64,000 bases of DNA from Savitreella phatthalungensis (GCA_051599415.1 AP039693.1:186001-250000); one strand, 5' to 3'. Shown: positions 1 to 64,000, counted from the stretch's first letter. Made by a program: numbers and translations. The notes: generated by a model from the sequence alone, not told the origin.

Positions 1-542
1 ATTTGATCGCACCGAGGCGATGGTTTTCGTCATGTGCGGAAAATTCGTTGAGAGATTTACCATCACTAGGACCAGCCGGCAAAGTTCTCATCATGTCTCA
101 CAACAAGGAGTCTTGGCGAACCAGACACACCAAGACGTTCTGTACTCGCTTGACGCCCTGCTCAATCACTTTCTAGGTATCTTGTCATGATCGTGGAAGC
201 AGTTCGATGTCTTCCGTTGGCATTGGCTCAAATGCCTTACACAAGCGCTCACATCGACGCCATGGCGGAGATAAGGTTCTTAGGATCGTCACCCCACAAA
301 CGGCTCCACCTGCATCAACTCACCATGACTGAGTAAGTGGAAGATCCGCCTCACTCCGCTAGCATCAACGCAGCAAGCGACCAAACTCACTGTCACAGGT
401 CTCTGGGTGAGCTAAAGCATCTCACCTCTTAGTGACGCGACGTTGTCGTCATCATCACACTTGACACTCTCTCGATCAGTCACTCAACCATCCTTTTTAG
501 CACTCTCAACTGATTTGACATTCTACCTTCTCTTCCGCAACC

Positions 543-1406
543 ATGCTGCGATACACCTCAAACAACGACGTCCGATCTCCTCGCCGGGTTGGTGGCACAC
601 ATCGATCTTCGACGAGTGCTGTATCGCTTGACGATGCATCACTACGTCGTTTGTGGCAGTCCTCTGAGGCTGACCCCTTGACTCCTACGTCGCAAGTCCC
701 GGCACGTGCACTGTCGCAGACGGTGCCCTTGACGACACCGGTTCGGTGTGTGAGTGCTCGGGAGCGATCGATGTCGATGCCGTCGTCGCGTGCAGGTGTG
801 GTGACACAGCGTCCGCTCGATGGTGGTGCTCTGTCGTTCTACCCACCGTCACAGCAGGTGACCGCGTTCGGGCACATCAATACACAGAACCTCCCACACG
901 ACACCGCAGACGACATCGTCTTTGTCATCAAGTCCTTCACAGAGGCCGATGTGGCAGCATCTGTGTTGTACGAGGTATGGAGTAGCAACGAGGTTGGCAA
1001 TTGGCGACTTGATCGTGCTTGGCGTGAGGGTTTGGGTTGGAGACGTACGTGGTTGGCGTTTTCAGTGAATGGGTCTGGTAGGTTTTGTGGGGTTGCTGAG
1101 TTGGTCGGTGGGTTGGAGGATGGGACGCTGGTAGGCGTGTGGGAGAGGGCTGGCGGGAGGGTGTGGGAAGGGCATTTCAGGGTGAGGTGGCATACCGTGG
1201 TCGATTTGCCTACCACCGAGCTCACCCACATCCAAATCGATGGACCCACTCCAAGGACGATCGCAAGGGCTAGAGATACTCACAGGCTCGAAGGCAGATC
1301 CGCACAGCAACTCCTTGATGCATTCCGAATTGCAAGACTACGTCCACCCTTTATCGACAATCTACTCGATCGTCATATCGATTACCTGACCTACTTCCCA
1401 CGCTGA
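543..1406 (+). CDS. YTH-domain RNA-binding protein (YTHDF/Pho92-like m6A reader)
   Basis: C-terminal YTH motifs FVIKSF, VWSS-N-GN-RL, FSVNGSGRFCGVAEL, GVW, W-G-F-VRW, RARDT; low-complexity N-terminus. Confidence 0.9.
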   Translation: MLRYTSNNDVRSPRRVGGTHRSSTSAVSLDDASLRRLWQSSEADPLTPTSQVPARALSQTVPLTTPVRCVSARERSMSMPSSRAGVVTQRPLDGGALSFYPPSQQVTAFGHINTQNLPHDTADDIVFVIKSFTEADVAASVLYEVWSSNEVGNWRLDRAWREGLGWRRTWLAFSVNGSGRFCGVAELVGGLEDGTLVGVWERAGGRVWEGHFRVRWHTVVDLPTTELTHIQIDGPTPRTIARARDTHRLEGRSAQQLLDAFRIARLRPPFIDNLLDRHIDYLTYFPR

Positions 1407-1472
1407 GACCTTCATTCGTTTTCAAAAGTTCTACGTATAGCATATCATATTCCGTATACAGGTGTGGCGATT

Positions 1473-3992
1473 TTATTGTAAAACTCTTGGTTTGACGTCT
1501 ATTTCGACTTTGCCTTGTTTGATAGTGGCGTTAAAGTTATCTTGGAAGATTGGCCTCCTGTGACTCCACCAGAGTGCTCCCCTGTGCTGGACGACGGCCG
1601 TCTGTGGTTTGGGCTTTGACGGTGAGGGTGCTTCGGCGGTGGCGTGGGTGGTTCCGAGGGTATCGACGTAGCCGATCGCTTTCGCTCGGAGGCTCGACAC
1701 CTCGTCACGCCAGACCGACATGACATGCGTCCAGGACGAGTGGAGGTAGTCGACTGCTACCTGCGCCTGCGCCTGCACGTTCGGGTTGAGTGCGTCCGTG
1801 AGCGGGAGGGCGAAATAGGAGCCTGGGTCGAGCGAGAAGTAGGTGGTGGGTGAGAGGGACGAGAAGTTGAGGAGGTCGACTGTGCAGAGTCCTGTGCGGG
1901 AGGCAGTGGTGTTGGTCGTGAGATTGGTGTCGTTGTTGCCAGGCCGAGGGAACTCGTCGTCGACAATGTCAAAGCCAGGGAGGAGAGTAGCGAAACCAGC
2001 GCCCGGATCGAACCGCCCGGCGAACTTGTCGATGAAAGTTGAGAGCTCGAGGCGCGCTAGATTCTGACCGATGCATGCCCTGGCAGATTTGCCAAAGGGA
2101 ATGAAGCTGTCTCGCTGTCGCTGGAGCCGGCGCTTGAGGTTGTCATTTGTCTCAGTTGGGGTATGGTGGTTTTGGTCATCGACGGATGAGGTTGAGGGGG
2201 TACGGATGTGGAGACGGTCGAATTTCTCAGCGGATTGGGCGGACATCCATCGGGCTGGCCAGTATGCTTCGGCGCCACGACGACCATCGCGCCAGGACCC
2301 CCAAACGCGCTCATCGTGGTGAAGAGCGTAGGCGGAGATGCCGACGTTCGAATTCGATGGAACGACTTTCAACCAGTCGTCCTGGAGGACGTCGTCATTG
2401 GCGATGAAGATGTCGTCGTCCGCGGCCACGCGTCGCGGCAAAAGCCTTGGGACGGGAGTCGCGATGCGCAGCGACTCATTGACGATGGCGGTTGTGAAGG
2501 TATCGCCGACTGAGGTTGTACTCGCCGCGGTCGAAGTGGCGTCTTTGTGCGCGCTGTCGCGCTGCTGTAGCTGAAGACTCGCCCGGTAGGCCGTGAGGAC
2601 TTCGGGCCGGCGGTAGAGGTGGTAGATACCAGTGGCGAGGGTGGTGGCTGTGGAGTCTACGCCAGCGAAGATGATGTCTGAGACCTCAGCCGTAAGGGCT
2701 TTTCGATCAAGTCCGCACTTGGCCCTGAGGAGTTTTGCATAGTGAAACTCTTGATCTTGGTCGCTATCGGATGCGATGTCGTCTGTGGAGGATGTACCTT
2801 CTTGAGAAGGACGTGTTTCGGCGAGGACGCAGTCGACGATCCTGGCCACGTAAGTATCGTAAGCGGCGAGTGCCTCGTCAGTGCCTGCGGGCTTGCGGTG
2901 GTATTCTTTGCCAGCAAAGGGCTCGCAGACCGTGTCTAGAAATCGGATGATGGGATGGGTCGATCTACCGAATTTGGCACTGCGGTTGATGTGGTCTAGG
3001 GCAAGCCCGAACTGCCTGCCTATGGTGCGCTCCCGTCGAGAGATCCGAGCGAGACGGTCCTTCTCCTGCTTGTCGATGGGAATTGTGCTATTGGCGGCGA
3101 AGGGCGAGGTTTGTGGGGCGTAGGGGACATAAGGTTGATCGAAAGCGAACTCTGTGATGGACTGTAGCGCGAATCCTCGGGCGATGCTGAGGATATCGAG
3201 AACGCCGTCGTCTTCTGCAGCGAGGTCGCACGCGTGTTCGACGAAGCGGTCAGAGGCGGCATCGATCACGTGCTGCCGCCGACGCACGTTTGCTGGAGAG
3301 AAGAGGTGTCTGACGGCCTTGACGCGGCGGCCGTGTTCATGTGGGTCGCGCATGGAGAATATGGTGGACTGACCATCGACGTCGAAGGCTGCGTACGCGT
3401 CTGACTTCGCGTACGGTTCGGTGGACGTGCCTGAGCCCTGGTTGTCCCCGGTGCGGACGCCATAGATACGTCCGAGATACTTCGGATCGTTCAAGCTGTA
3501 GTCCTTCGTACCCAGCCGGACGAGTTTCTCGCCGCGCGTGAGGTGGAGAGCGTGCAGGTACTGTGCGGGTCCTTTGACGACGTTCCTGCACCACCAGCCA
3601 CCGAACCACCGCTGGAGGGGCACGAGGACGCCTGCGTAGACGAGTGCTAGGAACGCTGCGAGGGAAGTGAGTAGGACGAACCAGGCGTTTGTGTCTTCTG
3701 GAGGCGGCGGAAACACAGGCTCGATAGAGAGTCTCCAGATAGCTAGGAGTGCGAGACTGATGGATTTGATGAGGAAGACGACAGTGTTGTAGCTGGGATC
3801 GCGACGTAAGGTCGGCCTGATGTCGTAGAGTCGTGGATCAAGCCGCTTGACCATACTCGCTCGCTTGTACTGCCGTACAAACGTCGCTCGCATCGTCCGA
3901 CGCACGATCATGTACCCGACAAGCACCATTCCGGCGGTTGTGAAGCGCTCATCCAGGGCGACCGCCTCTAGGACGTCGTTGACGATGCGCAT
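1473..3992 (-). CDS. Cytochrome P450 monooxygenase with long insertions
   Basis: I-helix AGVDST, K-helix ESLR, PARW meander, heme motif FGKSARACIG; N-terminal hydrophobic segments; first ATG at 3992 (the ORF track starts at GTG 4007). Confidence 0.9.
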   Translation of the reverse strand: MRIVNDVLEAVALDERFTTAGMVLVGYMIVRRTMRATFVRQYKRASMVKRLDPRLYDIRPTLRRDPSYNTVVFLIKSISLALLAIWRLSIEPVFPPPPEDTNAWFVLLTSLAAFLALVYAGVLVPLQRWFGGWWCRNVVKGPAQYLHALHLTRGEKLVRLGTKDYSLNDPKYLGRIYGVRTGDNQGSGTSTEPYAKSDAYAAFDVDGQSTIFSMRDPHEHGRRVKAVRHLFSPANVRRRQHVIDAASDRFVEHACDLAAEDDGVLDILSIARGFALQSITEFAFDQPYVPYAPQTSPFAANSTIPIDKQEKDRLARISRRERTIGRQFGLALDHINRSAKFGRSTHPIIRFLDTVCEPFAGKEYHRKPAGTDEALAAYDTYVARIVDCVLAETRPSQEGTSSTDDIASDSDQDQEFHYAKLLRAKCGLDRKALTAEVSDIIFAGVDSTATTLATGIYHLYRRPEVLTAYRASLQLQQRDSAHKDATSTAASTTSVGDTFTTAIVNESLRIATPVPRLLPRRVAADDDIFIANDDVLQDDWLKVVPSNSNVGISAYALHHDERVWGSWRDGRRGAEAYWPARWMSAQSAEKFDRLHIRTPSTSSVDDQNHHTPTETNDNLKRRLQRQRDSFIPFGKSARACIGQNLARLELSTFIDKFAGRFDPGAGFATLLPGFDIVDDEFPRPGNNDTNLTTNTTASRTGLCTVDLLNFSSLSPTTYFSLDPGSYFALPLTDALNPNVQAQAQVAVDYLHSSWTHVMSVWRDEVSSLRAKAIGYVDTLGTTHATAEAPSPSKPKPQTAVVQHRGALWWSHRRPIFQDNFNATIKQGKVEIDVKPRVLQ

Positions 3993-4246
3993 GATCTTGT
4001 TGGTCACTCGCGAGTTGAAGTGGATCAGATCATCAGAAGGTCTTTGAGCATGCTGTCGAAGCTGGTAGGCTTGCCTTTTGTGAGGTTGGCCGTGGATTAT
4101 TGTGGAGTGTGCTAACTGTTAACGTTGGAGATATATTCTTGTGATCGGATGATCACTTACGTACGTCTTTGCTTGCACACAGGCAGAAGTTGCACTTACA
4201 CACAGGATACCAGGACTTTAACGCAGGCGGCGACGGAGTAGGTGTG

Positions 4247-4584
4247 ATGCCGTCATCATGCAGGGTGAGTTATCTGGATGTGTCTGATTGTGACAGTTGT
4301 GTTCAGGGGACTGACGGGTGGTTGCCTAGGATATCCGGGAAGCTATTGCGGAATGCTTGAGGACGAGTCCGTGCCTGCAGAATGCGCCGGCGGGTAGTGG
4401 TCGGACGGGCGCAGATTGCTTGAAGGATCCGTACTTGAGGGCGAATGAGGTACCCGAGCCATGTCTGCTATTGCTCAAGAACTTCTACGATTGCAAACGC
4501 GGACTGCTCGACATGAGGAAGCGGTTCAGGGGCAATGCGCCTGTTGTCCAGCGAGAGGACGCTGAGGATGAGGTACCTGTATGA
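4247..4584 (+). CDS. PET191: Cytochrome c oxidase assembly factor Pet191/COA5; exons 4247-4264 and 4330-4584
   Basis: Spliced product MPSSCR|DIREAIAECLRTSPCL...FYDCKRGLLDMRKRFRGN; intron 4265-4329 GTGAGT..CTGAC..TAG keeps frame; twin CX9C-type cysteines. Confidence 0.9.
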
Positions 4585-4701
4585 TCGACAGAGACTTTGC
4601 ACACAGACGAGGACGTGGACGAAAGAGATCTAGTTCAGACTACGCTAGACGCTCAAGCTTGTAAATCTTCCCTTGTAAGACAGGGAGCGCTGAAGATAGG
4701 A

Positions 4702-6465
4702 CTATAGATCAATCAGGTTGCCGCCGCCGCCACTACCACTGTTACCTGCTGGATGACCGTACATGGACTGCTGGCCGTATATGGGTTGTTGTTGATAGGC
4801 TTGCTGCTGCTGCGGCTGCTGCTGGTAGACGTGCTGCTGACTGGGGTAGGTCTGCTGGGGTTGACCGTACGTGGCAAATCCGCCGGTCTGCTGTGTACCG
4901 ACGTAGCCGGTCGCAAATCCCTGTTGCTGTTGCTGCTGCTGTTGCTGCTGTGGTCCTGTACGCTGGGCGTGAAGGAAGGGGTTGTGACCTGTCTGCTGTG
5001 TTCGGATGGCGCCTGCTGAGGATGAGCCTGCAGAGTTCATGAACGCTTGAGAGGCTGTGTGGTGACGTGCGATTCGTGTCTCGCCTGTGTTGCCAAAGGT
5101 GTCTGCGCCTGTGCCAGCGCCGATGAGAGCGGCGAGATCTGCGTATTTCCGATCGTCGCGACGTTGCGGAGCAGGCTTGTTGGCTTGAGCGTTCGCATAC
5201 GAACCAAATACGTCTGGCTGCTGGTGATGGCGCTGCTGCATGTCGTTCAAGGTAGGCTGACCTTGTGGCTGGTATGGCTTGGTGACAGGAGCTGCTCCGC
5301 CATTCGAGATGTTGCCGAACTGAGCGAATGGGTTGTTGTTGCCTGTACGCACAGGCTCGAGTCGTTGTGCTGGAGCGGGTTGCTGCTGTGGTGGCTGCTG
5401 CGGTTGGCCTGGACCGAATGGGTTGTTACGACCGGTCGGTTGTCTTTCGATGCGAGTTGCTGCGTTCATGCCTGTGTTCTGTGCAGTCAGGAAATCGTGC
5501 TGACCGCCTCCGTAGTCTTCGTACTGTGACTGCGGCTCCTGCTGCTGTGGATAGTATCCTGTGTATTGAGGTTGCTGTGTCTGAGCGTATGCGTTCTGCA
5601 AGTAGCCTGTGTTCTGTGGCATATTCTCGTAGACCGGATTGCCGAAAAAGTCGACCTGTTGCTGCTGCTGGTATGCGTTGGCTGCAAACTGCTGGTCGTT
5701 GCTGTCGTCAAAGATGCTTTCGTCCTGCTGACGGCGCTTGCGTGCAGCCTCCTCTTCCTCGGACAAGCGTATGGCGCGCCGAAGGTCTGCATCTTCGTCG
5801 TCATCGTCTTGCTCGACGACAGGTGCAGGAGGTGCACCACCGTTGCGCCGACGCTCGTCAATCTCCGCTTGCCGCTTGCTCTCTGCGATAGCACGGCGCA
5901 TCTCGTCATCGTCCTCGCCGTCGTCATCGTTAGCGCGTCGCCTGAGATAAGCACCGCCTGTGCGCTGTGGCTGGAGCGGTCTCTCCTGCTCATCGTTACC
6001 GTTGAGTCGCTCGACGGAATACGATCTGTTGCGCCGTTCTGCGCGGAGTCTGTCGTCGTCCTGGAGGAGTGCTGTGAGTGATTTTGCCTTTGTGCGGATG
6101 TTGGTGCCCTGATCGCGGTTTGATTCGTCCATGTAGATGAACTCGCGGAGGGTCTTGATGAGGTAGATATTGTCTTTGCCCCAGAGGACGACATTTTCCG
6201 AGCCGACGTGGAGGATGTAGTCAAAGACCGTTAGAGCCTTGTACACATGCCGCCAGTTCTTTCCACGATCGTTCATGCGCTTGTCGAGTGTATCCATGAC
6301 TTCACCAAAGGAGTGTGGGTCATGTGTCATCTCTGCGATGTCTCGAAGGTCTGAGGAGGATGGACCCCATGCGTCATTGGAAGTTGCTCCACGGACTTTG
6401 ACCTGGATGGATGAGTACCCTTTGATGAGGTTTTTACCTGATCGGATGACGCTTTTTGTAGCCAT
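4702..6465 (-). CDS. ENT1: Epsin (ENTH domain, UIMs, NPF motifs, clathrin box)
   Basis: KVRGATSNDAWGP, KNWRHVYKAL ENTH motifs; UIM-like RRAIAES / RRAIRLS; NPF x3; C-terminal NLIDL. Confidence 0.95.
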   Translation of the reverse strand: MATKSVIRSGKNLIKGYSSIQVKVRGATSNDAWGPSSSDLRDIAEMTHDPHSFGEVMDTLDKRMNDRGKNWRHVYKALTVFDYILHVGSENVVLWGKDNIYLIKTLREFIYMDESNRDQGTNIRTKAKSLTALLQDDDRLRAERRNRSYSVERLNGNDEQERPLQPQRTGGAYLRRRANDDDGEDDDEMRRAIAESKRQAEIDERRRNGGAPPAPVVEQDDDDEDADLRRAIRLSEEEEAARKRRQQDESIFDDSNDQQFAANAYQQQQQVDFFGNPVYENMPQNTGYLQNAYAQTQQPQYTGYYPQQQEPQSQYEDYGGGQHDFLTAQNTGMNAATRIERQPTGRNNPFGPGQPQQPPQQQPAPAQRLEPVRTGNNNPFAQFGNISNGGAAPVTKPYQPQGQPTLNDMQQRHHQQPDVFGSYANAQANKPAPQRRDDRKYADLAALIGAGTGADTFGNTGETRIARHHTASQAFMNSAGSSSAGAIRTQQTGHNPFLHAQRTGPQQQQQQQQQQGFATGYVGTQQTGGFATYGQPQQTYPSQQHVYQQQPQQQQAYQQQPIYGQQSMYGHPAGNSGSGGGGNLIDL

Positions 6466-6685
6466 CCTTGAAGCGATGTACTTATCGGCGTGACTCTAGA
6501 TCTTGAATGTTGGACAAGTCGAGCGTGGGATCAGCTGAAGGAAGTCTAAGCGCCGGGGAATGTGAGCAGAGGTGAGGTTGGACGAGGTGATTATTGGGGA
6601 CTATGAGAAGAGTCTAAAAGGGAGGATGCGCTGGGAGTAGAAGATGATGTAGAAGGTTGACTTGACTTTTGACTCGACACTAGAT

Positions 6686-6713
6686 GCTGATGATGATGAT
6701 GATGATGATGATG
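6686..6713. repeat. (GAT)n microsatellite upstream of epsin
   Basis: ctgatgatgatgatgatgatgatgatg. Confidence 0.8.
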
Positions 6714-7365
6714 TCTTGGCGCGACTGTGTGGATGAGTGGATGGATGGTTGAATGACCTTTGGGATGATCCTAGTGTGAGTGAGTGAATGAAGTCGAGAA
6801 CATGTGTGCGCTGTACGCTGTTACGTAGCTTTCGATATCATCCCATATGCACACCTACAATAATTCTACCGTTGGAGAAATTTAAATAAATTTGAACTCA
6901 GAATCTGAATTCGGCGTATGAGAATTTCAATTTCAATTTCCGAATTAATTTGATTAGATTTCGGTGGATTCAAAAAGTCCTTTTTCCCACTTCTACGTCA
7001 TCTACCGCCCACATTCACGTGTACAGGAATCACTCGATCCCTATACTCCATCAGTGCACTACACGTGCATACTCATTCATCTGCTTTGCCTTCCTGGATA
7101 ACTTCCGCAGCAAATGTATGTCCGTATGAGTGCTGAAGTTATTATACCAGCAGGTTCTATGACACAGAGTCAACAGTCCACAGTCATTCAATCACACGTA
7201 CGTCCTGTAGCAAACTTGTGTAAATATCAGAGAATTGCTCTTTGCTCTCTTGTTGAGGGTATACATTTGCGCTAGCCACGCTATCTGAGAAATTGTGAAC
7301 TTTGAGGTGTGATTGTGTGTGATGGAGTGAGTATGTTCGGGAAGCGAGTGAGTGATTGCCACTTT

Positions 7366-8856
7366 TTAGATGTGCTGACCTGGAGCAATCTCACTTCCAG
7401 GACGGACGGTCTGTGATCCAAAAGTGCCTGCAACGTTACCTCCTGCTAGGAAGTCGTTGCCTGTGCGAGCACGGGCATCTGCGATCCGCTTTTCCACTTC
7501 TGGACGGAAGTTTCTGATGAGTCCCTGGATTGGCCATGCTGCTGCGTCACCGAGTGCGCAGATCGTGTGTCCCTCGATCTGCTTTGTGAGCTCCCAGAGT
7601 TGGTCAATCTCGCGCTCGCGTGCCTCGCCTCGCTCGAGTCTCGACATCATCTTGGCGAGCCAGGTGGTGCCCTCGCGGCACGGTGTGCACTGGCCACACG
7701 ACTCGTGCTGGTAGAAGGCTGCAAAGCGGGAGATGGCAGCGACAATGTCGGTCGACTTGTCCATGACAATCACAGCTGCTGTGCCCAGACCAGACTGCAT
7801 GTCCTTGAGTGAGTCAAAGTCCATCAACGCGTCCTCGCACATCGACTTTGTGAGCACTGGGACAGACGAACCTCCTGGGATGATACCCAGCAGGTTGTCC
7901 CAGCCACCGCGCACGCCACCGCAATGCTTCTCAATCAGCTCCTGCAGCGGGATCGACATCTCCTCCTCGACTGTGCAAGGGTTGTTGACGTGACCTGAAA
8001 TGGCAAACAGCTTTGTACCGCTGTTTCGCTCACGGCCCATGCCTGCGAACCAGGAAGCGCCCCTGCGGAGAATGGTCGGGGCCACTGCGACGGTCTCGAC
8101 GTTCGTCACCGTCGTCGGGCATCCGAACAGACCGACGTCTGCTGGGAAAGGAGGCTTTAGACGTGGCTTTCCAGCCTTACCCTCGATCGACTCGATCAGC
8201 GATGTCTCCTCTCCACAGATGTATGCACCTGCGCCACGGTGCAGGTAGATGTTGAAGTTGTAGCCGGTTCCGAGAATGTTCTTGCCCAGGTAGCCTGCCT
8301 TGTATGCCTCGTTGATAGCAGTCTGGAGGGTGGATGCCTCGTTGTAGAACTCTCCACGGATGTAGATGTAGCAGTCAGTTGCATTCATCGCACGTCCAGC
8401 CACGATGCATCCCTCGACGAGCTTGTGTGGCTCCTTGCGCATGATCTCTCGGTCCTTGCATGTGCCAGGCTCACCTTCGTCTGCGTTGATGACTAGGTAC
8501 CGTGGTCGTGGATCCTGCTCCCAGTTCGGTTTGTTCATGAACGACCACTTGAGTCCTGATGGAAAGCCTGCACCACCACGGCCACGAAGACCTGAGGCCT
8601 TGACCTCTGAGATGATCCAGTCGTGTCCCTTGAGGAGGATTTCCTTCAGTTTGTAATAGTCGCCGTATTTTTGCGCATTTGCGAGTGTCGGTTCGTGTCT
8701 GGCATAAAGGTTCTGGAAGATGCGGTCCTGATCCTTGAGGTTACCGTGTGAGCGCTTTGGTGCATCAGTGACGGTGGCCAGGGTACGAGCATTGATGGCT
8801 GCGCGCCTTGTGCTGGCCTTTAGCGCTGACCTTGCTAGCGTGCGGGACGAAAGCAT
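7366..8856 (-). CDS. NDUFV1: NADH:ubiquinone oxidoreductase 51-kDa flavoprotein subunit (NDUFV1/NuoF)
   Basis: [53 protein letters not shown]; Arg/Ser-rich mitochondrial presequence from ATG 8856. Confidence 0.97.
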
Positions 8857-9227
8857 GATAAACGAGCTGGTCACTTAAGAAGCGTTGTAGCTGATCGTCT
8901 TAAAGAGCGCTTGGGAGAGTGAGTGAGTGTGGACCCAGGTGGTATGCTACCTGGAATGGTGATACAGAGACAGAGAGTAAGGTTTGAGTGAGTGAATGAG
9001 TGAGTAAGTGACAAGCAGAGTGAATGAGAGAGTCAGTAGGAAGTGTATGTGTTTGCTCGGTGAGTCGCGCAGAAGCTCTTTCCGATAGACAGAGAGGCTA
9101 AAATTGAATGATTAGAAGACTGGTCGGGTGAGTAGCATATTGAGAGTAGTAGTATTGACTACTTTGACAGAACTAATGAATTGGTGGCCAAGAGTAATAG
9201 AATTTTGTGGTCATAAGCAGATTCTGT

Positions 9228-9300
9228 CCAATCAGAAATTCTGCTATGGTAATCCACTCTGTTCTAGCTCTCTATCCTGCCTAATTCAAATCTGGATTGG
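9228..9300. promoter_or_regulatory. Two opposed CCAAT boxes in the divergent NDUFV1/SOD2 promoter
   Basis: CCAATCAG at 9228 and GGATTGG at 9294-9300; the CCAAT-binding (HAP) complex regulates respiratory genes in fungi. Confidence 0.4.
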
Positions 9301-9825
9301 TGCATCAAGAGAAACAGAGACGGAATCGAATATTTCAAAAGTGTGGCAATGCCCGGTAGAATCTAGACTCCTCGTGCACGTGTGTCTTTGTAGGTGTGGC
9401 TGGAGGAAAGATGAAATTTGATTGATATCTGGATCACTGGATAAATTTGAATTGATCTGGATGAATGCTGAAGTGAATTAATGAGATCTACTTGGCCATG
9501 CATCTCCAGAAAACCATGTCAGAATTTTGGATATCGCTTCCGCGTCATTTCCGGTCAGCGATCTGATCTCCAGCATCTATTTCAGATAGCAGTCAGTGAA
9601 TTGTGAGAGATTGTGAGTGGGGGAGTAATTTATAAATCTACAGTTACAAGGGTGAAACCGCCAAGGTGCATCAATCCATCACTAATTTGGATTTCCGGAT
9701 CAAATCCTGCTGGCTTCCTGTTTGGAGGAATTGATTCAAAAATGACGCGAGAGGAAATGTGATGAGCGTGATACAAAATCCCTCAAATCAAACGTCAGAA
9801 ATGGAACTTCTCACCTCAGCTACTC

Positions 9826-9906
9826 GATCTCACATACTCCACTCACTCACTCACTCACTCTCATACACACATACTCACTCATTCACTCACTCACTCACTT
9901 ACTCAA
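9826..9906 (+). repeat. (CACT)n / CA-rich simple repeat upstream of SOD2
   Basis: actcactcactcactcactc...actcactcattcactcactcactcact. Confidence 0.8.
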
Positions 9907-10200
9907 GTGTACAATCAGCGTACAGTATACAGTCAAGTGTAACTAAAGCAAGAGTCACAGAGTCTCAGTATCCCTCTCTCACTCTCACATCAGCTGGTTC
10001 ATTCTCCCCCCAGAGAACTCATACCATCTGCATCACACCATCTGCATCACACCATCTACACTGCCCGAGCAAACCACATCCCCTAACCTTCCAACCATCC
10101 AACCATCAACCACCACTTCCACACATACACACACAGACACACCCTCCAACCACTCCTCATACCCAACTCACCATCTATCCCAATCAAACATCACCCAGTC

Positions 10201-11001
10201 ATGTTCAGATCAGCTCTCTCAAAGACAGCTTCAGCACGAGCAGCTATCATGTCTTCTCCTTCAACCTTTGTCCGTAACAAGCACACTCTTCCAGCACTCC
10301 GTAAGTCTCTATGCACTCCCACAGCATCTGCCCTGATCCCTTTCTTAATCGACCTACAGAGACTGACCGCGTAGCTTACGAGTACAATGCTCTCGAGCCG
10401 GCAATTTCCGAGCAGATCATGAAACTTCACCACCAGAAGCACCACCAGACCTACGTCACCAACCTCAATGCTGCAGAGGAAAAGCTCGCAGCTGCTGTCA
10501 ACGCAAACGACGTCAAGGCCAACATTGCTCTTCAAGCAGCCATCAAGTTCAATGGTGGTGGCCACCTCAACCGTATGATCCATCTTCCGCCCTCATCTCA
10601 TCGCCATGAACATCCCCACTGACATAGCCTCTACAGACTCGCTATTCTGGGAGAACCTGGCTCCGACGTCGCAGGGCGGCGGTAAGCTGTCTGGCGGTGC
10701 CCTGTCTGACGCTATCGAGAAGGAGTTTGGTGGCTTGGAGAAGCTGAAGGGTGACTTCAACGCTGCGCTTGCTTCCATCCAGGGCTCTGGCTGGGGTTGG
10801 CTCGTGAAGGATGCCTCCACAGGCAGACTCAAGATTGTCACCACCGCCAACCAGGACCCGATCACTGGCGACAAGGTCATCTTGGGTGTCGATGCGTGGG
10901 AGCACGCGTACTACCTCCAGTACGAGAACGCAAAGGTCAAGTACTTTGACGCAATCTGGCAGGTCATCAACTGGGATGCCGCCACAAAGCGTTACGCGTA
11001 G
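10201..11001 (+). CDS. SOD2: Mn superoxide dismutase; exons 10201-10300, 10375-10572, 10637-11001 (isoform ending ...KRYA*)
   Basis: [50 protein letters not shown]; introns GTAAGT..CTGAC..TAG and GTATGA..CTGAC..CAG restore frame; presequence [15 protein letters not shown]. Confidence 0.96.
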
Positions 11002-11064
11002 GTAGTTCACATACACTCACCACCAACCTCCTGCTCCTCAGCTATTGACAAAACCATTCTGTAG

Positions 11065-11089
11065 GGACACAAGCAAGTCGAAACTCTGA
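11065..11089 (+). CDS. SOD2: Predicted alternative terminal exon of SOD2 adding DTSKSKL* (PTS1)
   Basis: Donor GTAGGT at 10998 overlaps the stop codon; branch-like TTGAC at 11045; acceptor TAG at 11062-11064; joined frame reads GCG GAC ACA AGC AAG TCG AAA CTC TGA. Confidence 0.75.
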
Positions 11090-11359
11090 GAAAACACCGA
11101 TAGCTCACCTCGAGCCTCCTAAACAATATACCAAGTATCCTATTCTTAACCCTACCGAAATCTTCTGACACGCATGTGCATCTAATCTCAACCCATTTCA
11201 GAAGCCCTGGGGAAACATCTCCTTACATTATTTCATCTATCGCGATTAATCAATCCGAGTGATATCACTCTGTGCAGCCAACACCGGCGTCTCTTTGTTT
11301 GGGGTGGTGGAGGATCTGGAGAACTCGGCGCGTTCCGTGAGTAGGTCGACTCTTTTGTG

Positions 11360-12331
11360 ATGCTATCGCCGTCTCCTGCAGGTTTCTCTGGCGCGCCGAT
11401 CACCCGCACTCTCGTCATCGGCACCGCCATCCTCTCGACCGCCTCGAGCGTCCTCGACGTCCGCCACCTGTTCTCGCTCGACCTTTTTGGGGAGGGGTGG
11501 TCGTGGTGGCGACTGGGGGTTTGGGAAGTGGGCGGTGGGTATGGGGACGTGGGTGGGATGGTGGTAGGGTCGCTTGCGATGTACAATTTGAGAGAGGTCG
11601 AGCGGTTTTACGGGAGTGACAAGTTCCTCTCGATCGTCCTCGGCACATGGGCGTCGACGTCTGTGGCGGTGCCTGTGGTCGCGCGCGCCCTCGCAGCCCT
11701 CACGGGAGCAGCAGCCTGCGGGAACATCCCACAGGGACCACTGCCGATCGTGTTTGCGCTCCTCGCACACTACGTCGCAGTCATACCGCCAACGTATACC
11801 GTTACGCTAGCGAGGACGTCCACCACGGGTGCAGTCCAGGTGTCCGACAAGGTATATATGGGTGCGCTCGCGATTGGGATGGCCACTGCTAGGATGCCTG
11901 GGTCTTTGGTGTGTGCGGTGGTGGGCTGGATGGTTGGGGTGGCGTATACGCGAGCTGGGACGACGGGGACGGGTTGGTGGTCAAAGGTGGTAGGTTGGAG
12001 GTTGCCGAGATGGTTGTCTGGGTTGGTGATTGATCATCGGCCTGTGAATGTCGTCGTGAGGGCGCGGGAGGAGGAATCGAGGAATGTGGGAGGTGGTGCA
12101 GGGGCGAGTCGGGGTGCAGGAGGTCGACGGAGTGGTGGGATCGGTGATGTGCTAGGCGCATTGGCTAGTACTGGAGACGTTCCTAGACCTGATCTCCAGC
12201 CACCCTCAGATACAGACGTCCAGACGCTGTCTGCGATGATGGGAATTACTCCGGAAGAAGCCGTCAGACATCTCCAGCACGCCAACAACTCACTTGAACG
12301 CGCTGCAGAGAATCTACTCGCCGGGTTGTAA
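11360..12331 (+). CDS. Rhomboid-like pseudoprotease with C-terminal UBA domain (Dsc2/UBAC2-like)
   Basis: GFSGAPIT N-terminus, YNLREVERFYGS-KF motif, several TM helices, C-terminal UBA (MGITPEEA...NNSLERAAENLL). Confidence 0.8.
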   Translation: MLSPSPAGFSGAPITRTLVIGTAILSTASSVLDVRHLFSLDLFGEGWSWWRLGVWEVGGGYGDVGGMVVGSLAMYNLREVERFYGSDKFLSIVLGTWASTSVAVPVVARALAALTGAAACGNIPQGPLPIVFALLAHYVAVIPPTYTVTLARTSTTGAVQVSDKVYMGALAIGMATARMPGSLVCAVVGWMVGVAYTRAGTTGTGWWSKVVGWRLPRWLSGLVIDHRPVNVVVRAREEESRNVGGGAGASRGAGGRRSGGIGDVLGALASTGDVPRPDLQPPSDTDVQTLSAMMGITPEEAVRHLQHANNSLERAAENLLAGL

Positions 12332-12487
12332 AAGGCTTATCTCACGACACGAACGCAAACACCAGAAAAGAGAGCTACTCGAGCTAGATGAACGTCAATG
12401 CAATTTGCACGCTGCATGCTACATGCGAACGACCCAAGAAACAAAAAGTGAACGTGTGCTTCTGTGAAAATGTGAATGATTGATTAT

Positions 12488-14257
12488 TTAGGCCACCTGC
12501 TGATCAGCGGCTTTGCCGTTGATCGATGGAGCGCTGCTATCCAGCTCAAGACGACCTCCCTCGCCTCGTCTCGGACGACCTTGACCCCGCCTTGCCTTGC
12601 GCTTGAATTGCTGATTGTCGTCGGTGCCGTGGCCGTGGCCGTTGTTCTGGCGGTGGCCGCCGTTGTTGTGGCCGTGGAACTTGGGGTTGTGCGGCTTCTC
12701 TTGCTCGGCGCAGAGACCCTTGATCGGGTCGACGCAGCCAGGGTGGTCTGACAGATTCAGCTTGTCACGCACGCGCTCGTTGATCGTCCACATATACGTC
12801 CAGCCCATCTTGTCCTTGACCTCTCGGAGTTCAGGCACCCAGAGCTTGATGAACTCGCCCTTGGGATCATAGTCGTGAGCTTGCTTGGCAGGGTTGAATC
12901 GACGGGATCCACGAGGATCGTTGCCGACGCCAGCTTGATATTGCCAGTTGCCCCAGTTCGAGGTGGCGTCGTGGTCGATCAGCTGCATTTCAAAGTACTC
13001 TGCACCGACACGCCAGTCGACGTCGAGATCCTTGCAAAGGAAAGAAGCGGCGATCTGGCGGGCGCGGTTGGACATGTATCCGGTGTGGTTCATCTCTCGC
13101 ATAGCGGCATCGACCATGCCCACGCCCGTCTCACCACGCTTCCATCGCTCGGCCTCGACAGTGTCGGCGCCCTTCCACTCGTACTCAATCGCTTTGCGCT
13201 TAAGACCTTCTTTTGTGAACAGATGGTGGCCAAATTTGAGACCAATGAACTTGAAATAATCACGCCAGAGCAGTTCAAATCGGATCCAGTAGGTTGAGGG
13301 ATTGCCTTCGAGCTCGTACTCCTGTTCGAGCTGCAGTAGTCGGTGGTGGATCAGTTTGGCACTCAGACATCCGATTGCAAGGAAGGCGGACAATTTGGTT
13401 GAGTAGGCGTGGCCGAGAAGCTGGTTGCGCGTCTGCTTGTATGTGGTCGCGGGTGCTTGCTTTCCACCAGAAAGATAGAAATCTAGGCGCTTGAGGGCGT
13501 TGGTCTCGCCACCCTGCATCGGATGAGCGCTGTGCTCTGGCACCTCGATGTCTCCTCCGACCGGCTCAAGCAGCTGGTGAAGGGCCTTTGCTTTGTCTTC
13601 TGGGACAAGGTAGTCGTTTTGGAAGCTCAGGTCAATGGTTGGTGGTGGTGGCAACTTGCTCGGGGCATCGTACGGCTTGCGTACATAATCGAGCGGCTCC
13701 TGCTTCTTTCTGAATTCCGTGTAAAAGTTCGGAAGCTTCTCGATAGGGAATTTCAGCTGGTCCCGCTCGATCAACGTGTTTTCCTCGACGCTTTTGACGA
13801 CGATGTCTTTTGGAAGAGCTTTGCGGAGGCGGTTCTGCTCCCTGATCTCTTCGGTCGTGTACTCTTCCTGATACCAGAGCTCGACTTGTTCGTCCTTTGA
13901 CTGGAGGAGCTCGACGATTTGTGGGATGATTTTCTCACTCCGTCCCGCGGTGATGATGAGGTCAGCACCTTTTGATTTGTACGACTGTTTGAGATCCCAA
14001 ATTGCGTCACATAAGAACTTGAGTCTGAACTGTCCGCATCTCCAAGCACCGAATCGTCCACGAACTTCGCCTCGCTTTTCTGGGTTCTTGGTGACCTCTT
14101 GCTTGAGGAAAGGAGAAACCTCGATCTGGTGGGCTGGGAAGATGTAGATTGGCACGAAGGAGGTGTACTCGCCCTGACGTTCCACTAGCTGCTGGATGAC
14201 TTTGTTGTCATGCAGACGAAGGTCACGTCGGTGATAATAGAGCAATGTCTTGCCCAT
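12488..14257 (-). CDS. Cryptochrome DASH (photolyase/cryptochrome family)
   Basis: RRDLRLHDN, YKQTRNQLLG, STKLSAFLAIGCLS, FELLWRDYF, GYMSNRARQ, QYQAGVGNDPR, QAHDYDPKG. Confidence 0.93.
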   Translation of the reverse strand: MGKTLLYYHRRDLRLHDNKVIQQLVERQGEYTSFVPIYIFPAHQIEVSPFLKQEVTKNPEKRGEVRGRFGAWRCGQFRLKFLCDAIWDLKQSYKSKGADLIITAGRSEKIIPQIVELLQSKDEQVELWYQEEYTTEEIREQNRLRKALPKDIVVKSVEENTLIERDQLKFPIEKLPNFYTEFRKKQEPLDYVRKPYDAPSKLPPPPTIDLSFQNDYLVPEDKAKALHQLLEPVGGDIEVPEHSAHPMQGGETNALKRLDFYLSGGKQAPATTYKQTRNQLLGHAYSTKLSAFLAIGCLSAKLIHHRLLQLEQEYELEGNPSTYWIRFELLWRDYFKFIGLKFGHHLFTKEGLKRKAIEYEWKGADTVEAERWKRGETGVGMVDAAMREMNHTGYMSNRARQIAASFLCKDLDVDWRVGAEYFEMQLIDHDATSNWGNWQYQAGVGNDPRGSRRFNPAKQAHDYDPKGEFIKLWVPELREVKDKMGWTYMWTINERVRDKLNLSDHPGCVDPIKGLCAEQEKPHNPKFHGHNNGGHRQNNGHGHGTDDNQQFKRKARRGQGRPRRGEGGRLELDSSAPSINGKAADQQVA

Positions 14258-14509
14258 GGTAGAAGTGTGTGCTGAGAGTGACGGAATGATCGAGCCTTGA
14301 CAGGAAATAAGAAGGCAGGGTTGAAGAGAAGTCTAGCGGTAGCTGAGGCCAGGGGGGAACTTTTGGTCAGGTGGTGGATGGTTGGGATAATGCAAGTGAG
14401 GATACAGGTTGGAAGAGGGGGCTGACGTTCGAATGCCCGGGGGATGCCTGTACGCGTTTGACGAGGGATTGTTGATGGATGTGAAGAGTAGGTACGCAAG
14501 CGTGAAGGA

Positions 14510-14940
14510 TGAGCGTGCGTGCGTGTGTGTGTATGTGTGTCTGTGTGTGAGTGAATGTGTGTGCGTGTATGAGTGTGTACGTAGGTAGATAGGATGATTG
14601 AACCAGCTACAGTACGAGTTTGAGAGTGTTAGGTGGAGGTGTCACTGTTGGTGAGAGTGAGAGTGTATGAGTGAGTGTGTATGAGTGAGAGTGTGTGTGT
14701 GTGAGAGAGTGTGTATGAGTGGGTGAGTGAGTGTGAGTAAGGTAGAGCTGCTACTGTGGGTGGGTGGGTGAGGGATTGGATGGATGATGGATTGGTTGAA
14801 CGAACGAGGTGACTTGGTGACGAAAGGGTGAGTTTGAGTAACTGACTGACCCACTGACTGATTGATTGACTCACTGATTGACTCACTGGCTTTACTGACT
14901 GGCGTGAGTGTGTAAGTGAGTGAGATGAATGAATGAGGAG
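14510..14940. repeat. GT / GAGT / TGAC-rich simple-repeat tract upstream of CRY-DASH
   Basis: gtgtgtgt, gagtgagtgtgtatgagtgagagtg, actgactgac arrays. Confidence 0.8.
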
Positions 14941-15598
14941 TGTATGACGCTGCTGACGCTTCAAATGATTACCCTTTTCGCGCCTGTTGAATGACGATCT
15001 CTTAGTGACTGACCTTGTTTTGACGTAAATGCATGAAAATTTGTTTAGTCGGAGCTGTGATCCCTCATGCCCTTTCCAAAGACGTCATTCTCAAAAAAAG
15101 AGACAGCGAAATAGGTAGGCGTTGAAAAGAATGGAGCTGTCGAAAGCGTAAGGAAAAAAGGAGTCAATTTAGAGAGGGAGCAAAGATTGACAGACCATTT
15201 AGCTAATTACATCAGTCAATCTCATATTTTGACATCAATTAATTGTAGGATAATATTCAAATTCAATATATTGAACGCGGGAGGATTTCAATTCCCCCAC
15301 GCGATCATACCTGCAGTGACTCGGGACAATTAACTCATATGTGCATAATTAAACTTAATCTACGAGCTGTCGCTCACCTAAAATGTGATCGATATCCATT
15401 TAAATTGAGCTAATCATAATCCGAGGTCACTATTCTCGATCGATCATGAATACGAACGTACTGCATGTGCGCTGACAGCTTTTATTGAGCGATTCATCAC
15501 TATAGCTGCATGAATGATCTTTCTAGCTAGCAACTGTCCTGATGATATGGATACACACAGGTCTGCTATAGTTCTAGATCGGTTCTGCTGTGATGCAG

Positions 15599-17858
15599 TC
15601 ACGCGTCTGATCTTGATCCCGGGTGAGATGTGGTCGATGTGGATGTTTGACCGCGTGCGTGAATCGGTCTCTCTATGATGCTAGCTTTGACTCGCTTGCT
15701 ACGCCGTAGTGGCGTCGACGGGACGCAATCTTCTGTCCTGTCAGGCAAGATCGCAGTCGCAAAGCTAGGCGGCCTTGACGCGTGTACGTCTGGCGGCGAT
15801 GTCGTGTGGATGCTGTCAGATATAATCAACAGTGGACTGCCATCTCGAGTCGCATTCAAGTCGACCGTCTCGTCGTCATCGTCATTGTCCAGAATCTCGT
15901 CTCTGTCCACCTCCTGATCCTCCCAAGACCGCTTCCGACCACGCACTTCAGCGACTGACAATTTCTCTGCAGCTGGCGTCAAATCAACTTCCACAGGCTG
16001 CTTCTTCCGCCGCGTAGTATCTTTCTTGGGTGGCGGAGTTAGCGACGAGGGTTTGAAGACCTCGACCGAAGACTGTTGTGTCAGCACAGAACCACCGTGA
16101 TCACCATCCTCGTCACTCAATCCGTAGGATGGATCGAAAATCTTCTTGACCAGGCGACGACGGTTGCTTGTTGACTTGATTGCTTCGTATGTAGCTGCGT
16201 GTGTGGTTGCTGCACCTTTGCGTTTGGTGGCGCTGGTGGTGGTTGCTGCGACGTATTTCGCCCAGCCTTCGGCAACGAGGCGGTTTAGGACGCCCGTGGC
16301 CGTGGCGCTGTCGCATCCGAGTTTCTTGGCAAATCCGCGGACGCTGGCGTACGTGTACCCTTCGTGCCAGATCGAGTGCAGCGCGCGCCTGAATAGACAT
16401 AGCGATCTGAACTCGTCCAGTCTGGTCTCTGCCGTGGTCGAGACTCCTCCACCGAATCTGCAAGAGTAGCACTCGTGGTTGTAGTTCTTTGGGACACCTT
16501 TCCAGAAACCATAGCACGGCACGTGCTGCCACAGCCCACACTCATCGCAGCACACCATGTCACCGTCCTCGAGCGTGTCACCACACTCGCACCGCACAAT
16601 CTCTCCCTCTCCGAGACCGTCAGCTGTCTGCGGCTTGTGGTCATCTTGCATGGGTGCTGACATTGCCAAGGACGATTCTTCAATCGAAGGGGAGATGTGC
16701 GTGGCCTTGCGATGCTGACTGCGCGTGACGATTTGGCTGGCTGGAACGAGGTCCGTCGGCGGCGTGGCTGAATCATCGATCACCAGCGTCTCCGGAATGT
16801 CCTTTGCTCGCTCCTGTACTGAAGATGAGGGAAACGTGGTTGCTTGCTGTGACGTGAGTCCACCAGTCGGTGTCTGAGGGAACGTAGGCAGTCCCAAGCT
16901 TGGCGGTAAATCGTGAAGTGTATCATCTTGTTTCTCGTCGATCAGCCCCTTGGCAGCGAGTCTCGCAAAGTGCTCTGCAGCCCATGCTTTCCGCTGAGAG
17001 CCACTGTTTGAGTCCTGTGACTGGCTACTGGCGACAGCAGACTCATTCAGGGCTGCGACGCGGAGCGTACACTTGTGTAATCCTGTGTTGAGTGAGCCAA
17101 TCGCTTGGTCCTGCGGTCGTTCGTGGTCGTGCCGGGTGTAGAAAGTAGCCAGCTCGGTCTCGAGCAAGGGTCTAAACCCAGGGGGCTCGTAATCTACAGG
17201 CGCAGACTCCGTGTAGAACAGCCGGAGATTGAGCAGTTTCGCCCGCTTGAGCGGCAGAGGCGATAAGGACTGCGTAAGGACGATGAGTTGGCGGAAGAGC
17301 TGCTGGATTGTTCTGCGAGCGGATGTGATTGGAAGAGGTCCAGTGTCTCGTGATGACTTGCCATCGCGGACGAGAAGTGTGGGCACATCGCCCTCGGCGT
17401 AGGCAAAGTGAAAGGTGTAGCACTCGAGCACGCTCGCCGGATCACTCTCATCAACACCGATGCTAAGCATGACTGCGGCGAGATGACCTGCGCTCAGCGC
17501 CACGAAGACACCTTTGTCAAGGTAGTCGAGCATTCTATCTACTTCAGTGGAGACATGCCGCTTGAGACGCATGACTTTTTGACCTTTGTTGTGTTTGCCA
17601 CTTGCACGGGGGGATGTCTGTTCCGCGATGAAGCGCTCTTCCACATAGCACGTATCTGGGAACAGGCCGCGAAGATAGGTGATACAGCCAATCGAAGCAT
17701 CTACCGTGGTCTGGAGCAATTCAAGGCTGGTCTTTTGTGTCGTCACAAGCGCCGGACCGGCCTGCTTCGTCTGGACTTTGGTCTGGAAGGTTAGCGCCTT
17801 GCTCAGCAATGCAACGTTGATTATGATGACTCACTCTCTGCGCAGTCTTGGCTGCCAT
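15599..17858 (-). CDS. HOP1: Meiotic axis HORMA-domain protein Hop1; exons 17858-17835 and 17782-15599
   Basis: HORMA motifs CITYLRGLFP, ECYTFHF-Y, RQLIVLTQSL-PLP, DYEPPGF; PHD finger CECG..CDEC..QHVPC..CYSC; winged helix; intron 17834-17783 GTGAGT..GCTAAC..CAG supplies start MAAKTAQR. Confidence 0.9.
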
Positions 17859-18054
17859 CAACAGCGATTGCCGTGCTTGACCAGGTCGTCCTACGCTGCA
17901 TTATACTACAGATGTACGGTGACGTCGAGGATGAGTATGGTAACGGTGAGCAGCTCGCGTGGCAAGATTCGATTAGATTAGGGCACGTGTATCGTGTGAG
18001 GTGATTTCGATTCGTCTAGCTCGTTGGGGATGCATGTATATGTGCTTCAAGTCG

Positions 18055-20238
18055 TCAGCTGCCGTGATCGCTCGTTACACTGGAACGAGAATTCATCCGT
18101 TCGGAGCGTTTGCGAGCCATACGTGTGGACAGCTCCTCTCGAAGAAGCGCGCTTGCCGCGTCGAGATGCTGTCCAACATTGTTGCCACCGCTTGAATGCG
18201 TGCTGTCCGTCGAACGCATTCGGGACATAGGTACATGTCCCGGGTTGCGTTGCTGAAGATTCTTCTCAGACTCTACCGAGCTCGTACTGCTTCGGGCTTT
18301 TGATTGCCGTGGATCAAAGAGGTACGGTGATTGAAGCGTGTTCGCCGCTAGCTCTTGTTGCCCGTATCTAGGCTCCTGGGGCACTAGGCCAGCAGTCTCC
18401 GGGGTCATGTTACCGGAACGAGGGCTGACCGGAGTCAAGCTGCCGTTCTCGTACGAATTAGCTGCATATCCATTCGAGTCGACGCGCAAGCCAGCAGCAG
18501 GACGACGCCTATCAGCTCTGCTGAACATCTTGATTCTGTCAAAGTCCGGGAAGACCTCTGGTGCGAAATCATCGATAAGCTTGTTCAGCTTATCAGTCAG
18601 CGCATCTCGACGGTCCTGTAGCTCTTCGAGGATCGCGTTGTTCGTAACTGCATAGCGAAGCGGTCTCAGCGACTTGTAGACGTCGACGCCTATTTCACCC
18701 ATCCTCAGCGCTGAATAACATGTCATTGGCAAAAGGACAAGCAGTAGCATCGGAATGCGTAAAATACTTCCCGCACGCCATGCCTCCGGGCCGAGTTCGA
18801 AGTGGTAGACCATCCAGGTGCCGAGAATGGTGTAGAATGTGTAGAGTAATGGGACAAGTCCGATGGCAACGAGTAATTTCCATGTCGCTAGCACGTCCTT
18901 CGCCTTGATCTTGACGGTGCTACCAGCCAGAGCCTCGGCAGCTTTCTTCTTCGAAATCACCTTTGTCGCAATGAAGACAGGTGCAAACAAGACTATACCA
19001 GGGAGGGAGAGAACACTCAGGAATAGTAACTGGACGCAGCGATAGATGAACTTTGCCAGGACTTGAGTCGAGCTGACGTGGAGATTGGTGAGCTGGTGGT
19101 CACGCACGCCCAGTGCATATAGGTCATTGTTATACTTGACCACGTCGGCTTTCAGCTCCTTGACCTGTGGCTCATCCTTAAAAGCATTGTAGCCGAGAAT
19201 GAAACGACGGTTGAGCTCGACGACGCTCTGCAGTGGGAGTTTCTTTCCTGCAGGCTTGTACAGCCTTCTGGCGGCTTGAATCAGCTGAAGCGTCTCGAAA
19301 TCTGCAGCCTGGACAGTGACGGATGCGAGACCGTCATAGATGATATCCAGCAATTCTTTTGTGGCGTCGCGCTTCGTCTCTGAGTGTCGGTACTTCTCGA
19401 CTAAATCAGCAGGGACGTCGATGGGCGAGCCAAACTCGATGACTGCTCGGGATCTGAATCTGTGCGGGTGAAAGTAGTTCATGCCCACAGGCACGATCTG
19501 AAGGCCACAGGATGGGTTGCGGCTCAGTGCTCCAAGTGCCATGATGGAGACGCCTGCCTTGAGAGGCAGCAATTCCGTGCGGTCATGAGATCCCCCTTCT
19601 GGGAAAATGCCAACACAGCCGCCTTTGTCGAGTACATGGTAGACTTGCTCGTAGACAGCGCTCTGATCTACCTTTGGCGCGACCTGGAACTTTGTACCGT
19701 CAGTTGAGGAGAGCAGATCGCGTGCGAGGTCTGACGAGAACGGGCGCTTAAGCTTGAGTCGCGTATCACTCAAGACTTCTGCAATCTCTGCTTGACCAGC
19801 GTCATTGCCCGGCAGAACGACGCTTGAGCCGACAGCAGCTTCTTTGTTGAATCGGGTGCCTGTGCCGACGAGAATAAGAGCATCTCCCTGTGGATCCTCC
19901 AGCTTGACTGTGCCCTGACATTTCTTCTTCATGTCTTGTGCACGGGCGACAGAAATGCCACCTATCGCTGCTGAGACTGAGCCGATGAATCTACGCTTAG
20001 AAGAGGCTGCAGCGATGAGGAACTGAATGCGTCTGCTGCACTCGAGACGCGCAGAGCGCATTAGTAGCAGAGGATCGACGAATTGATTGGCATGTGGAGC
20101 GGCAACGAAGATGATGGGATTGCGTCTGGGCACTTTGTAAGAGCCGCGAGTTCTGACCTCGCGGAAGAAGATGTCGACGAGCAAGCTCAGAGACCAGAGC
20201 ACGAGGTCATAGACCCATGGGACGATGCCCTGCGGCAT
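18055..20238 (-). CDS. Glycerol-3-phosphate O-acyltransferase (Sct1/Gpt2 family)
   Basis: APHANQFVDP, GIFPEGGSHDR, FRSRAVIEFG, C-terminal TM helices; ATG at 20238 follows a probable 5'UTR intron 20363-20241 (GTGAGT..TTTTACAG). Confidence 0.93.
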   Translation of the reverse strand: MPQGIVPWVYDLVLWSLSLLVDIFFREVRTRGSYKVPRRNPIIFVAAPHANQFVDPLLLMRSARLECSRRIQFLIAAASSKRRFIGSVSAAIGGISVARAQDMKKKCQGTVKLEDPQGDALILVGTGTRFNKEAAVGSSVVLPGNDAGQAEIAEVLSDTRLKLKRPFSSDLARDLLSSTDGTKFQVAPKVDQSAVYEQVYHVLDKGGCVGIFPEGGSHDRTELLPLKAGVSIMALGALSRNPSCGLQIVPVGMNYFHPHRFRSRAVIEFGSPIDVPADLVEKYRHSETKRDATKELLDIIYDGLASVTVQAADFETLQLIQAARRLYKPAGKKLPLQSVVELNRRFILGYNAFKDEPQVKELKADVVKYNNDLYALGVRDHQLTNLHVSSTQVLAKFIYRCVQLLFLSVLSLPGIVLFAPVFIATKVISKKKAAEALAGSTVKIKAKDVLATWKLLVAIGLVPLLYTFYTILGTWMVYHFELGPEAWRAGSILRIPMLLLVLLPMTCYSALRMGEIGVDVYKSLRPLRYAVTNNAILEELQDRRDALTDKLNKLIDDFAPEVFPDFDRIKMFSRADRRRPAAGLRVDSNGYAANSYENGSLTPVSPRSGNMTPETAGLVPQEPRYGQQELAANTLQSPYLFDPRQSKARSSTSSVESEKNLQQRNPGHVPMSRMRSTDSTHSSGGNNVGQHLDAASALLREELSTRMARKRSERMNSRSSVTSDHGS

Positions 20239-21410
20239 GGCTGTAAAAGCGTGGGATGGTTCAAGTGCGACGAGCAGGTCGATTTTATCTCTTTTGTATC
20301 CGGCCGGGAACGTGCAGTGATCAGAGCGATCAGAGCAAGCTCTTTGCAAAACACGAGACTCACCTGTGGTCGAATCCAATGGGATTGATGGAGGATCTGC
20401 TGTTGAAGGTGGAGGCAGAAGGGGTAGATTGTCGTGAATGGTGGAGTGTGGAGTGTGTGTTGGATTGATGGAGAAGGGAGAAATGAGATCGGGGTTTCTG
20501 ATATCATATGCATATGAGAATGCATTATTTGAATTGCTAGAGGTAACTTTGGATTAGAATCGATGAAAGCCTCAACTCCTAAACTCTTATCCGATTGAAG
20601 CCAGATTTTGACTACGCTAAGGAAATGGCCTGTTACAGTTTGGCTGGGCTGGCATATTGCATCCCAACGTCCGCCATCACTTTTCTTTGAACATGGTGAA
20701 GCTGAAGGGCAGACCAGATGATAGATGATTCCACTGAGAATAGTTGGCGTAATCCGCCGCTTTCATGTTGATAGTTCATTGTCAAAGTTTGGTGCTCCTT
20801 TGGGCCGTAAGTAGATACAAACGCAGTGGAAAACTCGAGGCTTGAGGTCTCGAAGGCCGTATGGTGATCTTATGCAGTCTCAGCTAATCTCAGAACGGAA
20901 AGGAAATATCATTCTAGTTCTGTAATCCCAACAGAGTCGACCGCAGCCGCGCACTGACGGGATCGGACCGCTCCTGTAGATAATATTCTAATGGCAACTG
21001 GACCAGTTAGTTGCATCTCATCTCTATCCCCAGCCGGGATACTCAGAGAGCTCGAAAGTCCAACTTTAGGTGCGGGTGATAGGTCGGCTCTCCCCCGCAG
21101 CATGACCCCTCTCACCTTCACCATAGCTAGTTTGGTCTCTTTTCTGTTCTATCTGGACCAATAAAGCAGGCGAAGACGCAGCACCAAATGCCAGGGTGCA
21201 ACAACGGAAAATGCATTTGCAGTGGCACATGTGTAATTGTGGCTGTGCACGGAAACGTGGATCACGTGCGTGACACTACGCTTGACACCCAGCCAAGGAT
21301 TCTCGAGCGTATGCTGCATATGAGGACTACTTCATATCGATATCAAGAGGTTCAGTAAATCATACAGTGGGTTCGTGAACGAGCCTGATAATCTGATCTC
21401 TTCCATCGCC

Positions 21411-21742
21411 ATGCACGCGGCACGGATACTTTGCAAGCGCTCAGTCTGGAAAGGTCAGACATGCCATTGTCTTCTGCACGTTCGATTTACTGACATCGCC
21501 CAGGCCCTCATATCGTTTCATTTCCAACTTCACTGAGCGAGGCACTCAAGAAGAAGATGCCTATTCGCACACAAGCCCGAAGCTGTACAATTCTACCGGC
21601 CTTTGTCGGCCTCCGCTTCATGGTTCATAATGGCAAGAACTACCTGCCAGTCGAGGTGACGGAAGAGATGGTTGGTCACAAGCTAGGCGAGTTCTCAGCG
21701 ACGCGGAAGCGCTTCACCTATAAGCAGACTAAGAACAAGTGA
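21411..21742 (+). CDS. RSM19: Mitochondrial ribosomal protein uS19m; exons 21411-21453 and 21504-21742
   Basis: RSVWKG|P..., [27 protein letters not shown]; intron GTCAGA..CTGAC..CAG restores frame. Confidence 0.92.
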
Positions 21743-21895
21743 GTTCTCGTTGTCTCTGCACAGCTACAGCATTAAGCTGCATTCAATCTTCCTGCATTTG
21801 GCGCGTTCCTCAGCATATGTACCACCTTATGATCATGACCTTCCATTCATCAATCGTACATACTATACAGTCATTTAAATCGATCGTCCTGCATC

Positions 21896-22297
21896 TCATC
21901 GTGCACGAGGCAGCAGCGCAATCTCTATCTTACTGTTGCGCCGCCGCTGTAGTGCTTCGTCCGCGTCATGGTCCGTTGGCACCACTTCGTCCACCAGGTC
22001 TACCGTGCCTGTGGAGATCTCAAGCCTGCAGACTTTCTCACCGCCGAGCATGTCTTGACATCTCAGTGCGAGCTCACAGGTGCTTGCGACCGCCGCTCCC
22101 ATCCCACACAGAGTCACTCGTGATCGCGCCTGTGTGATCAGAAGTTTGCGCACTTTCTTGACCAGTGGATGGAGCGCTGTGTGACGATTAATATAGATAA
22201 AGTCGTCTTTTCCAGCATGTGCTTTTGGAGCTTTGCGCTTCTGTATAGTGCACTGCGCGTGACGCGTCCTCTTGAGGCCTCTCGCATCGTCAGACAT
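21896..22297 (-). CDS. RNase P/MRP subunit Rpp20/Pop7 (Alba fold)
   Basis: DFIYINRHT, VKKVRKLL, LCGMGAAV, STGTVDLVDEVVP, QRRRNSKIEI. Confidence 0.8.
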   Translation of the reverse strand: MSDDARGLKRTRHAQCTIQKRKAPKAHAGKDDFIYINRHTALHPLVKKVRKLLITQARSRVTLCGMGAAVASTCELALRCQDMLGGEKVCRLEISTGTVDLVDEVVPTDHDADEALQRRRNSKIEIALLPRAR

Positions 22298-22536
22298 CGT
22301 GACGGCTTCTCTATGAACCGTGTAGCTTATGATCTGGACAATCTCTGCTTTTTTTATTGATACGTTCTGTATTAGGGCTAGTCCTATCGTCACGCGTTCG
22401 AGTGCGTCATGTGTGACAAAAACCCGCCTGCACGAACACAAGCCTACACATCAAGACGTTGCGTAACAACTCACACACAGCCCATTGAGCAGCCTTCTCG
22501 CACCTCTGCTGAGGCAGTACGTCGCTGCTGCTCAAC

Positions 22537-24288
22537 ATGTCCTCCGACATGTCGGACATAGATCCCGATGAAGCGCTGCAGCGCGAGATGGACGCAGAGT
22601 ATAGTCATCATGCGCCGCCGGACGAGGCGATTGATATGGCGAGTGACACGGCACCGACACCCCATGACCTCATGATGCGTTTCCCCGAAATTTCGCAGCT
22701 CAGCAACGCTGAAAGAGCGGAGCTGGCGTATGAAATTCTCCGGAAGCTGCCGCTTCAAGACGTTCATCGCGTCAACAAGATGTTGACCAGGCTGCTGCAC
22801 TTCGATTTCATACCTGTCCTACCGGTGGAAGTCGTTTACCAGATCTTCAGCTTCCTTGACTACAAAGATGTCGCGAGAGCTGCTCGTGTCAGTCGCAGCT
22901 GGTACAGACTAGCGACTGCACCGAGCCTTTGGCGTACACTCTACTTCAAGCAGCACTGGAATGTCAATGAGGTACGCGTTCGAGAGTTCGAGAACTGGGC
23001 TCGAACGGTAGATTCGACGTTGCCATTGTCGGCAGCAGACGGTCCCGGCAGGAATGTTCCTCCTCCTTTTCACGTCGGCCACATCTGGAAACCCGCCAAT
23101 GGCTCGGGCAGACTGTCACTGAACTGGGTATACCTGTTCCGTCAGCATCTGACGCTCGACAGCAACTGGGCACGCGGTTACTGTGACCGGACGATGATCG
23201 AGGCACTCGTGCCTGTCGAACCGGCAGACATGCCCGAAGGTCTGCAGGGTGAGGCGAATGACCGAGCACACGGAATCTACTGTCTTCAGTTCGATGACGA
23301 TATGATCGTGACGGGTTCAAGAGATTGCAAAGTCCGCGTCTGGAGCATGAAGGACCACCGATGCACACGAGTCATGTCGGGGCACACTGGCTCGGTACTC
23401 TGTCTCCAGGTCGACGTTGCAACTGGCATCATCATCACAGGCTCGAGTGACACGACTATCATGACATGGGATATGGCCGCCGGACGAGCACTCCAGTGCT
23501 ACCGTGGCCACACTGAGCCTGTCCTCAACCTGCGCTTCAACAACGACTATGTCTTGTCAGCCTCGAAGGATCGGACCATTCGGATTTGGTCACGTCAGGA
23601 AGGCACACGTGAGGCCCACACGTGTGTCAGAGTCCTTAGAGGACACCATGCGGCCGTCAACGGTGTACAGCTCGATGGCAATATCATCATCAGTGCCGGT
23701 GGAGATCACACGATCCGCATGTGGCACTTCAGTACGGGCGAATGCTTCAAGGTCATCTACGGGCACGACCGCGGTATTGCGTGCATATACTACGATGGCA
23801 CTTACATCACCACTGGCTCGTCAGACCTGATGATTCGCGTCTTTGACGCAAAGACTGGCAAAATGGTGCGGCAGTACGAAGGTCATTCCGACCTCGTCCG
23901 CACGGTCCAGAAGGACCACCGGAAGATCGTGTCTGGAAGTTACGACTCAAGCATCAAGATCTGGAATCTTGATAGTCAGTTTCCTGCGACGCCGAGGTGG
24001 CCGCGGAGCGTTGACTTTATCAGACCCGAAGCTCCACGGGTATACAATCGCCACGGTAGCCTATACGATGCCAATGGACTCGACCCGCGCGAGGATCCAG
24101 CTGCCGGAATTGCGATGCGGCAGTCGGCAGTGGCGCATGCGTCTCGTGAAGCCTGTGTCAATCTCGGCAGGCACCAGTCGCGCGTGTTCAAGCTACAATT
24201 TGATGAGACACGCATCATCTCATGCTCACAGGACTCTCAAATCATGATCTGGGACTTCTCCCGCGGAATCGATAAGACTTTCTTCTAG
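22537..24288 (+). CDS. F-box/WD40 SCF substrate receptor (beta-TrCP/FWD-1/Pof11-like)
   Basis: DFIPVLPVEV..IFSFLD F-box; IYCLQFDD, GHTGSVLCL, GHDRGIACI, RVFKLQFDETRIISCSQD..IWDF. Confidence 0.92.
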   Translation: MSSDMSDIDPDEALQREMDAEYSHHAPPDEAIDMASDTAPTPHDLMMRFPEISQLSNAERAELAYEILRKLPLQDVHRVNKMLTRLLHFDFIPVLPVEVVYQIFSFLDYKDVARAARVSRSWYRLATAPSLWRTLYFKQHWNVNEVRVREFENWARTVDSTLPLSAADGPGRNVPPPFHVGHIWKPANGSGRLSLNWVYLFRQHLTLDSNWARGYCDRTMIEALVPVEPADMPEGLQGEANDRAHGIYCLQFDDDMIVTGSRDCKVRVWSMKDHRCTRVMSGHTGSVLCLQVDVATGIIITGSSDTTIMTWDMAAGRALQCYRGHTEPVLNLRFNNDYVLSASKDRTIRIWSRQEGTREAHTCVRVLRGHHAAVNGVQLDGNIIISAGGDHTIRMWHFSTGECFKVIYGHDRGIACIYYDGTYITTGSSDLMIRVFDAKTGKMVRQYEGHSDLVRTVQKDHRKIVSGSYDSSIKIWNLDSQFPATPRWPRSVDFIRPEAPRVYNRHGSLYDANGLDPREDPAAGIAMRQSAVAHASREACVNLGRHQSRVFKLQFDETRIISCSQDSQIMIWDFSRGIDKTFF

Positions 24289-24373
24289 TTGCCCACATTG
24301 GCAGCGCTACGACCGAACGAGAGGAGTGTGAGGCAATGATGATGAAAGGGAATGAACAGGGTTGGCGATGTTG

Positions 24374-25636
24374 CTAGACGTGGCTCGCTCTTCGTGCCTG
24401 GCTGAATGGCGCTAGTTTCGGAGTCAGGGTTGTCGTCGCACGGAGCGAGCTGGCTTTCGCACGAGTCTGCGGTGACGGACCACCGTCTGGAACGACTGGA
24501 CTGCTGACTGCACTGCGCAGGCTGCCGTTGCGACTCATCCGCGGCGACTCGCAAGGGGTAATTGTGCCATCGGCAAGGTCAAAGTAGAGACCATCTGCCA
24601 CATCTGGTCGAGCGACCGGCACGTCACCATGCTCGAGGTCGCGAGAACGGCGCCAATCATGCTGGATCATGAGTTGTGGCCGTTTCGATCCGCCGCGTCC
24701 ACCAACCCCGCCGCCGCTGCCGCCGCGGCGAATGCTCGAGTGCGAAGGGTTTGAAGACGGGACCGACTTTGTCTCGACAGTGTGGTCACCTGTCGATCTC
24801 AGCGATTGTGTTCGAGCTGCAGCGGCGAGGATCGCAGCATCTTCAGGATCGAGATGCGCGAGCGACAGGCCAAGCACGAAGACGAGAATGATCAGGGTGG
24901 CAGCAACAATGATTTGTGTTGGCTGACCAGTCAACTTCGATACGAAGTCAAGGCATGAGCTCGCTTGGAACACACCAGTCGCCGCACTCACGCCGATAGT
25001 GGCTTGCAAACGCTGACGGGCGAGCAGCAAATCGTATGTCTGGACAGAGGTGCGTTGGCTTTGGACGAGCCGAATGGAAGCGATGAGAATCAGGCCGAGT
25101 GTGAGCGAGAGCTCGAGCGTTGTGGTAGCGATCTGGATCTCCGGCAGCACAGAGTAAGTGCAGCTGACGCGAACGCTGGTCGTCATGGTGGCGACGATGG
25201 CTAGCGCAATACCTGCTCTGGCTAGGAGAGCACAGAGAATTATGAGGTTAGCGCCGCGACGTCGAATTAAGCTATCGTTGGACGCAAAGATTATGCTTGC
25301 TAGGAGACCGAGCGCAGACAGATGGATGATCTGGTCGAGCGACGCACCGACGATGGTTTGGACATGGCAGCCCTGCTGATCATAAAGAAGCAAGCCGATC
25401 GCCTGAGTTACACTCCACAGACCAACGACCACGTCGAAGACGATGGCGTGAATGCGCGTCGCCGACCAGTCCAGAACATTGCCTCGACCACCAGCGATCT
25501 CAGGTCGCAAACAGCGCTGCCGTGTCTCGCGAGAAATTCTATACCATGCTCCACAGCAGGCCGCGACGAGGCAGCCTAGCGCAAAAGCCGTCCCTGCAGA
25601 CAGGCGCAGGCTCGTGGGCAAATCTGTCATTTGCAT
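24374..25636 (-). CDS. Uncharacterised multi-pass (about 7 TM) membrane protein with cytosolic tail
   Basis: About 420-aa ORF with roughly seven hydrophobic segments followed by an S/G/R-rich tail. Confidence 0.7.
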   Translation of the reverse strand: MQMTDLPTSLRLSAGTAFALGCLVAACCGAWYRISRETRQRCLRPEIAGGRGNVLDWSATRIHAIVFDVVVGLWSVTQAIGLLLYDQQGCHVQTIVGASLDQIIHLSALGLLASIIFASNDSLIRRRGANLIILCALLARAGIALAIVATMTTSVRVSCTYSVLPEIQIATTTLELSLTLGLILIASIRLVQSQRTSVQTYDLLLARQRLQATIGVSAATGVFQASSCLDFVSKLTGQPTQIIVAATLIILVFVLGLSLAHLDPEDAAILAAAARTQSLRSTGDHTVETKSVPSSNPSHSSIRRGGSGGGVGGRGGSKRPQLMIQHDWRRSRDLEHGDVPVARPDVADGLYFDLADGTITPCESPRMSRNGSLRSAVSSPVVPDGGPSPQTRAKASSLRATTTLTPKLAPFSQARRASHV

Positions 25637-27287
25637 TGCGTGAAGCTCAACCTGCTGACTTCGGAACAATCAAGACGATGAGGCCTTCTAACGTCTACGT
25701 GACAGTGAGCATGGTTGAGCGGACGAGCAATCGGGAAGGACAATAAAGCAAGCAATGATGGGCACGAACGATGGGCCAGCGAAGCAGCGATAGTGACAGC
25801 GGCAGTGGCAGCAGTACCGGTACCGGGCTCAGGCGCATCCGACAACCGCCAGACACAAGACGAGATACGACCATGATGAAATGATGAAACGAGATCTCGC
25901 GGGTTACATGTTTGAACGGGGAAGACTCCTTGCGAGGATGTTACTTGAAGTGTTGCATCGATGTTGTTAGGCGTGTGTGGCGAACCCGCTGTCAGACACA
26001 CAGAAACGTGAGGAGTGTCTAACGGCTGGTTGCGTGATCGTGTCCCACGAGATATCAAACACCTGTCGTCAGTGAGGTAATACGCTCGTGGATGTGACGA
26101 GCAGTGAATTTGTCAAGCATGCAGGAAGCTGACCTCAGTCGACCCTGAGGGTCTGCTGCATCGCGATGATCATCCAGCATGCATCACCTATGAGAAGCGT
26201 GTGCATCTAAGAATCGTGAATCGTGCATCGGGTTGCATGATCCGTCTCGTGCATCCATCCATCCGTCTGTCTACTGATTTCCTCAAAGTTTGGATGCATT
26301 CTGGAGCCATTTGGACTTAACCGGAGCAGAAGAACCATGATCAGATATTTGATTGGTTGCCTCTATTGTTTGGCTACTATGGTGTTGTTCCACCCCTGAA
26401 ATTCTTTGGCTTGACTCCTTGGATCTGATCTCGAAAAATTCCAACTTGGATTAAGTTGATGCCAATCTGATGCCAATCAATCAAAAAGTTAATGCAAATA
26501 AATCAAAGCTCGTCGAATCAATGAGCTGGACGCGTAAAGTGATCGACAAGGAGACATACTCAAGGTCAAAGGAGCTTAGAACTCTCTCATATCAAACTAA
26601 GCACCGAACAGAGTACTGTCTGCAAGCAAGTCTCTTGGCGCATTGACTGTGAGTGAGTCAAACCATACCTTCTTCTGCACGGAAGACGAGGAACCACGAG
26701 GATCGAGCCTTCGTGGCCTGCCAGTCAGCACGTACGTACTCACTCATTCACTATCACACGCACAAGCACAAGCACGCCCTCACCACACACACGAGTACGT
26801 TCCACTCGCGCAGACCGTCACCCACACAATCTCTCTGACCCACCAGCGCCTGCCTCACACTCACGCGTGCGTGCAAACTCAATCATCACAATCGGCTCAG
26901 CGTACAAGCGCACGCACCTTTCGCAGCCGCCACCTGACTTCACTTCTCTCGGTATCGTTGGCCTTGTTGATCAAGTGTCTCCTTTAAGACAAGGGACCTG
27001 TCCGCTTCACCGACCTAACTAGCTCCATCGCACTACCCTTTGTCCTCGTGGTCACAGCTTCCACGCTAGCAAATTTCAAACTCATCACACTCTCTTTTTC
27101 ATCAACGCGATACGCGCACGCGACAATCGGCCCTGCGCAACAAAGCCAACTCTCCTCAGCCTCGCTCGTGTTGATCTCCTGATTGACAACCTGATCGGCT
27201 TGCGAACCTTGCTCGTCGACCCAGAAACACTGAGCCTTCCATTCGACCTCGACACGTCTACCCTCGCACAAGTATCGAGTGAGCGCG

Positions 27288-28211
27288 ATGTCTTGGGCAT
27301 ACGCTAATCCCGAACGCATGACAGACAAGCAGCAGCAACAGCAGCAGGTGACAGGCGCTCTCGGCGCTACCTCGCATCAGGTCGATCTCGACAATTTCAA
27401 AACGTCACCATTCTTCCTGGCGACGGGATCGGTGGCAGTGATCGGCTGGTTGATCGCCTTCTTTGCCAGCATCGCCGCTAATGTCGACAGCTCGAGCTAC
27501 CCGCATTTTGCGTGGTGGACGGTGATGTATCAGCTGTTTGTGCTTGCTGGTGTGCTTGCGGCGGTGGCCGTCGATGCGATTGATCAGTACAGGCTGTGTC
27601 TGTGTGCGTTCCTGGCAGCTGCGCTGTCATTCACGTCTTCGACCGCAAACGTCCTCGTCTACAGCGACCGGCCGTCTGAGCAGGCTGCTGCCGCAGGGCA
27701 CATCTTTCTGTCGATGGTCAACATCTGCTGGATCTTCTACTTCGGCTCTGCGCCAGACACCTTAGCGCACAGGTACCTCGACACCCCACGTCAGCGCGCC
27801 CAGCACGCACACGTCATGCAGCGTTATAATGAGCTCTATCCGGCTGGACGTTACGGCTCGCCCTACCCGAAGAGCAACATCGATTCTGTGGCTGCGCAGA
27901 TCCAATTTCAGCAGCAGCAGCAGCAACAGCAACAGCAGCTCGGCAGGAGCGTGCTTGGCGATATCCCGGGGCAGAGTGCTGTCGGCGGAGAGGACGTCGG
28001 TGGCCAAGGTCTCGAGTTCAAGCATCGTGCACGTGCAATTTACACGTACGATGCCAATCCGGAAGACCCGAACGAAATCAGCTTCACAAAGGGCGAGGTC
28101 CTCGAAGTCGCAGATATCTCGGGCAAGTGGTTCCAGGCGAGGAACGCAAAGGGCGAAGTCGGCATCGCCCCATCAAACTACCTGAAACTGCTAGCCGACG
28201 GCGAACAGTGA
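27288..28211 (+). CDS. SHO1: High-osmolarity/MAPK sensor Sho1 (4 TM + SH3)
   Basis: GWLIAF, FAWW, AAAAGHIFLSMVNICWIFYFGS; SH3 ARAIYTYDANPEDPNEISFTKGE...GIAPSNY. Confidence 0.95.
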   Translation: MSWAYANPERMTDKQQQQQQVTGALGATSHQVDLDNFKTSPFFLATGSVAVIGWLIAFFASIAANVDSSSYPHFAWWTVMYQLFVLAGVLAAVAVDAIDQYRLCLCAFLAAALSFTSSTANVLVYSDRPSEQAAAAGHIFLSMVNICWIFYFGSAPDTLAHRYLDTPRQRAQHAHVMQRYNELYPAGRYGSPYPKSNIDSVAAQIQFQQQQQQQQQQLGRSVLGDIPGQSAVGGEDVGGQGLEFKHRARAIYTYDANPEDPNEISFTKGEVLEVADISGKWFQARNAKGEVGIAPSNYLKLLADGEQ

Positions 28212-29643
28212 AGACCCTTCAACCAATTCAGAATTCCCGCACCAGACTCGCAAAGACAGACCTCTTGGACGCTGGATCGTCCAGACCATCTGTGGTCATC
28301 GCAAGTTGACACAGAAGACGTGGTCATCCATCCTATGCCACCTGTGTCCATATAGTGATCGAACTTTTCAATGGAAGCTTAATCGAACTGATCTGCTCGA
28401 CGCAAAAACTGAGGCAGATTTGCACATGCGTAGATCTTTCGACCGACTCACACACATGCGCATCGTCTACTCTCCCTCTCTTACTATTCAATGATCTTTT
28501 TAACAACAATGCAATCCCGTCACTCCTCGACTCGTTCTGCGAATCGTTTAGTGGATCCACGATCAGCCGTCTGTTCAGCGAGGAATGCAATCCTCGATAC
28601 GCGTTGTCGCAAGTGACAGCAGATATGGCTCTTGTGTTCCAGCTGCAAGTGTGAGTGGATGTGCATGTTGCATGCGCTTGTCACATGCACGAATGCGGCT
28701 TATCTAGACGACGGAAGAGCGAGCTCTGTATCGCATGTGTGTGTGGAGCTAAATGCGGCGTGCATACGCAGGATCGAAGTGACAGAAACGATCAGCTACA
28801 GTCAATCATCCGACTGCACTTGCTCGACGCCGTGGTTGTGACATGATCGTACAGCTAGACGGCACAAATGCACTGAACCAACTATGTGATCCGGCACAGG
28901 ATATGCATATCAGTGACTGGACTGTCCACGGGCACGTGTGACGGAGTCGTGTAGCCCTGGAACGATGAGAGGAAGGTAGGTCGGATGAGGTGGCGTGCCC
29001 ACACAGTGACCATGGTGTGTGTGGTCTGGGCAGGAGCGAGGTAAGAGCGATCGGCAAGCGATCCGGTAAGTATGGCCAAAAAAGATCCGAGTGATACGGC
29101 CGATGCAACGGACCTTGAATTTCCTTTTCGGGCAACCAAAGTCGTGAACAGAAAATTCAGAAAAAGAGTTGCTAGAAAATCAAATTGGAGCTAGTTCAGG
29201 CTACTAGCTCCAATCGCCCGTCAATGTCGGAATATGTACCTGACTGCCCACTTTCAAGCATACACAGAGACTACCTTAGATAATAGAGATCCATAATCTA
29301 TAGATTTTATTCAGCACCGATGATTGCAGGAGATTGTAATTTCACTCCATGCATGTGGAGAGATCCACCTGCCGCGCTAGATCAGACTTATCAAATTATT
29401 TAGTCAGTCTCCGTATTTCGCACCTGAAATAATTGCATGTTCCTATACATATATCGGGGAATAGCTAGTGTGCGTTCATCGGCTTCGATAGAGGCTGTGT
29501 GTCTCTAAACAATCGAATGAACTTTAAGCACTTACAATGACGGAGCCAAGACTTCGGTTCAAGATACTCGAGCTAGACAAGATCCGATTTATGGAGCCAG
29601 AGAAGGAAAGTAAACCCCTCACTCCTCCTTCACATCTACATCC

Positions 29644-29687
29644 ACAATCACAACCACAACCACAACCACAATCACAAGCACAAGCAC
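29644..29687. repeat. (CACAAC)n hexamer repeat upstream of the ABC transporter
   Basis: acaatcacaaccacaaccacaaccacaatcacaagcacaagcac. Confidence 0.7.
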
Positions 29688-30339
29688 GTCCTCAAGCCTA
29701 CTCCAGCGGCCATTAGCGTGAGCACATTAAGCATCCAAGTTTCCTTCGACTCGGTTCGTACGGAAGTACGTGTGCGCGCCGTCACAGAAACACTTCCATA
29801 GTCTGTCTTCGAGAGTCGTCGATTGTTTCCTGTGACCTGTCATCCACCTGAGCCATACGCATCCGCTTCCATGCTGTATATTGATTGACTCATCAGGTCA
29901 CACCACTGAACAGATCTATTCTACACCTTCATCTCTGATCTCCCCCCTTCGGATCTATCTCGCTCCGAAGATACCGAACTACTGGTAACGCCTGTCCATA
30001 CAAGAACAAAGCGGTCTGCTCATCACATATCTTCCACACGCTCATTCGTAAGCCTCAAACAGCTTCACACACGAGGAACGTGAGCACGACTCCGGATGCA
30101 GTGACCTGTTCAACTCATCCTCATTCGGCATTTGTCAAATTGTCAAGATCACGTCGACTCCACGTCCGCGCACGCGCCAACTGCTCAAGCCTTTGCAAAG
30201 GCATATTGCACCGACCGCCGAGACGCAACCATATAATTTTCACTCACGTCCTCTTCCTCTTGCGAGTCAATACCTATAGAGTCCACCGCCCACCACTTGC
30301 ATTGCCTCATTCCCTCCTCATTTCACTTCGTCTGGCCTC

Positions 30340-33300
30340 ATGGGACTCTTCAAGCGCTCAAAGAGTGACGCAGCTGGCTCGATCACAGAACGCAAGCTCT
30401 CATCAGACTCATCCTCTGGCAATGGAAGCAACACGGAAGCCAATAATCCATTGCGCCGGCTCGACTCCTCTGAGCGAAGAGTACTCAAGGAGCAGCTCGA
30501 CACTCCGGACACAAGTGACATAACCTATCTTGGCCTGATGCGCTATGCCACACCGCTTGACAGATTGTTGCAAATCATTGGCCTCATCACCTGCATTGCT
30601 GCAGGTGCAGCGCTGCCGCTCATGACCATCGTCTTCGGCCAGCTCACTCAGAGTTTCACAGATGCTGCTCGCGGTCAGAGCCTAACCAATTTCCAAAGGC
30701 AAGTAGACCATCTCACTCTCTACTTCGTGTACATTTTCATTGGAGTCACCGCCGCCTCCTACATATACACTGTCTGTTTCATCGTATCTGGCGAAAACAT
30801 GACTCGGCGCGTACGTGAAAACTACCTCCGCGCTATCCTCCGCCAGAACATTGGCTACTTCGACAAGCTCGGAGCAGGAGAGGTCACCACACGCATCACA
30901 GCAGACACAAACTTGATACAGGATGGTATCTCTGAGAAGATCGGTGTCACATTCCAGGCAGTCGCCACCTTCTTCTCGGCTTTCATCATTGCATTCATCA
31001 AGAACTGGAAGCTTACGCTGATCCTGATCAGTATCGTCCCGGCACTCTTCATTTCCCTCGGCGTCATCTCACGATTCGTCGAGCGCTTCTTCAAGCAGAC
31101 GCTCGAGTTCTACTCTGTCGCCGGCATGCTAGCAGAAGAAGTCATGTCCAGCGTTCGGGTGACACAGTCCTTTGGCACTCAAGAACGCCTCGGCAAGCTG
31201 TATGATACACATCTCGAGAAATCGGAGCAGGCAGGTCGCAAGAAGGCACTTTCGATGGCACTCCTGCTCGGCTCGCTTTTTTTCATTCTGTACGCGGCCT
31301 ACGGACTCGCTTTCTGGGAAGGCTCGCGTCTGATCCTTAAGGGAGAACTTGACAGCGGTATCGTTGTATCAGTCTTCTTTGCCGTCATCATCGGTGCCTT
31401 TGCTATGCAGAATATCGCACCCAACATGCAGGCCTTCTCTCACGCCGTTGCGGCCGGCAAGAAGATCTTTGAGACTATCGACCGAGCGCCAATCATCGAC
31501 GTTTACAGCACCGAAGGCATCATGCTTGACGACGTTCGCGGTGAAATCGAGCTAGAGCACGTCAAGTTCGTCTATCCTGCACGGCCTGAATTGACAGTGC
31601 TGCCTGACATGTCGCTGCACGTGCCGGCGGGCAAAGTCACCGCGCTTGTTGGCGCTTCTGGTAGCGGCAAGTCGACGATCGTTGGCCTTGTCGAGCGCTT
31701 CTACGATCCGATCGGCGGAACAGTCCGCATCGATGGCATCCCTATCAAAGACATCAATGTGCTGTCCCTGCGTTCCCATATCTCGCTCGTGTCGCAGGAA
31801 CCGAATTTGTTCGCCACCACGGTCTTCGATAACGTCGCGTTCGGCCTTGTCGGCACCAAGTGGGCGGACGCAGACGAGCAGACGAAACGTGAGATGGTTC
31901 GCGAAGCCTGCGTCAAAGCCAACGCTTCAAGCTTCATCGAGACCTTACCCAACGGTTACGACACACACGTCGGCGAGAAAGGTATGCTGCTCAGCGGTGG
32001 ACAGAAGCAGCGCGTGGCAATCGCACGCGCCATCATCTCGGATCCGAAGATCCTCATCCTCGACGAGGCAACAGCTGCGCTCGATACTAAGTCTGAAGCC
32101 GTCGTACAAGATGCTCTCGACAAGGCCGCACACAACAGGACGACGATCGTCGTCGCTCACCGTCTCGCTACTATCAAGAATGCTGACAACATTGTCGTGA
32201 TGTCAAAGGGCACGATTGTTGAGCAAGGTCCACATGACGCTCTCCTGACGCAGCAGGGCGCGTACTACGCCCTTGTCCAGGCTCAGCGCATTGCTCAGGC
32301 GCAGAAGGAAGACATTGAGAAGGACACCTCGCCTGCCGAAAAGGATGAAGCTGTCCTAGAGACCGCGGGCGAGAACGAGAAGAGTGGCCGGCCAGATATG
32401 CTTCGTCGCGTCACGACAGGCCAATCGGTCTCCGAGCGTGTCATCAAAACGCAGACTGAGTCTTCAGAACCAAAGAAACACGGAGGATTGTACATCATTT
32501 GGCAAATCGCTCTGTACAATCGTACCGAATGGCACTACATGCTGATCGGCGTTATCTGTTCAGTTCTCTGTGCCGCGGTCTATCCCGCCCAGGCAATCGT
32601 CTTTTCGAAACTCATTAACCTCTTCGTCAATCCACAAGACCCGAACTTCCGCCGGAACGTCGATAATTACGCACTGATCTTCTTCTGTATCGCCATCGCA
32701 GAATTCGGTGCATACTTCGGCGCTGCATGGTTCTTTGGCATCTGCTGCGAGAAGATGGTCCGTCGTGTGCGTCTGAGGACTTTCCGGACCATCCTCAGAC
32801 AAAACATCTCCTGGTTTGACCGTGAAGAGAACTCGACCGGCGCTCTGACGTCCTCCTTGGCCACGCAATGCGCACATCTTGCGGCACTTCACGGCAACGT
32901 TCTCGGTACCATTCTCACCTGCATCATGAACCTTGTCGCATCGTCGATTCTCTCGCTCGCCGTTACGTGGAAGCTTGCTCTCGTCGCTATCGCCTGTCTT
33001 CCGGTTCTGCTCATCTTCGGCTATCTCCGTATCGTCCTGCTCAAGGCCTTCCAGGACCGCATCCGCCAGGCTTACTCGCGCAGCGCCAACTTCGCATGTG
33101 AGGCAACGTCGGTCATTCGCACAGTAGCTTCGCTCACGCGTGAGCGCCAAGTCTTCGACATGTACCAGAAGTCCCTGTCTGCTCCGACGAAGGAAGCGTA
33201 TGGCTCGGCATTGAAGACGTCGGTCTACTATGCCCTGTCGCAATCGATCCAGTTCCTTATCAATGGACTGATCTTTTGGTACGGTGCGACGCTGATTCGC

Positions 33301-34248
33301 AAGGGTGAGCTCGACATCGAGAAGTTCTTTGTCACCTTCATCGCCATTACCTTTGGCGGCCAATCTGCCGGTAGCTTCTTCTCTTTCGCAGCCGACATGT
33401 CCAAGGCGCACGAGTCTGGTCAGGAAATTCTTCAACTGCTTGAACGCAACCCCGAGATCGACGTCTGGTCAGAGCAGGGTGAGCGTGGCGGCGTTCAGGA
33501 TGGCAGAATCGAATTTAAGGACGTTCACTTCAGGTACCCAACGCGCCCAGACGTGCCCGTTCTCCGGGGCCTCAACCTGACTGTTGAGCCTGGACAGTAT
33601 GTCGCCCTCGTTGGTCCTTCTGGATGTGGCAAATCGACGACGATTGGCCTCATCGAGCGATTCTATGATCCTCTCTCTGGCACGGTCCTTGCGGATGGTC
33701 GCGACCTGGCCGAGTTCAACCTAAAGGAAATGCGCAAGTCGATTGCACTGGTGTCGCAAGAACCCACGCTATACCAGGGCACCATCCGGTTCAATATCAC
33801 TCTCGGTGCGCACGAAGAAGATGTGCCAGAGGAAGCCATTGTGCAGGCCTGTCGCGACGCCAATATCCTCGACTTCATCCAATCGCTTCCGCAGGGTTTC
33901 GAGACGATGTGTGGTCAGCGTGGCACGGCGTTGTCTGGTGGTCAGAAGCAGCGAATCGCCATCGCTCGTGCACTGATCCGCAAGCCGAAAGTGCTCCTCC
34001 TGGACGAGGCCACCTCCGCCCTTGACTCCGAGTCGGAGAAGGTCGTTCAGGCAGCACTTGACAAGGCGGCCAAAGGACGCACAACGATCGCCATCGCACA
34101 CCGTCTATCCACGATTCAGCGTGCGGACAAGATCTACGTCTTTGAAGGCGGACGCATCGTCGAGGCAGGCAAGCACGATGAGCTTGTCAACAATGGCGGT
34201 TTGTACGCAGAGCTCGTCCTTCAGCAATCACTCGAGAAACGAGTCTAA
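30340..34248 (+). CDS. Full-length ABCB/MDR1-type multidrug exporter (Pmd1-like)
   Basis: TMD-NBD-TMD-NBD; GASGSGKST and GPSGCGKST Walker A; LSGGQKQR x2; LDEAT. Confidence 0.96.
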   Translation: MGLFKRSKSDAAGSITERKLSSDSSSGNGSNTEANNPLRRLDSSERRVLKEQLDTPDTSDITYLGLMRYATPLDRLLQIIGLITCIAAGAALPLMTIVFGQLTQSFTDAARGQSLTNFQRQVDHLTLYFVYIFIGVTAASYIYTVCFIVSGENMTRRVRENYLRAILRQNIGYFDKLGAGEVTTRITADTNLIQDGISEKIGVTFQAVATFFSAFIIAFIKNWKLTLILISIVPALFISLGVISRFVERFFKQTLEFYSVAGMLAEEVMSSVRVTQSFGTQERLGKLYDTHLEKSEQAGRKKALSMALLLGSLFFILYAAYGLAFWEGSRLILKGELDSGIVVSVFFAVIIGAFAMQNIAPNMQAFSHAVAAGKKIFETIDRAPIIDVYSTEGIMLDDVRGEIELEHVKFVYPARPELTVLPDMSLHVPAGKVTALVGASGSGKSTIVGLVERFYDPIGGTVRIDGIPIKDINVLSLRSHISLVSQEPNLFATTVFDNVAFGLVGTKWADADEQTKREMVREACVKANASSFIETLPNGYDTHVGEKGMLLSGGQKQRVAIARAIISDPKILILDEATAALDTKSEAVVQDALDKAAHNRTTIVVAHRLATIKNADNIVVMSKGTIVEQGPHDALLTQQGAYYALVQAQRIAQAQKEDIEKDTSPAEKDEAVLETAGENEKSGRPDMLRRVTTGQSVSERVIKTQTESSEPKKHGGLYIIWQIALYNRTEWHYMLIGVICSVLCAAVYPAQAIVFSKLINLFVNPQDPNFRRNVDNYALIFFCIAIAEFGAYFGAAWFFGICCEKMVRRVRLRTFRTILRQNISWFDREENSTGALTSSLATQCAHLAALHGNVLGTILTCIMNLVASSILSLAVTWKLALVAIACLPVLLIFGYLRIVLLKAFQDRIRQAYSRSANFACEATSVIRTVASLTRERQVFDMYQKSLSAPTKEAYGSALKTSVYYALSQSIQFLINGLIFWYGATLIRKGELDIEKFFVTFIAITFGGQSAGSFFSFAADMSKAHESGQEILQLLERNPEIDVWSEQGERGGVQDGRIEFKDVHFRYPTRPDVPVLRGLNLTVEPGQYVALVGPSGCGKSTTIGLIERFYDPLSGTVLADGRDLAEFNLKEMRKSIALVSQEPTLYQGTIRFNITLGAHEEDVPEEAIVQACRDANILDFIQSLPQGFETMCGQRGTALSGGQKQRIAIARALIRKPKVLLLDEATSALDSESEKVVQAALDKAAKGRTTIAIAHRLSTIQRADKIYVFEGGRIVEAGKHDELVNNGGLYAELVLQQSLEKRV

Positions 34249-34409
34249 ATTTCCACCACACGCCACAGACACACCAGTCTCACGACTCACCCTATAAGAC
34301 GCAGCGCACATCCTGTATAGCCGATAGACCCTTATGAACATGACGTCCAGTAAAGAATCCTTATACGGAGAATCAATGTTATTCATAAATCATTAGCCCG
34401 TGTCGGTCG

Positions 34410-34805
34410 TCATTCAAGTCCCAGACGCTGCTCTCGCGTCTTGCGCATTCTCGCCTCCCGCGTCTCGTGTCCTGACTCTGCTGCTTGTGCCCTTTCGACC
34501 GCGGCTCTGACCGCTGCCTCGTTCGAGTCGAGGTTGTCCGGTGTCGGCCCGTAGATCGCAGGTCCTCTTCTCCCGACCTCGGTTCCACCCATACTCGCGG
34601 CCTCGCTCCCGGAACCCAGGCGCTCGCTATCGTACTCGTCAGACTTCCCTCGCACGTTACCGCCTCCACCAGAAGATGAACCGCCGGAAATCCCAGTCCC
34701 AGGGCGCGCTGCCATCGCAGCAGCACGTTGCTGATCACGACGATCAACGTAGTCGTGCAAATCGCTTGGCGTCAGCTCGATCCGAGTCGGCGGTCTCCGA
34801 AGCAT
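34410..34805 (-). CDS. CDC26: Anaphase-promoting complex subunit Cdc26
   Basis: Diagnostic N-terminus MLRRPPTRIELT-SD--DY; C-terminal REQRLGL. Confidence 0.85.
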   Translation of the reverse strand: MLRRPPTRIELTPSDLHDYVDRRDQQRAAAMAARPGTGISGGSSSGGGGNVRGKSDEYDSERLGSGSEAASMGGTEVGRRGPAIYGPTPDNLDSNEAAVRAAVERAQAAESGHETREARMRKTREQRLGLE

Positions 34806-35147
34806 TCTGTCAGGCGCGTAACGTTTGCTTTGAACGAGACGTGGTGGTTGAGCAGCTACCTAGACGGTAATTGTATATAGCAAGTGACGGTGTTTGTGTA
34901 TGGGTTGATGGAGGTGCACGTGTGTGGACGTGTTTGTAGTTTGGTGTGGACCTCGTGCATCGTGGAGATCAGTAGAGCCTAGGTGTGAATGAGCGAATGC
35001 ACAATTTGCCATTGCGTGCGTCCTCTGGACTCAACTCAGAGATTCGCCTAGCTGCCGTGTCCGCGTACTTGGAATCGAGCTCGACGAGCGACCTGAAGGG
35101 GTATTGAAAAGCGGAGGAGGTATTCGGTTCGTCTACACAGCTCGGAG

Positions 35148-37922
35148 ATGCGGTTGCTGTACGGCATCGCTGCGTGGGTGTCCCTCGTGTCCGCGATCCA
35201 ACGCGATCAGGTCGGCTCGTTGGATTTCCACCTTCCACTGCTTGGTCCTGTCGACGGCGTGTACTTTCACAGACCCGAAGGTGAAGCTGCAGGGAGCGTG
35301 TGTCTTGCGAGAAGCTCGAGGAACGTCCTTGCCGCGGTTCATTGCGGCAGCGGTCAGGTTGCATGGCGGCATCTCCTGGAGGAGGATCTCGTTACTGGAG
35401 ATGAGGAGGCTGAAGGCAGAACAGACGGTCTTCTCAAGGTCATTCCCTATGCAGATAAAGTCATCTCCCTCTCTCACGCAGGCCGGAAACTCTCCAGCTG
35501 GCAAGTGCAATCGGGACACAACGCCTGGCAACTTGATGAGGTCACACCTCTGGTGGATGTGGCCACGCATGAGGACGGAGTGTTTGCAGTACTCGCACTC
35601 AGTCAGACTGGATCTGTGAGCTCACTCGATGGGGAGACTGGGCAAACTGTCTGGAGCAGCCGGGCGACTGGTGAGGTCCCCATTAGAGTGACGAGTGACG
35701 CTGGCAAGGTCTTCGTGCTAGGTCTGCAGGGCAAAGCTGCCGTGATCGATGTGTTCGATGGCAAGACAGGCAAGTTGCAAGAGTCGTTTGCCTTGCCTTC
35801 TCGTCCAGCAAACTCAGCCGACATCCTTGCGTTCGAGAACGGCGTGCTCCTGTGGCGCAACGGAGACCGCAAAATCGAGCTCAATATTCTTGGGCTCAGT
35901 GTGGTCCAGCCGATTCAAGTCGCAACCGCATTCGAAAACGTTCATGCTCAGACGCTGCGCGGCAAGACTGGGCCGACCACGCTGCTCCTCGAATTTACTT
36001 CAGGCTCCACTCGCAGATCAAGTGTCTATGCAATCCCGTCAGCGGCTGACAAGCAGTCCAAGGTCATTCCCGTCTACGATATCCCAGCTCTATCAACACC
36101 GTCGGCATCCACACTCACATTGCACGAGGATGAAGTGTTCGTTGTCCGCGCCAGCTCGGACGCATCGAGCTCCCGTCTGGAATGCTGGAAAGCGAATTCT
36201 CACGGCAGAGTACTGGACTCCGTGATTATCGGTGATCTGCGCTCAACAGGCAAGCACCACGTCGCCGTCGCAGCAGAGCTTTCTGACGGCTCAGACGGTC
36301 TCATCGCCCGGGCGATGGTCTCAACCTCAGGGGGGCAGTTCGCCATGCTTCAAGGCGATGCTGTAGCCTGGTCAACTGAGCAAGGGATTGCAGATGCGAG
36401 GAAAGTTCTGTTTGCCCAGCTGCAGCAACATGCTGCGCTTGAGGCCGCATTGAACGAGCAGTTGAGTGAAAACGTCGTCGTTGACTTTGTCGCGCGTGTG
36501 CGCCGGCACTTGGCAAAGCTTGGTGGGCTGATTTTCGGCCCAGGAAATGTCGCCTCGAAAGCAGGAGCAGAGGAAAGCGACGCATTCGGACTGCATCAGT
36601 ACGTTGTCGCTGTTGGGCAGGCAGGACAGGCATGGGCCTTAGACAATGCCGACGGAGGCGCGGTCGTTTGGTATGCAGACGAGGTCGATCCACATGCACA
36701 ATTCATCGATGCTTGGATGACCCGCAGCGATGAGGCTGCCGGTGCGCCTATTCTCTCGACCCTCCTGAACATCGGTTCCTCCTCGGTTCTAATTCAGACC
36801 GATGCGCTTTCGGGAAGACGCCTCCAAACCAGCCGCATCAATGAAAAGGCTGATCTGGGTATCGTCGTTGACGAAGGAAAGGCGCAGACGATCGTCGGCG
36901 TTGTTGGAGGAAAGCTCGAATTGCTGTCTGACACAAGTCATAATGCTGCCATCCTTGACAGTCTCAAGGATCTTGTCCTTGTGCGCGAACGTGCCGAGCA
37001 GCTGGACGGTCTCGTCGTAAGCGACAACGAGCTCGTGCCGCTCTGGCAAGTCAAGCTACCGGGTCGTCTGCTTGCCACTGCACAGCCTCAGCAGGGTGAA
37101 GCCATTGCCTCGGTCGGGCGCGTCCTTGGAGACCGTGGCGTCCTTTACAAGCTCCTGTCTCGGAAGCTCCTTGTTGCTGCTACATTCGACGACGATACCT
37201 CGACGCTGATAGTGCATCTGATTGACACGGCCGACGGTTCGATACTCCACACGGCTGCGCATGCCAACGTGTCAGGCACCAAGCCCGTCCGCGTGGTCTT
37301 TTCTGAGAACTGGTATACATACCACTACTGGGTCAATGGTCAGGTGCATGGATATGAGGTCACCATTTCTGAAGTATACGTCGGAGCTCGCAACGAGAAG
37401 GTCAATTTGCAGGGCGACAAGATCAACGTGGTCAGCCGCAGTTTCCTGCATGACCGAGGCGTGCGTGCACTTGGCGCCACAACGACTCTACAAGGCATCA
37501 CAACTCGTGACGTGCTGGTTGCTCATGACGACGGCACGGTTTCAGCTTTACCGCGCAGGCTGCTCGACCCACGCCGACCGGACACACTCACGTCGAGCGA
37601 CAAAGAAGAAGGCCTGCTGGCGTACGAGCCTGCCTTGCCGCTCGCGGAAGACAATAAACTCGTGCTCTCCCATGCATATCACATTCTCGGGGCCCGTCAT
37701 TTTACGGTGCAGCCGACGTTGCTAGAATCCACAGCCCTCGTCGCAGTCTCTGGACTCGATATCTTCGCTACACGCGTCACGCCATCGATGGCGTTCGACA
37801 TCCTTCAGAAGTCCTTCTCCAAATTCGGCATCATCGTGTCGTTCGTCGCACTTGCCGCCGCAACCATCGTCATGCGTCCAATGGCAGCCAAAAAGCGTCT
37901 AGAGCGTCAGTGGCAAGCATAG
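35148..37922 (+). CDS. EMC1: ER membrane protein complex subunit 1
   Basis: Signal peptide, DQVG-LDF, PQQ-like propeller, SVGRVLGDRGVLYK, LLDPRRP, LLESTALV, PSMAFDIL, C-terminal TM. Confidence 0.95.
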   Translation: MRLLYGIAAWVSLVSAIQRDQVGSLDFHLPLLGPVDGVYFHRPEGEAAGSVCLARSSRNVLAAVHCGSGQVAWRHLLEEDLVTGDEEAEGRTDGLLKVIPYADKVISLSHAGRKLSSWQVQSGHNAWQLDEVTPLVDVATHEDGVFAVLALSQTGSVSSLDGETGQTVWSSRATGEVPIRVTSDAGKVFVLGLQGKAAVIDVFDGKTGKLQESFALPSRPANSADILAFENGVLLWRNGDRKIELNILGLSVVQPIQVATAFENVHAQTLRGKTGPTTLLLEFTSGSTRRSSVYAIPSAADKQSKVIPVYDIPALSTPSASTLTLHEDEVFVVRASSDASSSRLECWKANSHGRVLDSVIIGDLRSTGKHHVAVAAELSDGSDGLIARAMVSTSGGQFAMLQGDAVAWSTEQGIADARKVLFAQLQQHAALEAALNEQLSENVVVDFVARVRRHLAKLGGLIFGPGNVASKAGAEESDAFGLHQYVVAVGQAGQAWALDNADGGAVVWYADEVDPHAQFIDAWMTRSDEAAGAPILSTLLNIGSSSVLIQTDALSGRRLQTSRINEKADLGIVVDEGKAQTIVGVVGGKLELLSDTSHNAAILDSLKDLVLVRERAEQLDGLVVSDNELVPLWQVKLPGRLLATAQPQQGEAIASVGRVLGDRGVLYKLLSRKLLVAATFDDDTSTLIVHLIDTADGSILHTAAHANVSGTKPVRVVFSENWYTYHYWVNGQVHGYEVTISEVYVGARNEKVNLQGDKINVVSRSFLHDRGVRALGATTTLQGITTRDVLVAHDDGTVSALPRRLLDPRRPDTLTSSDKEEGLLAYEPALPLAEDNKLVLSHAYHILGARHFTVQPTLLESTALVAVSGLDIFATRVTPSMAFDILQKSFSKFGIIVSFVALAAATIVMRPMAAKKRLERQWQA

Positions 37923-38450
37923 ATGACGCCTATGCATATTTCGGCTGGTACGTTAGCCAAGGCATGCATCGGAGACGTCACACCTGACCAGTCACGGGAT
38001 TTTCACGGCGGTGCTAAATATAGCACCCTTTTTAGCCCGGGAAATTACAGGTCTAGCTCGAGATCCACGACAGAAATTTCGCGGATCATCTTCTGATCTT
38101 CATTGACGCACGACTTTGTGACGAAGACGACAAGCAGACGGGTAAGCTCGTCCAGGGAACTAGTCTAGTTCGTGCTTTCGCTTCGACGCTCCGCTATACT
38201 CGGAACACTCTCGGCTTTTTCGGGAATCCTGCTTTCCACATTGGGGTGCCCCGCCAAGCCAGGCGCAGCGCCAAGCTTTTTGTGTCAAGACTGTCAATGG
38301 ATGCACGATTGGTCTAAAAGTAATCTATTTTTGACTGCAGTCTTGTGAGAAGGATGCTGCGGATGCCGCGGTGGAGTCCCATATAAGAGCAAGTCGTCCT
38401 CTGTCCGTGATGCCTTGCACCTCATCATCTTCACTGCTCAGAAGTAGAAC

Positions 38451-38940
38451 ATGCCTGCTCTCCCGCAAAGCTCGACCCGCTTCCTGCTCGCAGCACGCGA
38501 TCTCTCTGAGCAAGCTGCGCGAGAACAAATGTCTGAAGCCCAGTATGCTTTCTCACACCCGAGTCAATGTTGGAGCTACTGGGGCTGCAAAGTGGTAATC
38601 ATTGTTGGAGCAGTCCTGGCTGCTCTGCTTCTACGTAAGTGATGCACTTCATCTCAATTGAATCGTGAATCCGTTTGTCCGGAGACTGACCAGCCCCACC
38701 ACAGTATGCATCGCCTCTTGCCTGATCAGCTGCGTTTGGGACTGCCTCAATTGCCTGTCCTGCGGAATTCTCAATCGGATCTTCTGCTGCAGCGGCGGAC
38801 GGCATCGCGGTCGCCGTGGCTACAGACACCAATCGCGCGGTACGGCATATCCGGCGACCGCCCCAGCGATGGCCAATCCGCCGGGGCAATACCCGGCCTA
38901 TGCTCCTGTCCAGCAGCCGTGCGCGCCAGTCCGCAGGTAG
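38451..38940 (+). CDS. Small single-pass Cys-rich membrane protein, Pin2-like; exons 38451-38634 and 38705-38940
   Basis: Intron 38635-38704 GTAAGT..CTGAC..CAG joins two ORFs: F-x-x-x-x-x-C-x-x-x-x-x-CKVVIIVGAVLAALLL|LCIASCLISC..FCC followed by a P/Y/Q-rich tail. Confidence 0.7.
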
Positions 38941-39020
38941 ACGAGCACTGCGCCACCGGCGATGGCTTTCTGTACATAGTGAGAAGCACTCGGGAATGGA
39001 GACGTTTCTCAGATCGGTCC

Positions 39021-40616
39021 TCAGTGAGATGCGGAGGACTTTGCCGTGGCGAGGGAGCGTGCGTGTTCTAGAAAGCCTCGAGCGCCGCCGCGTTCGTTGA
39101 CGACCTTGCGGCATAGCCGAGTGAGGAGGGTCTGCTGGGTGACACTGGTGCCGTGCGCGCGCTCGTCGTCCGTGAGGAGCGTGCGGTCTGTTAGCTCTAC
39201 GGCGTTGCGAACGCGACCGATCAGTGCGATGTTGCGTGTCGATGGGATTCGGAGGAACTCGCGCTCCACTCGCCAGCCGACACTTTCAGCCACCTCGATG
39301 AGGAAGGCCACGTAACGGGCGTATCGCGACCGCAGTCCAGCGTCGCCACCGGTCGACCGATGCAGTGGCCGTGTGTATTGTGGCGATCGAGAGCCATCGA
39401 AGCCATGAGTGCAGCACGGAATGACCATAAATCCGCCAGGGACAGCACACTCGCCTTGGACCGCTGGTGAGGAGAGAGCGGCGAGGAGTGGGATCCAGGG
39501 AGTCAGCTCATCTGCATGGTTTCCGATCAGAAATTCCTCGGCAGCAAAGCGGCCATCCATGATCGCCAGATCGCTAATCGTCCCGTGGTTGATGACATCG
39601 TCGTCATCGATAAAGCTCGGGCACAGGACGCGCGTGATGAGTCTGCCGGGAGTCTTTGCAGGCACAAACAGAAGTTCGTGACTCCAAGATTTACGGGCAC
39701 GAAGGTCGAATCCGTAGCCTTTGAGGCCTTCACGGAGGAGAATGTCGACGAGGAGACCATTGCCGCATCCGACATCGACGAACGCCACGGGCGTTGGCGA
39801 AGACGTCGACCAGAGCTCAAGAAGCCAGGCGGCGATGCAGATGTCCTCGAAGACGTGCTTGCCAGGCGATGTCGACTCTGCCCATTGGCTTACGTAGTGG
39901 GCAGCGTAGGCAAGCTTGAGCTGCTGCTGACGATCTTGATACCGCTCGCGGCCGACGACGACATCGTGCACGACGCGAGGCGTATACACTTGACCAGCTG
40001 CCAACGCTCGGCTTTCCGTCAGGGCAAATTGACGTACAAGCAGTAATAGATTCTGCAGCGTCCGCAGGACCTTGTCGTCGTCGTCAGCGACTTCGGCAAG
40101 CGGGATGTGAGCGATCCGCAGCTCGGCGTCTGTCCGCCTAAATTCGAATGCAAGGGCGCGCACGCGAGGATGGTAGTAGGGTATACCTGATGCGAGGGTC
40201 TCGTCGCCGACGGTCCAGACAGCCAGCAGTACATCACCTCGACTGAACATGAAGCAGTCCTGAACCATCGGCTGGTCCTTGCGCGGGTTGCGAGGGACTA
40301 GGCGTCTGCTCACGAAGCCAAGCTGCCTCCAGCCGGATTCAGCCACATTGTTTTCCGCCGACGTCTCATGCAAGATGTCTGCGCGCATCAACGCAGCACT
40401 AGCACGCTCCGGATGGCGTGTCAAAGATGCTAAGCTACGCTCAATCGTTGTCACTGAGATCTGTGCCTCGTCTTCACCGTCAAATACGGTACGCCATGCA
40501 TACCGCCAGCCTCTTAGGCCCTCTAGAGGGCATGGTTGCTGACATGCGTCAGTCAAACGCGATGATCGAGGCCGTCTTGCCTCCTGCAAGGCCAGCTTCG
40601 CTGTTGCCAGGGGCAT
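39021..40616 (-). CDS. TRM44: tRNA(Ser) Um44 2'-O-methyltransferase
   Basis: RRLVPRNP-KD, PYYHP-V, KHVFEDICIAAWL, FVDVGCGNGLLV, GNHADELTPW, LRIPSTRN. Confidence 0.93.
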   Translation of the reverse strand: MPLATAKLALQEARRPRSSRLTDACQQPCPLEGLRGWRYAWRTVFDGEDEAQISVTTIERSLASLTRHPERASAALMRADILHETSAENNVAESGWRQLGFVSRRLVPRNPRKDQPMVQDCFMFSRGDVLLAVWTVGDETLASGIPYYHPRVRALAFEFRRTDAELRIAHIPLAEVADDDDKVLRTLQNLLLLVRQFALTESRALAAGQVYTPRVVHDVVVGRERYQDRQQQLKLAYAAHYVSQWAESTSPGKHVFEDICIAAWLLELWSTSSPTPVAFVDVGCGNGLLVDILLREGLKGYGFDLRARKSWSHELLFVPAKTPGRLITRVLCPSFIDDDDVINHGTISDLAIMDGRFAAEEFLIGNHADELTPWIPLLAALSSPAVQGECAVPGGFMVIPCCTHGFDGSRSPQYTRPLHRSTGGDAGLRSRYARYVAFLIEVAESVGWRVEREFLRIPSTRNIALIGRVRNAVELTDRTLLTDDERAHGTSVTQQTLLTRLCRKVVNERGGARGFLEHARSLATAKSSASH

Positions 40617-41166
40617 CACTTCACGAAAGCATACAGGACTGAAGGTGATTTCTATTGTGCCGTGCGTAAGATGTGATAACTATAGTCTCAATCATGAAGA
40701 ATAGCTCAGCAACCAGAGCGGAGCACGAAGACTCGATAGGGCCCTTGGATCTCAGAAACACAGACAAGGGTCGAGAATATGTGGAAGAGACAGGCGTCTC
40801 GTGTATTAAGCTATTGAGAAGACTCTATAGTCCTCGTTATTTATGCCTTTACGTCCGAATGTGTGCGTAGGTCAAGTATGAAAATTCGTTAAAAACGTCA
40901 ACAGAAACGGTAGGCCTTGGAACAACTGGGAGAAGAAGCACCACCGACAGGCTTGACCGCACTGCGCGCGAGTGTGGAAGTAGATAGGTGACGGCGTAGT
41001 GTGAAAGTGTAAAAGGTATCCGGACAGCAGACGTAAAGTGCGGTGACGGCTACTTTGCTCTCATATTTGTGAGACGGCAAAGGGGGGAGATAGGTAGGTA
41101 AGCGGTTGGTTGAGAATGGAAAGGACACAAGGTGTCTTGGTTGTACAGAGCCGACGAGCCGAGCGC

Positions 41167-44031
41167 TTAGTCGTGCTCGTGCTTGGTCGAGGTGCGCTGG
41201 AGAGCCATGACGAAGTCCTCCAGAGCGCGCGGGTTCTTCGAAGACTTGTTGGTGGCGCGACCGTGCATGGCATTGTCGAAGGCAACAGAGTCGGCAAGCA
41301 GGTAGTAGATACCTGCGAGGACGCAGAAGATGCCGAACGAGAAGAGCCAGACGCGAACGACTGCGACAACCGAAGTCTGACCACCGACGAACCAACCGAA
41401 GAGACAGAAGAAGGTAGCGATGATGTCGACGATGAGAACCGCACCAGCCAACTGCCACGAAGGAATGGAGCTCCAGAAGGGTCCGTTTGCACGAGTGATG
41501 AAGATGAGCCAGTTCTCAGTGAGGGAGATCTCCAGGAAAAGAACCTCGTCGATGACACCGAAGTTCTGCACGATACCGAAGGATCCGGATCCAGAACCGA
41601 CAGCGTGGGCGCCGACACCTCCAGCGTACATGGTGGTGAGACAGATCCAGGTACCGACAGCAAGGGCGACACCAAGGATGGTGGACAGACCCCAGAGCTT
41701 GGGCAGGTTCCACTTGACCGGCGTCATCGAGTATGGCGCGTTGTCGTAGGCGATAGCAAGTGTGGCGACATCGGCAAAGATAGCGATGAAGACGACGAGC
41801 TCGAGCTGGAGGGAGCGGTTGAGAATGATGATCCAGAGACCCAGGAAGATCTCGAGGTGAAGGGAGAGAGCGATACGGTAGACGACGTAAGCGTACATGC
41901 GGTGGAAAATCTGGCGAGAAGTCTTGAGGGCGTCAATGATAGCACCGAGACCGGGCGCAAGGAAGACGATGTCGGCAGCAGAGCGAGCAGCGTCGGAGGC
42001 ACCCTCGACAGCAATACCAGTGTCAGCCTTCTTGAGCGAGGGAGCGTCGTTGACACCGTCACCAGTCATGGCAACAAGGTAACCACGCTGTTGCAGGATC
42101 TCAACAACATTGTACTTGTGCTGGGGGAAGACCTCGGCGAAACCGTCGGCAGCCTCGACAAAGTCGTAGACCTCAGATCCAGGCATGTCACCGCCACCAC
42201 CGAGACCGAGACGCTCAGCGTTGTAGACGTTCGTGCCCATACCAAGCTGACGCATGGTCTCCTTAGCGATTCCAACAGCGTCACCAGTAAGCATCTTAAT
42301 ACGAAGACCGAGACGGACGGCCTCGTTGACCGTCTTACCAGTGTCGTGACGCGGAGGGTCAGAGCAAGGCATGATGCCAAGAATCTGCCAGTTCTCGTTG
42401 CCGACCTTGCGGGCGACACCGAGCGAACGGAAACCACGGGAAGCGAACTCAGCGACCTTGTCCTTGTAAGCGTTGGCAATGTCCTCAGGGACCGGGTGGT
42501 CCTCCTCGACGGTGCGAAGAACGAAGAGAGGTGCACCCTTGACACAGGTCATGCGAACACCCTCTGGGGACTCAACGATAGCGGTGACCTTCTTGCTGAC
42601 GGGGTCGAAGGGGAAAAATTCGAGAAGCTTGTACTTGGACAGCACAGACTTGGGACCAGGGTAGAACTTGAGGGACTTGAGGAAAGCCTTGTCAATAGCG
42701 TCGATACCCTTCTTCTTGCGGGAAGCTGCGAGACATCCGGTGAGCATGAGCTCGTCACCGGATACACCCTCAACAGTGAAAGGTTCGGCAAGGGAAAGTT
42801 TGTTCTTGGTCAGGGTACCAGTCTTGTCAGAGCAGAGAATCTCGACACCAGCAAGGGACTCAATGGCAGAGAGCTTCTGGACGATAGCACGCTTCTTGGC
42901 GAGGTAAGCAGCACCGACAGCCATGGTGGTGGTGACGACGGCGGGAAGTCCAACTGGGACACCAATGATAGTGATGGCGAGGGTGTACTCGAGGATGAGA
43001 ACAATGCCATCTGAACGGTAGAAGGCAGAGACGTAGACACCGAGGAGCGTGACGATGACCAGGACGAGGAGGATCGTTCCGATACCGTTGAGCACCTCAG
43101 TGAAGTGGCCCGTACCGCCGGAAGCCTTGGAAACGAGAGCAGCAGCCTTGCCGACGAAAGTCGAGTCACCAGTGGCGGTGACGACCATGAAGGCCTCGCC
43201 ACGCTTGACAGCAGATGAACCGTACATGTTGTCGCCGCAACGCTTGTCGACAGCGAGAGACTCACCAGTCATGGCAGACTGGTCGACCTGGAGGAAGCAG
43301 TCCTGAGTAACGAGACGGCCGTCAGCGGGGACAATGGTACCCTCCTCAACGTGGAGGATGTCACCAGGAACGACCTCGGGGGCCTCGATGTCGACGAGCT
43401 TGCCGTCACGGAGAACAGTAGCCTTGAGAGCGAGGGTCTTCTTGAGCTCCTCGACGATGGAACCGGCCTGGAACTCCTGAATGAAACCGACAGCAGCGTT
43501 GAGAAGGAGAAGACCACAAATGACACCGAAGTCGACCCAGTCCTGAAGACCGGCAGCGAGGATGGCAGCTGCCTCCATGACGAATTGAATAGGACCAACA
43601 AAGAACATGAGGAACTTGAGGACGAGGTTCTCCTTCTCCTCCTTCATCTGGTTGAGACCGTACTTGCGACGACGGTTCTGGACCTCTGCGGAGGTGAGAC
43701 CAGTCTTAGTGTCGGTCTGGAGGAACTCTTCGGGAACGGGACGGGCAGAGACACCGTCGGCGTTGGAACCGTCCTCATCATCCTCATCGAGACCGTCGGC
43801 AGACTCGAGCTCAGCGATGAGGGCGTCCATGTCCTCGTCCTCATCCTCGTCGTCGTCCACACCGTGTGGTGCAGCAGCGGCTACGGGAGGGCGGGAAGGC
43901 TCCTCGTGCTTCTCGTACTCGTGCTCACCAAGGTAGTCGTGGGTAGATGAAGCTGGGACGCCAGCGGCTGGCTGCTGTGAGGCAGAGCCGTGGTCGTGGG
44001 TCCCCAGAATGGGTGGTGCAGTACCGCTCAT
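41167..44031 (-). CDS. PMA1: Plasma-membrane H+-ATPase (P3A)
   Basis: [38 protein letters not shown]-terminal regulatory [14 protein letters not shown]; strong codon bias. Confidence 0.98.
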
Positions 44032-47000
44032 GATATGTGAGTGGTAAGGCAGGCGGTTGTTGTAGAGAGGGATTGGTAAAAAGGAGTGGTGATGATGAAG
44101 AAGAGTGGTAAGCGGATAGGAGGGTACTTATACCAGAGAGTCTCTCTGTCGATGTGGGTGGGTGGTTGCTAGGCGACCTTTCGCACAACTTGCTGGACGT
44201 GAACAGGATGGTGTAGACCTCGCACCTGATCGTTGGATCTCTATCACACTCTCTCCCTCTCTCACACTCACTCACAGATCCTCCCTCACTCTGCTGCTCT
44301 TTCTCTCTCTCTGTCTCTGCGTGTTTCCTGCTCCGTCGCTCCTAATTCCTTGCCAATCTGGATTTCCAGCCTGTCACTGTTGTAGATGCCCAAGTGACTA
44401 TCTTTGGTTCTCTCACACACAGACAGACTCAGATCCAAACAGAACACAGTCAGATCGAAGTTGAACTGTTGAGCCGACAGGAAGGGTTTTGTCCTATACC
44501 AGCTTTAGCTACCTTTTATTTTCGTCCTCGTCGTAGTAGTCTCGACCGATTGCAGATTCGATATCAAATCTGGATATGATTGCTGTGAGAGTTAGCTAGC
44601 CAAAGACAGAGAAAGACAGAGAAAAGGAAAGGTCGCGAGAGAGAGGTTGGGATGCGACGGCTAGTGTGTCCATCGGAGCAGCGAAACTTTCAAAGCCAGC
44701 CGTCAATAGCTACAGATACACGTTCTCACCTTCGGTAGATTGTGTTAATCAAACCGTTGCGGAATGTGTGGCAGGGGATACTCAACAAGGTCAAGTCAGG
44801 GTTTTCTCAAATATCGGTCTGGCACATGAATCAGAAACGTGTGAGGGGAATAGAATAAGTGGAAGTTTGAGGATCGGTTGCAAATCGTCACTACGGGCAA
44901 ACCAAAATAAAAATAAGGAAGCATTGGGTCGAGAACACTTCCCTTCCAGCTACAAGTTTCTTCGTTTTGAAAAGCAAATTACGTTAAGCGCATCAGCCGG
45001 AAGTTACCGCGAACTGGATTCGCAAGAGTTTCACAATCTGGGAACACTAGAAATATTTATTGACTGTTGACCTCAGCGTTGCATACATCCAATTTCATTT
45101 CCATTCTGAGTGGACTTGGATTGATTCATTCCTATCGCTTCTTGACCGTTATCTTCCACTCGGCCGGCCGGTCGATCTTCAGTCACGGCCGTGGGTGACT
45201 GCCGACTTCTGATAGGCTTTCGACCGATCCGAAGGTGACTAGCCAGGTCGGGATAGCAGGCTGGCTAAAAGTCCATTCCTCGGAAGCCCAATCCGGTTTG
45301 ACCGGACAACGTACAGATCATGCTCGACATGCATGTGTGAGCAATATTACAGCGCTGAGTCTACAGACTCTGTGACCCCTCATTCTGAACGTGATATCAC
45401 GCCAACAGAGAATTCGCGTGACTGATATGAGTACGGCCTACGTCACTTCCTGGTGCTCTGCTGGAAACCTTTTCAAGATAATGTACGTCGCAGAGGTTAC
45501 GATGATTGTAGGGAGACGGCCATGCGTCCACAGGATTTATTAATTGTGTACGCATGTTAGTCAAAGCGAGTCAGTCACCTGGCCATGTGCAGCTAGACAT
45601 GCATCGGTCATAGCTGCAGCGCCTCTACTGCGAAAGCCTCAGATCGGCGTACATCGCCCAAAATTTCCCTCTTCCTGAAACATGGATTAACCTGTCAACG
45701 ATAGTGCATTCATATCCCGTGGATGTCGACGATGAACAATCTACGGTAATCTTTTCTGTCCAGGGTCATCGGCTCGTGGGATCTTCCAGTGCCATCAGTG
45801 TATTGCCAGTATTGGCTATGACAGCAAAGTCTCGTCCATGTATACAGGAGAGAACATCAGGTACACACGCACAATCGCGTGCTCTTCCATCGATCCCCAG
45901 TCTCAAATGAAGAGCTGCAGCTTGCATATTATGGATGTCCTGGTTCGGCGTGAGCAGTCTTGACCACTCTCTCTCAAATTCTGGACCTGCTCGAGCGAAG
46001 TTCTCAGCCCTTTATTGTTGAGGCTTATCCACGAGCAGCTGAGATGAACGGTTATTGGCCAATACCTGATCGAACCGAGAAGAAATTTGTCGGCAAGATC
46101 GTTCGGCAGTTGGCTGAACCCGTGGACCCCGGCCACAGCAGGAAATCTCTGTTCGGCCGCCAAATTACCGTCTGCATAATAATTCTTAACAGCGGAAATT
46201 GGGAAGACTGCTGAAGCGGAAATTTAGCTAGGCGCTTGGATCAGGCTACGGCAAATTTGCGGCCGTGCACACCTATTCAAGCCACAAGAATTTCCGTTGA
46301 CCTCCCGCGATATTGCGTGTGCATCAACGTCAAATGCCTCGTTCAAGTCTAGGATCTAGCAAGGCTGGGCAACTCACATAGATGTATCAATTGCTGGTGT
46401 CAGAGGTGTTTTGAAACCTGTAAAAATCGCAGCTTGCAATTGGGATATCCTGCTTGTGCTAGTGGGACACTAATAGCGACACGGATCGTCGTCTGCCATG
46501 TGCAGACAGGTCCACTCCCGAAAGCCTTGTCATCTCCTGGTGGGTTGATGCGTGCGGTGCCTTGATGCACTACGCACGGATTCCTTCTTCTGCCCAACCG
46601 GCTGGCTTGGGCCGCTTGACCGACATCTTTGTGAGATCTCAGCTACGAATCGCTAAAATTCTGAAATTGTGCTTGATCAAATCCAGTCAAATTGCGATAG
46701 GACGCTGCGCCCTGCTTTGGCCCGTTCTTTGCCCCGGAAATGGCGGCCCGGACAGAGGCGCAGTGAGGTTGCAACTCGACCTTCACCGCTATGCGTGGTT
46801 CCTTGACATCAAACGGTCAAAGCGTGGGATGAAACACATCAATTCGCCTGATCACACGAAAGCCCGTTAATCACAGAACCATATAAGTGAGACAATTTGT
46901 CGAGTGTCTCTTCGTGAGCTCGCACATGCGGCTGCAAATAGTCAAGGTGAGTGGAAGCGACATTCGCTCACGTGTTTCTTAATGCCGATCAAAAAGAATC

Positions 47001-48031
47001 GACTCGCACCTTCCTCGTGCCTATGCACGTGAATGAGATCTGGGAGTAATGGCTCAGGGTGGCCGTACAGGTGGATCACTCACCAGCAAGCTCTGGTCAT
47101 AGCCTTCTAGGGATGGTCAGATTGCGTCTTGCAGCACAGAGCGTCTCGATGACCGAAGATTGGCTACTTTTACTTGCAGGGTCATAGAAACGATACCGTT
47201 TACATCGAATCATCTCTTGACTAGGTGTGTTGTTGGTCTTTGGCTGTTAGTCAGTTCATATCGCAAGTGATGTCTGTAACACAAAGTAGAGCTGAAAATC
47301 CCGGTAATTCATGAGAAATTTGCTTCTGTCATGGGCAAATCTTGCGTGCGATGGCACACAGGAACACGCCAGTGCCAGTCTTCATCTACGTTCACGCCAA
47401 GCTATATATACATCGCTCGGTTTCAGCTGTGGAGATTTCATAGCGAGAAACCACCCCATTGTACCTGGATATCAGTGCCGCTTGCGTCATGCAAGTTATC
47501 TCATCGTCAATAGAGCAGAGACATATCTGAGGTAGAGGGAGAGTACCAGTCATTTGTGTGGATAGCCCGAGCGGGACGGGACAGTCTCGGCGCTTCGTTG
47601 CCACATTGCTGTTCCAGCCAATAGGAACTCAATTTTAATTGGTCGATAGTAAATCTTCTTTTTCTGTGGGGCCACGCGGGCGGGATCAATGCCCACAAGG
47701 AACGCTGCAGCACGCATTCGGGCCAAGACATCCTTCGTGGGTGTCACACGCGAGCGACCACCATCAGCAGGTCTCTCGAATAGGCTTACTCTTAGTCAAT
47801 CTCCTGCTCTCAGACAAAAGCTGGAGGCCAACAACTCGGATCTTCATCTGCAAGGTCGGTCGCGGTAGTCTACCTGAAGCACCGGCGCTGTATCGTTACG
47901 CTTACGCGCAACAGCTCGGCCTTGGCAACAGTACCGGAAGCGCTTGTCGACATGTGCCTTTAGATCGCCGAAAATTGACTTGACATCTATCGACTTCAGA
48001 AGACACGCCGAAAGTAGAGCATCGATCGATA

Positions 48032-49333
48032 ATGCCGACTCGTCGGATCAGTATTAAGGGACCTCGGAACCACGACATTCCGGGTCGGCTTTACATCCCA
48101 TCTCCATGCAACGCGCCGACACGATGCGCAGTTATCGCGCATCCCTATTTTCATCACGCAGGTACTATGGACAATCCAATGGTGGTCGAATTGGCCTGTC
48201 TTCTGCAAAGCCTCGGATGGGTCTGCTTGACATTCGACTTCCGCGGGCATCGTGGCGCCGGCGCCGGCGCTGGGGCGTCCTGGCGCGGACACGTCGAGAG
48301 AGCTGACCTGCAGTCCTGTGTAGATTGGCTCTTGCATGCATACGAATCTTTGAACTTTGTGTGCATGGCTGGCTACTCGTACGGCGCACTCGTCGCGAGC
48401 TCCTGCTTACCGCACCCGCTTCCGGACCGCAAGGTTGAATGCAGCTGGTTATTCGTCTCACTACCTTTGGATGCTTATAAATACTCACTATGGATGTTTC
48501 CGAAGCCGCGACGGACGTGCAATGTTCGCTACGTCCTCCCGACCGAAGAGCGGCTCGCAAATCCGCGGAAGTCCTTCTCGGCAGGACTATCGGCGCTGTC
48601 GCGTAACATTACATCGCGTGGCTCGATGTCCGGCACAAGACCGACCAAAGGCGGATCACAAGAGCTTCCATCGGTCATGATCACCACGCCGCAAGGCGAC
48701 GTCGCCAATGAAACAGTGGAAGGTGCCGAGGATGCACCGCTCAGTATGGCTCAGGCTGCCAACGCGTTGTCCGCAATTACAACAATGACCAGCACAATCC
48801 AGGAAGCACGTCCTCAGCCAGCTCGCATGACATCCTCAGAGAGCGTCCTTGGCAGGCTCGCGAGACGCACACTCACGCCGTTGGCACGCAACGAAAGCTC
48901 CAATTCACTCCGATCCCTGAGCAGCAATGCGACGGCGAGCACCAGCACGACCGCGACCACCCTTTCCTATCGCTCAGCCCAATCAGCCTCAGCTAAGGCA
49001 AAGCAGAACAAGGCTGGGTTCAACCCACACGTTCTGGCTATTTGGGGCACGAAAGACGAATTCGCCTCGAAGCGACGATGCGAGGCAAAACGATCGCGTA
49101 AGCACGGCTGGCGATGCGAGTTTGTCCCGGGCGCCACACACTGGTTCGATGAGGAGCAAGACGAAATCATCAAACAGGTGCTCGAGAAGGTGCAAGCTTG
49201 GGTAGACAACGAGCTCGAGCGTCCACTCCACGACGCCGACGAGGACTTGTACAAGCTGCTGCAGGATCTGCCGACTCGTCGCAGTATTCAACCTATCGAC
49301 CTCGATTCACAGATTACCCGCCTGGCAGTATGA
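48032..49333 (+). CDS. Alpha/beta-hydrolase fold protein with S/T-rich insertion
   Basis: AHPY..GTMDNP, FDFRG, nucleophile GYSYG, WGTKDEF (Asp), GATHWF (His). Confidence 0.85.
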   Translation: MPTRRISIKGPRNHDIPGRLYIPSPCNAPTRCAVIAHPYFHHAGTMDNPMVVELACLLQSLGWVCLTFDFRGHRGAGAGAGASWRGHVERADLQSCVDWLLHAYESLNFVCMAGYSYGALVASSCLPHPLPDRKVECSWLFVSLPLDAYKYSLWMFPKPRRTCNVRYVLPTEERLANPRKSFSAGLSALSRNITSRGSMSGTRPTKGGSQELPSVMITTPQGDVANETVEGAEDAPLSMAQAANALSAITTMTSTIQEARPQPARMTSSESVLGRLARRTLTPLARNESSNSLRSLSSNATASTSTTATTLSYRSAQSASAKAKQNKAGFNPHVLAIWGTKDEFASKRRCEAKRSRKHGWRCEFVPGATHWFDEEQDEIIKQVLEKVQAWVDNELERPLHDADEDLYKLLQDLPTRRSIQPIDLDSQITRLAV

Positions 49334-49426
49334 AAATGCCAAAGCGACCACGATTTCCGGTAACTTCATTCTCCACAGATTCTTCATTGTACATAGGCTC
49401 TCTTACAATTCTCATGGCATGCATCC

Positions 49427-50593
49427 TTACAACTTGGTCTTCGACTTCGGTGGTGCGTCTTGCTGCATGCGAATCAGGCCTTCCTGGATACACTCTGCGA
49501 CAAGGGTACCGTCGCGCTGAAAGATGCGACCAATGTTGAAACCCCTGCCGGAGCCTGTCCACGGAGACTCCATCTCGAAATAGAGCCAGTCGTCGGCCTT
49601 GGTCGGCGTGTGGAAGTAGATAGAGTGGTCGAGGGAGGCCATCATGGATACGTCTCGGGGCGACTTGCCATTCACCCGGAGCGAGGTCGACAGGAACCAG
49701 GAGTCGGAGAAATAAGCGATGCACATGGCGTGCATGTGGACGCCGCCAGCGATTTTGCCCTTCGCTTTCGCCCAATAAGCTTGCTTGCGCTTGTATGGGG
49801 GCAAGACTTTGTCAAGCCCGAGGCCAAGTGGAGATGAGGGCTTAGCATTGCCATTTCCTGCTCTTGCCGTCGTGGCAGAAGACGCGGAGGATAAGTCCGA
49901 TAAGCGTGAGCTGTCGAGTCCCTTGAGCTTATCATGGAGCTCTGGATACAAGTATTGCTGAGGAACCATGCGCGACTCGGTCGGACCGATTGTCATGTTG
50001 TGGATGAGCCTGCGCCTGAGTTCTTCCGAAATGGTGAAATGCGCAGCGTTCTTGGACGACAGCAGTTCTTCATCACTTGGCAATGACTCGGGCTTTGGTA
50101 CATGCGGAGGCATTTGCGCTTGGTGCGTCAGCGTCGACGTCTCTGGGCGCTGGAAAGAGCACGTGACGGTGAAGATGACGCGATTCCGCTGGCGCGCTTG
50201 AACAGTGCGCGTGATATATGACTTTCCATCGCGCACACGCTCGACGTGATAAACGACAGGTCTCGTCTCGTCTCCCTTCAAGACAAAGTATGAGTGAAGC
50301 GAGTGAATGAAATAGCCATCGGGCACCGTCTTCGATGCTGCGCTCAGCGACTGCGCAATCACGGCGCCGCCAAAGATACCTCGTGCCCCTGCCGGACGCC
50401 ACAGCTGCTTTGCCGAACGGTAAATATCGTAGTCTAGTTCTTCCAGCTCCAGATTGGACTCAATCATAGATAGCAAGTCATCTGAATTGTTGCCGTTGCC
50501 ATTGCCATTGCTGTTGTTATTGTTGCTAGCCCCGCCGCTGCCACTTGCGCCAGAAGCCGCGCTCATACTCCACGGTTGACCAACACGCGACAT
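49427..50593 (-). CDS. Acyl-CoA thioesterase II (TesB/Tes1/ACOT8), probably peroxisomal
   Basis: RGIFGGAVIAQ, HSLHSYF, RVRDGKSYITRTV-A-Q, AYFSD, SLDHSIYFH, QEG; C-terminal KSKTKL. Confidence 0.93.
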   Translation of the reverse strand: MSRVGQPWSMSAASGASGSGGASNNNNSNGNGNGNNSDDLLSMIESNLELEELDYDIYRSAKQLWRPAGARGIFGGAVIAQSLSAASKTVPDGYFIHSLHSYFVLKGDETRPVVYHVERVRDGKSYITRTVQARQRNRVIFTVTCSFQRPETSTLTHQAQMPPHVPKPESLPSDEELLSSKNAAHFTISEELRRRLIHNMTIGPTESRMVPQQYLYPELHDKLKGLDSSRLSDLSSASSATTARAGNGNAKPSSPLGLGLDKVLPPYKRKQAYWAKAKGKIAGGVHMHAMCIAYFSDSWFLSTSLRVNGKSPRDVSMMASLDHSIYFHTPTKADDWLYFEMESPWTGSGRGFNIGRIFQRDGTLVAECIQEGLIRMQQDAPPKSKTKL

Positions 50594-51430
50594 GACTTCT
50601 CCAAAGATCGTCAACGAGGATTTTTGGCTTTAAATGGCTCGGGAATCGCTAATTGATTTAGAGACTTCCGACTTGGTAACAAATGCGACAGTCAATACGA
50701 AGGTTGTTCTCGTCGTCGGTGATGATGTGGACGGATCACGGTACCGAGACACGGGTATTGATGGCAGAAGCCGTTCAGCTAAAGCTAGCCATACAGTCTG
50801 AAGAGTAGAGGCTGAATCGAAAATGGACCGCGGCTCCCCCACTCGCTCGATCGAAATAGTTTGATCCAAAATTCACAGAGTCGCTAATCCGCAGAAAAGG
50901 GGGGGGGGGGATTTGCACAGATCTAGAATCGATTCAATTTGACATATTGTGTATCGACCAATTGATGGCCTCTGAAGTATTCACATATTTTCGAAATTAA
51001 ATCAATTATGCGATTGAGTCTATCACATGCGCTCAATTTCTTCTTTCCACCGCAGAACCAATGTAGCCTAATCACACCTTCCACATTAATCACTGAAAGT
51101 CATCTTGAGTGTCGACTACTCGAAGCTTCGTCACCTCATTCGTTAACAGCTCTCACTTACCTTACATGCACACTCTAGGCTCGATTTTCCAACCTGCAGT
51201 AAAGTTATCAATTTTGCAAATCTGTCAGTGATAATATCAATATTAGTATTTGATCACATATGAATTACTCATTTCACCACTACTCCATTGTCAAGGCACC
51301 GTGCAACATCATCATCTAGGAGTACAAGACCAGTGAATCAGAAGAATTTCAGAGCACTGAGCTTTGTGGTGCGCTGTCAATCATCCGGGGAACCTTGCTT
51401 GATCCCGTGCCGACTTAGGTGGCGAGACAG

Positions 51431-52705
51431 ATGACTGATATGGCGGCGCAGAAGGAGCTTGTGACAGCAACACTGAGCTACATCTTCTCTTTCCTGAAGG
51501 AACAAGAGCTTTCTGAAGCGGCAGCAGCTTTGTTGGCTGAGGTTACCGTCAAAGGTGGCGAAACTGCTGGCTCAGCGCTTCTACGCGAGCCGACCCATGC
51601 ACTCCTCGACGTGGTCGAAGAGTTCCGCCGAGCTCACGCAGACAGCCTAGGCGATCATGAATGGTTTGCGGCGGCCTCTGACGAGTCCGAAGCTGGGGAC
51701 GACACGAGCAGTAGCGGCTCGTCAGACTCAGAATCTAGTTCTGATTCCGACTCTGACTCAGACTCGAGCTCCGAATCTGGCTCGAGCTCTGACTCTGAAT
51801 CCGGCTCGAGCTCTGATTCTGACTCTGTCTCCAATTCCAGCACGAGCTCCAGCTCTGACTCGAGCAGCGATTCCGAATCAGGCTCTGAGTCTGAATCTGA
51901 TTCCGCATCAAGCAGTGATGGAGAAGTTGTAGCCGCTATGGCCAAGGAGATTGTGGCGAAGGCCGCCGAGAAGGTCGAGGCAGACATTACTGACGCCGCA
52001 GATGACGCCGCTAATAGTGATGAGGAGAATTCCTCAGATGAGAGCAGCAGCGACGAAAGCAGTAGCGACGAGAGCAGCGAAGAAGAGGACTCCTCAGATG
52101 AAAGCAGCAGCGAAGAAAGTTCATCCGATGAAAACAGCAGTAGTGAAGACGAGGAGGGCTCGTCAGACGAAAGCAGTGACGAGGCAGTGGCAGAGCTTGC
52201 TCCACCTGTTGTGGTACCTTCCAAGAAGCGCTCCCGGGAGAGTGATTCAGAGACATCCTCCCGCACAGCGTCGAGCGCAAGTGAGAGTTCAAACACTGGC
52301 GCGACTAGTCGGCAAGCGGTGGATGCCACTTCACAAGGCAAGGACGATGCTGTTGTGAAGGTGGAAGAGGCGGTCGTTACAACGACCAGAACTACAGTGA
52401 CATCTTCTGGAGAGACAAGCTCGACGGCGAAGCGACAAAAAGTGGCACAAGTGACCAAAGCATCCGGCGAGAAGGTCAATGTGCCCTTTTCCCGGATCGA
52501 CACCTCGAAAGTGGCATTCGCAGGCGATGCGCTTCGATCCAATGCATACGCGGGTCCTGACAGCGAGTATGGTGCGAGGGCGTCCGCGGATCTGTTGAAG
52601 ACTCGCGGCAAGGGTTTTACAAAGGAGAAGAACAAGAAAAAGCGCGGCTCGTACAGAGGCGGAGCCATCGACCAGTCCACACGCTCTTTCAGATTCGACG
52701 ATTAG
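51431..52705 (+). CDS. SRP40: Nucleolar Srp40/Nopp140-like protein
   Basis: LisH-like N-terminus, acidic serine tracts, SRP40_C motif PFSRID..DLLKTRGKGFTKEKNKKKRGSYRGGAID. Confidence 0.92.
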   Translation: MTDMAAQKELVTATLSYIFSFLKEQELSEAAAALLAEVTVKGGETAGSALLREPTHALLDVVEEFRRAHADSLGDHEWFAAASDESEAGDDTSSSGSSDSESSSDSDSDSDSSSESGSSSDSESGSSSDSDSVSNSSTSSSSDSSSDSESGSESESDSASSSDGEVVAAMAKEIVAKAAEKVEADITDAADDAANSDEENSSDESSSDESSSDESSEEEDSSDESSSEESSSDENSSSEDEEGSSDESSDEAVAELAPPVVVPSKKRSRESDSETSSRTASSASESSNTGATSRQAVDATSQGKDDAVVKVEEAVVTTTRTTVTSSGETSSTAKRQKVAQVTKASGEKVNVPFSRIDTSKVAFAGDALRSNAYAGPDSEYGARASADLLKTRGKGFTKEKNKKKRGSYRGGAIDQSTRSFRFDD

Positions 52706-52827
52706 ATGACTGACAGCGTGACACGGCGAACAGATGAACTTGAAGTGGTCATGATATATATGTAATTAGTCGTGGAGTCGTTTGTCATGATTAGATCTGT
52801 GTTGCTCGATCTGCCCGACGACAATCG

Positions 52828-54666
52828 TCATGCAGCAGCAGAGATGAGGCATTGCGGAGCGACGACGGAAGACTCGGTGACCTCGGCCATCGCTCTCGCT
52901 GCTGCGCTACAGCGGCTACGCAATCGGTAGAGCTGCAGCTGAGCCATGCGCTCTTGCAGCGGCTTATCGACGTCGATTAAGGACGAAGAGCGTTGCTTGA
53001 AATCCAGCAAAGCCTCGTAATCCGTGACGCGTGGACAACCAACAAGTTCGAGTACCTTAAGTCTGGCTGCAGCGCGGACGAGTGGGACAACAGAGAAGTC
53101 GCTGACGCGCGGACATTGGTTCATTGAGATGCGAGAAATGCCGTGCAGGCGGTATCGTGCGATAGAAGCGACGCCCGTGTCTGAGACATTACATCCTGCT
53201 AGCCCGACAGTCTCGATCTGAGTGGACCGGCAGACGACATCGAGCGTCAAATCGGTGATACGCCCACCTCCATTCATTCGACCGACATTGAGATAGCGTA
53301 GCCCTGGACAGCTTGAGGCAATAGCGGTAACTCCGACGTCGCTCACGCGCTCACAAGCGCGAAGATCGAGGATCTCGAGTCGTGGACAGAGCTGGGCGAC
53401 GCGCGCAAGTAGATCGTCGTCAGCAAGTGCGCAGCCTGGTAGCGCCAGCTTGACCAGGGTACCACTTTGCAGGAGCGCCATCGGAGGAAGGAGTGTCGGG
53501 CAGACGTAGAGCTCCAATGAGTGAAGTCTTGGCTGCACGAGTGCCATGAGATGCTCGTCCGTGGCCGCAGTGACTTTGTGAAGCAGGAGATCGCGGCACA
53601 GGCCGTCGCGTGCCGCTGGCGATGTGCAATACGATCCCAGCTTCTCCACGCTCTCAAACTCGATCCGCCTGGAGATCACGCGTCGTGCGGCATCATGCCA
53701 CAACCACGAAACATGCATACAGCTGTACACAGTACCTTTTGCGGTACTCTCTGTCTTAGCCCGTGACGCGGTATCCACGCTCGTTTCGTCGTTCTTCATG
53801 CTACTCGCCTGAGCACGTCGTCGCGCGTTGACGGACTGTGTAGCACAGTGCATCGCATCGAGGTGAGAGATGATGCATTCGACAACCTCTGGCAGCGATA
53901 ATGCCTGATCGCAAGCAGCTGTATTGAAAGCCCTCAAGGGCTGCGTGGACGTGATGACTTCATCCACTTGAATAGCCTGCCGGGAGCATATGCTGGAAGA
54001 AGAATCTCGAAAGCTCAGGCGCGCTGGAGAGATAGGTGACCAAGGTCGACGGATACTTGGTCCCACGATGCACGGCTCACCCGACACCTCCATGGCTGCG
54101 GGTCGGGTGCGATCCCATTGCAGCTTGAAGGCTGGCTTTTTCGCCTCACGTTGCCAGGGAGAGAGCGCTGCATGATCTGTTAAGCTTACGAGACAAGCAT
54201 CAGGCGCTCCCATCGCGCTCACGTCGGACTGTTTCCGCTTGCTGGGCAATGTGCAGCGTTTTAGACCTGCGACAATGGTATTGACGATTGATGAAGGTGA
54301 GGCGGGGTCATCTCGAATCACTCGGGGATAGCCGTGTGACAGAGGTAGCGGTGTCCTCGCAGGAGGATCTCGCGATAAAGCAGAAGACGACTTTGGACGC
54401 TGGACGAATCGCGGTCCTGAAATAGTCTGTGTCTGCGTCCCTGCCGGCGTCGTCAATGATGGAGCCGTCCACGGTCTGCATGATAACACTTGCTCGCCGG
54501 ATGAGGATCGGGGGCCCGAAGTCTGTCCAGCCCGCTCAGAATGTGCTCCCAAGTCATAAAGTCGCGTATTAACGATGAAGTCCGTGTCTCTTTGGCAAAC
54601 TTTACTGCTGTTCTCTGGTGCGATAAAATTAAGCATTTCGTTGCCTAAGTGCGCCTTACCTGCCAT
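52828..54666 (-). CDS. F-box/LRR protein, Amn1-like
   Basis: ALSLPEVVECII F-box, CMHVSWLW, LELYVCP, LALPGC, LDLRACERVSD-G, LNVGR, TVGLAGC. Confidence 0.8.
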   Translation of the reverse strand: MAGKAHLGNEMLNFIAPENSSKVCQRDTDFIVNTRLYDLGAHSERAGQTSGPRSSSGEQVLSCRPWTAPSLTTPAGTQTQTISGPRFVQRPKSSSALSRDPPARTPLPLSHGYPRVIRDDPASPSSIVNTIVAGLKRCTLPSKRKQSDVSAMGAPDACLVSLTDHAALSPWQREAKKPAFKLQWDRTRPAAMEVSGEPCIVGPSIRRPWSPISPARLSFRDSSSSICSRQAIQVDEVITSTQPLRAFNTAACDQALSLPEVVECIISHLDAMHCATQSVNARRRAQASSMKNDETSVDTASRAKTESTAKGTVYSCMHVSWLWHDAARRVISRRIEFESVEKLGSYCTSPAARDGLCRDLLLHKVTAATDEHLMALVQPRLHSLELYVCPTLLPPMALLQSGTLVKLALPGCALADDDLLARVAQLCPRLEILDLRACERVSDVGVTAIASSCPGLRYLNVGRMNGGGRITDLTLDVVCRSTQIETVGLAGCNVSDTGVASIARYRLHGISRISMNQCPRVSDFSVVPLVRAAARLKVLELVGCPRVTDYEALLDFKQRSSSLIDVDKPLQERMAQLQLYRLRSRCSAAARAMAEVTESSVVAPQCLISAAA

Positions 54667-55712
54667 AGCTTCCTGATTGGTTTTTTCAATCCGAAGCAGG
54701 TGCGTCCAAAAGTCTGGCTTCCTTTGAAGGAGCGCGCTTGAGCCAAGAGAGGCAAGAGAGATAGAGAGTTGCGATGGCTGCCTGACGCCGTATACGAGGG
54801 GACAATTTTCCTTGCGTGTGACAGGTTAGCAAGAGGTCACGCTCAAGTTTTTTATGCCTTGACGAGGGAGATGTGTGTCCTGGATGTAATGAAATGTTCG
54901 TCTTGCGCATGCGCGCGACGTCACGTCTTTAAGCATCGCTACAGAAGTCAGCTACCACGATGATGCGTTTGCGTGCGCAATCACCTTTGCCTGTCCCATC
55001 GCCTGTCTGAAGCAGCCTCGCAAGACGGGCTGGCACCAAAGTGAAACCTCATTCGGTCTCTGCTTGAGCAATGGAATGCCTGAATAGAAAGGCCTGACAC
55101 AACGGGGACTTTCAAAAGCAACCGAGACAAATCGAGGCGCCGTTGTGTCTCTCCTGGTAGACTGGCCGCAGATTTAATCTGACATCTGTTCCATGTCGCT
55201 TGAAGACACGCGAAGCGCAGATCAGAGACCGTGCGAGACACTTTACGGTTGAGATGTCTCCTGGGGGTCAAATGGCTAGGACTTCAAGTCGCTATCAGAC
55301 CCGTCTCAGACTAGAACCGTGTCAGAATATCACAAATGCTCTCCGCTCTGCGGGGAGCGCCAAAGATCGCCAACCACTTCCAGTCACAGCCGAGCGCGTA
55401 TCTGCCTCAGAGAGCAAATTTCTAAGCATTTTAGAGTACCACGGCTACAAGCCATCTTGCCAGTTTTGGCCATAACTGGAAAAAGTGACTTGCCGCATCG
55501 GGAAAGAGTTTCACAGGAGTTTGAACCACCACAGTGGATATTCACAAACGAAATGTAGACGAGAAATTTCCTCCGAACATGATCATGTCGACTGATCGAT
55601 GTGGGCAGGGACGACGAGCATATTGATGGAATGATGAGAAAGGACTACGAAGAGACGAACTACGGGAATGTGGAAATTGTGAAAGGTTAGTAAAGAGATA
55701 GAAGCTCGATGC

Positions 55713-57206
55713 TCACAGTCCCTCGTGGATGGTCATGTCGACCAATTCACGCAATTCCTGAATCTCTGAGCGAATTCCAGAGGAGATTGCATCCGCGAAG
55801 TCGCGGAGCTCATCAATCCTCTCTGTCTTCTCAACGATCCACGGATTCGATTCGGAGTCAATGCCATTGTTAGCGAGGATGTTTGGTGTCCCTGCGGGCA
55901 GGTCGGCGAGCACGCCGACAGAGCCCAGCGAGATGAGCTTCTTCTTCAGCTTGAGAGGTGTGACAGGCGAGTCACCACCAAAAGCCGACGATGATGTTGG
56001 CTGGAGACCGAGCGCGTAAGTAAGCAGTCCACAAATGTGAGGAGATGCCATGGAGGTGCCGCTGATGGTGTTTGTGGCATATTTGGACCCAATCCAGGTC
56101 GACAGAATATTGAGACCAGGCGCGAAAATGTCCGTGCATTTACCGTGATTTGAGAAGTAAGCGCGCTCGTCCGCAAGAGACGATGCACCAACAGTCACCG
56201 CTTTCTCTGCTGCCGCTGGTGAGTAGTTGCAGGCATCTGCGTTGTCATTGCCGGCAGCGACCGCGAAGTGAATGCCCGAATCAACAGCTGCATTCACGAC
56301 GCGATCGAGCGCTGGGGACTTTCCGCCACCGAGTGACATGTTTGCAGTGGACCCCTTAAAAGGCTTCTTCTTGTTAGCGGCGTCCTTCTTAGCGGCCTTG
56401 TGAGCATCGGCTGCCCATTGCACACCAGCAACGACATCTGACATGCTGCCGGATCCGTTCGATCGAAGAACTTTGACGGCCACGACGTTGGCTTTCTTTG
56501 CCACGCCGTAACGCTTGCCGGCGACTGTACCTGCACAATGCGTGCCGTGTCCGTTGCCGTCAATATCCGCGTCGCCTTGTGGAATCGTTTTTCCCCATCT
56601 GGCACGACCCTCAAAATCTACGTGATCGACATTGATTCCGGTGTCAATGATGTATGCAGTGACGCCCTCTCCAGCGCTCGCATCATATTCGTATTTGTTG
56701 AAGGTGCTGAACCCGAGAGTCTTCTTATGCGATAGACGCGCCAGACCCCAGGGAGCATTCTTTTCGAGCTCGCTTTCCTGCGAGTCGTTGCGCTTCACAG
56801 GAGCAAGAGCATGCACGACGGAGTCCCGCTCAATGAAGTCGACGTCAGGTGACTTGCGGAGTTCGGCTACGACTTCGTCAGTGAAAGCACCAGAGTAGCC
56901 CGCAAAACCAACGAGGTCGGAATATACGTGCTTCAAACCAGTAATGACGTCCCAGTTGACGTGGAAGTCGGCGACACTCAAGTCGCGCTTCTCTAGACTG
57001 GACGCGTGAAGCGATTGCACCCATTGATGGTGCTCTGCGGCATCTGCATTGCGCACGTGATCCTTAAAAACAACGATGTAATGATGGTCGATTGTCTCAG
57101 CATCGTAGGCAGTGACGAGTGGCGCCTCGTCCACGGCTGCGTGCTTTGTCGATGCTGCTGCTGCTTTGAACAGCACGACAGCGATCAGGCTCGCTTGGAA
57201 TTTCAT
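55713..57206 (-). CDS. Vacuolar subtilisin-like serine protease (proteinase B/cerevisin, S8)
   Basis: Signal peptide, I9 propeptide YIVVFK, catalytic IDTG, HGTHCAG, SGTSMASPH. Confidence 0.96.
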   Translation of the reverse strand: MKFQASLIAVVLFKAAAASTKHAAVDEAPLVTAYDAETIDHHYIVVFKDHVRNADAAEHHQWVQSLHASSLEKRDLSVADFHVNWDVITGLKHVYSDLVGFAGYSGAFTDEVVAELRKSPDVDFIERDSVVHALAPVKRNDSQESELEKNAPWGLARLSHKKTLGFSTFNKYEYDASAGEGVTAYIIDTGINVDHVDFEGRARWGKTIPQGDADIDGNGHGTHCAGTVAGKRYGVAKKANVVAVKVLRSNGSGSMSDVVAGVQWAADAHKAAKKDAANKKKPFKGSTANMSLGGGKSPALDRVVNAAVDSGIHFAVAAGNDNADACNYSPAAAEKAVTVGASSLADERAYFSNHGKCTDIFAPGLNILSTWIGSKYATNTISGTSMASPHICGLLTYALGLQPTSSSAFGGDSPVTPLKLKKKLISLGSVGVLADLPAGTPNILANNGIDSESNPWIVEKTERIDELRDFADAISSGIRSEIQELRELVDMTIHEGL

Positions 57207-60200
57207 TTGTGAAAAACTGCGTAACTGCTCTTTCGGTTCTCAACAGGGCAATCTGAGTTCTACTCGTTCGTGGATCGTCTTTCTACGACGCGATGCGGGA
57301 CGAGTTGCGATGTGATGCGCGTGCTGGAGGCGCAATGCGACACAATGTCTGCGTCCGATAGGATGTGCGCGCGTGCGCCAGTGGTCGGTGTGTCTAAGTC
57401 GCAACGGTGTGTAGCTCCCCGCACACGCTCGTGGAACAACGTCACGAGAGATTGCGCGTCCAGAAGGCGCATGCGATTGCTGATCTGACGAGATATTCGA
57501 CACTGCTCAGATTGACTGATTGTGCAAACCGAAAACAGAATCAGATCTCGTGATCATTTGCAATATCTGGTGATTGTTTCCAATCTAAAGCTTGGCTCAG
57601 TCGATCTCAGTTGGGCTGGGAACCAGCACCCGAAGCCGTAGCTCGGAGTTGAGCGAACCAGAATGCACGCGAGTTGTGACTGAGTTAGGCATATGCAGAA
57701 CAACCGACTGATTTCTATCAGGATACATGCACTTGACAATCATTCCGTACAGCTAGGCGCTCACTTGTGTGCGGAACATATGCTCAGCAAGCAAATACGA
57801 GCTTACTGACTTCGCTCCGAGACTGCGTAGAAGCCTGAGCACATGATTTAGGCCGTCCTCGTGAGATGGCTCGCCCTTTCCTGCAGCCGCAGCATGCAAT
57901 AGATTTCTGAACGAGTCAATTGAAATTCCTGAGAACGACCCGCAGACATCAGCTTGTACAGCCATAGTCGACTTGATGCATCGCTGAGGGTACAAAATTG
58001 TGTGACTGATCCAAGATTGGTACAGACACGCTGTCGTAGTGGCTGGCGCATTCTCACTTGATGCCGTCGCGCATGCTTTCGATCAACAGTTCAGTCAAAA
58101 TCTGCCATGAAGTTAAATTTCGCGTGCTCTCAATGGTACTGTCGTATGCTCTTGAAAGAAGCTGACGCAGTGCCGATGCGCACGACGCAGGCGAGGCGAT
58201 TTGCTCATGGCATCTTAGACAATTCTAGTAACGAAACCCGCTTTGCGTTTAGCATCCATGGCACGCTGTTGACACCAGAATTTCATGTGTGCATCATTCT
58301 TGTCACGCTTCTCAATCGCTCATGGCGGAATTGCGCATATGTATAGACAAGATGTCGTGCAGACTGCTCATGCTTTCCGAAGTCGCGAAGTTGCGAAGTC
58401 GTGGGAAATCGACATTATCGCGAAGAAGGGCTACAAGGAACGCGAGCGCAGAGGACTGACATGGTCGCTGCGCATTTCATCACATTTCGACCAGCGAATC
58501 TCGAGAGCCCTCACGCGACGTATTTGTGCGCATCTCCTGGTCTGATCCTGCATATCGTGGACCACATTATCTGGCTGATACAGGAGAGCAATTTTGGCTC
58601 ATGTCGGCACAGCGTGCGATGTTGTACTGCGAGTGCATCAGCATCTGTCAGGCGTATGATCATTGGCCAGCATCGAGTTTCCTTTTTCGTGTGCTGGACA
58701 GCAGGCCGATGCTTAAGCGACTGAATCGGACTGCTGCGGCCGAGCACCAAAACTGTTGAAAAGCATACCGCATTGCGGACTTTGCCTAATTGCTGCGCGG
58801 TTCATCAGATCCATTCTAGGATTTCCGGAGGGTCTAGTGTTTCGTGTAAGATTGATGAAGAGTTGAATTTAGTGATTCGTATACGCCGAAAGGATTTATA
58901 TTTCGACAATGCAAGCCGTCACTAAAACATGGCAGCACTATGGCCCAAGCTGAGCGTCATAGGAGACTCACTACCAGCAGCCACTGATTCTTGGCATCAA
59001 GCTATCGTGCATTCAGAAGCTTTTTATCGTGCTTGGCCAACTGACCTGAAGGCATAGGCCGGAAAGACCCAAGGCGCATATTCGTCGGGGCCGCGTACGA
59101 GCTCGCCGTGGGGAAATATCCATGGGTTGAGGGGTGGAATGGTGGTGATATGATCGTCAGGGGAGAGCTTATCGCAACACCTTGATTGATACCCAGGCTG
59201 TGGCTTCGCGGCTCTAAGCTTTCGAATGTTCTAATTGGTGAACAATCTTGTGGCTGCATAAAGAGCCTCGACGTCATATGAAATTGTACAGCAGTACGCT
59301 CGTTTGGAATCAGAAACTTTGACTCCGGCCAGATATGTAAAACTTCCAAGCAAGCCAAACGAAGTCACAAAAAGATCCCCAACGAAGCACCACGAGTTCA
59401 TCTCAACATTGTGCGAGCGGCGATCCCGATACATGGGATGCGTTGTGTAGAGTGCACCCATATCATATGATTGTTCGTCACTGATAAGATGAAGGAAAGC
59501 AGTGTATGCAATGATATCTCGGAGCTTGACGTGGCCGACAGTGGACTAAAAAGAGGTCTGCTAGTGAAAGCATTACACGAATTTCGCTTCTGCCGAATAA
59601 TGACGGCTACATCAACATACCGAGCACAGAAAAGGGCCTTATGTACGAAGATTATGGAACGTGAATGATGACGAACGTTGAGCCGGACCCGGTTGCCGCT
59701 CCATCCGAACAAGGCGAGAATGGTCTGCTACTCGACCCAAACCGTTCTAGATAGATTGGAGCCAACGATTGGTTATCAAGCCCGACATAAATGACTTCAT
59801 TTTCCGCCCTGAGGGGCATTTTCAGGAGTTTTTCAGCAGAAAAGGACTAGATCGACGGGAGGTGGGATGCCGAAGCCTTTGAAGGTCTGTATTTACAAGA
59901 TTATTTTTCCTTGAAGACTTCGAAGTCCGTTCTGAAACACAATCATTCGCAAGCTGACGTGGTTCATAATTAAACGTGGTTGGAAGCCCCGTCCGACTAA
60001 GCTCCGCTACGGGGTCAAAAGCTGTTCGACTCAATCTGGACCAGGTCAAGCCTCCTAGGGCGTTTCACCATACCTTTTTTCAACTCTATTCTTGTATAGT
60101 GGCCTAGGCCTGTTGCAGATCGAAGCAATTGAACTTTATAGCGACCGCTCATCGATATAGCTCATCAATGTCCCAGAAACGCGGTTCGTCGTTTCCAATC

Positions 60201-60811
60201 TATTGCTTCTCGGAAATATTCCACCAACCCAAAGCAAGCCAATTCGTCGGTCAGTCGCTGGCCTTCACAAGACTGCGAATGCATGGCCCTCTGTTGCTTT
60301 TTACATAGCACGAGCAGGTGAAACTAGTCTCTCCCACCCAACGAGCAAATGACTCTTCGTCAGTAGAGTGAAGAGGTGAACTGGTCAGGAAAGTGAGGAA
60401 AGCGCAGGGCTGAAGGGCAAAAACGAGAAGACGAGAAAGAGAGTTAGAGATACAGCAGTAACCCTTGCAGAGAGCGCTGCGCTTTATTCGCCTTTTCCAA
60501 CACCGAGCTGGACACAAGCCGGGACAAACCCGTTGCAGGAACCCTAGCCTTCCCATCGCAACGCGCCCTCAAACTTACAGCTCCTTTCACGACCTCTATT
60601 GTCAATTGAAGGAGAAGGCACACACTTCGGTTTGCTCCTTCACTGTGCCACCTGGCGTCGAGCGCGGTAGGATCATCCTGTTCGGCTGAGGACCTGAGGG
60701 GTGCGTGCACGAAACCGCCGCTGCAACAGTCCATCTTACAAGCTGCGTCTGAGCGCGATAGATATTGCAGCTATAGGTTGGTGAGCTTGGAGAACAACGT
60801 TTCCTTGCAGG

Positions 60812-62983
60812 ATGCCATACTCGTCTCCGCTGCCCAATGGCCACAAATTCGTTGATTCCACCCGCGAAAGTGAGCTTGCTGATAGTGAACAGGATGATAC
60901 CCCCATCGCCTCTTTCACTAAATTGAAGCGCAATGCATCGTTGCGCTCCAAGTCAGTCCCAAGCATGAGATCACGTAAGTCGCGGAACAGCATAATAGCA
61001 AATGGTTCGAACAACTCGACGACTACCATGGTAGAATCGCAACGACAGGCTGGGCTTTCGAGCGCGACGGGCATTCGCTTCCAATCGGCTCCAATTCGAT
61101 CAGATTCGCTCAGTTCCAACAGCAGCGAGGAGCTCTTGATTGGCGATCAGAGACGTGGCCGTCTGCTCGACCGCACCACTGAATCACAACTTCACGAAGC
61201 TGTATCGAGCATTCACCAAGCCCGGTCGCTATCACCGGATGCGACTTACGACCGTGCTGGTGGTTCCCGCCGTGCGGGAGGCGATGGAACACTGAACACT
61301 CCTCATACGAGGAATAAGGACACTGCAAACGGCAGCAACTCCGAATCCGCCATTGATTCAAGCAACGACTTGAAGGATTTCGATTGCCCAGCACCACATA
61401 AGATGATTCGGAAGAAGAGCGGAGAGCTTGTTCGCTCGTCTTTGAAGATCCTGGGCAAGAATCGTCGACCGTCCAGTATGCCTGCCACTCCTAACGGCTC
61501 AAAGAACGTGCATTTTGACCGAAAGCTCGAGCATGTTCGACATTTCTTGTACACTGAGAAGCCTGCTGCTGTCAGCGCCACGACATCACCCACCCAGGAG
61601 TACGTGACTGACGACGAGTTTCCCTTTGAGGGACGGCGCCGAAATAACGGGACGCTCGGCAGTGGATCCAGCACACCCGAGGAATATGAGCTCAGCATCG
61701 AGCTGCCAAATTTTGTACCAGAGGCACAGCAGACGGACAACAATGGCGCGATCATCAAGGTCGAGACCGTCTACCTGTCGACAGACAAGAAAAGTCTGAT
61801 CGGTCGTGTAGCTGTTCGCAATCTATCGTTCGAGAAGCATGTTCGTGTGCGCTACACCATGGACTACTGGCGCACCACCTCCGAAAGTGGTGCAGAGTTC
61901 ACAAGTGACGTGCGGAAGAAACAGCGAGAGGATGGCTTCGATCGATTCTTGTTCAATATCAAGATCGATGACTTCACTGGCGTCACAGACAAAACGATGT
62001 TTTTCTGCGTCCGTTACGTCGTTGGTGGCCAGGAGTACTGGGATTCCAATGGAGGCATGAACTTCCGCGTCGAGTTTCACCAACGCGCAAAAATCCGTCG
62101 TTCCAGTGTTCAGCGCCGTGGAAGCGATCCGCCCGCTAGACGTGCTTTGCTAACACTTGACGATGATGAGGCTTTGCGCGCTGAGGTAAGCCAGAAGCAT
62201 TCTCATCAGAGAAATGGCTCCGATCGCTCACTCCTCTTCAGCGACGTCTCTGAATCGCGTCCCGAAAGAGCTGCTGCGCTAGATGACGGTTCAGAAAAGC
62301 CTGTGGTCATCAAACGGGGGAGACGTCTGCAATCTGGGAGCGATTCATTTTCGAATCGCTACGACTTTGGGGCATCCCTCTCGGCTGCAATCGCTGCGGC
62401 TAACTCGCTGCTGCAAGGCAGTCATGATGAGATTCAGCCAAACCCGCGAAAAGCTTACAAGCCGCCGGCGTACAACCCATACTTTGGCGACGCGTCAGCT
62501 CGATCGAGCGGAGACATGTCACCACCTCCTGCGCTTGCGCCGTTCATCGACTCGCCTAGCAGTGCCACGCCGCTCTCTTCGGGAGATGCCTCGCCGATCC
62601 CTGGTATGAGCAATGGCCGGCCGGACGTGACAAAGAGCGACGCGTACCAGACTTTGCTCAACAACTACTGTTTCTTTGGGAGTGCAAGACCGACCAGCAA
62701 CGCCAACCACCTCAATGCGGCTGGAATCGCTGCACAGCAGCGTCAGTACATGTATAGCAGCAGCCGAGCTGATGCATCGATCACAAACAAGAACACTGGC
62801 GCAGTTTATGATGCGGATCAGGACGACAGTCAAAACGTCGCTTCTGCCGTGTCAATAGTCAAGCGCTCAGACCAGACACAAAAGGTGTCCGAGAATGCAT
62901 CACCATCACTCTGTGGCCTCTCATCCCTCAATGACTCGCCAGAGATGCACTCGGGCTCGACGACGCCAGTCATTCGCATTTGA
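60812..62983 (+). CDS. PP1 glycogen-targeting regulatory subunit with CBM21 (Gac1/Pig1-like)
   Basis: RKKSGELVRSSL, RVxF motif KNVHF, CBM21 G-V-VRNLSFEK-V-VRYT-D-W, EYWDSNGGMNF. Confidence 0.9.
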   Translation: MPYSSPLPNGHKFVDSTRESELADSEQDDTPIASFTKLKRNASLRSKSVPSMRSRKSRNSIIANGSNNSTTTMVESQRQAGLSSATGIRFQSAPIRSDSLSSNSSEELLIGDQRRGRLLDRTTESQLHEAVSSIHQARSLSPDATYDRAGGSRRAGGDGTLNTPHTRNKDTANGSNSESAIDSSNDLKDFDCPAPHKMIRKKSGELVRSSLKILGKNRRPSSMPATPNGSKNVHFDRKLEHVRHFLYTEKPAAVSATTSPTQEYVTDDEFPFEGRRRNNGTLGSGSSTPEEYELSIELPNFVPEAQQTDNNGAIIKVETVYLSTDKKSLIGRVAVRNLSFEKHVRVRYTMDYWRTTSESGAEFTSDVRKKQREDGFDRFLFNIKIDDFTGVTDKTMFFCVRYVVGGQEYWDSNGGMNFRVEFHQRAKIRRSSVQRRGSDPPARRALLTLDDDEALRAEVSQKHSHQRNGSDRSLLFSDVSESRPERAAALDDGSEKPVVIKRGRRLQSGSDSFSNRYDFGASLSAAIAAANSLLQGSHDEIQPNPRKAYKPPAYNPYFGDASARSSGDMSPPPALAPFIDSPSSATPLSSGDASPIPGMSNGRPDVTKSDAYQTLLNNYCFFGSARPTSNANHLNAAGIAAQQRQYMYSSSRADASITNKNTGAVYDADQDDSQNVASAVSIVKRSDQTQKVSENASPSLCGLSSLNDSPEMHSGSTTPVIRI

Positions 62984-63576
62984 TCTCCAAATTTTCTTTC
63001 CCATGGAACATTTCACACGTTTCCACCTCTCCACACACGATGAGCCCCGCAGGCGCGTGATGCTCCCAGCGTCCTGCGAGTGTGCTGAATGAGAGGCCCA
63101 TAACGATCTACCGGCCGGCGAGTATGAGGGTATGTTCGTGCCATTCAATGTGGCTGCGGCTGCTCCCTTGTATCGTTCCATATACCGGACGATAACCGCT
63201 CAAACTGCACAATAGAGTTTTCAATTCTTCTACTCTCTCTGGCGCAAGGCCTTGTCGCCACGAGAACTCGCGTCAATTCATATCACGACTTTTCAATCCA
63301 AGGCCGTATAGGCAGAAGCCTTATCAATGCTTCGCTCATTAAATCTCTTGGAGCACAAGCTCAGTCACGGACGTAGCTTGCCCTATCTTCTAGACTTCAC
63401 TCAAACTTCATCTTTCCTATCGAGATACGCGAGACTCCCCGAAGATTGCCGATTCGTGGTCTGTACGTAAAAAGATTTCGCTCGTGGATCGCACTATCCT
63501 GCCGTCCTGAGGATCGCGGCTTTCTCATTCCGACGTTCATCAATACAGCCGAGACCCGCTGACAGGCATTCAAATG

Positions 63577-64000
63577 CTAATCCACATCGTCAACGGCACT
63601 CGGATGCACAGGCGTCGCCGGAGTCGTGTGATGGGGTTGTCCTTCAATATGCTGCTCTCCAGACACGGGAGCAAATTGTTTCTCCTTGGCAGCGGTCGAC
63701 TGCGCGTAGCGGTCGGGGAGAACAAAGTCCGGCTTTGTTGCGTCGAGAATTTCCTCCTCGATGCTGAGCATGCCTCCTGCGGACAGCGCCTCAACTACCT
63801 GCTCAGCCGCACCGACGGTCATAGAGGCCAGCACGGTGTTGATCGCTTCTAGCGATTGCGTGGCGACTGCTGCCTGCATCTCCTCGGGTAGCCTTTCATA
63901 AATAATCCTGCATTCTTGGATGGCTGGATCACTACTATCACTGACCGGCACGTTGATCGCGATCTTCGTGCCAGGATCTACCGCATGCAATTGTATCTGC
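63577..64000 (-). CDS. CDC37: Hsp90 co-chaperone Cdc37, C-terminal part (gene runs off the right edge)
   Basis: IYERLPEEMQAA..SLEAINTVLASM...AEQVVE..GGMLSIEEEILDAT; acidic C-terminus DDVD. Confidence 0.8.
   Translation of the reverse strand, partial: QIQLHAVDPGTKIAINVPVSDSSDPAIQECRIIYERLPEEMQAAVATQSLEAINTVLASMTVGAAEQVVEALSAGGMLSIEEEILDATKPDFVLPDRYAQSTAAKEKQFAPVSGEQHIEGQPHHTTPATPVHPSAVDDVD

Follow-up and report, generated by a model that had tools for sequence, protein, structure and literature searches.

The gene for the mitochondrial-type manganese superoxide dismutase (Mn-SOD, SOD2-type) of Savitreella phatthalungensis, a leaf yeast belonging to the Taphrinales, is likely to end in a small terminal exon coding for a peroxisomal PTS1 signal, -SKL, and the 5' splice site by which this exon would be joined lies across the stop codon of the long open reading frame. 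Judging from the sequence, it is quite probable that the third and last intron is spliced at all. The reading preferred here as a whole, to which a little better than an even chance is given, is that this intron is spliced mainly at the donor GTAGGT, that the resulting enzyme carries two organelle signals, and that an untagged form comes from unspliced mRNA.

The SOD2-type gene and its products

The gene is situated in a stretch of DNA of 64,000 nucleotides, which was analysed at its full length and is called the window hereafter, and its features are given in Table 1. A second in-frame ATG is found at codon 17 (10249-10251), and there is no further ATG upstream of the SOD start between 9950 and 10201.

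Table 1. Features of the SOD2-type gene of S. phatthalungensis (positions counted from the first letter of the window)
Feature	Position	Strand	Remarks
exon 1	10201..10300	+	ATG 10201-10203; codes for the N-terminal (predicted) presequence
intron 1	10301..10374	+	74 nt, GTAAGT...ACTGAC...TAG; required for a frame that aligns with all homologues
exon 2	10375..10572	+	Sod_Fe_N domain; from splice calculation, Pfam and alignment
intron 2	10573..10636	+	64 nt, GTATGA...ACTGAC...CAG
exon 3	10637..10997	+	end of Sod_Fe_N and all of Sod_Fe_C; last bases are GC of the Ala220 codon
putative intron 3	10998..11064	+	67 nt, from the GTAGGT donor to the TAG acceptor
putative terminal micro-exon	11065..11089	+	25 nt; finishes Ala220, then DTSKSKL (PTS1) and TGA 11087-11089

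The translation of exon 3, used as a query in a search limited to longer proteins, gave with 100% identity the deposited protein BFZ54816.1 (P0001), a "Superoxide dismutase [Mn], mitochondrial" of S. phatthalungensis of 227 aa, and the four-exon translation with the GTAGGT donor is the same as BFZ54816.1 in every letter. The 90% cluster of this protein consists of one sequence, and the SKL form is the sole deposited product, with no short isoform. The initial annotation of this DNA had supposed that automated annotation would likely miss the tail; the SKL form is, on the contrary, the annotated form. The model behind BFZ54816.1 may be purely ab initio, and hence may not be an independent proof of splicing.

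The protein has both domains of the family, Sod_Fe_N (PF00081, 114.1 bits against a cut-off of 27, residues 27-108) and Sod_Fe_C (PF02777, 121.7 bits against a cut-off of 20.9, residues 120-218, profile positions 3-102 of 102), and the tail falls outside the Pfam domain. Across 25 aligned fungal sequences, H52, D185, H189 and N171-Q172-D173 are invariant and H100 is nearly so; H52, H100, D185 and H189 are what we take to be the metal ligands and Q172 the Gln of the Mn type, by the numbering of the human and yeast MnSODs. The closest solved structures are Mn-SODs, the top PDB match being 1kkc (E 7.3e-75). Because the Pfam domains are full and these residues are invariant, the 220-aa and the 227-aa products would both be complete enzymes; that is, the catalytic domain is entire without the tail, and the retained-intron form ending ...KRYA is, in silico, a complete enzyme. 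Residues 1-26, ahead of the domain, are basic and without acidic residues, and in the AlphaFold2 model (mean pLDDT 86.5) residues 1-4 and 6-23 are below 50, that is, disordered, so this predicted N-terminus fits a mitochondrial presequence. The domains, the predicted presequence and the position in a SOD2 clade with Protomyces and Taphrina back the earlier view that the enzyme is an Mn-SOD of mitochondrial type.

A stop codon inside a candidate splice donor

The long open reading frame of the SOD ends with TAC GCG TAG, in which the in-frame TAG is at 10999-11001, and the hexanucleotide GTAGGT (10998-11003) takes in the third base of the Ala codon together with the complete TAG. A second GT, that of GTAGTT (11002-11007), comes directly after the TAG. 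Further downstream, ATTGAC resembles a branch box, its TTGAC occupying 11045-11049, and the acceptor is the TAG at 11062-11064, so that putative intron 3 is 67 nt long from the first donor and 63 nt long from the second. When 10997 is joined to 11065, the protein of 227 aa in total ends ...KRYADTSKSKL before the stop TGA (11087-11089), and the three possible RNAs (first donor, second donor and unspliced) give two proteins in silico. In the initial annotation the coordinates of the TAG, the two GTs, TTGAC, the acceptor and the 67-nt intron are all exact on re-reading; splice arithmetic reproduces its statement that the first donor removes the stop and gives the extended end, as well as its statement that the second donor or intron retention gives ...KRYA.

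Putative intron 3 is like introns 1 and 2 in its size (67 nt against 74 and 64 nt) and in its A[CT]TGAC box placed 16 nt before the acceptor. Its base composition resembles that of introns 1 and 2 but equally that of the 3' UTR, so composition is uninformative on intron 3. The fungal splice signals are given in PMC4574748 as a GTATGT donor, a CTRAY branch and a YAG acceptor, and from this consensus the TTGAC box departs at its first base. The alternative acceptor at 11073 (AAG) likewise gives an end in SKL (...AKSKL), and the other 12 acceptors tried for intron 3 gave unrelated tails only. Read-through of the TAG was considered as another route to a PTS1 and rejected, since it yields ...AIDKTIL, which is no PTS1.

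Conditional on the removal of the intron, -SKL fits the pattern [SAC][KRH][LM] at the extreme C-terminus. Lysines occupy positions -2 and -4 of the tail, and its linker, DTSK, is polar; a basic residue at -4 is typical of strong PTS1s. In the AlphaFold2 model the last helix runs to residue 224 and the final three residues are coil, with a moderate mean pLDDT of 75 for residues 221-227, and the model weakly suggests that the tail would be accessible for PTS1 reading.

Coincidence or splicing

The first alternative to be weighed is that nothing is spliced here: the gene would end at TAG 10999-11001 and code for an ordinary mitochondrial enzyme ending ...KRYA, and the SKL would be a coincidence adopted by an ab initio predictor. 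Such a C-terminus is a normal one, as other fungal Mn-SODs stop 0-6 residues past KR[FY] and 4 of 120 end in RYA, and the branch box that is off consensus also agrees with it. It is opposed by the basic residue at -4, a feature of strong PTS1s, and by the low rate at which such a layout is produced by chance. For the counts, an intron-like layout was defined as a YAG acceptor with YTRAY 5-35 nt before it, a length of 40-130 nt and no more than 15 aa added to the protein. With both strands counted, the window contains 4167 stop triplets, 348 of them with a GT having G at +5 across the stop; 60 of these 348 stop-spanning donors lead into an intron-like layout, and one of the 60, the SOD site, ends in [SAC][KRH][LM]. 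None of the remaining 4166 stop triplets of the window gives such a PTS1 tail. In a simulation of 40 sequences under a second-order Markov model, with 168349 stops, 2203 stops were intron-like, seven gave a PTS1-like tail and one gave SKL, which puts the chance rate per stop at about 4e-5 when every PTS1-like tail is counted and at 6e-6 when SKL is required. The expectation for the 21 long-ORF ends of the window is then roughly 1e-4 to 1e-3; three of these 21 ends bear an intron-like layout on the stop, and a short PTS1 tail is found at the SOD only. At one gene an accidental layout is very unlikely. Rare accidents are nevertheless to be expected when a great many windows are scanned, and events at the 1e-5 level turn up in a very large scan, a point on the side of an unspliced gene.

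As a distant control, 80 Mn-SOD loci were obtained by a metagenome scan (best identity 66%, with no Taphrinales locus among the 80), and 45 of them were used, from which one locus that runs off its contig (L018) was left out. The resulting 44 loci are all free of a PTS1, whether one considers the existing end, read-through, or the removal of any GT...AG of 40-150 nt that begins within the last 8 nt.

The subtilase gene of the window bears on both sides of the question. Its TGA (55713-55715, minus strand) is inside GTGAGC, behind which come a TACTAAC without mismatch and, as acceptor, a TAG (55660-55716), and splicing at this stop would append about 39 unrelated residues. The deposited subtilase (P0121, 497 aa) stops at the TGA (...IHEGL), one relative ends ...EHGL, and the intron-like stretch may be a 3' UTR intron. 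To judge by this gene, a donor-on-stop layout can occur where the stop appears to be the true end, which is in favour of an unspliced SOD. On the other hand, this layout was left unspliced in the annotation, so the pipeline does not splice a donor-on-stop by default, and its choice to splice the SOD is therefore a little more meaningful.

The close relatives, too, are annotated without a tail: the proteins of three Taphrinomycotina end ...KRFSS (Protomyces), ...KRFSA (Taphrina) and ...KRFSA (Saitoella). The tail is missing in the other 24 of the 25 aligned homologues, and among the 120 best homologues of an ascomycete-rich set a PTS1 end is found in one, that of Savitreella (P0001). The annotated protein of Taphrina deformans, however, has a 19-aa insert exactly at the position of Savitreella intron 2, a sign that an intron was mishandled in at least this one annotation, so the annotations of the relatives may miss micro-exons. 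With the low chance rates, the behaviour of the predictor at the subtilase gene and the recurrent tagging of fungal Mn-SODs described below on the opposite side, an unspliced gene is regarded as unlikely.

Another gene of the window codes for a Tes1-like acyl-CoA thioesterase with the end ...KSKTKL, which is a small hint that lysine-rich xKL tails may be in use in Savitreella.

Mn-SODs ending in AKL or SKL in Basidiomycetes

One of 150 diverse Fe/Mn-SOD cluster representatives has a canonical PTS1, namely P0249 (...TASGAKL), the Mn-SOD of Microbotryum saponariae. A search with P0249 gave 120 mostly basidiomycete Mn-SODs, 23 of which end in AKL or SKL, and the genera with such enzymes include Microbotryum, Phenoliferia, Glaciozyma, Leucosporidium, Mycena, Roridomyces, Plicaturopsis and Thelephora. 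Fourteen of the 23 begin at most 5 residues from the mature N-terminus and are presequence-less paralogues of about 200 aa, among them those of Leucosporidium, Meredithblackwellia, Mycena, Roridomyces and Plicaturopsis; seven have at least 15 residues ahead of the mature N-terminus, and two are without the N-terminus motif used. An internal Met before the mature start is present in five of the seven, in Microbotryum (P0249, P0396 and P0397), Phenoliferia (P0408) and Glaciozyma (P0412); in P0408 and P0412 it immediately precedes the mature start, and in all three proteins of Microbotryum it lies some 15 residues upstream of it.

In a maximum-likelihood tree of 51 hand-picked rows, the Savitreella SOD clades with those of Protomyces and Taphrina (100/97) within the Ascomycota (99/95). 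A Microbotryomycetes group is also seen, and apart from it stands a clade of agaricomycete paralogues (99/91). The tree requires 6-7 changes of the PTS1 label. Savitreella is nested in tail-less Taphrinales and Ascomycota, so its tail would be an independent gain, and the PTS1 tail on fungal Mn-SODs appears to have been gained several times independently, which is one of the arguments against a coincidental SKL in Savitreella. With AKL or SKL at the end of 23 of 120 enzymes, a peroxisomal Mn-SOD is plausible and at the same time less novel than claimed. The initial annotation knew of no description of such a case, and that part stands, as no description of a peroxisomal or PTS1-bearing fungal Mn-SOD was found in the literature searched; a PTS1 at the end of such an enzyme is, however, no peculiarity of Savitreella, since AKL and SKL ends are common in the sequence records of basidiomycete Mn-SODs.

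Proposed mechanism

In the preferred reading, the 67-nt last intron would be real and would be removed mainly by splicing at GTAGGT. The predominant product, of 227 aa, would have an N-terminal mitochondrial presequence and, from the 25-nt micro-exon, a C-terminal -SKL, while the unspliced mRNA would give the complete, untagged enzyme of ordinary length, the plain mitochondrial form. Since a TAG is in frame at the start of the intron, retention alone yields ...KRYA and a second donor is unneeded. Fungal introns are reported in PMC4991832 to be enriched in early in-frame stops, which are taken there as a safeguard in the case of retention. The tail would be read by Pex5, and the peroxisomal share of the enzyme might be set by the completeness of intron 3 splicing, or alternatively by competition between the presequence and the PTS1, or by a start of translation or transcription at Met17, leaving a shorter presequence. 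There would be no need for two donors 4 nt apart to choose from, and retention of the intron or competition of the signals is a likelier explanation than a two-donor switch.

It may also be that splicing of intron 3 takes place while the SKL plays no part in sorting; the protein would then be wholly mitochondrial by its presequence, and the tail would be neutral and recent. This is held to be very improbable. According to the review PMC3798809, a presequence is usually dominant over a C-terminal PTS1 and overrides it in IdpA, for example, so -SKL could be largely silent on the full-length Savitreella SOD; yet in yeast, proteins in which a mitochondrial signal competes with a PTS1 arrive in both organelles, and several such dual-signal proteins do enter peroxisomes (PMC7217942). 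The limitation of the tail to one species among those sampled agrees with neutrality, but the odds are low that a neutral 8-codon extension ends exactly in SKL, and in some basidiomycete Mn-SODs AKL occurs together with a presequence and an internal Met.

As to the donors, the genes of the window (about 21) are mostly single long exons, and the intron inventories that were made (by a self-trained codon-score finder, a pattern scan with 542 raw hits, an ORF-pair joiner and a small-ORF list) were too noisy. The comparison set consisted of four hand-checked donors, GTAAGT, GTATGA, GTGAGT and GTGAGC. All four have G at +5, and GTAGGT also has G at +5, with T at +6, while GTAGTT has T at +5. The GTGAGT at 11339 was rejected as an intron donor because it is unneeded, the downstream ORF having its own ATG at 11360. 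All donors of the form GTNNGT contain a GT at +5/+6, so a second GT is by itself no signal; GTAAGT of intron 1 has it, and so has the GTGAGT at 17834, the donor of an intron at 17783-17834. The initial annotation had claimed that the two overlapping donors act as a switch, with GTAGGT at 10998 leading to the SKL form and GTAGTT at 11002 to ...KRYA by way of a common acceptor, and this claim does not hold up well and is considered very doubtful: both GTs are present, an exonic AG is immediately ahead of the second, and a 4-nt splice choice toggling a PTS1 is proven at the 3' sites of YlMDH2 (PMC3372373), but the second GT is built into GTNNGT, lacks the G at +5 of the four other placed donors, and is not necessary for a PTS1-less form, which simple retention already makes.

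To the preferred reading of a dual-signal enzyme made by splicing at GTAGGT a wider scenario can be added, which is tentative and may well be wrong in part or whole. In Savitreella, 3' UTR would have been converted into an intron and a micro-exon, by which the one SOD2-type enzyme visible there acquired a peroxisome tag, with the donor placed exactly over the ancestral stop; splicing efficiency, perhaps together with the Met17 start, would dose the enzyme between mitochondria and peroxisomes; and with the basidiomycete gains this would amount to an undescribed, recurrently evolved peroxisomal Mn-SOD of fungi.

Significance and comparison with known systems

If the tail works and the AKL/SKL Mn-SODs of basidiomycetes are genuine, there would be a direct and repeatedly evolved route of Mn-SOD into fungal peroxisomes. 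In the passages of PMC3798809 that deal with the subject, the peroxisomal SOD is a copper-zinc SOD entering on a PTS1-bearing chaperone, and a dedicated fungal enzyme is not mentioned there. The gene of Savitreella would, moreover, furnish a compact example from nature of the reuse of a stop codon as splice donor, of a fail-safe retained-intron product and of two organelle signals on one enzyme, and it would illustrate how a new C-terminal signal can arise out of 3' UTR. The kind of system is already known, both as a PTS1 made through a 3'-terminal intron and as enzymes with dual signals; the Mn-SOD as cargo is undescribed in the literature searched and common in basidiomycete records.

The analogy drawn in the initial annotation to known PTS1 forms made by splicing is apt. 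In YlMDH2 of Yarrowia lipolytica (Kabran et al. 2012), as described in PMC3372373, two 3' splice sites 4 nt apart toggle a PTS1; sites 4 nt apart thus decide between a PTS1 (AKI) and none, and both forms are functional enzymes. The sites in YlMDH2, however, are 3' sites proven by cDNA, RNA-seq and microscopy, whereas the Savitreella pair are candidate 5' sites known from sequence, and the YlMDH2 cargo is cytosolic, whereas the Savitreella SOD carries a mitochondrial presequence. Ustilago maydis GAPDH and Aspergillus nidulans PGK obtain a cryptic PTS1 via alternative splicing (Freitag et al. 2012, as related in the review PMC3798809). In these cases, too, a C-terminally extended peroxisomal isoform of a fungal housekeeping enzyme comes from an alternatively spliced transcript, but the enzymes are glycolytic and cytosolic and their localisation is experimental, whereas the extended form in Savitreella is the annotated one and is not hidden.

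The combination of an N-terminal organelle signal with a C-terminal PTS1 from one gene is shared with the Fe-SOD of Lingulodinium polyedrum and with IdpA of A. nidulans, in which, according to the same review, a downstream start drops the N-terminal signal and the PTS1 then acts. They differ from the Savitreella SOD in organism and enzyme (an Fe-SOD and an isocitrate dehydrogenase), and their PTS1 is not from a terminal intron. S. cerevisiae Ptc5, Pxp2 and Dpi8 (Stehlik et al. 2020, PMC7217942) likewise have both signals and reach both organelles. Ptc5 differs by its mitochondrial transit with a transmembrane segment and IMP processing, to which there is nothing alike in the soluble Savitreella SOD.

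Within the same family, the basidiomycete AKL/SKL Mn-SODs are like the Savitreella SOD in having a canonical PTS1 after a short flexible linker, and in some of them the PTS1 is accompanied by a presequence and an internal Met, as is the case in Savitreella (Met17). The presequence with an internal Met in five of these Mn-SODs is the layout by which IdpA and the Lingulodinium Fe-SOD are dually targeted from alternative starts (PMC3798809). They are different in that they belong to separate clades, which points to independent gains, and in that 14 of the 23 are presequence-less.

Mn-SODs of Other Fungi

The Mn-SODs of Microbotryum (P0249, P0396 and P0397), Phenoliferia (P0408) and Glaciozyma (P0412) carry a presequence of 23-24 residues, which is followed by an internal Met, and end in ...GAKL. 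This Met lies immediately ahead of the mature N-terminus in P0408 and P0412 and about 15 residues upstream of it in P0249, P0396 and P0397, and in sister taxa the same protein begins at that internal Met. It looks as if a single gene in these genera serves both mitochondria and peroxisomes via alternative starts; a literature search found no report of such an alternative-start Mn-SOD for the two organelles.

In the maximum-likelihood tree of 51 hand-picked rows, P0490, P0497, P0499, P0504, P0512 and related proteins form a separate agaricomycete clade (support 99/91) of Mn-SODs of roughly 200 aa without a presequence, and 9 of its 11 rows end in SKL or AKL. These paralogues coexist with ordinary mitochondrial Mn-SODs of roughly 220 aa in the same species, both being found in Mycena epipterygia.

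P0003, the Mn-SOD of Taphrina deformans, has a 19-residue insert (about columns 168-185 of A1, the alignment of 25 fungal Mn-SODs) at the exact site of Savitreella intron 2, and the insert looks like an intron translated in frame by the annotation.

The SOD Gene and Other Genes in the Window

The SOD start codon (ATG 10201) is preceded by no earlier ATG for at least 250 nt. The G content is 3% over 10050-10200, and the G-poor region contains simple repeats of the CTCA/CACT type. The photolyase/cryptochrome-type and UBA-domain genes are convergent.

Features in the vicinity of the SOD gene and elsewhere in the window
Feature	Position	Strand	Remarks
G-poor stretches	9830-9900 and 10020-10200	+	upstream of SOD start; almost no G
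UBA-domain gene	11345-12331		just downstream of SOD gene
Photolyase/cryptochrome-type gene	12488-14332	-	DNA_photolyase and FAD_binding_7 domains
Intron, 52 nt	17783-17834	-	GTGAGT...GCTAAC...CAG
Acyl-CoA thioesterase	49427-50629	-	Pfam 4HBT_3, Acyl_CoA_thio, 4HBT_3C
Intron-like stretch, 57 nt	55660-55716	-	GTGAGC over TGA, perfect TACTAAC branch box, TAG acceptor
Subtilase gene	55713-57239	-	stop TGA at its end within GTGAGC

The 52-nt intron links an 8-codon exon 1 (MAAKTAQR) with the long ORF encoding HORMA and a PHD finger (15599-17830).

The deposited subtilase protein terminates at the TGA, and protein comparison finds its ...GL end also in a relative; the gene possibly ends with a 3' UTR intron whose donor lies over the stop codon. 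This donor-on-stop layout is the second instance within a single window, after the SOD gene.

The thioesterase, which we take to be Tes1/ACOT8-like, ends in ...DAPPKSKTKL with a non-canonical Thr at -3, and its lysine-rich xKL tail is similar to the SOD tail.
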